Shown: piece after piece, positions 1 through 64,000 of the stretch | Position numbering within the stretch: position 1 is the first letter of the stretch | Layout: each line of letters opens with the position of its first letter | NCBI GenBank assembly: GCA_963661945.1 | Contig: CAVLDP010000003.1 | Location: 61,441 to 125,440, forward strand | Source of the DNA: Lachnospiraceae bacterium | GTDB taxonomy: Bacteria; Bacillota; Clostridia; Lachnospirales; Lachnospiraceae | Length of the DNA: 64,000 nucleotides | Direction of reading: 5' to 3' | Translations under genes and position numbers: made by a program | Notes under the pieces: generated by a model | Told to the model about the DNA's origin: nothing | Database searches by the model: none | What the model saw: the letters and a program-made list of their open reading frames with translations, nothing else

Positions 1-6948: not shown

Positions 6949-9948
6949 GTGGAGGTGATTCCAGTGGAACGTACAGGATTAGAAGAATTATATGCAGGAT
7001 TTGAAACAGCCTTTATTGATGGGTCGTTGGCATCGAACATAGCTTATCGGCCTACTTTTGTATCGAATGCGCCTGAAGAGGGAAAGAAGGTAATTTCTAC
7101 GATAGAGGATGAACTTCTATCCTGTGACAGCTTTCAGATTAGTGTAGCCTTCATTACTATGGGAGGTATTACACCTCTTCTACAGACTCTGAAGGAACTG
7201 GAAGATAGGAACATTCCAGGCCAGATTCTCACAACCAATTATCTGAACTTTAGTGAGCCAAGAGCTCTGTCTACGCTAAGTCAGCTTAAGAATATCACTT
7301 TGAAAATGTATGATGTGGAGGAATCCGGAGCAGGATTTCACACGAAGGGTTATATCTTTAAGAAGGACGAAATATATCGCATTATCATTGGCAGCTCTAA
7401 TATGACATCTGCTGCACTTACAGAGAATAAAGAGTGGAACACTAGAATTATCTCTACGGAGCAGGGCGAGATGGCACAGAAGATTGTGCGAGAATTCAGC
7501 ACTTTTTGGGATTCGGACTATGCTTATTCGTATGAGGACTTTATAGAGTCTTATAGCAGAACCTATGAGATTGTCAGGAAACAACGCCAGATTGCCAAAC
7601 AGGATGAAGTTGTTTCTTTAGAGAAATATAAGCTAAAACCTAATTCCATGCAGGTTGGATTTATCGAGAATTTACGTAAGATTGTAGATGCAGGAGAGAA
7701 TAGAGCTCTGCTTATTTCTGCGACAGGAACAGGTAAGACTTATGCTTCTGCATTTGCAATGAGGGAGCTTTCTTTTCAGAGAGTCCTCTTCTTGGTGCAT
7801 AGAGGTCAACTTGCCAGACAGACGATGAAGTCTTATGAGAAGGTTTTTGGACATTCTGTTTCTATGGGACTTTTGGGCGCTGGACATAGAGACTTTGATG
7901 CAGATTATGTATTTGCTACAGTTCAGACCTTGAGCAGGGATGAGCATCTTATGGCTTATAGAGGGGATGAATTTGACTGTATTATTCTTGATGAAGCCCA
8001 CCATGTTCCTGCAGACACCTATCAGAAGATTATGAATCATTTTAGGCCTAAGCTCTGGCTTGGAATGACCGCAACTCCTGACAAAAGAGATGACAATATA
8101 GAAGGGCGTAATGTATATGAGATTTTTCATCATCAGATAGCCTATGAGATTCGTTTGCAGCAGGCTATGGATGAGAATCTTCTGTGTCCATTTCATTATT
8201 TCGGCATTACGGATCTGTCTGTTATCGGAGATGAAGCGGATTCGAGCAGAGATTTTGGTAGACTGACATCTGATGAGCGACTTAAGCATATTATCGATCA
8301 AGCGACTTATTATGGATATAGTGGAGATAAGGTCAAGGGGTTAATTTTCTGCAGTGGTATTCGTGAATCAGAGGAGCTTTCCGCTAAGCTTAATCAGACG
8401 ATAAATCCTGAGACAGGAAGATATTTCCGCACGATTTCTCTAAATGGTAGCGCATCAGAGGAAGAGAGACAGGTTGCCTTTGAACGTCTTGCTATGGATG
8501 AGGATGATGCTAAGGATGGGAAAACTCCGCTGGATTACATCCTGTCCTATGAGATTCTAAATGAAGGCGTCGATATTGTGGAAGTGAATCAGGTCATCAT
8601 GCTTCGTCCGACGGAATCTCCTATTGTCTTCATTCAACAGCTTGGAAGAGGTCTTCGTAAGTCCTATAACAAGGAATATGTTGTGATTTTGGATTTCATT
8701 GGCAATTATCAGAATAACTTTATGATACCGATTGCCCTTTCTGGAGACCGCAGCTACAACAAGGATAATATTCGCCGATACGTTATGGAGGGCGGTCGCG
8801 TGATTCCTGGAGCATCTACGGTGCATTTTGATGCAATCAGTAGAGAGAAGATTTATCAATCTATTGATCGCATGTCTACAACGAAGGCCATGCTTAAGGA
8901 CAAATATTTTGCTCTGAAGGATCGCCTTGGACGAATTCCGACTATCCTTGATTTCTATGAGAATGGAGAGATTGATCCCATGCTCTTTGTCGAGTATTCG
9001 AGGTCCTATGATCAGTTTATTCGACTTGTGGACGTAGAATATAAGATATCATTTTCAGAAGATGAAGAGAAGATACTTGAGTATGTGTCGAATTTCATTA
9101 TGAATGGTAAGCGAATCCACGAGCTTCTAATGCTTAAGCTTCTTCTGAAGGATGGAGAATTCACAGAGGCTTCCTTCCGCGATGAGATGAAGGCCCTACA
9201 CGAGATTTATCGAGAAGAAGACTATTCTTCTGCCTATCATGTTTTAACAGGCGAGTTTCTTAATGCACCTACGGACAAGAACCGATATAGTGATATAGAA
9301 CTAATCTCAACCGTTGGTGCGATGGACCAGAACTACAAGAGAGCGCTCTCTTTCTATGAGAAGCTTAAGAATCAGAATTTTGAGAGAGAATTAGAACGAT
9401 TAGTAGAGTATGGTTTGCTTCGATATAAGGACATTTATCACAACCACGATGAGAATAATCTGGTTCTCTATCAGAAATATTCCAGGAAGGACGTTTGCCG
9501 AATCCTAAACTGGGAGAAGGATAATAGTTCTACAATGTATGGTTATCGAATTAAGTATGGGACTTGTCCGATTTTCGTTACCTATGAGAAGGCAGATGAC
9601 ATTGCAAGCAGTACGAGATATCTGGATGAATTCGAGAAGTTGTCCGAGGAACCTGAGATTCGCAGCAATCGAATCTTCAGTTGGATGACGAGAAGCAAGG
9701 TGACGCTCGATAGTGTGGAAGCGAAGAAATTAATTCACGCCAGGGAAGAAGGACTGAAGGTTCTTCTCTTCCTCAAGAAGAGCGATGGTGAGGGAAGCGA
9801 TTTCTATTATATGGGGCAGGTAGATCCTCTTTCCTGGGAAGAAACGACAATCCTCGATGATAATAAACGCGAGCTACCTATCGTCAATTTTAAGCTCTGC
9901 CTTAGACAGGAAGCCAGAGATGATATCTTTGATTATTTTACAGCTTAG
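6949..9948 (+). CDS. SauUSI-like PLD-nuclease / SF2 helicase / DUF3427 protein (type IV modification-dependent restriction architecture)
   Basis: Single HKD-type motif HTKGYIFKKD..GSSN (His codon 7339-7341). Walker A ATGTGKT (7726-7740). DEAH (7990-8001). TAT motif GMTATP. Motif VI QQLGRGLR. C-terminal YSRKDVCRILNWEK..YGYRIKYGTCPIFVTYEK block is typical of DUF3427. Start is either GTG 6949 or, more likely, GTG 6964, which lies 6 nt after GGAGGTG (6951-6957). Confidence 0.85.
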   Translation: MEVIPVERTGLEELYAGFETAFIDGSLASNIAYRPTFVSNAPEEGKKVISTIEDELLSCDSFQISVAFITMGGITPLLQTLKELEDRNIPGQILTTNYLNFSEPRALSTLSQLKNITLKMYDVEESGAGFHTKGYIFKKDEIYRIIIGSSNMTSAALTENKEWNTRIISTEQGEMAQKIVREFSTFWDSDYAYSYEDFIESYSRTYEIVRKQRQIAKQDEVVSLEKYKLKPNSMQVGFIENLRKIVDAGENRALLISATGTGKTYASAFAMRELSFQRVLFLVHRGQLARQTMKSYEKVFGHSVSMGLLGAGHRDFDADYVFATVQTLSRDEHLMAYRGDEFDCIILDEAHHVPADTYQKIMNHFRPKLWLGMTATPDKRDDNIEGRNVYEIFHHQIAYEIRLQQAMDENLLCPFHYFGITDLSVIGDEADSSRDFGRLTSDERLKHIIDQATYYGYSGDKVKGLIFCSGIRESEELSAKLNQTINPETGRYFRTISLNGSASEEERQVAFERLAMDEDDAKDGKTPLDYILSYEILNEGVDIVEVNQVIMLRPTESPIVFIQQLGRGLRKSYNKEYVVILDFIGNYQNNFMIPIALSGDRSYNKDNIRRYVMEGGRVIPGASTVHFDAISREKIYQSIDRMSTTKAMLKDKYFALKDRLGRIPTILDFYENGEIDPMLFVEYSRSYDQFIRLVDVEYKISFSEDEEKILEYVSNFIMNGKRIHELLMLKLLLKDGEFTEASFRDEMKALHEIYREEDYSSAYHVLTGEFLNAPTDKNRYSDIELISTVGAMDQNYKRALSFYEKLKNQNFERELERLVEYGLLRYKDIYHNHDENNLVLYQKYSRKDVCRILNWEKDNSSTMYGYRIKYGTCPIFVTYEKADDIASSTRYLDEFEKLSEEPEIRSNRIFSWMTRSKVTLDSVEAKKLIHAREEGLKVLLFLKKSDGEGSDFYYMGQVDPLSWEETTILDDNKRELPIVNFKLCLRQEARDDIFDYFTA

Positions 9949-9956
9949 GAGGGAAT

Positions 9957-10364
9957 ATGAAGACAGTACATGTTGTAGCTGCAATTATTCATACATGTGA
10001 CGAGGATGGTAATCCTATTATCTTTGCGACCGAGAGAGGTTATGGTGACTTCAAGGGAGGCTGGGAATTCCCAGGAGGTAAAATAGAAATCGGCGAGACC
10101 AGCGAGGAAGCCTTGGCTCGTGAAATTATGGAAGAATTAGATACAAAGATTGCTGTTGGTGAGCATATTTGTGACATTGAATATGACTACCCTACATTTC
10201 ATCTTTCCATGGAGTGCTTTCTCTGCGAGGTTATTGCAGGAGACCTTGTTCTGAAGGAACATGAGGCAGCGAGATGGCTAAAGCTTGATGAACTTGATAC
10301 GGTTGACTGGCTTCCCGCAGACCAAGACGTAGTAGCCCTATTAAAGGCAGAAGGAATAGAGTAG
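9957..10364 (+). CDS. Nudix hydrolase, MutT/NudG-like (d)NTP pyrophosphohydrolase
   Basis: Nudix box GGWEFPGGKIEIGETSEEALAREIMEELD. 135 aa. AGGAGGG SD. The start is 8 nt after the preceding stop. Confidence 0.9.
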   Translation: MKTVHVVAAIIHTCDEDGNPIIFATERGYGDFKGGWEFPGGKIEIGETSEEALAREIMEELDTKIAVGEHICDIEYDYPTFHLSMECFLCEVIAGDLVLKEHEAARWLKLDELDTVDWLPADQDVVALLKAEGIE

Positions 10365-10381
10365 ATAGAAGAGGCAGAGGG

Positions 10382-12466
10382 ATGAATATGGGGGATGGAA
10401 TTGTTATTCCACATCTTGGAATTCTCGTTACGACATTTTGTAATTTGAACTGTAGGAATTGTGCAGATTTAATTCCTAAGCGAGAGAATTATATTTATGA
10501 ATTTGAGGATATTGTTTCAGATTTGAGTCGTCTGCTTGATAATGTCTCTTCTATTGAGGAAGTGCTGATTATCGGTGGCGAGACACTTATGTATCCTAGG
10601 CTTGAGGAGATTATCGATTTCTGCGGAAGCTGTGACAAGATTCATAAGCTGATCATCACGTCAAATGGTACAATACAGCCTTCGGACGATTTGATGGAAT
10701 GCATAGAGAGAAATCAGGTATGCATGCGTATTAGTGGTTATCCAGAGCATGTGGCACCGAATCGAGTTGATATCCTTGAATCATTTGCAGCTCACGGTAT
10801 TTCGACAGAGGACCTTCGGAACATGACCTGGGCTGATATGGGGGACCGTAAGAAGCGTAATCATACAGAAGCAGAATTACAGCAGATTTTCATGACCTGT
10901 GCTATGGCAAATTGTGTGACGCTGCAGAAGGATGGCCGTATTTTCTACTGCTCGAGATCTATGAGTGCCTACGAGACGGATCTCTATCCAGATATACCGG
11001 CGGAGGAATATATCGATGTCAGGCATGAGGAAGATCTTGCTGCAAGTATTGATAGATTCTTTCATATTCCATATCTTACAACCTGCGATTACTGTGATGG
11101 CATCTCCTGTGCTACAACCAAATATTATCCTGCTGCGACGCAGATTCTGGACAAGGGCATTTTCTTAGAACTGTTGGGACTGGTCTCTAGCCTTCATAGT
11201 GATAGGGAACATGCTGATGTAATAGTGGTGGCAATCAGTCGTATCCTAATTGATTATGCTACAGATTTATATGATTTGGATGATTATCTGATATGCATGC
11301 GTGCAATAGAAGAATTTTTGACTACGCATGGTGATGAGGCTTTTGATAGATTGCTTGAGTCGATGATTCGCCTTACGAATAGCATTACGGATGACTATAA
11401 TTTTGTTGCAAGTGATGATGTAGCATTTACGCGAGAGAACCAAAATCATTCAAGCAGAAATCGGATAACGGTTGGAAGAGTCGGAGGAAGAGGAACAGAA
11501 GAGCTGCTCTTTGATGATGCAGAGATTCTAGAGGAGTTCCACAAGAGATATTCGCTGGATTATGCTGAGTATAATAGGGTTTTCCTCGAGACAGAATTTG
11601 AGCGATTAGAATCTGAAGATATTACGTGTGCTGTTTGTGGACTTTCTTATACGCAATCTGGAATAGTACAGGAATTGATGCCGGTAGGGACAGTGAACCT
11701 GTCGGTGACAGGGCAGGATATTCCTTATTCCCTTCTGATGGCAAGGAAGGCAATTGAGATTCGCCCAGAGATTAGAACACTGATTATTCCGATGACCTAT
11801 TATCATGGCTTCTATGATATTTCATCGGATGATGCATTTATTCATAAGGACATCGTCCGGAGGGTGAACATACCGCTACTTGGTGAAGCGAGAAATTACG
11901 ATTCCTCGGTGGAATATGTGATTGCAGCTAGCGAAGAGCCTACGCTTGAGATTTATGATAGAATCTTTGATTTTCATGAAGTGCAAAAGGAAGTAGAGGC
12001 AGGAATTAGAGAATATCTAGTAGATAAGGATTTCTTCAATGAGATATACCCACAGTCACCATTTGGCGGACTGAAATTCGACTACAAGACCTTGAGCGAG
12101 GAAGAGCGTTTTCAGTCAGCAAAGATTACGGCAGAGTTAAATGAGCGCGTTGTAACGAGTAGCGGTCAGGAAGAGGTCGCGAAATACCTAAGAGAACTTC
12201 TTCCAGAATTAACGAAGGATGGAAGACGCGTGATCTTCTTCCTCCCTCCGATGACGAAATATCTATATGCAGCCTATAGTGATGAGCTGAAGAATAATTT
12301 CAGAGATCAGACGCTTCCTCTTCTTAGTGAATTTGATAATGTATTCTTCTATGATTTCGCGCAGCATGAGATTTTTATGGAAAATGATTTCAATGATTAT
12401 GAACATTTGAATTATAATGGTGGAGTGAAGCTGACGAAGCTTCTTGCAGAACTTATCGAGAGATGA
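10382..12466 (+). CDS. Radical SAM enzyme with SPASM/twitch-like Cys cluster fused to a ~430-aa C-terminal region ending in a DltD/SGNH-like domain
   Basis: CNLNCRNC (CX3CX2C, 10439-10462) and GGETLMYP. Auxiliary Cys pattern C173/C178/C190 (C..G-x4-C) and CDYCDGISC (C235/C238/C243). C-terminal VCGLSY (candidate GxS nucleophile, S422) and DYEHLNYNG (D-x-x-H-L...G as in DltD; Asp codon 12395-12397). ATG 10388 has better SD spacing than ATG 10382. Confidence 0.75.
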   Translation: MNMGDGIVIPHLGILVTTFCNLNCRNCADLIPKRENYIYEFEDIVSDLSRLLDNVSSIEEVLIIGGETLMYPRLEEIIDFCGSCDKIHKLIITSNGTIQPSDDLMECIERNQVCMRISGYPEHVAPNRVDILESFAAHGISTEDLRNMTWADMGDRKKRNHTEAELQQIFMTCAMANCVTLQKDGRIFYCSRSMSAYETDLYPDIPAEEYIDVRHEEDLAASIDRFFHIPYLTTCDYCDGISCATTKYYPAATQILDKGIFLELLGLVSSLHSDREHADVIVVAISRILIDYATDLYDLDDYLICMRAIEEFLTTHGDEAFDRLLESMIRLTNSITDDYNFVASDDVAFTRENQNHSSRNRITVGRVGGRGTEELLFDDAEILEEFHKRYSLDYAEYNRVFLETEFERLESEDITCAVCGLSYTQSGIVQELMPVGTVNLSVTGQDIPYSLLMARKAIEIRPEIRTLIIPMTYYHGFYDISSDDAFIHKDIVRRVNIPLLGEARNYDSSVEYVIAASEEPTLEIYDRIFDFHEVQKEVEAGIREYLVDKDFFNEIYPQSPFGGLKFDYKTLSEEERFQSAKITAELNERVVTSSGQEEVAKYLRELLPELTKDGRRVIFFLPPMTKYLYAAYSDELKNNFRDQTLPLLSEFDNVFFYDFAQHEIFMENDFNDYEHLNYNGGVKLTKLLAELIER

Positions 12467-12482
12467 TTAGGAGGGATTTGTT

Positions 12483-12788
12483 ATGGTAAAGCATATTATT
12501 GTATGGACACTGAAGGATGAATACGATGGAGAGAAAAAGGCTGAGATTCTAAGGGGCATGAAGGAGAATCTGGAAGGCTTAAAGGGACAGGTGCCGGGCC
12601 TTCTCGAGATCAAGGTTGAGACGAAAGGCCTAGCTTCTTCAACGGGGGATTGCATGCTTGATACGACTCTTGAGAGCGAGGAAGCTCTGAAGGCATATGC
12701 GATTCATCCAGCACATGTTGCTGTAGCGGATACTTATGTTCGCCCATATACAGCAATTAGAAGCTGCTTTGACTATGTGATTCATTGA
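12483..12788 (+). CDS. Dabb (stress-responsive alpha/beta barrel) family protein
   Basis: 101 aa. MVKHIIVWTLKDE...LKAYAIHPAHVAV pattern is typical of Dabb domains. AGGAGGG SD. The start is 16 nt after the rSAM stop. Confidence 0.75.
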   Translation: MVKHIIVWTLKDEYDGEKKAEILRGMKENLEGLKGQVPGLLEIKVETKGLASSTGDCMLDTTLESEEALKAYAIHPAHVAVADTYVRPYTAIRSCFDYVIH

Positions 12789-12846
12789 ATTCATATAATA
12801 ATTAGTGTAAGATTATTATATTGTAATGTATTTGGGAGAAGAGATA

Positions 12847-13122
12847 ATGACTAGAATAGAGCCACTAAGCAAGAACACCTCGCTTGAAGAACTTGAGAAT
12901 ATGATGAAGGTTGGACACGTAGTAGTTTTGCCATTCAAGGTTGCACAGAATGTCTACATTATTCAGAACCATAAGCCACAGAAGGTTATGGTTACGGATA
13001 TCAGCATGGTTGGTGTGCAGCTGAATGGTGTATTCTCTACGTGGGAATCCATCGAGGATAATGGTGGAATCTATGTATCAGAGTATGATGCATTGTCCGC
13101 TATGGCTGCTCGTGGTTTATAG
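12847..13122 (+). CDS. Hypothetical 91-aa protein
   Basis: GGGAGAAGAG SD before ATG 12847; the track start at 12826 has no SD. No recognisable motif. Confidence 0.55.
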   Translation: MTRIEPLSKNTSLEELENMMKVGHVVVLPFKVAQNVYIIQNHKPQKVMVTDISMVGVQLNGVFSTWESIEDNGGIYVSEYDALSAMAARGL

Positions 13123-13134
13123 TGATGGACTTGA

Positions 13135-15000
13135 ATGACACCTGAATTATTTTTTGAACGGCTAGTGTCTTGGTGGAAGCGATTTGCTAATTTGCTTGTC
13201 TATAATGGCAAGACACTATTTGCTTTTGAATGTATCTACAAATTCATATCTGCCGCTGTCTTTGTGCCAGTTCTCTACCTTAGCATTGGTTGGGTAGCAC
13301 GACTTGCTGGCTTTTCCTATGTGACAAGTGACAATTTTTGGACATTTATGAGGCACCCGCTTATTATTGCTTATGCGGTAGTGCTTCTTCTTGTCTTGTC
13401 CTTTTATTCCATGATCGACATTAGTGCGGTTATCTATATCATCGATCAGGCTGACCAAAAGGTAAAGGTCGGTCTCTTGCAGCCGATACGCTTTGCATGC
13501 AGCAGGGCAAGGCATGCCTTTGAACCCAAGAATATCATGATAGCTGTTGTTGTCCTTATCATGATTCCATATCTAAACTGTGGAATTCTCTCTAGTGTTG
13601 TTGGTTCATTTTCCCTACCATCCTTTGTAGAACGATATATCGATAGCAAGACATCTCTTAGTATTCTTGCTGTTGCGGCAGCAGTTCTTGTTGCCTTTTA
13701 TCTGCTTCGTTGGTTATTTGGCTTTCATTACTATTCTCTTGAGAAGTGTGATTTTAATGAGGCCAGGAGACGAAGCCTTCGCCTCATGCAGAAATATTGG
13801 CTGTATGACGCAATCGTAATTGGACTGATTCAGATTGTATATTTCCTCATTTCCAAGATTGTGTCGCTAGCTGCATTTCTTGCACTCAAGCTTCTAAATG
13901 GTCTTATGACAATCTACAATTGGCCGGCTACAGTCCTGCTTACAGGAATTCTATTTTTCCTTGTGATTATGGTTATGATTTTCTCCACTGTTGCAGTGCC
14001 AATCAGTTATGCCTGTATCTCACTGATGTTCTATATTAGTAAGGAGTCTCTTGGAGAAGAAATCGTTCGAACCAAGGCAGAAGATATGGTTGTGACAGAC
14101 CGTATGATTCGAAATGGTAAGCGGGCAGTGTGGATTTCACTCCTTGTTTCCTTTGCGGTTGTAGTCGGTTATATCGCTGGATACGCACGTGGGCAATATG
14201 CCATGCATGTGGAGAGCCTGGGTACAGTTGGTGTTACTGCACATAGAGGCTCCTCTTCTACGTATCCTGAGAATACCATGTCCGCCTTCTATGGTGCCAA
14301 GGCAGAAGATGCGACTTGTATTGAGCTTGATGTGGAGCAAAGCAAGGATGGAGTAATCTTCGTATGTCATGATTCTAACCTGGAGAGAATTACGGGAGAG
14401 GATGTGAATTGCTGGGAGCTCACCTATGAGGAGATTCGAGCTCTGGATGCTGGCAGCTTCTTTAGTACTTTGTATCGGGAAGAGTATATGCCTACGCTTG
14501 AGGAGGTTATTGAATTTGCATCGACGAACAATATTGATCTGAATATCGAACTGAAGCCGACGGGCCACGAGACGAATCTGGAGCAAGGTGTCGTTGATCT
14601 AATTCACAAGCATAATTTCGCGAATCACTGCGTGGTGGCATCCCAGGAGTATGATGTGCTAAGTAGGGTTAAGGCTATCGATAGTAATATTATGACCATC
14701 TATGTGACAACAGTTGCATATGGAGACGTGGCAGCAATGGATGCTGCGGATGGTTACAGCATTGAAGCAACCACAATTACAGCTGGTATTGTGAAGAAGA
14801 TTCATAATGCAGGTAAAGTAGTCTATGCGTGGACGGTGAATGATCAGGACGAGATACAGTCTATGATTGATCTTGGTGTAGATAATATTATTACGGATGA
14901 TGTGCTTACTGCCAGAAAGTGTATCTATGGAGCGGAGGCCTATAACTTAATAAGTAAGTATCTGCATGTGTTTACCAGAGATTCTCTATTTGCCAGATAA
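13135..15000 (+). CDS. Membrane-anchored glycerophosphodiester phosphodiesterase (GDPD with N-terminal multi-TM domain)
   Basis: About 340 aa of TM helices are followed by HRGSSSTYPENT, ELDV and CHD motifs of the GDPD fold. The start is 12 nt after the preceding stop. Confidence 0.85.
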   Translation: MTPELFFERLVSWWKRFANLLVYNGKTLFAFECIYKFISAAVFVPVLYLSIGWVARLAGFSYVTSDNFWTFMRHPLIIAYAVVLLLVLSFYSMIDISAVIYIIDQADQKVKVGLLQPIRFACSRARHAFEPKNIMIAVVVLIMIPYLNCGILSSVVGSFSLPSFVERYIDSKTSLSILAVAAAVLVAFYLLRWLFGFHYYSLEKCDFNEARRRSLRLMQKYWLYDAIVIGLIQIVYFLISKIVSLAAFLALKLLNGLMTIYNWPATVLLTGILFFLVIMVMIFSTVAVPISYACISLMFYISKESLGEEIVRTKAEDMVVTDRMIRNGKRAVWISLLVSFAVVVGYIAGYARGQYAMHVESLGTVGVTAHRGSSSTYPENTMSAFYGAKAEDATCIELDVEQSKDGVIFVCHDSNLERITGEDVNCWELTYEEIRALDAGSFFSTLYREEYMPTLEEVIEFASTNNIDLNIELKPTGHETNLEQGVVDLIHKHNFANHCVVASQEYDVLSRVKAIDSNIMTIYVTTVAYGDVAAMDAADGYSIEATTITAGIVKKIHNAGKVVYAWTVNDQDEIQSMIDLGVDNIITDDVLTARKCIYGAEAYNLISKYLHVFTRDSLFAR

Positions 15001-15007
15001 AGAAAAA

Positions 15008-15031
15008 AGCATCAAGCGTTTGCTTGATGCT
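15008..15031. terminator. Hairpin AGCATCAAGC-GTTT-GCTTGATGCT; strong terminator for the minus-strand tRNA, weaker for the plus-strand GDPD gene
   Basis: 10-bp perfect stem. The A6 run at 15003-15008 gives a U-run on the minus strand. Only TT follows on the plus strand. Confidence 0.7.
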
Positions 15032-15036
15032 TAAAA

Positions 15037-15119
15037 TGCGGGCAACAGGACTTGAACCTGCACGAGGGTTACTCACTAGAACCTAAATCTAGCGCGTCTG
15101 CCAATTCCGCCATGCCCGC
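15037..15119 (-). tRNA. tRNA-Leu (anticodon UAG), class II with long variable arm, CCA not encoded
   Basis: Reverse complement folds as a cloverleaf. Acceptor GCGGGCA/TGCCCGC. Anticodon stem CTAGA/TCTAG with loop TTTAGGT. T-arm GCAGG-TTCAAGT-CCTGT. 83 nt. Confidence 0.92.
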
Positions 15120-15139
15120 ATGTCGTACCGACAAGGGAT

Positions 15140-15168
15140 ATTCTATCTGATTTTCTACTTGGAAGCAA
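15140..15168 (-). promoter_or_regulatory. Promoter of tRNA-Leu: TTGCTT-17 nt-TAGAAT on the minus strand
   Basis: AAGCAA at 15163-15168 and ATTCTA at 15140-15145 on the plus strand. The -10 ends 20 nt upstream of the mature tRNA 5' end. Confidence 0.55.
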
Positions 15169-24614: not shown

Positions 24615-25943
24615 ATGAGCGTTAAGGTAGAAACATTAGACAACAACATGGCTAAGCTTACCATCGAGGTTGAGGCTGAGCGTTTTGAGAAGGCACTGGA
24701 CAAGGCATATAATCGTCAGAAGAAGAGCATCTCAATCCCTGGTTTCCGTAAGGGCAAGGTTCCTAGAGCTATGGTAGAGAAGATGTACGGAGCAGCTGTA
24801 TTCTATGAGGATGGAGCTAACTTCCTGATTCAGGAGACTTATCCAGAAGCATATGATGAGTCTGGTCTTGATATCGTATCTCAGCCTGAGATTGAGGTTG
24901 AGCAGATTGAGAAGGGTAAGAACTTTATCTACACAGCTACTGTTGCACTTAAGCCAGAGGTTACTCTTGGTAAGTACAACGGAATCACTCTTACCAAGGT
25001 AGATACTACAGTATCTGATGAAGAGCTTGATGCTGAGATCGAGGCAGAGCTTCAGAAGAATGCTCGTATCGTGACAGTAGATCGTGCTATCGAGTCTGGT
25101 GATACAGCTAATATTGATTTCGAAGGCTTCATTGATGATGTAGCTTTTGATGGTGGTAAGGGCGACAACTATGAGCTCGAGATTGGCTCTCATTCTTTCA
25201 TCGACAATTTCGAAGATCAGTTAATCGGCAAGGTTGCTGGTGATGAAGTAGATGTTCATGTTACCTTCCCTGAGAATTATCAGGCAGAGGAGCTTGCTTC
25301 TAAGCCTGCACTCTTCAAGGTTAAGGTAAATTCTGTATCCGCTAAGGAAGTTCCAACTCTTGATGATGAGTTCGTTCAGGATGTATCAGAGTGTGAGAAT
25401 GTTGAAGCATACAAGAATGAGATTCGTGAGAACCTCCAGAAGTCTAAGGAGAACGAAGCACGTCGTACTAAGGAAGACGAAGCAGTAAAGAAGATCATCG
25501 AGAAGTCTAAGATGGATATTCCAGAGGCTATGATCTCAAGCCAGGTTGATAACATGATCAATGAGATGGCTAATTCTATGGCTCAGCAGGGATTATCATT
25601 AGAGCAGTACTTCCAGTTCACAGGCCAGGATATGGACTCTCTGAAGGAGCAGGCTCGTCCAGATGCACTTGAGCGTATTCAGTCAGGTCTTGTTCTTGAG
25701 GCAATTGCCAAGGCTGAGAACATCGAAGCAACAGATGAAGATGTTGATGCTGAGATCGAGAAGATGGCTAACATGTATGGAATGAAGGTAGAGGATCTTA
25801 AGAACTATGTTCAGGATTCTGAGAGAGAGAGCATGAAGAAGGATCTTGCTGTTCAGAAGGCTCTTGAGTTCGTTATGGACAATGCTAAGGAGCGCAAGGC
25901 TCGTGCTAAGAAGTCTGACGAGGCTTCTGAGACAGAAGAGTAA
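24615..25943 (+). CDS. tig: Trigger factor
   Basis: N-terminal ribosome-binding region including GFRKGKVP, an FKBP-like middle domain, and the tig-clpP-clpX gene order. Confidence 0.95.
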   Translation: MSVKVETLDNNMAKLTIEVEAERFEKALDKAYNRQKKSISIPGFRKGKVPRAMVEKMYGAAVFYEDGANFLIQETYPEAYDESGLDIVSQPEIEVEQIEKGKNFIYTATVALKPEVTLGKYNGITLTKVDTTVSDEELDAEIEAELQKNARIVTVDRAIESGDTANIDFEGFIDDVAFDGGKGDNYELEIGSHSFIDNFEDQLIGKVAGDEVDVHVTFPENYQAEELASKPALFKVKVNSVSAKEVPTLDDEFVQDVSECENVEAYKNEIRENLQKSKENEARRTKEDEAVKKIIEKSKMDIPEAMISSQVDNMINEMANSMAQQGLSLEQYFQFTGQDMDSLKEQARPDALERIQSGLVLEAIAKAENIEATDEDVDAEIEKMANMYGMKVEDLKNYVQDSERESMKKDLAVQKALEFVMDNAKERKARAKKSDEASETEE

Positions 25944-26003
25944 TATCCCCTTCCGTCATAAGATATGCATTTTGAGAAGACAATAAGTAGGAGGTAATAT
26001 TTT

Positions 26004-26603
26004 ATGGCAACAATACCTTATGTCATCGAACAGAATAGCAGGGGCGAGAGATCCTATGATATCTATTCCAGACTACTGAAGGATCGTATCATTTTCCTTG
26101 GCGAAGAGGTTAATGAAACAACAGCATCTCTTGTTGTTGCACAGCTTCTCTTCCTTGAGTCTGAAGATCCAAATAAGGATATTCATTTATATATCAATTC
26201 ACCAGGCGGTATGGTTACTGCTGGTATGGCAATCTATGATACAATGCAGTACATCAAGTGTGATGTATCTACCATTTGTATTGGAATGGCTGCATCAATG
26301 GGAGCCTTTCTTCTGGCAGGTGGTGCTAAGGGCAAGAGATATGCTCTTCCTAATGCCGAGATTATGATTCATCAGCCTTCTGGTGGTGCTAAGGGTCAGG
26401 CAACAGAGATTGAGATTGCTGCTGAGAACATCCTCAAGACGAAGAAGAAGTTGAACCAGATCTTAGCTGAGAATACTGGTAAGCCTTTCGAGACCGTTGC
26501 AGCTGACACAGAGCGTGATCACTACATGGATGCAAATGAAGCATTAGAATATGGTCTGATTGATAGTATTATTACAAGTCGATCAGATGCAGAATCTAAG
26601 TAA
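26004..26603 (+). CDS. clpP: ATP-dependent Clp protease proteolytic subunit
   Basis: [18 protein letters not shown] (active Ser) and MIHQPSGG motifs. Confidence 0.97.
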
Positions 26604-26614
26604 GAGCAAGCTCT

Positions 26615-26645
26615 AGGCAACCCTTGTCATGGGGTTGCCTTTATT
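26615..26645 (+). terminator. Hairpin AGGCAACCC-8 nt-GGGTTGCCT after clpP with a weak T tail
   Basis: 9-bp perfect stem. The tail is TTATTG. Confidence 0.55.
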
Positions 26646-26686
26646 GCTATAATTGACATGAATTTTGAAGAAATTGAGGAGATACT

Positions 26687-27982
26687 ATGGCAAGTAGAGG
26701 TGAGGACAAGATTCGTTGTTCTTTTTGTAATAAGACACAGTCTCAGGTTCGCAAGCTTATTGCTGGCCCCAATGGGGCTTTTATCTGCGATGAATGCGTA
26801 GATATCTGTGCGGAGATTATCGAAGAAGAGTTAGGCGAAGATTTTTCTGATGATGTAGAGGTCGCTGAGGCGCTTGATATCAACTTGCAGAAGCCTGAGG
26901 AACTCAAGGCTTTTCTGGATGAATATGTGATAGGACAGGATGAGGCTAAGAAGGTTCTTTCTGTTGCAGTATATAATCACTATAAGAGAATTCTGTCTCA
27001 GGATGAAGTAGATGTGGAATTACAGAAGTCCAATGTACTTCTTCTTGGACCAACAGGATCTGGTAAGACTCTTCTCGCACAGACTCTTGCTAGAACTCTG
27101 GGTGTTCCATTTGCAATTGCAGATGCTACGACTCTTACAGAGGCAGGCTATGTCGGTGAAGATGTTGAGAATATTCTTCTGAAGCTGATTCAGGCAGCTG
27201 ATTATGATATTGAGAGAGCACAGCTTGGTATTATCTATATTGATGAGATCGATAAGATTACGAAGAAGTCAGAGAATGTCTCAATTACGAGAGATGTATC
27301 TGGTGAAGGTGTACAGCAGGCCCTTCTTAAGATCCTAGAGGGAACTGTTGCTTCTGTTCCACCACAGGGTGGACGTAAGCATCCACAACAGGAATTGCTT
27401 CAGATTGATACGACCAATATCCTATTTATCTGTGGTGGTGCCTTCGAGGGCTTAGACAAGATTATTGAGTCTCGTATGGACACCAAGGGAATTGGATTTA
27501 ATGCTTCTGTGAAGTCCAAGGAAGAGAAGAAGATGGGTGACCTTCTTCGTCATGTTCTGCCACAGGATTTCATTAAGTTTGGTTTGATTCCTGAGTTTAT
27601 CGGTCGTGTACCGATTAATGTGGCCTTAGATGAACTCGATGAAGCTGCTATGGTGCGTATTCTTACAGAGCCTAAGAACTGTCTGACCAAGCAGTATCAG
27701 GCACTCTTTAAGCTTGATGATGTAAGTCTTTCCTTTGAACGGGATGCGCTAGTTGAGATTGCGAAGAAGTCCATTGAGCGTAAGACTGGAGCGAGAGGCC
27801 TTCGTGCAATTATGGAAAATGTTATGATGGATTACATGTATCACGTTCCATCAGACGATTCCGTGAAAGAGCTTACTATTACGAAGGATATCGTAGATTC
27901 CAATATGCTCTTAGAGGATAAGGATTCTTCTGAAGAACCTGTACCTATGAAGAAGTCTAAGAAGAGTGAGAAGAGCGCCTAA
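26687..27982 (+). CDS. clpX: ATP-dependent Clp protease ATP-binding subunit ClpX
   Basis: Zinc finger CSFCNK..CDEC. Walker [17 protein letters not shown]. Confidence 0.97.
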
Positions 27983-27995
27983 TAATGTTAATTTT

Positions 27996-28033
27996 GAGAT
28001 ATCCTGTGTTTTCTTTGCAGGATATCTCTTTTT
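27996..28033 (+). terminator. Rho-independent terminator after clpX, abutting the engB SD
   Basis: 11-bp stem GAGATATCCTG/CAGGATATCTC followed by TTTTT. Confidence 0.75.
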
Positions 28034-28045
28034 GTAGGAGATAAT

Positions 28046-28654
28046 ATGGTTATTAGAAATGTTGAATTAGAGACGGTATGTGGAGTTACAAGCACCCTGC
28101 CAGAGAACATCCATCCGGAAGTTGCATTTACCGGCAAGTCAAATGTAGGAAAATCCTCTCTGATTAATTCACTTATGAATCGTAAGGGCCTAGCCCGCAC
28201 ATCTGCAGAACCGGGTAAGACGCAGACTCTTAATTTCTATAATATCAATGATGAGATTTATCTGGTGGATTTGCCTGGCTATGGTTTTGCCAAGACATCC
28301 AAGGCAGAGCGAGAGAGGTGGGGTCAGATGATTGAGAATTATCTCACGTCATCCGAGATGCTTCGCTGCGTGTTCCTTCTTATTGACATTAGACATGAGC
28401 CTACCGTAAACGATAAGCAAATGTACGAGTGGCTGGATTTCCTAGGCATTCAGACCATCGTAATCTGTACTAAGGCAGATAAAATCAAGAAGTCTCAGCT
28501 TGACAAGCAGCTTGCCATGATTCGTCGAGAGCTTGGCGCGGATGAGGAGTTGATTATGCTACCATATTCCTCTGAGACAAAGATGGGAAGAGAAGAAGTC
28601 TGGGATTTCATGGACCAGGTGATTGAATATGAAGAGGAAGAAGATGAGGAGTAG
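28046..28654 (+). CDS. engB: Ribosome biogenesis GTPase YihA/YsxC (EngB)
   Basis: GKSNVGKSSLINSL (G1), DLPGYG (G3) and TKADK (G4). Acidic tail EYEEEEDEE. Confidence 0.93.
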   Translation: MVIRNVELETVCGVTSTLPENIHPEVAFTGKSNVGKSSLINSLMNRKGLARTSAEPGKTQTLNFYNINDEIYLVDLPGYGFAKTSKAERERWGQMIENYLTSSEMLRCVFLLIDIRHEPTVNDKQMYEWLDFLGIQTIVICTKADKIKKSQLDKQLAMIRRELGADEELIMLPYSSETKMGREEVWDFMDQVIEYEEEEDEE

Positions 28655-29570
28655 AAGGCATAGATCGAAATATATTTTTGTGGCAGTACTTCTGCTTGTT
28701 CTATCATTTGTTGCCATCATAATAGGCTCGATAGCAAGAGATAGGAAAGCGACCTATTCTTCAGAGAATGGAGAGGATGGCCTAACGATTGTGACCTCCT
28801 TCTATCCTATGTATATCGCGACTCTTAATATTGTAGATGGAGTAGATGGAATTACGCTTAAGAATCTCTCTGAACCGCAGACTGGCTGCCTTCACGATTA
28901 TCAGCTGACACCGGAGGATATGATCCTCTTATCTACAGCGGATGTCTTTATTATAAATGGTGGAGGTATCGAGGAATTCTTAATGGATGTGGTGGAAGCC
29001 TATCCTGATCTTACCATTATTGATACATCAGAAGATGTAGAATTACTCGGGGATAATACGCACATCTGGATGAGCGTGCCTCGCTATGAAAGCCAGGTAA
29101 ATACTATTGCCAGGTCCTTGTCAGAGATAGATGTAAGTAATGAGGATGCGTATCTTTCCAATCTGGCCAAGTATGATGAGAAATTGCAATCTCTTATAGA
29201 GCGCTCTCTGAATATTTCTTCTCTTATCGAAGATACTAGAGTTATATCCTTCCACGAAGCATATGAATATCTGGCGGATGATTTCTCACTTGAGATAACT
29301 TATACGATGGATCTTGATGAAGAGAGATCTGTCTCTGCTGGAGAAGTGGCAGAGGTGATCGATAAGATCACACAGGATAATATAAGCGTGATTCTTGCGG
29401 AGGAGACCTATGGATCCAAGATGGCTGGTATGGTGCAGGAAGAGACAGATGTTAATGTAATCTATCTGGATACGTTAGTTAGATCAAATGACATGGAATA
29501 TGACAAGGATAGTTATGTTGATGTAATGAATCATAATTATGATTTGATAGAAGGTATTTATAAGAGATGA
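28623..29570 (+). CDS. Metal (Zn/Mn-type) ABC transporter substrate-binding protein, ZnuA/TroA-like
   Basis: Basic N-terminus plus a TM anchor. Cluster-9 SBP-like body. Followed by cognate ATPase and permease genes. Start is ambiguous among 28623, 28629 and 28644. Confidence 0.75.
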   Translation: MNMKRKKMRSRRHRSKYIFVAVLLLVLSFVAIIIGSIARDRKATYSSENGEDGLTIVTSFYPMYIATLNIVDGVDGITLKNLSEPQTGCLHDYQLTPEDMILLSTADVFIINGGGIEEFLMDVVEAYPDLTIIDTSEDVELLGDNTHIWMSVPRYESQVNTIARSLSEIDVSNEDAYLSNLAKYDEKLQSLIERSLNISSLIEDTRVISFHEAYEYLADDFSLEITYTMDLDEERSVSAGEVAEVIDKITQDNISVILAEETYGSKMAGMVQEETDVNVIYLDTLVRSNDMEYDKDSYVDVMNHNYDLIEGIYKR

Positions 29571-30310
29571 AGAAGATAATTAAGCCATGCGGTTTTCACT
29601 GTATTAAGATTCAGAATCTTGGTGTGACCTTCGGTGATGAGACTGTGCTTAGAGATGTGAATCTGCATGTTCATTGTGGAACATTAACTACGATCATTGG
29701 GCGAAATGGTGCAGGTAAGTCTACACTGGTTCGTGCAATTCTTGGAGAAGTGCCGCATACAGGATCCATTGATTTTCGTACTACAGAAGATGGACAGGTA
29801 AAGACCATGTCCATTGGCTATGTGCCGCAGACTATCAATATTGAGAAGAATACTCCGATGGATGTCTATGACCTGATTGCAGCCTTTCGCTATAAGACTC
29901 CGATCTTCTTCCGTAAGAAATCAGTTTACGAAGAAATAAGAGAAGCACTTCGTGAATTTGATGCAGAGGATTTGATTGATAAGTCAGTTGGTAATCTATC
30001 TGGTGGTGAATTACAGAGAGTTCTTCTATCTATGGCTGTGATGGAAGAGCCAAACTTACTACTATTAGATGAGCCGGTTTCTGGAATTGATAAGAATGGT
30101 ATGGACCTCTTCTACGAGAAGATGCGATATCTGAAGGAAAATCATGATATGGCCATTATTCTTATTAGCCATGATCTCGATTATGTGAGAGAGTATGCAG
30201 ATTCTGTGGTACTTATAGATCAGACGGTTTTGATTAATGGAACTCCGGCTAAGGTCTTTGATTCTCCAGAATTTCATCAGGTATTTGATGTGGAAGGAGG
30301 ACAAAGATAA
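29567..30310 (+). CDS. Metal ABC transporter ATP-binding protein (ZnuC-like)
   Basis: Walker A GRNGAGKST. Signature LSGGELQR. Walker B LLLLDEP. 4-nt overlap with the SBP gene. Confidence 0.92.
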   Translation: MKKIIKPCGFHCIKIQNLGVTFGDETVLRDVNLHVHCGTLTTIIGRNGAGKSTLVRAILGEVPHTGSIDFRTTEDGQVKTMSIGYVPQTINIEKNTPMDVYDLIAAFRYKTPIFFRKKSVYEEIREALREFDAEDLIDKSVGNLSGGELQRVLLSMAVMEEPNLLLLDEPVSGIDKNGMDLFYEKMRYLKENHDMAIILISHDLDYVREYADSVVLIDQTVLINGTPAKVFDSPEFHQVFDVEGGQR

Positions 30311-31110
30311 TGGATGCTTTTCAGTATGAATTTATGCAGAATGCATTTCTTGCAGTTCTTCTAATTACACCACTTATGGCAATTCTTGGAACTATGGTAG
30401 TTCATAAGAGGATGGCCTATTTCTCAGATGCATTGGGACATTCCGCTCTTACAGGAATTGCAATAGGGGTCTTGTTTGGATGTGCGGATACCACACTTCC
30501 CATGATTCTATTTGGTATTATCTTTGCCTGGCTCATTAATCAGATTAGGTTTAAGAGCCCAGCGACAACGGATACCATCATCTCCGTCTTTGCGAGCGGA
30601 AGTATGGCACTTGGACTTGCAATCCTTAGTAAGGGTGGTTCCTTTAGTCAGTATTCAGCCATGCTTGTTGGAGATATCTTAAGTATCACAAGGCGTGAGA
30701 TCCTATATCTTGCAGTTATACTGCTTGTTACAATAATATTTTGGTGCTTGGCACTGAATCAGCTTACAGCAATTAGTATTCATCCGACACTTGCGAAGAG
30801 CCGTAACATGAAGATGAAGCTAATCGAAGATTTATTTGCGATTCTGATTGCTTGCATGGTTATGCTGTCTATTAAGTGGATAGGAATACTCTTAATTAGT
30901 GCACTCTTGATTTTGCCTGCTGCAGCCAGTCGAAATATCGCAGAGAATATGCGGCAGTATCATCTGTTTGCTCTTATATTTGCCATGTTTTCTGGCATTG
31001 TTGGCCTCTTCTTATCTTACGATACGAATGTGGCGACTGGACCAATGATTGTTATTGTGGCATCGATTATTTTCTTTGCGACTTACTTATTTGGCAAGAA
31101 CAAATCATAA
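30310..31110 (+). CDS. Metal ABC transporter permease (ABC-3 family, ZnuB-like)
   Basis: 266 aa with about 8 TM helices. ATGA start/stop overlap with the ATPase gene. Confidence 0.88.
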   Translation: MDAFQYEFMQNAFLAVLLITPLMAILGTMVVHKRMAYFSDALGHSALTGIAIGVLFGCADTTLPMILFGIIFAWLINQIRFKSPATTDTIISVFASGSMALGLAILSKGGSFSQYSAMLVGDILSITRREILYLAVILLVTIIFWCLALNQLTAISIHPTLAKSRNMKMKLIEDLFAILIACMVMLSIKWIGILLISALLILPAAASRNIAENMRQYHLFALIFAMFSGIVGLFLSYDTNVATGPMIVIVASIIFFATYLFGKNKS

Positions 31111-31130
31111 GGGGATTTTTGGGGGAAGAT

Positions 31131-32213
31131 ATGATTGATGTACGTGGGGCATCGTTAAATGATGTTATTCTCGATTGGATTGATGCGACAGAGGAAGGCG
31201 TGAAATACTTCGAAGAACGTCACATGGAGAATACACCACCAGAGATGATAGCAGAGGTGTCAGGCAGTTGGCTCCATCATAATGGTCCAATCAGGGAGCA
31301 GGATGACCTTGTTAATATTGATTGCTACAACATTTCTGATACGGGCTATATGCGTTATGTTGCCAAGTCCTTGAAGCAGCAGGAGACTTACTTCTGCAGA
31401 CAGCAGTGTACAGCCTCGGCAGAGACGGAATATCATAGGCATGAATATGTGGAAATCGGTTATGTGGTGAAGGGGATTCTTCGTCAGAATATCTTAGGCC
31501 AGGAAGAGATCTTCCACGAGGGGGAGATTTGTGTCATCGGCCAGAATTCTGTCCATAATGATTATTTGTCCTATGGCGATAATACGATTCTATTTCTTGG
31601 AATGTCCAATGACCTATTTGAGCGAGCTGACATGTTTGGACAGCCATATAATAAGGCCCAGGACTTCTTCCGTAAGATTGTAATTCAGAGGAAGAAGGAC
31701 CTTAAGTTTCTTCGTTTTACACCAAGAGCTGGAGCCAGAGAAGAACTTGAGACGATACTTGCCCTTATTATTCAGGAGAATAGCAATATGCGAGTTGGCT
31801 ATATGCATATTGTGTCTGGCCTCTTAGAGAGGCTGAATGATATCCTCTTTTCGCAGTATCAGATTTCTATGTCCAAGAAAGAACAATCAAAGGTTCGAAA
31901 GCTTCTCTTTGATGATGTGGCATCCTATATTGATGCCAATTATGATACGGTATCGCTGGATGAGCTCTGCCACAGATTCTCTTATAATACTTATTACTTT
32001 AACCGATTGATTAAGGAAAATACGGGGATGACTTATTCGGAATATCTGTGTATGATTCGCTTGGATAAGGCTGCTTATTTCCTTAAGACCACGAGAGATC
32101 CGATTGAGTCGATTGCCCTTCGGGTAGGATATACGAATCAGGGCTTCTTCTACCAGAAATTCCAGGAACGTTTTCGTGTATCTCCCAAGGCTTATCGAGA
32201 GGGGAGAGCGTAG
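31131..32213 (+). CDS. AraC family transcriptional regulator (cupin sensor plus HTH)
   Basis: C-terminal double HTH (YNTYYFNRLIKENTGMTYSEYLCMIRLDKA..GYTNQGFFYQKFQERF). ATG 31131 follows GGGGGAAG; the track start 31119 is a TTG. Confidence 0.88.
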   Translation: MIDVRGASLNDVILDWIDATEEGVKYFEERHMENTPPEMIAEVSGSWLHHNGPIREQDDLVNIDCYNISDTGYMRYVAKSLKQQETYFCRQQCTASAETEYHRHEYVEIGYVVKGILRQNILGQEEIFHEGEICVIGQNSVHNDYLSYGDNTILFLGMSNDLFERADMFGQPYNKAQDFFRKIVIQRKKDLKFLRFTPRAGAREELETILALIIQENSNMRVGYMHIVSGLLERLNDILFSQYQISMSKKEQSKVRKLLFDDVASYIDANYDTVSLDELCHRFSYNTYYFNRLIKENTGMTYSEYLCMIRLDKAAYFLKTTRDPIESIALRVGYTNQGFFYQKFQERFRVSPKAYREGRA

Positions 32214-32274
32214 AATTTCTTAGTCATAATTTGTAAGTGTTTTTTGAAGACGAACCATATTAAAGTATTGCTTA

Positions 32275-32319
32275 CCGAATGATATTCCTTCACAATATAG
32301 GTATATCATTCGGTTTTTT
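32275..32319 (+). terminator. Intrinsic-terminator-like hairpin between the AraC gene and the kinase gene
   Basis: CCGAATGATAT (32275-32285) pairs with ATATCATTCGG (32303-32313), then TTTTTT (32314-32319). It ends 4 nt before the kinase SD GGAGGTG. Confidence 0.7.
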
Positions 32320-32335
32320 ATATGGAGGTGAATCG

Positions 32336-33931
32336 ATGGGGGAAGTAAATAACAAGGCTGCAATAGCAGCAGGAGAGACAAGCCTGGGGATTGAGTTTGG
32401 CTCTACCAACATCAAGGCGGTTCTTATGAATCGGAATTTTGAACCTATTGCATCAGGAAGTCACGGCTGGGAGAATCGCCTGGAAGGTCAGATTTGGACT
32501 TATCACATGTCTGACATTATAGAGGGCATGCAGGATTGCTATCGTAAGCTGAAGGAAGATGTGAAGGACAGATATGATGTGACGCTTACGACAACTGGCG
32601 CTATTGGTATCTCTGCGATGATGCATGGCTATATGGCGCTGGATCGTGATTGGAATCAGATTGCAGAATTTCGTACTTGGAGGAATACCATCACAGGTGA
32701 GGCTGCAGAGAAGCTGACTGAAGAATTTCAATTTAATATTCCGCAGAGATGGTCGATTGCACATCTCTATCAGGCTATGCTGAATCAGGAGGCAAGCCTT
32801 CAGAATCTGTCACATCTTACGACTCTTGCAGGATATATTCATCATGCCTTAACGAATGAAAATGTAGTTGGAATCGGTGAGGCATCCGGTATGTTTCCAA
32901 TTGATAGCACCGTGAAGTGCTATAAGGATTCCTATGTAGAGAAATTCGATGCACTGAGTAAGAAGGCAGGCTTTGATTTTCATCTGCTTGATCTTTTGCC
33001 TTCTGTTGCCCTCGCGGGAGATAATGCGGGATGCTTAACTTCAGATGGTGCGAGGCTCTTAGATCCTGCGGGAGATTTGCTGGCAGGAATTCCTCTATGC
33101 CCGCCAGAGGGTGATGCAGGAACTGGTATGGTTGCTACGAATTCAGTTCGCGTTCGTACAGGAAATGTATCTGCTGGAACATCAGATTTTGCAATGATTG
33201 TAGTAGATCATGAACTCTCTCTCCATAGAGAGATTGATATGGTGACGACTCCAGATGGCCTTCCTGTTGCCATGGTTCATTGCAATAATTGCACCTCGGA
33301 TATAAATGCATGGGTGAATCTTTTTGCAGAATTTTCTGAGCTTAGTGGAGGAGAGACGGATAAGGCAAAGCTTTTCCCTATGCTATTTAAGAGCGCTATG
33401 GAGGCAGATCCAGATTGTGGAGGACTCTTAAGCTACAACTATTTCTCAGGTGAAGGTGTTACTGATATTGATGCAGGTCGTCCAATGTTTCTACGTAAGC
33501 CAGATGCCAAGTTTACACTGGCAAACTTCATGAGATGTCATATTATGTCAGCAATGGCTACGCTTAAGATTGGTCTTGATATATTATCAAAGGAAGAGCA
33601 GGTATCGATTGATACCATGTATGGCCACGGCGGATTCTTTAAGACACCACTTGTTGGCCAGTCAATTCTTGCTGCTGCTGCGAATGCGCCAATCTCATGT
33701 ATGGAGACAGCCGGAGAAGGTGGCCCTTATGGTATGGCACTTTTAGCATCCTTTATGATTTGGAAGGATGATGAGGAAGCGCTGCCGGATTATCTATCGA
33801 ATAAGGTCTTTGCTGCTGCCAAGTCTACGACGGTAGAACCAGATATAGAAGCAGTAAGAGGCTTTGATACATTTATGGAGAGCTACAAGCCGACTTTGGA
33901 AGCAGAGCGTCAGGCTGTGATTCATTTCTAG
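32336..33931 (+). CDS. FGGY-family sugar kinase, probably a ribulokinase of the non-AraB (AraK-like) type
   Basis: N-terminal LGIEFGSTNIKAVL actin-fold phosphate-1 motif. About 530 aa. Immediately followed by araD and preceded by an AraC regulator. The substrate call is contextual. Confidence 0.7.
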   Translation: MGEVNNKAAIAAGETSLGIEFGSTNIKAVLMNRNFEPIASGSHGWENRLEGQIWTYHMSDIIEGMQDCYRKLKEDVKDRYDVTLTTTGAIGISAMMHGYMALDRDWNQIAEFRTWRNTITGEAAEKLTEEFQFNIPQRWSIAHLYQAMLNQEASLQNLSHLTTLAGYIHHALTNENVVGIGEASGMFPIDSTVKCYKDSYVEKFDALSKKAGFDFHLLDLLPSVALAGDNAGCLTSDGARLLDPAGDLLAGIPLCPPEGDAGTGMVATNSVRVRTGNVSAGTSDFAMIVVDHELSLHREIDMVTTPDGLPVAMVHCNNCTSDINAWVNLFAEFSELSGGETDKAKLFPMLFKSAMEADPDCGGLLSYNYFSGEGVTDIDAGRPMFLRKPDAKFTLANFMRCHIMSAMATLKIGLDILSKEEQVSIDTMYGHGGFFKTPLVGQSILAAAANAPISCMETAGEGGPYGMALLASFMIWKDDEEALPDYLSNKVFAAAKSTTVEPDIEAVRGFDTFMESYKPTLEAERQAVIHF

Positions 33932-33937
33932 GAGGAT

Positions 33938-34642
33938 ATGATGTTAGAGACACTAAAAGAAGAAGTATACGAAGCAAATCTATTATTGCCAAAGCATGAT
34001 CTTGTAGTATTTACTTGGGGTAATGTCTCAGGCATTGATCGAGAGAAGGGGCTTATGGTAATTAAGCCATCTGGTGTAGAATACGATACGATGAAGCCGT
34101 CTGATATGGTGGTTGTTGACCTTCTAACCGGTGAGAAGGTGGAAGGTGATTTGAATCCATCCTCGGATACAGATACTCATCTTGTGCTCTACCGAGCTTT
34201 TTCAAATCTTGGCGGAATTGTTCATACACACAGTCGCTGGGCAACCTCCTTTGCACAAGCAGGTAGAGGAATTCCTGCTATGGGCACGACGCAGGGAGAT
34301 TATTTCTATGGTGAGGTTCCTTGTACACGTCTTATGACACCAGAGGAGATTGCTGGATCTTATGAGCTTGAGACGGGAAATGTAATCGTTGAGACCTTCC
34401 GTGATAGAGAAATCTCGGCAGATCAGGTGCCAGGTGTTCTTGTGAATTCTCATGGTCCATTTACCTGGGGAATAAGTCCCAAGGATGCAGTACATAATGC
34501 TGTGGTTCTAGAGGAAGTAGCCTTTATGGACTACCATGCACTTAGCCTTTCTCCAGATCGCGGACCTATGCAGCAGGAGCTTCTCAATAAGCATTATCTT
34601 AGAAAACATGGACCAAATGCTTATTATGGACAGGGCAAATAA
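33938..34642 (+). CDS. araD: L-ribulose-5-phosphate 4-epimerase
   Basis: Class II aldolase/epimerase motifs: [23 protein letters not shown]. Confidence 0.9.
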
Positions 34643-34689
34643 CAATTACTTGTGCTATAATGTTTCTTGCTGTTAGGAGAGTAGACATT

Positions 34690-36042
34690 ATGCGCAAAAA
34701 TAATAATAATCAATCGGTTCTGATGACAGAAGGTTCTATCCCTAGGTTAGTAATTTCTTTCGCAGGACCGATTTTTCTTGGAAATTTATTTCAGCAATTA
34801 TATAATCTCGTGGATTCGGTGATTGTAGGGAATTTCGTAGGAGATGACGCTCTTGCGGCTGTTAGTTCTTCCGGCAATCTAATCTTTATGATGATTGGTC
34901 TCATCTTCGGCCTATTCGGCGGTGCCGGAGTTGTGATTGCCAAGTATTTTGGTGCGGAAAGAAATGATTTAGTGCAGAAGGCAATCCATACAACGATAGC
35001 GCTTGCTCTGATTTGTGGAATCATTCTAATGTTTCTGGGCTGGTTCTTAGCGCCGCTTATGCTTCATTGGATGGATACGCCGGATAGAGTAATAGGCCAG
35101 TCGATTCTATATTTCAGGGTATATTTCCTGGGTGGTATATTTATCTGTCTCTATAATTCTGCCTCTTGTATCTTTCAGGCAGTGGGCGACAGCAAGCATC
35201 CAGTCTATTATCTGATTATCTCAGCAATCACGAATGTAGTGCTTGATCTTTTCTTTGTGGGATTTCTTGGAATTGGAATTATAGGTGCAGCTCTTGCAAC
35301 CTGTATATCACAGGCGCTTAGTGCAATCCTGTCGATATATCGTCTTACGAAATCAGAGGATGTCTTTAGGGTGCATCTTGGGGAGATTCGCATTCATGGA
35401 GATATGATTGGAGAGATTCTTCGAATGGGTATTCCATCTGGAATTCAGAATTCTGTGATTGGATTTGCCAATGTGGTGGTTCAGGCTAATATCAATTCCT
35501 TTGGCGAGCTTGCAATGGCGGGCTGTGGCGCTTATTCGAAGATTGAGGGCTTCGCCTTCCTGCCAATTACCAGCTTTTCGATGGCCTTAACTACTTTTGT
35601 AGGACAGAATGTTGGAGCAGGAAAGAAGGAGAGAGTGCATGCAGGAGCTCGCTTTGGAATCTTCTCCGCAATGATCTCTGCGGAAGTAATAGGACTTCTG
35701 ATCTATGTATTTATTCCAGACCTGGTTCGTTTATTTAGCCAGAATCCTGATGTAATCGCCTATGGAACAGAATGGGCTCGTGTGACTGCCTTTTTCTATT
35801 TTCTGCTGGCAGCATCTCATGCGGAGGCAGGAGTACTTCGCGGAGCAGGAAAATCGACGGTACCAATGCTTGTAATGCTGCTCTGTTGGTGCGTAATTCG
35901 TGTCACCTACATTACAATTATCACAAGCTTTGTCCCGTCGATTACTGTGGTGTTCTATGCATATCCTATTACTTGGAGTTTAAGTACAGCGTTCTTTACG
36001 ATATATCTACTCCTCTATTGGCGAAGGAAAGCGAAGGCGTAG
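34690..36042 (+). CDS. MATE family efflux transporter
   Basis: 12-TM profile. N-terminal PIFLGNLFQQLYNLVDSVIVG motif. AGGAGAG SD before ATG 34690. Confidence 0.88.
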   Translation: MRKNNNNQSVLMTEGSIPRLVISFAGPIFLGNLFQQLYNLVDSVIVGNFVGDDALAAVSSSGNLIFMMIGLIFGLFGGAGVVIAKYFGAERNDLVQKAIHTTIALALICGIILMFLGWFLAPLMLHWMDTPDRVIGQSILYFRVYFLGGIFICLYNSASCIFQAVGDSKHPVYYLIISAITNVVLDLFFVGFLGIGIIGAALATCISQALSAILSIYRLTKSEDVFRVHLGEIRIHGDMIGEILRMGIPSGIQNSVIGFANVVVQANINSFGELAMAGCGAYSKIEGFAFLPITSFSMALTTFVGQNVGAGKKERVHAGARFGIFSAMISAEVIGLLIYVFIPDLVRLFSQNPDVIAYGTEWARVTAFFYFLLAASHAEAGVLRGAGKSTVPMLVMLLCWCVIRVTYITIITSFVPSITVVFYAYPITWSLSTAFFTIYLLLYWRRKAKA

Positions 36043-37290
36043 CTTCTCAATGCGCCTTCTTCCAACCTTGGTGACGCGAATGATAACACCCTCTGCGGTA
36101 ACATAGGTCTCGCCAACCTTTGGAAAATGGTCGAATAGACCAGTGATATAGCCACCTACTGTATCATAATCCTCGGATTCGAATGGCAGAGGTAGCTCTT
36201 GACACAAATCTTCTAGATTCATGGAACCTAGAACATCATATTCTGTGTCACTAATCTGAGTCAGATCGTCCTCCTCATCTTCGTCATATTCGTCTCGAAT
36301 CTCGCCGACAAGTTCTTCCAATAGATCTTCTAATGTGATGAGTCCAGCAAGAGCACCATATTCATCCAGCACGATTGCCATAGGGATGGAGTTTAGTCTC
36401 ATTTCATCGAAGAGGTCAGAAGTGTTCTTCTGCTCATAGGTGAAATATGCTTCTCGCAGATAGTTGCGAATAGAGAAGTTCTCATCATCCTTCACAAAGA
36501 TCAAATCCTTCATATTGAGGATTCCGATAATATGATCCGGATTCTCATCATAGACTGGAATTCGTGTGAGCATTCGCTCCTTGTAGATTTCCATTACCTT
36601 ATTGTAATCATAGTTTACATCGAGAGATGTCATGTCGATTCTTGGAATCATAACTTCCTTTGCAGTAGCATCGGAGAAGTCGAAGAGCTTGTGGATATAA
36701 TCCTTCTCATCTTCTTCAATGACACCATTCTCATGACTAATATCTACCATGGTCTTCAGCTCGTCTTCTGTCATACCATCCGGTTTGTCACTTTTCTTCA
36801 CACCGAGCAGTCGAAGGAGTCCCCAAGCCAAGAATTCAACAATATAGATCACTGGGGTCAGAATTACCATTACGCCGTAGATAATAGACGCAATTCGAAG
36901 TGAGAGCTTGGTTGCATGGATTGTGGCATAGGTCTTAGGGGAAATCTCACCGAAGATTAGAATCAGGAAGGTCAGAATACCTGTAGCGATGCCGGCTCCG
37001 AAGCTTCCAAGCAAACGGATTGCAAGGGTTGTTGCCAAGGAAGATGCGGATAGATTCACGATGTTATTGCCAATTAGGATGGCACTAAGCATCTTGCTTC
37101 GATCACTGGTAACCTTAAGAACCATGGCAGCTCTTTTGTTGCCATCCTCAGCAAGGGTCCGCATCTTAACAGATGAGACAGTGGTTAGGGCTGTCTCAGC
37201 AGAAGAAAAGAAGGCTGATAAAGCCAGAAGTACAACAAGAAACAGTAGTTGACGTATCGAGTCCGAGTCCATAGAAATCTCCTTATTCAT
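36007..37290 (-). CDS. CNNM/TlyC-family protein (DUF21 TM domain, CBS pair, CorC_HlyC domain)
   Basis: N-terminal 4 TM helices with SAFFSSAETAL, a CBS pair, and a C-terminal transporter-associated domain. Confidence 0.88.
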   Translation of the reverse strand: MNKEISMDSDSIRQLLFLVVLLALSAFFSSAETALTTVSSVKMRTLAEDGNKRAAMVLKVTSDRSKMLSAILIGNNIVNLSASSLATTLAIRLLGSFGAGIATGILTFLILIFGEISPKTYATIHATKLSLRIASIIYGVMVILTPVIYIVEFLAWGLLRLLGVKKSDKPDGMTEDELKTMVDISHENGVIEEDEKDYIHKLFDFSDATAKEVMIPRIDMTSLDVNYDYNKVMEIYKERMLTRIPVYDENPDHIIGILNMKDLIFVKDDENFSIRNYLREAYFTYEQKNTSDLFDEMRLNSIPMAIVLDEYGALAGLITLEDLLEELVGEIRDEYDEDEEDDLTQISDTEYDVLGSMNLEDLCQELPLPFESEDYDTVGGYITGLFDHFPKVGETYVTAEGVIIRVTKVGRRRIEKLRLRFPSPIEE

Positions 37291-37423
37291 TAAATGGTTA
37301 AATAGTTCCTTCTATTATATGTGAGAGGAAGAAAAGGTGCAAGAAGCCTCACTTCTTTCTAGGCAGAATTCCTATGGTTTGGTATAATGCAATGGAATAT
37401 ATGGTTGGAATTGAGGATATATC

Positions 37424-38422
37424 ATGAGACTTTCATGGAAGAAACATACGATAATTTTTTCGCTACTTCTTTTGACGCTTTTTTCGTGTACTGCATGCAC
37501 GGATCGCTCGTCAAGTCAGCAGAAATATAAGACTATGGGAATTGAAGCTATGGCTGGCGGAGATTATGCCACAGCTGTGGACGATTTTAATGAAGCATTA
37601 TCCTTTTCGGATTTCAAGGTTACCGGTCAAGAGGTAGACATCTGCTATTACAAGGCTGCTGCCCAGTATCTTATGAATGATTTCACGGGTGCGCTTGAGA
37701 CATATACGGCTCTACTTGATTTTGATGAGTCGAATGCGGATGCCTTTTTTCTCCGAGGTTGTCTATATCTGAATGCTGGGGAGAGCGACAAGGCGATTCG
37801 TGATTTCAAGTCAGCGGTATCATGTGATGAAGGAAACTTCGATCTCTATATTGAGATTTATGAGAATCTTGTTGCTATGAATTACAGTGAAGATGCTATG
37901 GAATTTCTTAATCTCGGACTTGAGGTAGAGGGTTCAAGTGCAGCTACCTATGTAGGTCGTGGCAGGATTTATATCCTTCTTGGACAAAATGATGCAGCAA
38001 TTAAGGTGTTGACTAAGGCTGTCGATAAGAAGAGCAATGAGGCTAAGCTGTATTTGGCCCAGATATATACATCTGAAGGGGATGAGGCTTCTGCGACGGC
38101 TATTCTGGAAGATTATATTGATGGAGATGTTACCTCAGAATCGCTGAATGCACTAGGAGATCTTCATATGAGAAATGGAGATTATGAAGAGGCATTAGAA
38201 GCCTATGAAGAAGGCTTAGCACAGACTGTAGTTACAAACGAGAAGCAGCTTAAGAAGAATCGGATTGGAGCCTTGGAATATACGCAGGATTGGCAGGGTG
38301 CTTATGAAGCTTGCACGGAATTTGTTACAGAGTATCCGGCAGATGCAGATACTCTTCGAGAACTCGTTTTCCTAACAACTCGCGTAGAGGGACCTTACGG
38401 AGAGGAGGATACACAATCATAA
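37424..38422 (+). CDS. TPR-repeat lipoprotein
   Basis: Signal peptide with lipobox LFSC. Repeated A..Y..AL/..G.....A TPR-like helices. Confidence 0.7.
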   Translation: MRLSWKKHTIIFSLLLLTLFSCTACTDRSSSQQKYKTMGIEAMAGGDYATAVDDFNEALSFSDFKVTGQEVDICYYKAAAQYLMNDFTGALETYTALLDFDESNADAFFLRGCLYLNAGESDKAIRDFKSAVSCDEGNFDLYIEIYENLVAMNYSEDAMEFLNLGLEVEGSSAATYVGRGRIYILLGQNDAAIKVLTKAVDKKSNEAKLYLAQIYTSEGDEASATAILEDYIDGDVTSESLNALGDLHMRNGDYEEALEAYEEGLAQTVVTNEKQLKKNRIGALEYTQDWQGAYEACTEFVTEYPADADTLRELVFLTTRVEGPYGEEDTQS

Positions 38423-38423
38423 G

Positions 38424-39653
38424 ATGAATGAATGGAATGAACATGTGATTCTTGTCGGTGTATCTACATCAGATGGGGATGATACAGAGGATTCTCTCTA
38501 TGAATTGGAGGAACTAGTTAAGACGGCGGGCGCTTCTGTAGATGCTATTGTTATCCAGAATTTGCCCTATATTAATTCAGCTACCTACGTTGGAAAGGGT
38601 AAGCTAGAGGAACTGCATGAGATGGTTCTACAGACTGAGGCTACAGGAATTGTGTGTGATGATGAGTTGACTCCAGCCCAGCTTCGGAATATGGAGGCTG
38701 TTCTTGGCGTTAAGATTATGGACCGCACATTAATTATTCTTGACATCTTCGCCCAGCATGCCAGATCAAATGAAGGTAAGATTCAGGTGGAGCTGGCTCA
38801 GCTGCGTTATCAGCTTACAAGACTTAAGGGACTTGGCGGTTCAATGTCGCGACTTGGTGGCGGAATAGGAACAAGAGGACCTGGCGAGACCAAGCTTGAA
38901 GTAGATCGAAGACTCATTTCCAGTAGAATATCGAAGTTAAAACAAGAATTAATTAAAATAGAGAGCCATCGAGAGCTGACAAGAAAGGCCAGGGAACGGA
39001 ATGGGAAGCCTGTAGCTGCTATTGTTGGATATACGAACGCTGGTAAGTCGACGCTTCTGAATGCACTAACCGATGCGGGGATATTGGCAGAAGATCAATT
39101 GTTCGCAACACTCGATACAACGACCAGACTTCTGAATCTGCCAAGTGGCCAAGAATTGTTGCTTACAGATACGGTTGGCTTCATCCGTAAATTACCGCAT
39201 CATCTGGTGGATGCCTTTCGCAGTACACTGGAGGAAGCAAAGTATGCAGATTATGTAATTCATGTTGTGGATGCATCAAGCAGAGAGATGGAGAAGCAGA
39301 TGCATACGGTGTATGATACTCTGCAGGAACTTGGTATTACCGGCAAGAAAATTATAACTATATTTAATAAAATTGATCTGCTGGAGGAAGACGAGATTAT
39401 TCGAGATGGCAGAGCAGATTATACGATTCGTATCTCAGCTAAGGAGGGGACGAATCTTACAGGTCTTATGGAGCTCTTGGAACAGGTGCTAAGAGAAGAT
39501 AGGGTTCTGATTGAGAGAATCCTACCATATGATAAGATGTCACTTCTTAATGAAGTTCGAAAGAATGGAGAGATTCTGACAGAAGAATATAAGGAAGATG
39601 GCATCCATATTTCGGCGTATGTTCCAATGGCATTATATGGGCATTTGTGTTAG
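38424..39653 (+). CDS. hflX: GTPase HflX
   Basis: HflX N-terminal domain (LAQLRYQLTRL, GPGETKLE). G1 GYTNAGKSTLLN. G3 DTVGF. G4 NKID. Confidence 0.93.
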   Translation: MNEWNEHVILVGVSTSDGDDTEDSLYELEELVKTAGASVDAIVIQNLPYINSATYVGKGKLEELHEMVLQTEATGIVCDDELTPAQLRNMEAVLGVKIMDRTLIILDIFAQHARSNEGKIQVELAQLRYQLTRLKGLGGSMSRLGGGIGTRGPGETKLEVDRRLISSRISKLKQELIKIESHRELTRKARERNGKPVAAIVGYTNAGKSTLLNALTDAGILAEDQLFATLDTTTRLLNLPSGQELLLTDTVGFIRKLPHHLVDAFRSTLEEAKYADYVIHVVDASSREMEKQMHTVYDTLQELGITGKKIITIFNKIDLLEEDEIIRDGRADYTIRISAKEGTNLTGLMELLEQVLREDRVLIERILPYDKMSLLNEVRKNGEILTEEYKEDGIHISAYVPMALYGHLC

Positions 39654-39702
39654 TATAGAGCCGTGCGTTTTTTGCATAAGTATGAATTAAGAGGAGATAC
39701 CT

Positions 39703-40635
39703 ATGATTGGAGAATTAATTAAGAAGATTCAGGCAACTGGAGCACCAATTGTTGTTGGACTTGACCCTAAGCTTGAATATATTCCAGACCACATTACGGG
39801 GCCAATCTACAAGGAGTATGGCAATACCCTTGAGGCTGCTGGAGAAGCAATTTGGCAGTTCAATAAGGAGATCATTGATGCGACATATGATTTAATTCCT
39901 TGTGTGAAGCCACAGATTGCCATGTATGAACAGTACGGTATCCCCGGTCTTGTTGCCTTTAAGAAGACAGTTGACTATTGCAAGTCCAAGGATCTAATCG
40001 TCCTCGGAGATATCAAGAGAGGAGATATCGGCTCCACCTCTGAATCCTATGCAATCGGTCACTTGGGCCAGGTAAATGTGAATGGTCAGCTTCTTACTCC
40101 ATTTGGAGAGGATATTGTGACCGTCAATCCTTATCTTGGCACAGATGGTGTGAAGCCATTTGTTGATGTGTGTAAGAGAGAGAATAAGGGTATCTTCGTT
40201 CTTGTGAAGACATCGAATCCGTCAAGTGGAGAATTCCAGGATCGTCTTATTGATGGAATTCCACTTTATGAGCATGTTGCTAGCATGGTGAATACCTGGG
40301 GAGAGGGCACTGGTGAGATGGGCTACTCTGATGTTGGAGCAGTAGTTGGTGCAACCTATCCTGAAGTTGGTAAGGCAATGCGTCGTGTGATGAAACATGC
40401 CTATATTTTAGTCCCTGGCTATGGAGCACAAGGTGGCAAGGGAGCAGATCTAGTACATTTCTTTAATGAAGATGGCCTCGGTGCTATCGTCAACTCTTCT
40501 CGCGGAATTATCGCAGCATATAAAGCAGAGCAATATGCCTCCTTTGGAGCAGAGCATTTTGCTGATGCTTCCCGTCAAGCAGTGCTTGATATGGTCTCAG
40601 ATATTCATGGAGCCCTGGATGCGGCTCTATCATAG
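39703..40635 (+). CDS. pyrF: Orotidine 5'-phosphate decarboxylase (long, type 2)
   Basis: 310 aa with VVGLDP and DIKRGDIGST motifs. pyr gene context. Confidence 0.9.
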   Translation: MIGELIKKIQATGAPIVVGLDPKLEYIPDHITGPIYKEYGNTLEAAGEAIWQFNKEIIDATYDLIPCVKPQIAMYEQYGIPGLVAFKKTVDYCKSKDLIVLGDIKRGDIGSTSESYAIGHLGQVNVNGQLLTPFGEDIVTVNPYLGTDGVKPFVDVCKRENKGIFVLVKTSNPSSGEFQDRLIDGIPLYEHVASMVNTWGEGTGEMGYSDVGAVVGATYPEVGKAMRRVMKHAYILVPGYGAQGGKGADLVHFFNEDGLGAIVNSSRGIIAAYKAEQYASFGAEHFADASRQAVLDMVSDIHGALDAALS

Positions 40636-40643
40636 GAGTTCAG

Positions 40644-41435
40644 ATGAATCAGACTAAGAATAGACAAATGGAGATAGGGCATGTCATTTCACAGGACATG
40701 CTCTTGGATGGAATATATAGCCTGTATGTAGAGTGTCATGCAGCAGATCTTGCACGAATGGGGCAATTTGTGTCTCTATATTCGAGAGATGGTAGCAAGA
40801 TTTTACCACGCCCGATCAGTATTTGTGAGATTGACAGGGCAAGTCATACATTACGATTTGTATATCGCGTGGTAGGTCAGGGAACAGAGGAATTTTCATC
40901 CCTTAAGAAGGGAGATGAGATTCGCCTTCTCGGACCTCTCGGTAATGGTTTTCCTGAAGTGGATGGCCCTGTAGTTCTAGTTGGTGGAGGCATCGGAGTA
41001 CCTCCAATGCTTGAGACTGCGAAGACTTTTCGTGCGGCAGGAAGAAGCCAGAGTGAGGTAATCTCTGTTATGGGATACCGGGATAAGACATTCCTTCAAG
41101 AAGAGTTTGAGAAATATTCTACCATGTATATCGCGACAGATGATGGTTCTACTGGTATTCATGGTACGGTAGTTGATGCTCTTAGATCTGAAGGAATTAC
41201 AAGAGGTACAATCCTAGCCTGTGGACCTAAGCCTATGCTTCGGGCGTTAAGAGATTATGCGAGAGAGCATGATATGACCTGCTTTATCTCTATGGAGGAG
41301 CGTATGGCTTGTGGAATTGGAGCATGCTTAGGATGTGTATGTAAGACGAAGAATGTAGATGACCATTCTAAGGTGCATAATACCAGAATCTGCAAGGATG
41401 GTCCTGTATTTCTGGCTGAGGAGGTAGAATTATAA
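40644..41435 (+). CDS. pyrK: Dihydroorotate dehydrogenase B electron-transfer subunit
   Basis: FAD/NAD-binding fold (RPISI, GGGIGVPP). C-terminal 2Fe-2S cluster CGIGACLGCVC. Confidence 0.92.
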   Translation: MNQTKNRQMEIGHVISQDMLLDGIYSLYVECHAADLARMGQFVSLYSRDGSKILPRPISICEIDRASHTLRFVYRVVGQGTEEFSSLKKGDEIRLLGPLGNGFPEVDGPVVLVGGGIGVPPMLETAKTFRAAGRSQSEVISVMGYRDKTFLQEEFEKYSTMYIATDDGSTGIHGTVVDALRSEGITRGTILACGPKPMLRALRDYAREHDMTCFISMEERMACGIGACLGCVCKTKNVDDHSKVHNTRICKDGPVFLAEEVEL

Positions 41436-42346
41436 TGGCAATTTCCACATCTGTTTCCTTGGCAGGCATTACGCTTAAGAATCCAGTGATGACTGCGTCC
41501 GGAACCTTTGGCTCCGGGATGGAATATAGTGAATTTGTAGATTTGAATCGCCTTGGCGCAGTGGTGACCAAAGGTGTGGCAGATAAGCCTTGGACAGGTA
41601 ATGATACACCAAGAGTAGCTGAGGTACATGGCGGAATGCTCAATGCTATCGGACTTCAGAATCCTGGAATCGATACCTTTATTGAGCGAGATTTGGCCTT
41701 TCTTGATCAATACGATACCAAGGTGATTGTCAATGTCTGTGGTCACTCAGAGGAGGAATATCTCTCTGTTGTAGAGCGACTTGCTGATGAGAAGCGGCCG
41801 GATATGCTTGAGATTAATATTTCCTGTCCCAATGTGAAGGAAGGCGGCATCGCTTTTGGTACGGATCCAAAAGGCGTTGAGCATATTACAAGAGAGATTA
41901 AGAAGATCGCAAAACAGCCAGTGATTATGAAACTTAGTCCAAATGTTACATCGATTGCAGAGATTGCAAGAGCTGCAGAGGCAGGTGGAGCGGACTGTCT
42001 GTCGCTGATTAATACCATTACCGGTATGAAGATTGACGTCGATCGGAGAAGCTTCCTGCTTGCCAATAAGACAGGTGGAATGTCTGGCCCAGCTGTGCAC
42101 CCTGTCGCAGTTCGTATGGTATATGAGACTGCTCAGGCTGTGAATATCCCGCTCATTGGTATGGGTGGAATTTCATCCGCTTATGATGCGCTTGAGATGA
42201 TTCTCGCTGGCGCGACAGCAATTTCCGTTGGAACAGCGAATTTCACGAATCCTCATGTAACGATGGATATTTTGGATGGTATTGAAGAATATATGAATCG
42301 ATATCATGTTTCAGATATTAGAGATTTAATTGGATGTGTGCACTAG
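41435..42346 (+). CDS. pyrD: Dihydroorotate dehydrogenase B catalytic subunit
   Basis: ASGTFG, NISCPNV and GGISS motifs. ATGA-type junction with pyrK. Confidence 0.94.
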   Translation: MAISTSVSLAGITLKNPVMTASGTFGSGMEYSEFVDLNRLGAVVTKGVADKPWTGNDTPRVAEVHGGMLNAIGLQNPGIDTFIERDLAFLDQYDTKVIVNVCGHSEEEYLSVVERLADEKRPDMLEINISCPNVKEGGIAFGTDPKGVEHITREIKKIAKQPVIMKLSPNVTSIAEIARAAEAGGADCLSLINTITGMKIDVDRRSFLLANKTGGMSGPAVHPVAVRMVYETAQAVNIPLIGMGGISSAYDALEMILAGATAISVGTANFTNPHVTMDILDGIEEYMNRYHVSDIRDLIGCVH

Positions 42347-42355
42347 GAGGATAGC

Positions 42356-43036
42356 ATGGAGAGATATAAAGAAGAATTTATTGAATTTATGGTAGAGAGC
42401 GACGTCCTGAAATTTGGCGATTTTACACTGAAGAGTGGACGTAAGTCTCCATTTTTCATGAATGCAGGAGCTTATGTAACAGGAAGCCAGCTTTCAAGAC
42501 TTGGCGAGTATTATGCTACAGCAATTCACGAGAATTATGGAGATGATTTCGATGTCTTATTCGGACCAGCCTACAAGGGAATTCCAATTGCGGTTGTGAC
42601 AGCAGTTGCTTATGAGAGACTCTACGGCAAGGAAGTACGTTATTGCTCAGATCGCAAGGAAGAGAAGGACCACGGTGCAGATAAGGGTAGCTTCTTAGGC
42701 TATGTACCACAGGATGGCGACAGAGTTGTGATGATTGAAGATGTTACGACATCAGGTAAGTCTATGGAAGAGACGGTACCTAAGGTTCGCTCTGCAGCAG
42801 ATGTTGAGATTGTTGGCCTTATGGTCTCTCTTAATCGTATGGAAGTGGGATTAGGAGGTAAGGTGTCTGCACTAGATGAGATTAAGGAACGCTATGGTTT
42901 TGATGCCCGTGCAATTGTTACCATGGATGAGGTGGTTGAGCATCTATACAACAGACAGTGCCAGGGCAGAATTGTCATCGATGATGTGCTGAAGGCATCT
43001 ATTGACAACTATTATAACGAATATGGAGTACACTAG
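42356..43036 (+). CDS. pyrE: Orotate phosphoribosyltransferase
   Basis: PRPP-binding VVMIEDVTTSGKS motif. 226 aa. Confidence 0.92.
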   Translation: MERYKEEFIEFMVESDVLKFGDFTLKSGRKSPFFMNAGAYVTGSQLSRLGEYYATAIHENYGDDFDVLFGPAYKGIPIAVVTAVAYERLYGKEVRYCSDRKEEKDHGADKGSFLGYVPQDGDRVVMIEDVTTSGKSMEETVPKVRSAADVEIVGLMVSLNRMEVGLGGKVSALDEIKERYGFDARAIVTMDEVVEHLYNRQCQGRIVIDDVLKASIDNYYNEYGVH

Positions 43037-43041
43037 GAATT

Positions 43042-43371
43042 ATGAGCCCTAGAAGACGTAGCCGTTATGGCATGGAACGAAAACCGATTGCGATGGAATC
43101 CTATTATGTTGCTGCAATCTCTGGAGTGTCTTTGATTGTATTTTTTATTTCAATGGTGCTTTCCATCTACTCGAACGGCAATATAGGTAATATCATGGCC
43201 GGGATTGCCATGGTTGCATTTATTTCTTCCATCATTTGCTTAATTATTGGAGTGCGTTTCTTTCGCTCGCGAAGTTACACTACATTTTCCAGAATGATAG
43301 GACTATTTGTTCCACTAATATCTGTTCTGCTATGGATTGTAGTGTATGCAATAGGACTCCTAATAATCTAA
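43042..43371 (+). CDS. Small membrane protein, 109 aa, 3 TM helices
   Basis: Hydrophobic profile only. Tightly follows pyrE. Confidence 0.55.
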   Translation: MSPRRRSRYGMERKPIAMESYYVAAISGVSLIVFFISMVLSIYSNGNIGNIMAGIAMVAFISSIICLIIGVRFFRSRSYTTFSRMIGLFVPLISVLLWIVVYAIGLLII

Positions 43372-43394
43372 ATAATAGAATCGAGGATAAATCT

Positions 43395-45497
43395 TTGAGT
43401 GATTTTTGTTTGTTTGAGAAGACAGAAGAGCTTGTTGAGAGAAATGAGCTTTGTCTTCTTCGTATTGCTTCCATTCCTGAGGATGGAAAGCTTCCCACTG
43501 CATTTGCAGAATATGTGGGAGAGGTCTGTCACCTGATAGAAGATGTACAGAGGATTTATGAATTGGCAGAGAATGGCAAGCTTCGTGAGCTTTCCATTGA
43601 GAATCTGAAGGAGCTTCATGACAAGGCATATGATAGACTCTCTCCTTCGAATTATGATGCATCCTATCTTAATCCAGAATTTGCCATAAATCGATTAGGT
43701 AGAAATCTTGGCGGCATTTTATCTTTCTTATATGCGGATATGACTTGTCTAATATCTGCTGCTTACGAAGGAAGATTAGATACCATTACCTACTTTGAGG
43801 AGCTCTTTATAGAGATTTATGGTCTTCTCTTAGACGAGATCGAACAGATGGGTCAGCTTGATCCAGAGGAGAAGGCAATCTATAAGTCAATTCATGATGC
43901 CATTTATTGGTTCTATCATGACTATAGTGAGCTTTTTGTTCAGGATAATGTCACGAAAAATGTTAATCCTTCTTATAATTTCTTCAAGAAGATTGTTGAG
44001 GAGGCAGATCTTACAGATCTTCGCTACCTCTATTGGTATGGAAGTCCAATTGGAGAGAATGAGATTCAATTAGCCCAATATATTAATTCTCTTGATGAGG
44101 AGCGGATTGAAGCGATTGCTTCTACCTATACGGAGGGATTTCGTATTGGATATGAAGTGACGGAGCGAGATATCACGAAGAAAGCATCTGTGAAGGTTGA
44201 ATTTCCGATAGGCTTCGAACGTATCATAAGACAGGCTTGTAAGAATTTTAAGGCCTTAGGTCTTGAACCAATGATTGTTCGCGAGTCCACCTATTCCTTT
44301 ACAGGTCGCTCTGGCAGAAAGCGCAATTGCTATTCTACAGCCTTTAATCCACAGTTTGATTTTGATCACAAGGACGATAGAGGTTTCTACTTAGATAAGA
44401 GCTTTGTAGAGCGATATCTTGAAGTGCTTTCGCTATCTTATGAGAATGAGAAGAAGAATGCATCCCTGATGGGTGGTCCAGCGGTGATTGAGATGTTCGG
44501 TGAGCCGGACTTTGAACCGCAGAATAAAGCAGATGCATATAGTTATACAGATAGCCAGAATGAGCTGAATGTCTATATGATGTCTCAGGTTGGACAGATC
44601 GCCCAGAAGTATATGCCTGGAGATGAATATAGCTTTACAATCATTGCATTCCCTCTTCCTAGCATTGGAGAGAGATTTGAGGAGATCTTTGATAAGACGG
44701 TTGAGATTAACACGCTCGATTATATGAAATATCGCAATATGCAGCAGTGTATCATTGATGTTCTAGATCAAGGTGAGATGGTTCATGTAACTGGTCGTGG
44801 GGCCAATGAGACAGATATTTTCGTATCCCTTCATCCGATTGCAGATCCGACTACTGAGACTAAGTTTGAGAATTGCGTGGCAGATGTGAATATCCCAGTT
44901 GGAGAAGTATTTACCTCACCTGTTCTTAAGGGTACAAGAGGTATTCTTCATGTGTCCAAGGTCTATTTGAATGGACTTTCCTTTAAGAATCTTAGACTTA
45001 CCTTTGAGGATGGTAGAATCACAGAATATACATGCTCGAATTTCCCTACGGAAGAAGAGAATAAGAAATATATCTATGATAATATTCTCTTCCATCACGA
45101 GACTCTTCCAATCGGTGAATTTGCAATTGGAACCAATACCATAGCATATCGCATGGGTATTGATTTTGGGATTCAGGACAAGCTTCCAATTCTGATAGCA
45201 GAGAAGACGGGACCTCATTTTGCAGTGGGTGATACCTGTTATTCCCATGCAGAGGATTCGGTAGTGCATAATCCGGATGGTAAGGAAATTATCGCCAGAT
45301 CCAATGAGATTGCTGATCTTCGCGATGAGGATCCATCCGCAGCATACTTTAACTGTCATACGGATATAACGATTCCTTATGATGAACTTAAGGATATTGT
45401 CGCTATTGGACCGTCTGGAGAGGAATATCCGATTATCTGTGATGGTCGCTTTGTTGTGGCGGGTACCGAAGAACTAAATATACCACTTGATAAATAG
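43395..45497 (+). CDS. Aminopeptidase with M29 (AmpS/PepS-like) C-terminal half and an uncharacterised ~300-aa N-terminal half
   Basis: VNIPVGEVFTSP, EFAIGTN, HFAVGD and terminal DGRF motifs resemble the M29 family. Proposed TTG start at 43395 is 7 nt after GAGGA; the track start 43236 would overlap the previous gene by 136 nt. Confidence 0.6.
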   Translation: MSDFCLFEKTEELVERNELCLLRIASIPEDGKLPTAFAEYVGEVCHLIEDVQRIYELAENGKLRELSIENLKELHDKAYDRLSPSNYDASYLNPEFAINRLGRNLGGILSFLYADMTCLISAAYEGRLDTITYFEELFIEIYGLLLDEIEQMGQLDPEEKAIYKSIHDAIYWFYHDYSELFVQDNVTKNVNPSYNFFKKIVEEADLTDLRYLYWYGSPIGENEIQLAQYINSLDEERIEAIASTYTEGFRIGYEVTERDITKKASVKVEFPIGFERIIRQACKNFKALGLEPMIVRESTYSFTGRSGRKRNCYSTAFNPQFDFDHKDDRGFYLDKSFVERYLEVLSLSYENEKKNASLMGGPAVIEMFGEPDFEPQNKADAYSYTDSQNELNVYMMSQVGQIAQKYMPGDEYSFTIIAFPLPSIGERFEEIFDKTVEINTLDYMKYRNMQQCIIDVLDQGEMVHVTGRGANETDIFVSLHPIADPTTETKFENCVADVNIPVGEVFTSPVLKGTRGILHVSKVYLNGLSFKNLRLTFEDGRITEYTCSNFPTEEENKKYIYDNILFHHETLPIGEFAIGTNTIAYRMGIDFGIQDKLPILIAEKTGPHFAVGDTCYSHAEDSVVHNPDGKEIIARSNEIADLRDEDPSAAYFNCHTDITIPYDELKDIVAIGPSGEEYPIICDGRFVVAGTEELNIPLDK

Positions 45498-45524
45498 TTG
45501 ATAGGAATTAGAAAGGTGATTGAA

Positions 45525-46025
45525 ATGGCAAAAGTAGGAATTGTAATGGGTAGTGACTCTGACATGCCAGTAATGGCAGAGGCCGCAAAAATTCTGGATC
45601 GATTTGGAATTGATTATGAGATGGATATTATTTCCGCTCATAGAGAACCAGATGAATTCTTCTCTTATGCGAAGTCTGCAGAGGAAAGAGGTTACAAGGT
45701 GATTATTGCAGGAGCAGGTAAGGCAGCACATCTTCCTGGTATGTGTGCAGCAATCTTTTCCATGCCTGTAATTGGAATTCCGATGAAGACGTCAGACCTT
45801 GGCGGAGTAGATTCCCTTTATTCAATCGTACAGATGCCAAGTGGTATTCCAGTTGCTACTGTTGCGATTAATGGTGGTAAGAATGCTGGAATTCTTGCTG
45901 CTAAGATTCTTGCAACATCCGATGACAAGCTTCTCTCTGAGATTAAGAAGTATACAGATGAGCTGAAGGAAGAGGTGAAGGAGAAGAACAATCACCTTAA
46001 GGAAGTTGGCTACAAGGAATATTAG
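45525..46025 (+). CDS. purE: 5-(carboxyamino)imidazole ribonucleotide mutase
   Basis: VGIVMGSDSDMPVM and AGKAAHLPGM motifs. AAAGGTGA SD before ATG 45525. Confidence 0.93.
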   Translation: MAKVGIVMGSDSDMPVMAEAAKILDRFGIDYEMDIISAHREPDEFFSYAKSAEERGYKVIIAGAGKAAHLPGMCAAIFSMPVIGIPMKTSDLGGVDSLYSIVQMPSGIPVATVAINGGKNAGILAAKILATSDDKLLSEIKKYTDELKEEVKEKNNHLKEVGYKEY

Positions 46026-46076
46026 AATTAGATACCTATTATATTGACACATAGATTTTTATTGGAGGATCAGAAA

Positions 46077-47108
46077 ATGGGACTGAATTACAAGGGCGCA
46101 GGCGTTGATATTGAGGCAGGATATAAGTCAGTAGAACTTATGAAGGCTTCTGTGAAGGAGACAATGAGACCAGAGGTACTTGGTGGCTTGGGAGGCTTCT
46201 CTGGAGCTTTCTCACTTGCAGCAATTAAGGATATGGAGGAGCCAGTTCTTCTGTCTGGTACCGATGGATGTGGTACCAAGGTGAAATTAGCATTCCTCAT
46301 GGACAAGCATGACACCATCGGTATTGATGCTGTTGCTATGTGTGTAAATGATGTAGTTTGTGCTGGTGGAGAGCCTCTTTTCTTCCTTGATTATATTGCC
46401 TGTGGCAAGAACTATCCTGAGAAGATTGCGACAATCGTATCTGGCGTAGCAGAAGGCTGTAAGATGTCTGGATGTGCTCTGATTGGTGGTGAGACAGCAG
46501 AGCATCCTGGTCTTATGCCAGAGGATGAGTATGATCTGGCTGGTTTTGCAGTTGGCCTTGTAGATAAGAAGGATATTATTACCGGAGAGAATCTATCAGA
46601 AGGAGATGTCCTAATTGGTATCGCATCATCTGGTGTACATTCCAATGGATTCTCTCTTGTTCGTCAGATTTTCCCTATGACACGTGAGTCTCTTGATACT
46701 TATTATGAAGAACTTGGTACGACACTCGGCGAAGCTCTTCTTGCACCGACAGTAATTTATGTGAAGTCGCTCAAGGAAATCAAGGCAGCAGGCGTTACAA
46801 TTAAGGCTTGCAGTCATATCACAGGTGGCGGTTTCTATGAGAATATTCCACGTATGCTTCCAGAAGGTAAGAGAGCAATCATCGAGAAGGATTCCTATGA
46901 GATTCCTCCAATCTTCAAGTTAATGCAGAAGACTGGTGATATCGATGATGAGATGATGTATAACACCTACAACATGGGACTTGGTATGGTTCTTGCTGTT
47001 GATAGTGCAGATGTAGATAAGACACTTCATGCAATTGAGGCAGCTGGTGAGAAGGCTTATGTTGTTGGACGTATCGCTGATGGCGAAAAGGGAGTAGATT
47101 TATGCTAA
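46077..47108 (+). CDS. purM: Phosphoribosylformylglycinamidine cyclo-ligase
   Basis: [14 protein letters not shown] and GGETAE motifs. GGAGGA SD before ATG 46077. Confidence 0.94.
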
Positions 47109-47728
47109 AAATAGCGGTACTTGTATCAGGCGGAGGCACTAATCTACAGGCGATTATTGATGGTATTTCATCTGGTAAGATTACGAATACGAAGATCGTG
47201 ACTGTCATTTCTAATAATAGAGATGCTTATGCTCTGAAGAGAGCAACGGATGCTAATATACCAGCTAAGTGCATAAGTCCTAAGGATTATGCTAATCGTG
47301 AATTATTTAACGAAGCCCTCCTTAAGGCTTGTATCGATGCAGAAGCTGATTTGATTGTGCTGGCAGGATTCCTTGTGGTGATTCCATCGAAGATGATTGA
47401 GGCCTACCGCAATCGAATCATTAATATTCATCCATCCTTGATTCCATCCTTCTGTGGAACAGGCTATTATGGACTCAAGGTCCATGAAGGAGTTCTGGCT
47501 CGTGGAGTCAAGGTAACAGGAGCAACCTGTCATTTTGTAGATGAGGGAACAGATACTGGCCCAATTATTCTGCAGAAGGCTGTTTTGGTGCAGCAGGACG
47601 ATACGCCAGAGATTCTTCAGCGAAGAGTTATGGAAGAGGCAGAATGGGTGATTATGCCTCGTGCCATTGACCTTATTGCCAATGGTAAGGTATCTGTAGT
47701 AGATGGTAAGACAGTAATTAGTGAATAG
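47102..47728 (+). CDS. purN: Phosphoribosylglycinamide formyltransferase
   Basis: [15 protein letters not shown] and NIHPSLIP motifs. 7-nt overlap with purM. Confidence 0.94.
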
Positions 47729-47742
47729 AGCGAGGAAATAAG

Positions 47743-49014
47743 ATGAAAGTATTAATTGTTGGTAGCGGTGGAAGAGAACATGCAATTGCTCAGGCTGTGT
47801 CAAAGAGCAAGAGAGTAGATAAGATTTACTGTGCCCCTGGAAATGCAGGTATTTCTGAGCTGGCAGAGTGCCTTCCAATTGGCGCTATGGAATTTGATAA
47901 GCTTGTTTCCTTTGCCAAGGAAGAGAAAATTGACTTCACTATTATTGGAATGGATGATCCTCTGGTTGGTGGAATTGTAGATGCCTTTGAGGAGGCTGGA
48001 CTTAAGTGCTTCGGTCCTCGTAAGAATGCTGCAATTCTTGAAGGTTCCAAATCATTTTCCAAGGATCTCATGAAGAAGTACAATATCCCAACCGCATCTT
48101 ATGAGACATTTACCGATGCATCTTCTGCACTTGATTATCTTAAGAGTGCAAGCTTCCCAATTGTCCTCAAGGCAGATGGTTTGGCTCTCGGCAAGGGCGT
48201 ATTAATCTGTAATAGCTTAGAAGAAGCGGAAGATGGCGTGAAGACCATTATGGAGGATAAGAAGTTCGGTGATGCAGGCAAGACGATGGTTATTGAAGAG
48301 TTTATGACTGGTCGTGAAGTCTCTGTTTTATCCTTTGTTGATGGAAACACCATTCAGATTATGTCTTCCGCACAGGATCATAAGAGAGCTGGCGATGGTG
48401 ATACCGGCCTTAATACTGGTGGTATGGGAACCTTCTCCCCAAGTCCATTTTATACAGATGAAGTGGATGAATTCTGCAAGAAATACATCTATCAGGCTAC
48501 AGTAGATGCAATGAAGGCAGAAGGAAGAGAATTTAAGGGTGTCATCTTCTTTGGACTTATGCTGACATCTGAGGGACCAAAGGTTCTGGAATACAATGCA
48601 AGATTTGGCGACCCAGAGGCGCAGGTTGTTCTTCCTCGTATGAAGAATGATATCATTGATGTGATGGAGGCTTGCGTAGATGGTACTCTTGACAAGCTCC
48701 AACTCGAATTCGAAGATAATGCTGCTGTATGTGTTGTTCTCGCATCCGATGGATATCCTGTTTCCTACGAGAAGGGATATCCGATTACAGGCTTTGACAA
48801 GTTTGATAATGAGAACTATTTCTGTTTTCATGCTGGAACTGCTAAGAATGATGCAGGTGAGATTGTCACAAATGGTGGTAGAGTGCTTGGCATTACAGCA
48901 AAGGGAGCTGACCTAAAGACAGCTCGTGCCAATGCTTATGCTGCAACAGAGTGGATTGATTTTGCCAATAAGTATATGAGGCATGACATCGGTAAGGCTA
49001 TCGATGAGGCATAG
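47743..49014 (+). CDS. purD: Phosphoribosylamine-glycine ligase
   Basis: MKVLIVGSGGREHA N-terminus and ATP-grasp body. Confidence 0.95.
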   Translation: MKVLIVGSGGREHAIAQAVSKSKRVDKIYCAPGNAGISELAECLPIGAMEFDKLVSFAKEEKIDFTIIGMDDPLVGGIVDAFEEAGLKCFGPRKNAAILEGSKSFSKDLMKKYNIPTASYETFTDASSALDYLKSASFPIVLKADGLALGKGVLICNSLEEAEDGVKTIMEDKKFGDAGKTMVIEEFMTGREVSVLSFVDGNTIQIMSSAQDHKRAGDGDTGLNTGGMGTFSPSPFYTDEVDEFCKKYIYQATVDAMKAEGREFKGVIFFGLMLTSEGPKVLEYNARFGDPEAQVVLPRMKNDIIDVMEACVDGTLDKLQLEFEDNAAVCVVLASDGYPVSYEKGYPITGFDKFDNENYFCFHAGTAKNDAGEIVTNGGRVLGITAKGADLKTARANAYAATEWIDFANKYMRHDIGKAIDEA

Positions 49015-49050
49015 GATATTCCAATTAATGGAATTCTAATTAATGGCATT

Positions 49051-49692
49051 CTAATCCAGAGGAAATTCTTGAATCCTTTTTATGGCTTCGGTATAGAATT
49101 CCTCTGGATATTCCTTTACGAAGAGGTTCTCTAAGTAGAGCTTGTTGATATTCTCTGCTTCCTCATTGTGGTAGTAAATTCTGGTGATTAATTTGCGCTG
49201 GAGATCCTTATAGGCTACCATATAGCTTTCGTAGGCCTTGTAATGGTCTATGCCAAGATGCTTTTCAATCTTGATCTTGGATTTCGTCTCGCATGGACAG
49301 GCGTCCTCTAAGATAAAGTATGAGACTTGATTATCATCCTCATATTTTCGACCAAGCGGGAAGAGGCGACATACTCCAGGGCGATAATCATGAATGAAGC
49401 AGCGACCATCCTTATTTAGATAAGGGCAGGTTAGATCATTTTCATCCTTGGAATCTGGTCCGACCATCATGCGTATATTTGGAAAGACAAGGCCTCCATC
49501 TACATGGAGTTCTACAGGTCCATCGAGTAATTCTAAGAAGGTTAGGCCTGTGTTCTTACTAATCTGATGGATATCCCATGGAGTTAGAAGGATGGACTGC
49601 CCCATATTGTGACAGCATTTGGAGCAAGAGGTGCAGTTATGGATGTCCACTCTGGCTAATTCGTGTGATTTGTAATATCTTTCGTTTTGCAT
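49051..49692 (-). CDS. YkgJ-family Cys-cluster (zinc/iron-chelating) protein
   Basis: CTSCSKCC (CxxCxxCC) near the N-terminus plus later CRLFP and CPC cysteines. Confidence 0.7.
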   Translation of the reverse strand: MQNERYYKSHELARVDIHNCTSCSKCCHNMGQSILLTPWDIHQISKNTGLTFLELLDGPVELHVDGGLVFPNIRMMVGPDSKDENDLTCPYLNKDGRCFIHDYRPGVCRLFPLGRKYEDDNQVSYFILEDACPCETKSKIKIEKHLGIDHYKAYESYMVAYKDLQRKLITRIYYHNEEAENINKLYLENLFVKEYPEEFYTEAIKRIQEFPLD

Positions 49693-49765
49693 GATTCTAC
49701 CTATTGGATTATTTTTATTGAACTAAGTTTTATTCTTGTTATTTCTTGTTACAAGGAGATTATAT

Positions 49766-50752
49766 ATGAAAATTTATGTGTTTGATACAGCTGATTTTGA
49801 GATTCAGACACTTGAGAAATTAAATAAATCAACGGACAGTGAGATTGTCATTCGGAGGGATTCCCTTACAATGGATACAGTCTCCGAGATTTATGACGGC
49901 GATGCAGTGTCGGTTCTTGGTTATAGCAGGATTAATCGTGAACTGCTCTTAGAGCTTAAGGCTCTCGGAATTAACCACATTTCTACTAGAACGATTGGTT
50001 TTGACCATATTGATGTTGCATCAGCGAGTGAACTTGGCATGCATGTCTACAATGCATATTATCAGCCAAGTAATGTTGCGGATTTTACAGTGATGATGAT
50101 GCTCATTATGCTTCGTAAGGCTAAGATATCCGTCTGTAGAGCTCTGGTAAATGATTTCTCCCTTGATGGAATGCAAGGCAGAGAGCTTCGATCCATGACC
50201 GTTGGTATTATCGGAACGGGCAAGATTGGCGCTACTGTGATTAAGGACTTGAGCGGCTTTGGCTGCAAGATTTATGCATATTCTCATCATGAGAGAGAAG
50301 ACTTATCTGGATTATGTCAATATGTGGATTTGGAGACGATCTACCGTGAATGCGATATTATTTCCCTTCATATTCCACTGACGGATGACAATTACCATAT
50401 GATTGATAGGGATGCTCTGTATCGAATGAAGAAGGGCGTAATTCTAATCAATACAGCCAGAGGTCAGCTGATTGATACGGAGGATTTGATAGCAGCTCTA
50501 GAAGATGAACAGGTGGGAGGTGCTGGTATCGATACTCTTGAGGAAGAAGCAGGAATCATGCATGTGGATGTGGGAACGAGGATCGTGGATAACCGTTCGC
50601 TTCTCTATCTGAAGCAGTTCCCGAATGTTCTCTATACACAGCATTATGCCTTCTTTACTGAAGAGGCAACAACCTCTATGACAACCTGTGGAGTCACTTC
50701 TCTTGAAGAAGGGTTTGCAGGAGATAATCTGATAAATGAAGTTACCAAATAA
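49766..50752 (+). CDS. D-isomer-specific 2-hydroxyacid dehydrogenase (D-lactate dehydrogenase-like)
   Basis: NAD fold GIIGTGKIG. Catalytic region INTARG..D and H in TQHYAF. AAGGAGA SD before ATG 49766. Confidence 0.85.
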   Translation: MKIYVFDTADFEIQTLEKLNKSTDSEIVIRRDSLTMDTVSEIYDGDAVSVLGYSRINRELLLELKALGINHISTRTIGFDHIDVASASELGMHVYNAYYQPSNVADFTVMMMLIMLRKAKISVCRALVNDFSLDGMQGRELRSMTVGIIGTGKIGATVIKDLSGFGCKIYAYSHHEREDLSGLCQYVDLETIYRECDIISLHIPLTDDNYHMIDRDALYRMKKGVILINTARGQLIDTEDLIAALEDEQVGGAGIDTLEEEAGIMHVDVGTRIVDNRSLLYLKQFPNVLYTQHYAFFTEEATTSMTTCGVTSLEEGFAGDNLINEVTK

Positions 50753-50787
50753 AAAAGTCCGGGCAGCGCAAACTGCCTGGACTTTTT
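50753..50787. terminator. Bidirectional terminator between the dehydrogenase gene and nrdG
   Basis: AAAAGTCCGGGCAG-CGCAAA-CTGCCTGGACTTTT. An A-run and a T-run flank the stem. Confidence 0.85.
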
Positions 50788-50798
50788 GATTCTATTAT

Positions 50799-51299
50799 TT
50801 ATGATTCTTTTGTCTCTCTGAGATTTATAATTCTCTGATTGCTGCTTCCTCTGAATTCAAGCGTAATGTCGTGTAGCTCTTCAACATATTCGCCATCAAC
50901 TAATACATCAATGTAGGAGAGCATCTCATCCGTTACTTCTGTATGAGCGACTCCGTCAGGATCTAGAAGATCTGTCTCATAAGTATATCCGGTGTAACAC
51001 CATATGGTCTTGTCTGGATATTTCTCACGGAACTGCCGAAGGAGTGGCATAAGACCGCGCTGGTTCTCGGGTTCCATTGGTTCCCCACCAAGAAGGCTAA
51101 GTCCTGCAATATAAGCAGGTTCAATGGATTTTAGAATGTCATACATGGTATCAAATGTGAATTCTAATCCGTAGTTGAAATCCCAAGCAATCTGGTTGAA
51201 GCAACCAGGGCAGTGGTGAGTGCAACCAGAGACAAAGAGACTGGTTCTGACTCCGGTGCCATTTGCAATGTCACAGTATTTGATATTGGCGTAGTGCAT
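50799..51299 (-). CDS. nrdG: Anaerobic ribonucleoside-triphosphate reductase activating protein
   Basis: Radical SAM cluster CTHHCPGCFN. 166 aa. Located directly downstream of nrdD. Confidence 0.93.
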   Translation of the reverse strand: MHYANIKYCDIANGTGVRTSLFVSGCTHHCPGCFNQIAWDFNYGLEFTFDTMYDILKSIEPAYIAGLSLLGGEPMEPENQRGLMPLLRQFREKYPDKTIWCYTGYTYETDLLDPDGVAHTEVTDEMLSYIDVLVDGEYVEELHDITLEFRGSSNQRIINLRETKES

Positions 51300-51310
51300 A
51301 ATAGCTTCCC

Positions 51311-53509
51311 TTATAAGTGAAGAACGCGGTCCTTGATCTCCTGGGTACGACCCTGATTCCAGAACTGAGTTCCAATATAACCACAGGTACGACGTGCGAC
51401 AGACATCTTGTCCTGATCTCTATTGCCGCATCTTGGACATTCCCAAACGAGTTTGCCGGAATCGTCCTTTACAATCTTGATTTCTCCATCGTAGTCACAG
51501 ATTTCACAGTAATCGGACTTGGTATTAAGCTCTGCATACATGATATTCTCATAGATGTAGGACATAACAGACAGTACAGCTGGAATATTCTGCTGCATAT
51601 TAGGTACTTCTACATAGGAGATTGCTCCACCTGGAGATAACTTCTGGAAGTCTGATTCGAATTTGAGCTTGGAGAAGGCATCAATCTCTTCTGTAACATG
51701 TACATGATAAGAATTCGTGATGTAGTTCTTGTCTGTAACACCTGGGATGATACCGAATCTCTTCTGCAGACTCTTGGCAAATTTGTAGGTGGTAGACTCC
51801 ATAGGAGTTCCATAGACAGAATAGCTGATATTCTCGGCTTCCTTCCATTCCTTACATTTGTCATTCAATCGCTGCATAACCTTCAGGGAGAATTCTCTTC
51901 CTTCATCGGTGGTATGAGACTGTCCGAGCATACGAACGCACATCTCATAGAGACCAGCATATCCGAGAGAAATGGTAGAGTATCCACCATAGAGCAGCTT
52001 GTCAATTTTCTCGCCCTTGTCGAGACGGGCAAGAGCTCCGTGCTGCCAGAGAATAGGAGCAACATCGGATACGGTTCCAAGAAGTCTCTCGTGACGACAA
52101 CGTAAGGCTCTATGACATAACTCGAGACGGTCTTCTAAGATTCTCCAGAAATCATCCATATTACCCTGAGAAGAGCATGCAACATCGACCAGGTTGATGG
52201 TTACAACACCCTGATTGAATCGGCCATAGAATTTGTGGCTTCCGTCTTCATTTCTCTGAGAATCCTCAACAGTCAGGAAGGAACGACATCCCATACATGG
52301 GTATACGCAACCCTGCTTTAGTTCACGCATAATCTTGGCTGAAATGTAGTCAGGAACCATGCGCTTAGCGGTACACTTGGCAGCAAGCACAGTTAGATCA
52401 TAGTACTTGGAGCCTTCCGTGATATTGTCTTCATCAAGCACATAGATGAGCTTAGGAAAGGCTGGTGTAACAAGAACACCCTTCTCGTTCTTAACACCCT
52501 GCATTCTCTGCAGCATAACTTCACGAATGATCGCAGCAAGATCATCACGAGTCTGACCTTCTGGAACTTCGTCGAGGTACATAAATACGGTTACGAATGG
52601 CGCTTGACCATTACATGTCATAAGAGTAATAAGCTGATACTGAATCGTCTGAATACCGGATTTGATTTCTTCGGACAGACGCTTCTCAGTGATCTTGGAA
52701 ATGATATCTTCATCCAGCGATTCATTGCACATCTTGCGTTCTTCGATAACCTGAGCATGAATCTTCTTGCGGGAGATATCTACAAATGGAGCCAGATGAG
52801 ACAGGGTAAAGGACTGTCCGCCATACTGGTTGGATGCAACCTGGGCCACAATCTGGGTTGTTACATTACATGCAGTGAAGAAGCTGTGTGGCTTCTCAAT
52901 CATAGTCTCAGAGATGGCTGTGCCGTTCTGAAGCATGTCCTCTAAGTTGATGAGGTCGCAGTTATGTTCTCTCTGTGCGAAATAGTCAGTATCGTGGAAA
53001 TGAATGATACCTTCCTGGTGAGCCTTTACAATCTCTTCTGGAAGGAGAATTCTCTGTGAAATATCCTTGGATACTTCGCCGGCCATATAATCACGCTGGG
53101 TAGAATTGATGACAGGGTTCTTGTTGGAGTTCTCCTGCTTCACCTCTTCATTCAGCTGATCGATTAGAGCGAGAATACCGTTATCTGTGGTGTTTGTCTT
53201 ACGAGACAATTCTCTCTTGTAGCGATAACGGACGTACTTCTGAGCAACCTCATAGCAGCGCATCTCCATGATACCAGTCTCGACCATATCCTGGATGTCT
53301 TCGACATTCACTGCATGGGTAGATTCGTGGACCTGACGTGCAATCTTGGCAGCAACAGCCTGAATCTGTGCATCATTCATCTGATAGATACTATCGATAT
53401 CGGTGTTAGCCTTGGTGATCGCATTAATGATCTTATCAATATTAAAGGTCACCTCGCGACCATTACGCTTGATGACCTTGGTTTTTACGTCAGATGTACT
53501 TGTTTCCAT
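51311..53509 (-). CDS. nrdD: Anaerobic ribonucleoside-triphosphate reductase (class III)
   Basis: N-terminal ATP-cone (VIKRNGREVTFNIDKI). C-terminal Zn site CEICDY..CPRCG. Glycyl-radical motif RRTCGYIG. Confidence 0.96.
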   Translation of the reverse strand: METSTSDVKTKVIKRNGREVTFNIDKIINAITKANTDIDSIYQMNDAQIQAVAAKIARQVHESTHAVNVEDIQDMVETGIMEMRCYEVAQKYVRYRYKRELSRKTNTTDNGILALIDQLNEEVKQENSNKNPVINSTQRDYMAGEVSKDISQRILLPEEIVKAHQEGIIHFHDTDYFAQREHNCDLINLEDMLQNGTAISETMIEKPHSFFTACNVTTQIVAQVASNQYGGQSFTLSHLAPFVDISRKKIHAQVIEERKMCNESLDEDIISKITEKRLSEEIKSGIQTIQYQLITLMTCNGQAPFVTVFMYLDEVPEGQTRDDLAAIIREVMLQRMQGVKNEKGVLVTPAFPKLIYVLDEDNITEGSKYYDLTVLAAKCTAKRMVPDYISAKIMRELKQGCVYPCMGCRSFLTVEDSQRNEDGSHKFYGRFNQGVVTINLVDVACSSQGNMDDFWRILEDRLELCHRALRCRHERLLGTVSDVAPILWQHGALARLDKGEKIDKLLYGGYSTISLGYAGLYEMCVRMLGQSHTTDEGREFSLKVMQRLNDKCKEWKEAENISYSVYGTPMESTTYKFAKSLQKRFGIIPGVTDKNYITNSYHVHVTEEIDAFSKLKFESDFQKLSPGGAISYVEVPNMQQNIPAVLSVMSYIYENIMYAELNTKSDYCEICDYDGEIKIVKDDSGKLVWECPRCGNRDQDKMSVARRTCGYIGTQFWNQGRTQEIKDRVLHL

Positions 53510-53618
53510 GATAGCTTCTCCCCTTTTAATTCATATTATTTGTTGTACTTTGGGCTAATTTGTATAACCGTCACACAATTCAGAAAATACAAAATGTGGA
53601 ACAGACCAAAAAGAAAAA

Positions 53619-53634
53619 ACACTATATCTTGTGC
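53619..53634 (-). promoter_or_regulatory. Candidate NrdR box upstream of nrdD
   Basis: The minus strand reads GCACAAGATATAGTGT, a 14/16 match to the acaCwAtATaTwGtgt consensus as I recall it. It overlaps a TATAGT -10-like hexamer. Confidence 0.5.
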
Positions 53635-53690
53635 CTAGAAATAATAATATACTAATTTCGAAGAATTGAAAAGAGGAAAATGAAGAAATC

Positions 53691-53867
53691 TTATACGAAT
53701 TGATTTCGCTCCTTGTTATATTCGTAATTGATGGTGGAGAGTTTGTCTATAATCTCATTTTTGTCGATATTATTGGCTTTGGCGAATTCGTCCAAACTCG
53801 GATAGAAATCTCTAAGATTTGTGTTTACGACGCTAAGGAGCATAACTGGGTCCTTTGGTAAATTCAT
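53691..53867 (-). CDS. DUF4250-like small protein, 58 aa (below the ORF-track cutoff)
   Basis: Reverse-complement ORF MNLPKDPVMLLSVVNTNLRDFYPSLDEFAKANNIDKNEIIDKLSTINYEYNKERNQFV with a GAGGT SD. The sequence pattern matches DUF4250 proteins of Firmicutes as I recall them. Confidence 0.7.
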   Translation of the reverse strand: MNLPKDPVMLLSVVNTNLRDFYPSLDEFAKANNIDKNEIIDKLSTINYEYNKERNQFV

Positions 53868-53969
53868 AGTGGTACCTCACATTCTTAATACTATATCTTG
53901 TATATTGTATCATTTTTTTCTGCTTCTATACATGGTACAATGAGGAAGAAAGGAACCTGGGGAGATAAT

Positions 53970-55085
53970 ATGCAGAAGAAAAGGAAAGAAGCCTTGAGGC
54001 GAAAAAGAATCATTTCTATTATTATAAGTATTCTTGCCCTTATTGTAGCAGGAGGATTTGTAATTGATTCATTTATGCATGTAGGAGATGCCGACTTATC
54101 GGAGAAGGAAGAGACAGTAGAAGCAGAGGTTCAAGTAGATGAGATATCGATCGAAGAGCCAACCAGTATTATTTTTACTGGTGATGTACTTCTTTCAGAC
54201 TATGTCCTTTCTAATTATGATTCAGGTGGACTTGATGCTGTACTTGATACGAGTCTTCAGAAGGAACTAAATGATGCAGACATCCTTATGGTGAATCATG
54301 AATTCCCTTTTAGCACGCGTGGAGAACAGGCTAAGGATAAGCAGTATACCTTTCGTGTGGATCCGGGGTATGTAGAAATCCTGCAGGAGATTGGCGTGGA
54401 TATTGCAGGCCTTGCCAATAATCATGTGCTGGATTTTGGCCGGGATGCTCTGTCAGACACCTTTGATACGCTTACCTCTGCTGGCATTTCCTATACGGGT
54501 GCAGGAGATGATTTGGTTGATGCAAGTAAGCTTATAACTTATGACATTTCTGGTAAGAAATATGGTTTTCTTGCGGCATCTCGTGTGATACCAGTCGCAT
54601 CCTGGAATATAGAAAATGGTGGACCTGGCGTTTTTTGTACCTATGATACTACCTATTTGATCGAGGACATTAAGAAGGCCAAGGAATCTTGCGATTATGT
54701 CTTTGTCATGGTTCACTGGGGAATGGAGCATACGATAGAGCTTGAGGATTACCAGCCTAGTATCGGGCATGCTCTAATTGATGCTGGCGCAGATGCAGTG
54801 ATTGGCGCCCATCCTCATGTTCTGCAGGAAATTGAATATTATGAAGGTAAGCCGATTTTCTATAGTCTTGGCAATTTTATCTTCAATACAACGATTGATT
54901 CGACAGTTGCTGTTAAGATGGAATTTACGGATGGAGAGGATAATCCGGTAATCACCCTGATTCCAGCATATGCATCTAATGCCATGACACATGAGGCAGA
55001 CAGTGCTAGGGCAGAAGAGATTTTCTCCTATCTTGAGTCTATCTCTGAGGGGATTACAATTTCAGATAATGGACAAGTGGAATAA
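53970..55085 (+). CDS. CapA-family metallophosphoesterase-like protein with N-terminal membrane anchor
   Basis: TM anchor IISIIISILALIVAGGFVI. NHEFP, ANNH, VMVHWGMEH and GAHPH motifs. GGGGAGA SD before ATG 53970. Confidence 0.8.
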   Translation: MQKKRKEALRRKRIISIIISILALIVAGGFVIDSFMHVGDADLSEKEETVEAEVQVDEISIEEPTSIIFTGDVLLSDYVLSNYDSGGLDAVLDTSLQKELNDADILMVNHEFPFSTRGEQAKDKQYTFRVDPGYVEILQEIGVDIAGLANNHVLDFGRDALSDTFDTLTSAGISYTGAGDDLVDASKLITYDISGKKYGFLAASRVIPVASWNIENGGPGVFCTYDTTYLIEDIKKAKESCDYVFVMVHWGMEHTIELEDYQPSIGHALIDAGADAVIGAHPHVLQEIEYYEGKPIFYSLGNFIFNTTIDSTVAVKMEFTDGEDNPVITLIPAYASNAMTHEADSARAEEIFSYLESISEGITISDNGQVE

Positions 55086-55112
55086 AATGTCGAATTGTCC
55101 TAAAGAAAATGC

Positions 55113-55162
55113 AGTGCTAGAATAGATATGCTATAGGAAGTTAGAAATTCGAGTGCTAGAAT
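55113..55162 (+). promoter_or_regulatory. Two copies of AGTGCTAGAAT (extended -10-like TGcTAGAAT) 39 bp apart upstream of pta
   Basis: Exact 11-nt direct repeat at 55113-55123 and 55152-55162. No good -35 for either copy. Confidence 0.4.
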
Positions 55163-55218
55163 GTACTACGAATAAATACTTTTGATTTTGTTTGATTATT
55201 TCTAAAAAGGAGAAAATT

Positions 55219-64000: not shown

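Follow-up and report, generated by a model that had tools for sequence, protein, structure and literature searches.

The window, a 64-kb stretch of a Lachnospiraceae genome, contains a string of six co-directional genes on the plus strand (Table 1). The ORFs were found where the sequence-only reading had placed them, and the intergenic distances it gave were measured as 8, 17 (23), 16, 58 (37) and 12 nt. Its statement that every gene has its own SD sequence holds clearly for five of the six genes; the GDPD gene is preceded by a weak one (GATGGA). On the plus strand no convincing intrinsic terminator was detected between 6364 and 15000, as had been claimed, and the candidates listed in this region all lie within coding sequence (for example 13677-13695). 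The hairpin downstream of the GDPD gene, which had been taken as the end of the string, is the terminator of tRNA-Leu, because its T-run is located on the minus strand; the plus strand reads AAAATG just after it. This tRNA-Leu is indeed the only one in the window, but it is encoded on the minus strand and converges with the GDPD gene. An Rfam scan for regulatory RNAs identified this tRNA alone.

Table 1. Genes and features of the six-gene string and its downstream border.
Feature	Position	Strand	Basis
SauUSI-family type IV (modification-dependent) restriction enzyme gene	6964..9948	+	Pfam, PADLOC, PDB 7CLG
Nudix hydrolase gene	9957..10364	+	PADLOC PDC-S07, Pfam NUDIX, PDB 3GWY
694-aa radical-SAM + DltD/SGNH-like fusion gene	10382..12466	+	Pfam Radical_SAM, Foldseek, AF2 model
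Dabb (stress-responsive alpha/beta barrel) gene, 101 aa	12483..12788	+	Pfam Dabb, E 1e-18
AT-rich 58-nt spacer, promoter-like hexamers	12789..12846	+	consensus match only
91-aa near-orphan protein gene	12847..13122 (or start 12826)	+	ORF
Membrane-anchored GDPD gene	13135..15000	+	Pfam GDPD + GPDPase_memb
Terminator hairpin of tRNA-Leu	15007-15032	minus	T-run on minus strand
tRNA-Leu	15036-15120	minus	ARAGORN; Rfam tRNA, 55.3 bits

The region upstream of the string (6364-6948) had been described as phage-like coding debris. Searches with Pfam, PHROG, phage blastn and phage tblastn all remained without a match there, and the region is non-coding or broken sequence. In GC content, GC3 and codon usage the six genes stay inside the range of the window, without any anomaly. 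Repeats resembling att sites or derived from the tRNA were sought in 5300-15400; only chance matches were obtained and none of them flank the six genes.

Short distances between genes are common in this DNA. Altogether, 47 of the 54 ORFs in the window are on the plus strand, same-strand genes are separated by a median gap of 17 nt, and 28 of 41 such gaps are 60 nt or shorter. From this frequency, a run of five short gaps is expected with a chance of about 0.15. Tight co-directional packing is the default of this genome, and the packing of the six genes is unremarkable, since short gaps and co-direction are the background of the window. In a Firmicute genome with such a strong strand bias, tight packing without terminators is no evidence of a system. 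The order of the six genes is identical in all contigs of the same species (L044-L048 and L060), which shows that the arrangement is stable within the species. Few relatives of the source species have been sequenced.

A SauUSI-type nuclease and its Nudix partner

The ORF of gene 1 opens at a GTG at position 6949, and an SD sequence (GGAGG) precedes the GTG at 6964; the gene callers yield a protein of 994 amino acids. Pfam identified PLDc_2 (E 6.8e-10), ResIII (E 1.2e-37), Helicase_C and DUF3427 (E 6.2e-84); the latter, the C-terminal domain for recognition of modified cytosine, spans profile positions 1-280 of 280. The protein matches the PADLOC profile mREase_IV over its full length (E 5.5e-211) and the SauUSI structure 7CLG with residues 13-993 against residues 12-952 of the chain (E 2.6e-201). 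In the nuclease alignment HxK, GSSN, ATGTGKT, DEAH, MTATP and QQLGRGLR are invariant. Thus, the PLD nuclease motif HxK...GSxN is present (FHTKGY and IGSSN), as are motifs I, II, III and VI of SF2 helicases/ATPases. Judged by sequence, gene 1 encodes a full-length SauUSI orthologue, a type IV restriction enzyme, and by homology the protein is predicted to be an ATP-dependent cutter of DNA containing 5mC or 5hmC, the two modifications at which SauUSI cleaves (PMC3141236).

The order of PLD nuclease, SF2 helicase and DUF3427 is shared with SauUSI of Staphylococcus aureus (7CLG), to which the protein aligns end to end with about 37% identity. A gene of the same Nudix family adjoins the enzyme in S. 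aureus (SAUSA300_2432), and among the characterised neighbours no methyltransferase partner is seen. The Nudix gene is located downstream of the nuclease here and in most of the closer relatives, whereas it is upstream in S. aureus, Lactobacillaceae and Bacteroidota. Unlike at the S. aureus locus, no terminator separates the pair described here from the unrelated genes that follow it.

The Nudix protein matches the full-length HMM of the PADLOC candidate PDC-S07 (PDLC04899) with an E-value of 3.8e-46. Its closest solved relatives are the 5-methyl-(d)CTP pyrophosphohydrolases Q5LBB1 of Bacteroides fragilis (3GWY; best PDB match, E 2.9e-27, 43% identity) and NudG/Orf135 of Escherichia coli. The Nudix box reads GGKIEIGETSEEALAREIMEELD; compared to these relatives RE and EE are kept, while the last Gly is replaced by Asp. 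The gap to the nuclease gene is 8 nt, and the SD of the Nudix gene overlaps the nuclease stop codon.

No known partner gene had been recognised in the string by the sequence-only reading, which also knew neither the combination of all six genes nor that of nuclease and Nudix with an envelope set as a described system. The Nudix, however, is the partner already established for enzymes of the SauUSI type. Linkage to a pyrophosphohydrolase was published in 2011 for at least 60 SauUSI-like genes (PMC3141236), the pair has been described (PMC3141236, PMC3312211, PMC7641849), and in Streptococcus suis PDC-S07 co-localises with type IV RM in 23 of 23 cases (10.1101/2025.08.29.672906). In our sampling of metagenomic SauUSI-homologue loci with at least 600 nt of flank on both sides, a Nudix homologue adjoins the nuclease in 51 of 56 (approximately 90%). 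In 34 of these it is located downstream on the same strand, which is the arrangement found here; in four it is downstream on the opposite strand and in 13 upstream. On four plasmids, taken from two phyla, the two genes are -14 to 9 nt apart. For the partner Nudix genes of 69 loci, identities are mostly 45-55%. PADLOC lists PDC-S07 as a stand-alone single-gene candidate without mechanism, whereas here and in these 51 loci it forms a two-gene module with the nuclease. There is next to no probability that the Nudix is a generic housekeeping enzyme of the MutT type and adjoins the nuclease by chance: the NCBIfam MutT profile TIGR00586 does give a match, which stays below threshold (87 bits, with the cut-off at 97.9), but the strong PDC-S07 match, the published linkage and the adjacency, which spans phyla and occurs in either gene order, argue against it, and the adjacency statistics refute it. 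The nuclease and the Nudix are a conserved, already described defence pair and the sole defence module in the string.

What the Nudix contributes can be approached through its relatives. The enzyme 3GWY hydrolyses 5-Me-dCTP and 5-hm-dCTP with approximately 5e6 M-1 s-1 and canonical NTPs only poorly (PMC5158307); these substrates carry the bases that SauUSI recognises in DNA. Relatives of the window Nudix are fused to Vsr and located beside dcm methyltransferases, which also ties the family to 5mC biology. From the identity to 3GWY we infer that the window Nudix is a 5-substituted (d)CTP pyrophosphohydrolase. Its most likely role would be to convert 5-methyl-dCTP and 5-hydroxymethyl-dCTP to the monophosphates. 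Modified cytosines that infecting phages make, or that the degradation of foreign or methylated DNA sets free, might thereby be kept out of replicating DNA, and the host chromosome would be guarded against its own modification-dependent nuclease. The match of substrates together with the frequent adjacency offers a concrete, testable explanation for the presence of the Nudix in a pair noted since 2011. Such a self-protection mechanism was not found stated in the literature searched, and no self-protection phenotype of the Nudix has been reported.

The same activity might in addition starve phages whose genomes are made with hmC. An active anti-phage effector, which depletes phage-made modified dNTPs such as hm-dCTP and complements the nuclease, is the less probable role, with a low but not negligible chance. 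The hydrolysis of 5-hm-dCTP by 3GWY, the listing of the family as a defence candidate and the MazG-like NTP pyrophosphohydrolases that likewise recur beside SauUSI homologues are in line with it. No phage phenotype has been reported, however, and in S. aureus the transformable phenotype seen after deletion of sauUSI was not obtained when the Nudix gene was deleted (PMC3312211), a result that weighs on the proposed self-protection as well. Neither role excludes the other, and sequence does not tell them apart.

A radical-SAM/DltD-like fusion

In the 694-aa fusion encoded by gene 3, a helical linker joins an N-terminal radical-SAM domain of the twitch type (SpeY/BtrN-like) to a C-terminal domain that is putatively DltD/SGNH-like. 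Pfam detects Radical_SAM at residues 15-123 only and has no match in the C-terminal part; the protein has 68 homologue clusters, and for some of these homologues DltD or DUF1574 is precomputed in Pfam. The AF2 model has a pLDDT of 87.9. In Foldseek searches the N-terminal 260 residues of this model matched SpeY (7WZX) with an E-value of 4.7e-11 (TM 0.68 on target, rmsd 3.5). DltD (3BMA) was matched with an E-value of 1.6e-5, but with a TM of 0.36 and a high rmsd. The C-terminal half may have an SGNH fold like those of DltD and PatB, which it matches. Sequence identity to SpeY, BtrN and DltD (3BMA, 7DXM) is just 11-21%. The protein differs from SpeY (7WZX), BtrN (4M7T) and DltD in that the two domains are joined in one chain.

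In 17 sequences the cysteines C20/C24/C27 and C173/C178/C190/C235/C238 are invariant, and S422, D672 and H675 (Ser-Asp-His) are invariant in the fusion alignment. The positions of the CX3CX2C motif and of the five further cysteines resemble, as we assume, those of the auxiliary-cluster ligands in BtrN. The N-terminus is predicted from the model to be of the twitch radical-SAM dehydrogenase type found in SpeY and BtrN.

One proposal of the sequence-only reading joined the nuclease to nucleotide-pool and radical-SAM chemistry, and a prokaryotic viperin (pVip) was considered here as a candidate for the radical-SAM domain. PADLOC pVip matches only the radical-SAM core (residues 16-111, weakly, E 5.5e-6), a generic core common to both, and NCBIfam viperin reaches 21 bits where the cut-off is 180. 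In Foldseek SpeY, DltD and BtrN all come before viperin (E 4e-4 or worse), and the candidate was rejected. The fusion differs from pVip in its Cys-rich extension of the twitch type and in its DltD-like domain, and its homologues are located in glycan clusters without a defence context. The domain is of the twitch sugar-dehydrogenase type, and nucleotide-pool (viperin) chemistry is not upheld for it.

In every other genome sampled, homologues of the fusion are located in flagellin-glycosylation islands or beside the sugar genes of such islands. A full-length homologue is encoded at 13 loci, twelve of which have FdtA, DegT and/or Glyco_tranf_2_5 within 10 kb; the neighbours at the remaining one (L003) include flagellin, Glyco_trans_1_2-type and Glyco_tranf_2_5 genes. 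The nuclease, the Nudix, Dabb and GDPD are absent from all 13. This context of flagellin glycosylation differs from the aminoglycoside and teichoic-acid pathways of the SpeY, BtrN and DltD systems. The partners DltA, DltB and DltC are absent: the neighbours in the window are Nudix and Dabb, and no dlt genes are present in the listed homologue neighbourhoods. FdtA, DegT, flagellin and glycosyltransferase genes are absent from the entire 64-kb window, which leaves the fusion gene solitary here. Its family, known here from Lachnospiraceae, otherwise occurs with flagellin-glycan genes, and the copy in the window is a displaced member. The protein might combine a radical-SAM reaction like that of sugar dehydrogenases with an SGNH/DltD-like acyl transfer, elsewhere within clusters for a flagellin glycan (dTDP-3-amino-3,6-dideoxyhexose). 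An exact-sequence look-up of the 694-aa protein returned no record, although an identical homologue cluster exists, and no paper on a radical-SAM/DltD-like fusion was found. The fusions of approximately 690 aa seem to constitute an enzyme family, so far undescribed, that belongs to the flagellin-glycan clusters of Lachnospiraceae.

Genes 4-6 and the relation between the units

Homologues of the Dabb gene with 64% identity are present in Lachnospira eligens and Agathobacter rectalis in unrelated contexts; the gene is common in Lachnospiraceae and its neighbours vary. In A. rectalis a radical-SAM protein is encoded at a distance of 3 kb from the Dabb gene, but was rejected as a relative of the fusion (no tblastn match at E 0.01). 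The 91-aa protein was without a match in Pfam, PADLOC, NCBIfam and PHROG, and only three small homologues were found among 1.84 billion representatives. Its AF2 model (pLDDT 79; best PDB match non-significant, E 0.26) suggests a small SH3/Tudor-like barrel. The GDPD protein (Pfam GDPD, E 1.6e-43; GPDPase_memb, E 2e-26) has 246 homologue clusters at E<=1e-60 and unrelated neighbours in other genomes; its sequence identifies it as a membrane-anchored glycerophosphodiester phosphodiesterase, and the gene is of a housekeeping type widespread in Clostridia.

The 91-aa gene and the GDPD gene are adjacent in only one sister species, where they follow FolD and FTCD_C and where fusion and Dabb are absent beside them. 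The sequences upstream of the 91-aa gene in the window and in the sister species have a similarity too weak for interpretation. Other homologues of the 91-aa gene precede a histidine phosphatase gene (plus acylphosphatase) or a DegV-like gene. It had been proposed that the defence pair was fused transcriptionally to an envelope-remodelling set (genes 3-6) acting on teichoic-acid or glycerophosphate polymers. Part of this stands: the nuclease-Nudix pair is real and conserved, and the downstream genes are unrelated to it. The likeness of the fusion to the O-acyltransferases DltD and PatB, the membrane anchor of GDPD, the adjacency in the sister species and the terminator-free junctions also fit. 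The pair was already described, however, and no conserved envelope set exists: homologues of the fusion are never located near GDPD, Dabb or the 91-aa gene, and the latter genes vary in their neighbours as described above. This makes an envelope set improbable.

Still less probable is a single undescribed defence system that comprises the whole string and combines modification-dependent cleavage, Nudix and viperin-like chemistry, a proposal for which we see hardly any room. The tight junctions, the gene order kept within the species and the weak pVip match could be cited for it; the packing, however, is that of the genome, and the fusion belongs by domain and by family elsewhere. Defence profiles of PADLOC are matched by the nuclease (mREase_IV) and the Nudix (PDC-S07), only weakly by the fusion, and not by Dabb, the 91-aa protein or GDPD. 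Relatives of genes 3-6 are absent within 6 kb of 80 SauUSI-homologue loci, and neither nuclease nor Nudix was found in neighbourhoods centred on the fusion (20 loci), GDPD, the 91-aa protein or Dabb. In this sampling nuclease and Nudix co-occur, and homologues of the fusion and the 91-aa protein are never beside them. Only this pair recurs across independent genomes, and the neighbourhood data largely refute the composite module.

The six genes are probably a mosaic, a known defence pair juxtaposed with unrelated genes, with four unrelated units lying end to end: nuclease and Nudix (6964-10364), fusion (10382-12466), Dabb, and the 91-aa gene with GDPD. The string itself has little significance. 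The arrangement conserved in all same-species contigs speaks against a mosaic, and some regulatory coupling would be compatible with the tight terminator-free junctions. A lineage-specific defence unit, in which the pair is co-transcribed with the fusion and the 91-aa/GDPD genes and restriction is co-regulated with remodelling of phage-receptor surfaces (flagellin glycan or glycerophosphate polymer), is conceivable and very improbable; the role of the Nudix as a sanitiser of 5-methyl- and 5-hydroxymethyl-dCTP is better supported than such a unit.

A single transcript of the six genes is possible because no terminator separates them; it would be an accident of packing and not a functional system. 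Co-transcription of at least genes 1-4 is plausible from the junctions of 8-17 nt, the SD sequences and the lack of a terminator. The spacer upstream of the 91-aa gene contains promoter-like matches at 12790-12819 and 12821-12848, with a TATAAT at approximately 12795, and is a possible internal promoter candidate for the 91-aa and GDPD genes.

Organisation of the six-gene string

The six genes most plausibly make up four consecutive units, which may be read through into a single transcript. As described in the sequence-only reading, they are six plus-strand open reading frames with intergenic gaps of 8, 17, 16, 58 and 12 nt. A Shine-Dalgarno sequence had been ascribed to every gene; it is clear for five of the six but weak for the GDPD gene. 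A consensus scan found no convincing plus-strand terminator from a strong one at 6318-6363 to the end of the GDPD gene, which agrees with an earlier claim of a string without internal terminators. The hairpin that had been taken for the end of this string, however, has its T-run on the minus strand and is thus the terminator of the tRNA-Leu gene. The upstream flank had been called phage-like debris, for which no match was found in Pfam, PHROGs or the phage collection, neither at the DNA nor at the protein level.

Genes of the string and features following it
Feature	Position	Strand	Remark
SauUSI-type nuclease	6949-9948	plus	start more likely GTG at 6964
Nudix	9957-10364	plus	
Radical-SAM fusion	10382-12466	plus	
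Dabb	12483-12788	plus	
91-aa protein	12847-13122	plus	
GDPD	13135-15000	plus	
tRNA-Leu	15036-15120	minus	
tRNA-Leu terminator hairpin	15007-15032	minus	T-run on this strand

The tight packing of the six genes is nothing special for the window. The plus strand carries 47 of the 54 window ORFs, the GC skew is positive nearly everywhere, and same-strand gaps have a median of 17 nt (60 nt or less in 28 of 41). The six genes stay within the window range for GC, GC3 and codon usage, and no flanking repeats that would hint at an insertion were found around them. Gene order is identical in all same-species contigs, which shows stability within the species only.

Further upstream, a 1615-aa hybrid sensor kinase (480-5327) with Reg_prop beta-propeller repeats and Y_Y_Y, HisKA, HATPase, receiver and Hpt domains is followed after 1 nt by the start of a 256-aa receiver-domain protein. 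Just 3′ of the response-regulator gene lies a 33-aa hydrophobic ORF (MMEVLGTAGISVVVAGGVAATMEGVKYMIKRMF, 6180-6281) with a strong Shine-Dalgarno sequence, followed by the intrinsic terminator at 6318-6363, which has a 20-bp stem. Between this ORF with its terminator and the nuclease gene lies a stretch of approximately 590 nt, either non-coding or broken.

The nuclease and its Nudix partner

The nuclease contains PLDc_2, ResIII/Helicase_C and DUF3427 domains, gives a full-length match to the PADLOC type IV model (E = 5.5e-211) and aligns end to end with the SauUSI structure 7CLG (E = 2.6e-201). Its nuclease and helicase motifs are intact in an alignment with four plasmid homologues (A2). The Nudix protein matches the PADLOC phage-defence candidate PDC-S07 (E = 3.8e-46).

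Using A2 as query, 80 metagenomic loci with nucleases of 37-65% identity were retrieved. Adjacency, defined as a distance within 300 nt, was counted at 56 loci, those where the nuclease is flanked by 600 nt or more on each side. A Nudix homologue is adjacent to the nuclease at 51 of them; 34 of these homologues follow the nuclease on the same strand, 4 follow it on the opposite strand and 13 precede it. The arrangement of the window (downstream, same strand) is found mainly in closer relatives of the nuclease. On plasmids of Hymenobacter, Chondrinema, Lactiplantibacillus and Latilactobacillus, the gaps between both genes are −14 to 9 nt. Only two other neighbours recur, an HNH_4 protein (11 of the 80 loci) and a MazG-like pyrophosphohydrolase (6 loci). 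None of the 80 has a relative of any of the four genes that follow the pair in the window. The sequence-only reading had named as its refutation that homologues of these genes would not be found together elsewhere; apart from a 91-aa/GDPD pair in one sister species, this was the outcome for all combinations but nuclease plus Nudix. The proposal that all six form an undescribed defence module is not supported.

The same reading had seen no known partner gene, and this pairing is already in the literature. At least 60 SauUSI-like genes are linked to a MutT/Nudix pyrophosphohydrolase (Xu et al., 2011, PMC3141236), a Nudix neighbour of a SauUSI-type gene was also drawn by Bell et al. (2020, PMC7641849), and in S. 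suis PDC-S07 is co-localised with RM type IV in 23 of 23 cases (2025 preprint, 10.1101/2025.08.29.672906). When the staphylococcal Nudix gene was deleted, the transformability that loss of sauUSI confers was not seen (Monk et al., 2012, PMC3312211).

Among loci L079-L158, gene order follows relatedness: the Nudix gene is downstream in most homologues with at least 45% identity to the window nuclease and upstream in less closely related nucleases, among them those of Bacteroidota, Lactobacillaceae and S. aureus; at four loci it is downstream and convergent. At L089 (6001-11949) and L104 (6001-10536), nuclease-like matches extend past the Nudix gene, so that SauUSI-like coding sequence, in tandem or as a fragment, apparently flanks it on both sides. 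The HNH_4 neighbour is approximately 375 aa long. MazG-like neighbours are found for example at L076 (4589-8224, L. plantarum plasmid), L109, L112, L117 and L132, and on one plasmid Nudix, SauUSI and MazG-like genes are consecutive.

Predicted role of the Nudix protein

The nearest solved relative of the window Nudix is 3GWY (B. fragilis Q5LBB1, E = 2.9e-27), which shares 43% identity with it and, for the most part, 45-55% with the Nudix partners at 69 of the loci. This enzyme hydrolyses 5-Me-CTP, 5-Me-dCTP and 5-hydroxymethyl-dCTP with a kcat/Km of 4-7e6 M−1 s−1, and canonical NTPs are poor substrates (PMC5158307). The window Nudix also matches E. coli NudG, whose preferred substrate is 5-methyl-dCTP. 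SauUSI cuts DNA with 5mC and 5hmC (PMC3141236); the coincidence between these bases and the specificity of the Nudix relative is a modest lead. Relatives of the window Nudix adjoin dcm methyltransferases in Treponema. In Collinsella aerofaciens (L059, NZ_OY725717.1, 7001-7990) a homologue with 45% identity makes up the N-terminal portion of a 329-aa protein whose annotation is Vsr, the very-short-patch repair endonuclease for 5mC deamination, and this fusion ties the Nudix family to 5-methylcytosine biology.

We slightly favour the interpretation that the Nudix protein clears 5-substituted dCTP from the nucleotide pool. Modified cytosine would thereby be kept out of replicating DNA, which would keep the host safe from the modification-dependent nuclease that it encodes and might also deprive hmC phages.

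The four remaining genes

An alternative proposal was that a nuclease-Nudix defence pair has been fused transcriptionally to an envelope-remodelling set. The defence pair does abut unrelated genes, but it is already described and the remaining genes form no coherent envelope set. In the 694-aa fusion, the Radical_SAM Pfam match is confined to residues 15-123, and matches to pVip and viperin are weak and cover the core only. Its family comprises 68 clusters, nearly all of approximately 690 aa and from Lachnospiraceae. A CX3CX2C motif, five further cysteines and a Ser-Asp-His set are invariant among 17 aligned sequences. The AlphaFold model, also built from 17 sequences, has high confidence (pLDDT 87.9). 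With Foldseek, the N-terminal 260 residues match the twitch radical-SAM dehydrogenase SpeY (E = 4.7e-11, TM 0.68 on target) and also BtrN, and the C-terminal half is tentatively grouped with the SGNH acyl-transferases DltD and PatB.

Full-length homologues of the fusion were analysed at 13 loci: six are in genomes, and the other seven are contigs that carry one of its two nearest homologues (58% and 55% identity). At 12 of these, FdtA, DegT and/or Glyco_tranf_2_5 glycosyltransferases are encoded within 10 kb; the thirteenth (L003) has flagellin, Glyco_trans_1_2-type and Glyco_tranf_2_5 genes. A flagellin gene is within reach at L001, L003, L006, L049, L050 and L052, and some loci also carry formyl- or acetyl-transferases, Glyco_trans_1_2 or NeuB. 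Nuclease, Nudix, Dabb and GDPD are found at none of the 13. Since none of these glycan genes is located within the 64-kb window, the window fusion appears to be a displaced, apparently intact copy. Judged from fold and neighbourhood, it is predicted to modify carbohydrates and not to serve the nuclease through nucleotide chemistry. As an uncharacterised family of flagellin-glycan clusters, the radical-SAM/DltD-like fusions are a modest lead; a literature search found no paper on a twitch radical-SAM/DltD-like fusion. The SpeY/BtrN-like plus DltD/SGNH-like fusion is seen as a Lachnospiraceae family at L001-L006 and L049-L055. FdtA is 76-91% identical to that of L049 in 16 of 20 fusion loci examined.

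The closest annotated relatives of Dabb (64% identity) are from Lachnospira eligens and Agathobacter rectalis, where the neighbours are unrelated. In A. rectalis (L160, 6001-7788) the Dabb homologue is directly followed by a methyl-accepting chemotaxis protein and then a Wadjet system; this chemotaxis protein is 31% identical to that located downstream of the tRNA in the window (compared span 12483-17272).

The 91-aa protein has almost no relatives: a search of 1.84 billion representatives gave three small homologues. In a sister species, its homologue (74% identity) lies directly before GDPD (62% identity) and behind FolD and FTCD_C, at a locus with no nuclease, Nudix, fusion or Dabb. The 58-nt spacer before the 91-aa gene is AT-rich with promoter-like hexamers (consensus match only), which would fit a separate 91-aa/GDPD unit. 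The window GDPD is one of a large family in Clostridia, and the genes around other members are unrelated. More distant 91-aa homologues sit before a histidine phosphatase or a DegV-like gene. All of these neighbours, GDPD included, are enzymes related to phosphoesters or lipids, and the 91-aa protein may accordingly be a small accessory factor. It is modelled as a small SH3/Tudor-like barrel with no PDB match. The homologues, at L066 (8001-8276), L072 (6001-6270) and L070 (32-310), lie directly 5′ of GDPD, of histidine phosphatase plus acylphosphatase or of the DegV-like gene.

What the first reader, a model, noticed from the sequence alone, without database searches (positions are those of the whole stretch)
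10382..12466. Radical SAM/SPASM-like enzyme fused to a DltD/SGNH-like domain through a ~150-aa helical linker
Residues 1-260 carry a canonical CX3CX2C cluster (CNLNCRNC), GGE motif and a second Cys set (C..G-x4-C and CDYCDGISC) like the auxiliary-cluster domains of SPASM/twitch enzymes. Residues ~410-694 contain VCGLSY and a terminal DYEHLNYNG, which aligns with the D-x-x-H-L-x-x-x-G catalytic motif of DltD-type SGNH acyl-transfer/esterase proteins. A single polypeptide combining radical chemistry with an SGNH-type acyl hydrolase/transferase is not an architecture I can name. The substrate could be a peptide, a nucleotide or an envelope polymer, and cannot be deduced from sequence.
Basis: partly seen in the sequence, partly recalled or inferred. 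Interest (0 to 1): 0.7.

Follow-up and report, generated by a model that had tools for sequence, protein, structure and literature searches.

The report
Radical-SAM sugar enzyme fused to DltD-like esterase
This is a real, uncharacterised two-enzyme fusion found only in gut Lachnospiraceae: a radical-SAM sugar-modifying domain joined to a DltD-like acyl-transfer/esterase domain, which in most relatives sits in the gene islands that decorate flagellin with unusual sugars.

Summary
It is not a frameshift artefact: about 50 full-length homologues (31-58% identity) have the same architecture.

- **N-terminal domain (aa 1-255).** This is a twitch radical-SAM domain. Its closest solved relative is SpeY, a sugar dehydrogenase (Foldseek E 1e-11, TM 0.69). 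An invariant fifth cysteine, C178, sits where the non-SpeY clade of that family has Cys and SpeY has Ser. From memory, that position is the HygY epimerase H-donor cysteine.
- **C-terminal domain (aa ~370-694).** This is an SGNH fold, and its top three PDB matches are DltD. Ser422, Asp672 and His675 are near-universal in 140 distant relatives.
- **The "linker".** It is a structured subdomain, also kept by unfused radical-SAM relatives.
- **Genomic context.** Relatives lie in Lachnospiraceae flagellin-glycosylation islands. An FdtA-like cupin lies within 2.7 kb in nine of eleven full-length loci outside the window's species, usually with a DegT aminotransferase. The window copy is displaced: it sits between NUDIX and Dabb genes, with no glycan genes in 64 kb.

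My best reading is a bifunctional tailoring enzyme for amino-deoxy nucleotide sugars, combining radical epimerisation or oxidation with acyl transfer or hydrolysis. The substrate is unproven. I class it as a new variant of known kinds, of moderate to high interest.

The parts
10382..12466 (+). Whole ORF, 694 aa: fusion of a twitch radical-SAM domain, a helical/beta subdomain and a DltD-like SGNH domain
   Evidence: ORF list. About 50 full-length homologues. AF2 model with pLDDT 93.3 and pTM 0.83.
10382..10876 (+). Radical-SAM core (aa 1-165), partial TIM barrel
   Evidence: Pfam PF04055 on aa 15-123, 32.9 bits against GA 29.5. Foldseek matches to SpeY, MoaA, BtrN and viperin.
10439..10462 (+). 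CX3CX2C motif (C20, C24, C27), ligands of the SAM-binding [4Fe-4S] cluster
   Evidence: Invariant in 56 sequences.
10574..10582 (+). GGE motif (G65-G66-E67), which contacts the SAM amino group
   Evidence: Invariant.
10877..11146 (+). Twitch auxiliary-cluster domain (aa 166-255). C173, C190, C235 and C238 are the presumed cluster ligands. C178 is an extra invariant Cys at the start of the beta-hairpin.
   Evidence: All five Cys are invariant. C173 and C190 align to SpeY Cys. C178 corresponds to the Cys/Ser-183 position of the SpeY/HygY family. DSSP strands 178-181 and 186-189.
11147..11488 (+).
   Evidence: Helices 258-336 and strands 340-377 with high pLDDT. Retained in the unfused homologue P0061, which aligns to aa 373. 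No PDB or Pfam match.
11489..12463 (+). DltD-like SGNH domain (aa ~370-694)
   Evidence: hhalign with the standalone relative P0075, probability 100%, aa 373-694. Foldseek top three matches are DltD 3bma, 6o93 and 7dxm, followed by PAF-AH and PatB. 3958 relatives among the representatives.
11639..11662 (+). SGNH block I, G420-L-S422-Y-T-Q-S-G427, with the presumed nucleophile Ser422 directly after beta-strand 416-420
   Evidence: Invariant in the family. Among 140 distant representatives, G is 135/135 and S is 133/135.
12395..12406 (+). SGNH block V, D672-Y-E-H675, the presumed acid/base pair of the triad
   Evidence: Invariant. D is 137/140 and H is 138/140 among distant representatives.
9957..10364 (+). 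Upstream NUDIX (MutT-like) gene, 18 bp before the ORF. Probably co-transcribed; a functional link is unproven.
   Evidence: Pfam NUDIX E 7e-17. TIGR00586 scores 87 bits, below its 97.9 cut-off. The same neighbour is present in a second assembly, L060. No terminator-like hairpin with a clean T tract between 6363 and 15007.
12483..12788 (+). Downstream Dabb (stress-responsive alpha/beta barrel) gene, 17 bp after the stop. Probably co-transcribed; a functional link is unproven.
   Evidence: Pfam PF07876 E 1e-18. Conserved neighbour in L060.

Best explanation
The protein is a cytoplasmic, bifunctional tailoring enzyme for amino-deoxy sugars that end up in flagellin or surface glycans of Lachnospiraceae.

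**Step 1 (inferred from family chemistry).** The N-terminal [4Fe-4S] cluster on C20/C24/C27 reductively cleaves SAM. The resulting 5'-deoxyadenosyl radical abstracts a hydrogen from a sugar ring carbon that carries OH or NH.

**Step 2 (inferred).** The twitch auxiliary cluster (C173, C190, C235, C238) sits next to the substrate. The invariant free cysteine C178 returns a hydrogen atom to the opposite face, which gives epimerisation as in HygY and NeoN. If that step fails, the radical is oxidised to a ketone, as in SpeY and BtrN.

**Step 3 (inferred from fold and conserved triad).** The C-terminal DltD-like SGNH domain uses Ser422, His675 and Asp672 to form an acyl-enzyme. It then transfers or removes an ester-linked acyl group on the same sugar or glycan.

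**Likely substrate (inferred from neighbours in relatives).** A dTDP-3-amino- or 3-acylamido-3,6-dideoxyhexose-type nucleotide sugar, made by the adjacent FdtA-like cupin and DegT aminotransferase.

**This window.** The gene has moved out of such an island. It lies in a NUDIX / rSAM-SGNH / Dabb unit, and would have to act in trans on a pathway encoded elsewhere in the genome.
For: **Shown**
- The radical-SAM domain passes the Pfam threshold.
- SpeY, a twitch radical-SAM sugar dehydrogenase, is the best relative by sequence (E 5e-6) and by structure (E 1e-11, TM 0.69 over 259 columns).
- The other structural relatives, BtrN, BlsE, AbmM, viperin and MoaA, all act on sugars or nucleotides.
- Five Cys after the core are invariant in 56 sequences.
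- In the SpeY family, native position 183 is Ser or Ala in the SpeY clade (37 sequences) and Cys in the more distant clade (27 sequences). My family has Cys at the start of the same hairpin in 61 of 61 sequences.
- The paper title cited says that HygY changes from epimerase to dehydrogenase on mutation of one cysteine.
- The C-terminal model (pLDDT 90) matches DltD first and other SGNH enzymes next.
- S, D and H are conserved at 98% or more in 140 distant representatives.
- The same domain is fused to GT1, GT2 and TagF-like glycan enzymes, which are cytoplasmic-type enzymes. I saw no signal peptide or TM segment in the translation.

**Context**
- An FdtA-like cupin lies within 2.7 kb in nine of eleven full-length loci outside the window's species.
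- The cupin is 2-30 bp from the gene in L001, L007, L061 and L062.
- A DegT gene lies within 6 kb in seven of them. Flagellin, FliD or glycosyltransferase genes are nearby.
- Unfused radical-SAM relatives in L016-L019 keep the FdtA/DegT link.
- In L061 the gene plus the cupin lie between two ~1.64-kb IS copies.
Against: - No biochemical data exist for any member.
- The window copy has no FdtA, DegT, flagellin or glycosyltransferase gene within 64 kb, so the context argument is borrowed from homologues of 58% identity or less.
- One lineage (L009/L012) has flagellins but no FdtA or DegT nearby.
- The equivalence of C178 with the family's Cys183 column rests on the hairpin register. My family has C-x11-C and the SpeY family has C-x10-C. 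MAFFT placed C178 three columns away from that column, and I could not superpose coordinates.
- That HygY's cysteine is residue 183 is from memory; only the paper title was seen.
- The direction of the SGNH reaction (transfer or hydrolysis) and its acyl donor are unknown.
- The standalone relatives' DltA-like and carrier-like partners are absent from the fused loci.
- Identity to SpeY is only 21%.
Confidence: 0.45

Rival explanations
1. Same bifunctional sugar-tailoring role, but the radical-SAM domain is a dehydrogenase like SpeY or BtrN. It would oxidise a sugar secondary alcohol to a ketone, possibly to feed the neighbouring DegT aminotransferase as BtrN feeds BtrS, rather than act as an epimerase.
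For: The closest solved relative, SpeY, is a dehydrogenase, and BtrN is also among the matches. A DegT aminotransferase is near the gene in most relatives. The HygY paper title shows that the two outcomes differ by a single residue.
Against: The family keeps an invariant fifth Cys (C178) at the hairpin position where the SpeY dehydrogenase clade has Ser or Ala. The FdtA-like cupin already supplies a keto-sugar for DegT, and most loci have only one DegT gene.
Confidence: 0.2
2. The enzyme works on the finished glycoprotein. It would modify flagellin-bound glycan, or flagellin residues themselves, rather than a nucleotide sugar.
For: In L009/L012 the gene is flanked directly by flagellin genes (162 bp away) with no FdtA or DegT. 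Flagellin genes are within 3 kb in L004, L010 and L015.
Against: There is no peptide-recognition (RRE-like) domain, and the radical-SAM core starts at residue ~10. The closest structural relatives act on small sugar or nucleotide substrates. The tightest partner is the FdtA-like cupin, a nucleotide-sugar enzyme family.
Confidence: 0.1
3. The C-terminal domain works as a true DltD-type transferase. It would take an acyl or aminoacyl group from a phosphopantetheinyl carrier protein loaded by a DltA-like ligase encoded elsewhere. The radical-SAM domain would modify that acyl group or its acceptor.
For: The three standalone relatives whose neighbourhoods were examined (P0075, P0079, P0080) each sit near a ~510-aa AMP-binding enzyme and a 70-72-aa protein with a WDSL motif and a sub-threshold PP-binding match. 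DltD structures are the top structural matches.
Against: No AMP-binding or carrier gene was found in any fused-family locus or in the 64-kb window. No DltB/MBOAT gene was seen. The Pfam DltD model does not hit the window protein itself.
Confidence: 0.1
4. It is a SPASM/twitch peptide (RiPP) maturase with an accessory hydrolase domain.
For: There are weak N-terminal NCBIfam matches to RiPP maturases (ryptide, PapB, ScmE/F), all far below their cut-offs. SuiB, anSME and SkfB are among the Foldseek matches.
Against: Those matches cover only the generic radical-SAM core. There is no SPASM Pfam hit and no seven-Cys motif. No precursor-peptide context was seen in any of about a dozen loci. The best match by a wide margin is a sugar enzyme.
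Confidence: 0.03

Closest known systems
SpeY (spectinomycin) and HygY (hygromycin B): twitch radical-SAM sugar dehydrogenase and epimerase; PDB 7WZV, 7WZX, 7X0B
   Same: - Radical-SAM core plus a single auxiliary-cluster twitch domain.
- Best sequence and structure match.
- Two twitch Cys align with SpeY Cys.
- A Cys sits at the start of the twitch hairpin, as in the Cys-183 clade of that family.
- Small carbohydrate substrates.
   Different: - Only 21% identity.
- The hairpin loop differs by one residue, and there are three fewer residues after the first twitch Cys.
- It carries an extra ~115-aa helical/beta subdomain and a 325-aa SGNH domain.
- It occurs in Firmicutes glycan islands rather than actinomycete aminoglycoside clusters.
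BtrN (butirosin), the founding twitch radical-SAM dehydrogenase; PDB 4M7T
   Same: - Twitch architecture, and it is a Foldseek match (E 3e-4).
- The spacing of the four presumed auxiliary-cluster Cys is similar. This comparison is from memory of BtrN C169, C188, C232 and C235.
- It is paired with a DegT-family aminotransferase in its pathway.
   Different: - Lower structural similarity than SpeY.
- No fifth conserved Cys.
- It is a single-domain protein.
DltD (D-alanyl-lipoteichoic acid biosynthesis); PDB 3BMA, 6O93, 7DXM; Pfam PF04914
   Same: - SGNH-type fold, and the top three Foldseek matches.
- C-terminal DxxH and N-terminal G-x-S motifs.
- The Pfam DltD model passes its threshold on the last ~90 aa of some homologues.
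- Standalone relatives are encoded near a DltA-like ligase and a DltC-like carrier.
   Different: - The window protein gets no Pfam DltD hit.
- No N-terminal membrane anchor was seen in the translation, and the radical-SAM fusion implies a cytoplasmic location.
- No dltA, dltB or dltC nearby.
- TM-scores are moderate (0.35-0.46).
NeuA C-terminal O-acetylesterase domain (CMP-sialic acid synthetase of group B Streptococcus and E. coli K1); recalled from the literature, not tested here
   Same: A cytoplasmic SGNH/PAF-AH-like domain fused to a nucleotide-sugar pathway enzyme. It is a precedent for trimming O-acyl groups on activated sugars. PAF-AH is among the best structural matches.
   Different: The fusion partner is different (a cytidylyltransferase, not radical SAM). 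No sequence comparison was made here.

Membership tests
Radical SAM superfamily (PF04055) | CX3CX2C cluster motif and a profile match above the curated threshold | tested here: met
   C20-x3-C24-x2-C27 is invariant. PF04055 scores 32.9 bits against GA 29.5.
Radical SAM superfamily (PF04055) | SAM-binding GGE motif and a partial TIM-barrel fold | tested here: met
   G65-G66-E67 is invariant. Foldseek matches to many radical-SAM structures.
Radical SAM superfamily (PF04055) | Reductive cleavage of SAM to 5'-deoxyadenosine | not testable with these tools
   This needs anaerobic reconstitution.
Twitch subclass (BtrN/SpeY type) | A short C-terminal extension with one auxiliary [4Fe-4S] cluster on four Cys, including a beta-hairpin | tested here: met
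   C173, C190, C235 and C238 are invariant. Hairpin strands at 178-181 and 186-189. 259 columns align to SpeY with TM 0.69. Cluster binding itself is inferred.
SPASM domain (PF13186, two auxiliary clusters) | Seven-Cys motif including CX2CX5CX3C, and a Pfam or TIGR SPASM match | tested here: not met
   No SPASM hit at E<=1. Only five conserved Cys are present, and C243 varies.
HygY/NeoN-type radical-SAM sugar epimerases | A non-ligand Cys positioned to donate a hydrogen atom to the substrate radical | tested here: inconclusive
   C178 is invariant and lies at the start of the twitch hairpin, where the Cys-183 clade of the SpeY family has Cys. The register differs by one residue, coordinates could not be superposed, and HygY's residue number is from memory.
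SGNH hydrolase superfamily | Three-layer alpha/beta/alpha fold with a block I Ser after strand 1 and a block V DxxH | tested here: met
   Foldseek matches to DltD, PAF-AH, PatB, TAP and CE2. G420-x-S422 follows strand 416-420. D672-x-x-H675 is present. Conservation is 98% or more in 140 representatives.
SGNH hydrolase superfamily | Block II Gly and block III Asn oxyanion-hole residues | tested here: inconclusive
   The candidates G427, N439, D446, D479 and N587 are conserved. They could not be assigned without model coordinates.
DltD family (PF04914) | A match to the DltD profile above threshold | tested here: not met
   The window protein has no hit at E<=1. Homologues P0009 (28.0 bits) and P0045 (23.6), and the standalone relative P0080 (24.1), pass GA 22.7, but only over the last ~90-110 residues.
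DltD family (PF04914) | N-terminal membrane anchor with an extracytoplasmic catalytic domain | tested here: not met
   I saw no hydrophobic N-terminal segment in the translation. The N-terminus is the radical-SAM core.
DltD family (PF04914) | Encoded with dltA, dltB and dltC | tested here: not met
   No AMP-binding or carrier gene in the window or in the fused-family loci. Standalone relatives do have DltA-like and carrier-like neighbours.
Flagellin-glycosylation island gene | Located among flagellin, glycosyltransferase and nucleotide-sugar genes | tested here: not met
   This holds for most homologues. It does not hold for the window copy or its near-identical copy in L060.

The most novel reading that the evidence does not exclude
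The two active sites act as one machine on a single sugar. Radical inversion at an unactivated stereocentre would be coupled to acyl transfer by the SGNH domain. The product would be an acylated amino-deoxy sugar of a configuration not yet described in bacterial glycoproteins. That sugar would tune how gut Lachnospiraceae flagellins are seen by TLR5 and by anti-flagellin antibodies. The NUDIX/Dabb-linked copy in this window would then be a second use of the same enzyme outside flagellar glycosylation.
Probability: 0.15. Interest if true: 0.8.

Novelty: new variant of a known kind. Interest (0 to 1): 0.58.

Why it matters
- **New setting for radical-SAM sugar chemistry.** From my own knowledge, radical-SAM sugar epimerases and dehydrogenases are known mainly from actinomycete aminoglycoside pathways. 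A relative embedded in the flagellin-glycan islands of abundant gut commensals (Roseburia and other Lachnospiraceae) would extend that chemistry to protein glycosylation.
- **Host relevance.** From my own knowledge, not tested here: Lachnospiraceae flagellins are prominent antigens in inflammatory bowel disease and are TLR5 ligands. Enzymes that shape their glycans could therefore matter for host recognition.
- **A large untouched domain family.** The C-terminal domain belongs to a family of 3958 clusters at E<=1e-3, and the members examined look cytoplasmic. Members are fused to glycosyltransferases or paired with DltA-like and DltC-like proteins. This points to a Dlt-like acylation route that works without a membrane MBOAT partner.
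- **Testable residues.** C178, S422 and H675 can be mutated directly.

Tried and rejected
- **Frameshift or fusion artefact.** Rejected: about 50 full-length homologues exist.
- **Exact look-up of the window protein.** Nothing was on record. A near-identical copy, P0209, was found later and has the same neighbours.
- **Glycan and flagellar genes in the window.** tblastn with flagellin, FdtA, DegT, formyltransferase, glycosyltransferases, NeuB, FliD and FliS found nothing.
- **Split-gene counterpart for the SGNH domain.** I tested the unannotated 432-aa and 280-aa neighbours of the unfused homologue P0061. Neither is DltD-like.
- **Direct sequence link to DltD structures.** A profile search of PDB sequences with the C-terminal domain found no DltD hit. 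The link rests on fold and on Pfam partial hits.
- **NCBIfam naming.** No model comes near its cut-off.
- **Literature.** Searches for PDB code 7WZV, for SpeY, for HygY, for radical SAM with flagellin glycosylation, and for Lachnospiraceae flagellin glycosylation found nothing on this family. The SpeY and HygY papers are not held.
- **PF27429.** This family is precomputed on this protein and on C-terminal fragments. It is not in the held Pfam copy, so its definition is unknown.
- **Model coordinates.** They are not exposed, so the triad geometry, the C178-to-SAM distance and the domain interface could not be measured.
- **RiPP maturase reading.** Rejected, as set out under the rival explanations.
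Full report
**Observation**

The ORF at 10382-12466 (+) encodes 694 aa. These are CNLNCRNC (C20/C24/C27), GGE (65-67), C178...G185-x4-C190, C235-DY-C238-DGIS-C243, VCGLSY (S422) and DYEHLNYNG (D672/H675).

Pfam Radical_SAM matches aa 15-123 above its gathering score (32.9 against 29.5 bits). The held Pfam copy gives no hit for the C-terminal half. No NCBIfam model comes near its cut-off.

A search of 5.8 billion proteins found 68 relatives. About 50 of them are 680-715 aa long and cover 98-100% of the query at 31-58% identity. The architecture is therefore a genuine fusion, not two genes joined by a frameshift.

In 23 full-length members the invariant residues are C20, C24, C27, GGE, C173, C178, G185, C190, C235, C238, G420, S422, D672 and H675. 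C243 is not invariant.

**Structure**

An AlphaFold2 model built on 56 sequences is confident (pLDDT 93.3, pTM 0.83). Three parts can be distinguished.

- **aa 1-255, radical-SAM core plus twitch extension.** Foldseek against the PDB puts SpeY, 'a Twitch Radical SAM Dehydrogenase', far ahead of everything else (E 1e-11, TM 0.69 normalised to SpeY, 259 columns, 21% identity). MoaA, SuiB, BtrN, anSME, viperin, BlsE and AbmM follow. SpeY is also the only significant PDB match by sequence.
- **aa ~256-369, helical bundle plus small beta unit.** It has no match in the PDB or Pfam. Unfused 385-430-aa homologues keep it (P0061 aligns through aa 373). It belongs to the radical-SAM module and is not a passive linker.
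- **aa ~370-694, SGNH domain.** I modelled it separately (pLDDT 90). Its three best PDB matches are DltD structures (3BMA, 6O93, 7DXM; E 9e-6 to 1e-4). Next come the SGNH enzymes PAF-acetylhydrolase, PatB, EstL5 and TAP. The Pfam DltD model passes its threshold on the last ~90 residues of homologues P0009 and P0045 and of the standalone relative P0080. DUF1574 gives sub-threshold hits.

**The radical-SAM domain: epimerase or dehydrogenase?**

SpeY aligns Cys to C173 and C190, but not to C178. I searched with the SpeY fragment and examined the twitch hairpin in 87 relatives.

The SpeY clade reads C175-x7-S/A183-x10-C194 (37 sequences). A more distant clade has Cys at position 183 (27 sequences). 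The title of the HygY paper, seen, states that HygY is a twitch epimerase that becomes a dehydrogenase on mutation of a single cysteine. My recollection, not verified here, is that this residue is C183.

In the present family the fifth invariant Cys, C178, is the first residue of the same hairpin strand (DSSP strand 178-181). It lies 12 residues before the cluster ligand C190, against 11 in the SpeY family, and it is present in 61 of 61 members.

I therefore favour a HygY/NeoN-like epimerase mechanism, with dehydrogenation as the main alternative. MAFFT did not put C178 in the Cys-183 column, and I could not superpose coordinates. This step remains an inference.

**The SGNH domain**

A profile of aa 385-694 searched against 1.84 billion representatives found 3958 proteins at E<=1e-3 and 1539 at E<=1e-10. 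In the top-150 list, only members about 680-705 aa long (roughly ten, about fifteen counting shorter family members) belong to the radical-SAM fusion family.

Most of the rest are standalone proteins of 300-500 aa. Others are fusions to GT1, GT2, TagF-like glycerophosphotransferase, or methyltransferase/TPR modules.

Across 140 representatives the conservation is as follows:

| Position | Conserved in |
|---|---|
| G420 | 135/135 |
| S422 | 133/135 |
| G427 | 133/138 |
| D672 | 137/140 |
| H675 | 138/140 |

This is the SGNH block I (G-x-S-x4-G) and block V (DxxH) signature, and it implies a catalytic Ser-His-Asp triad.

None of the sequences I inspected has an N-terminal membrane anchor, and a radical-SAM fusion must be cytoplasmic.

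The three standalone relatives whose neighbourhoods I examined each lie near a ~510-aa AMP-binding enzyme and a 70-72-aa protein. That small protein carries a WDSL motif and a sub-threshold PP-binding match. In other words, a DltA-like ligase and a DltC-like carrier are present, and no DltB was seen. This fits acyl transfer from a carrier thioester for the wider family. The fused members and the window lack such partners, so transfer versus hydrolysis remains open for this protein.

**Genomic context**

Full-length members occur only in Lachnospiraceae, in Roseburia and unnamed MAGs. They sit in flagellin-glycosylation islands that hold:

- flagellin genes, with FliD and FliS in some loci;
- Glyco_tranf_2_5 and Glyco_trans_1_2 glycosyltransferases;
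- an FdtA-like cupin;
- a DegT aminotransferase;
- formyl-, GNAT- or FemAB-like acyltransferases;
- in one lineage, PseG (above its cut-off), a PseH-like protein and NeuB.

The FdtA-like cupin lies within 2.7 kb in nine of eleven full-length loci outside the window's species. It is 2-30 bp from the gene in L001, L007, L061 and L062. The unfused radical-SAM relatives in L016-L019 keep the FdtA/DegT link.

In L061 the gene plus the cupin lie between two identical ~1.64-kb IS copies, as a mobile two-gene unit would. These neighbours make 3-amino-3,6-dideoxyhexose nucleotide sugars (established FdtA/FdtB chemistry), which is the most likely substrate class.

**The window copy is an exception**

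No flagellin, FdtA, DegT or glycosyltransferase homologue occurs in the 64 kb. The gene lies 18 bp after a MutT-like NUDIX gene and 17 bp before a Dabb gene. A DUF3427 helicase/PLD gene is upstream and a membrane GDPD gene is downstream.

The scan found terminator-like sites at 6318-6363 and 15007-15032. Between them it reported only short hairpins without a clean T tract.

The same arrangement is present in a second assembly (L060). A chemoreceptor gene at 15266-17272, recognised by eye in the translation, suggests a motile organism. All invariant residues are intact, so the copy is probably functional and would act in trans, or on another substrate.

**Comparison and novelty**

The protein works like SpeY, HygY or BtrN joined to a DltD-type SGNH enzyme. 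It fails the membership tests for DltD proper: no profile hit on this protein, no membrane anchor and no dltABC genes. It also fails the test for SPASM.

Database names are 'DltD' or 'hypothetical protein'. Literature searches found nothing on the family. An uncharted Pfam entry, PF27429, is precomputed on it.

I class it as a new variant of known kinds. It is rare, lineage-restricted and biochemically untested, and it offers clear residues to mutate.

Noticed in passing
L061:6332-12156: The family gene (8001-10076) and the FdtA-like cupin (10079-10483) lie between two direct, essentially identical ~1.64-kb IS copies (DUF772 plus DDE_Tnp_1_2), like a composite transposon. A fragmented second copy of the family gene lies upstream (3392-4914).
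   Followed up: partly
L055:1613-4802; L057:527-3925; L059:4265-8095: Standalone, apparently cytoplasmic DltD-like proteins are each encoded near a DltA-like AMP-binding enzyme and a 70-72-aa WDSL carrier-like protein, with no MBOAT/DltB in view. This looks like a possible membrane-independent Dlt-like acylation system. L057 also has a flagellin fragment next door.
   Followed up: partly
P0227-P0296 (SpeY family; native SpeY position 183): The SpeY clade has Ser or Ala at position 183 (37 sequences), while a more distant clade has Cys (27 sequences). This split may separate dehydrogenases from epimerases within that family.
   Followed up: partly
L001:13333-14436: A standalone 367-aa paralogue of the C-terminal SGNH domain (23% identity, E 1e-14) sits in the same flagellin-glycan island as a fused family member. 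It lies next to metallophosphoesterase and PEP-mutase/cytidylyltransferase genes.
   Followed up: no
L053:9386-15520: The unfused radical-SAM homologue P0061, in a genome with BamA/TamB-like genes, lies beside a cluster with FkbH, a methyltransferase, two small carrier proteins, an AMP-binding enzyme related to those paired with the DltD-like proteins (36-40% identity), KR and KAS III genes.
   Followed up: no
window 6949-9948: A 999-aa protein combines an N-terminal PLD-like nuclease domain, a ResIII/helicase core and a C-terminal DUF3427. It lies directly upstream of the NUDIX gene, and the arrangement is conserved in L060.
   Followed up: no
window 480-5327 and 15266-17272: There is a 1615-aa hybrid sensor kinase with a large N-terminal repeat region. 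There is also a methyl-accepting chemotaxis protein, which suggests the organism is motile even though no flagellar genes lie in the window. Both were recognised by eye in the translations.
   Followed up: no
window 1-64000: Most long ORFs are on the + strand, and GC skew is positive in every 2-kb bin. The whole window appears to lie on one replichore's leading strand.
   Followed up: no
window 12826-13122: A 98-aa ORF between the Dabb and GDPD genes has no Pfam or NCBIfam match. A 91-aa ORF is present at the same place in L060.
   Followed up: no
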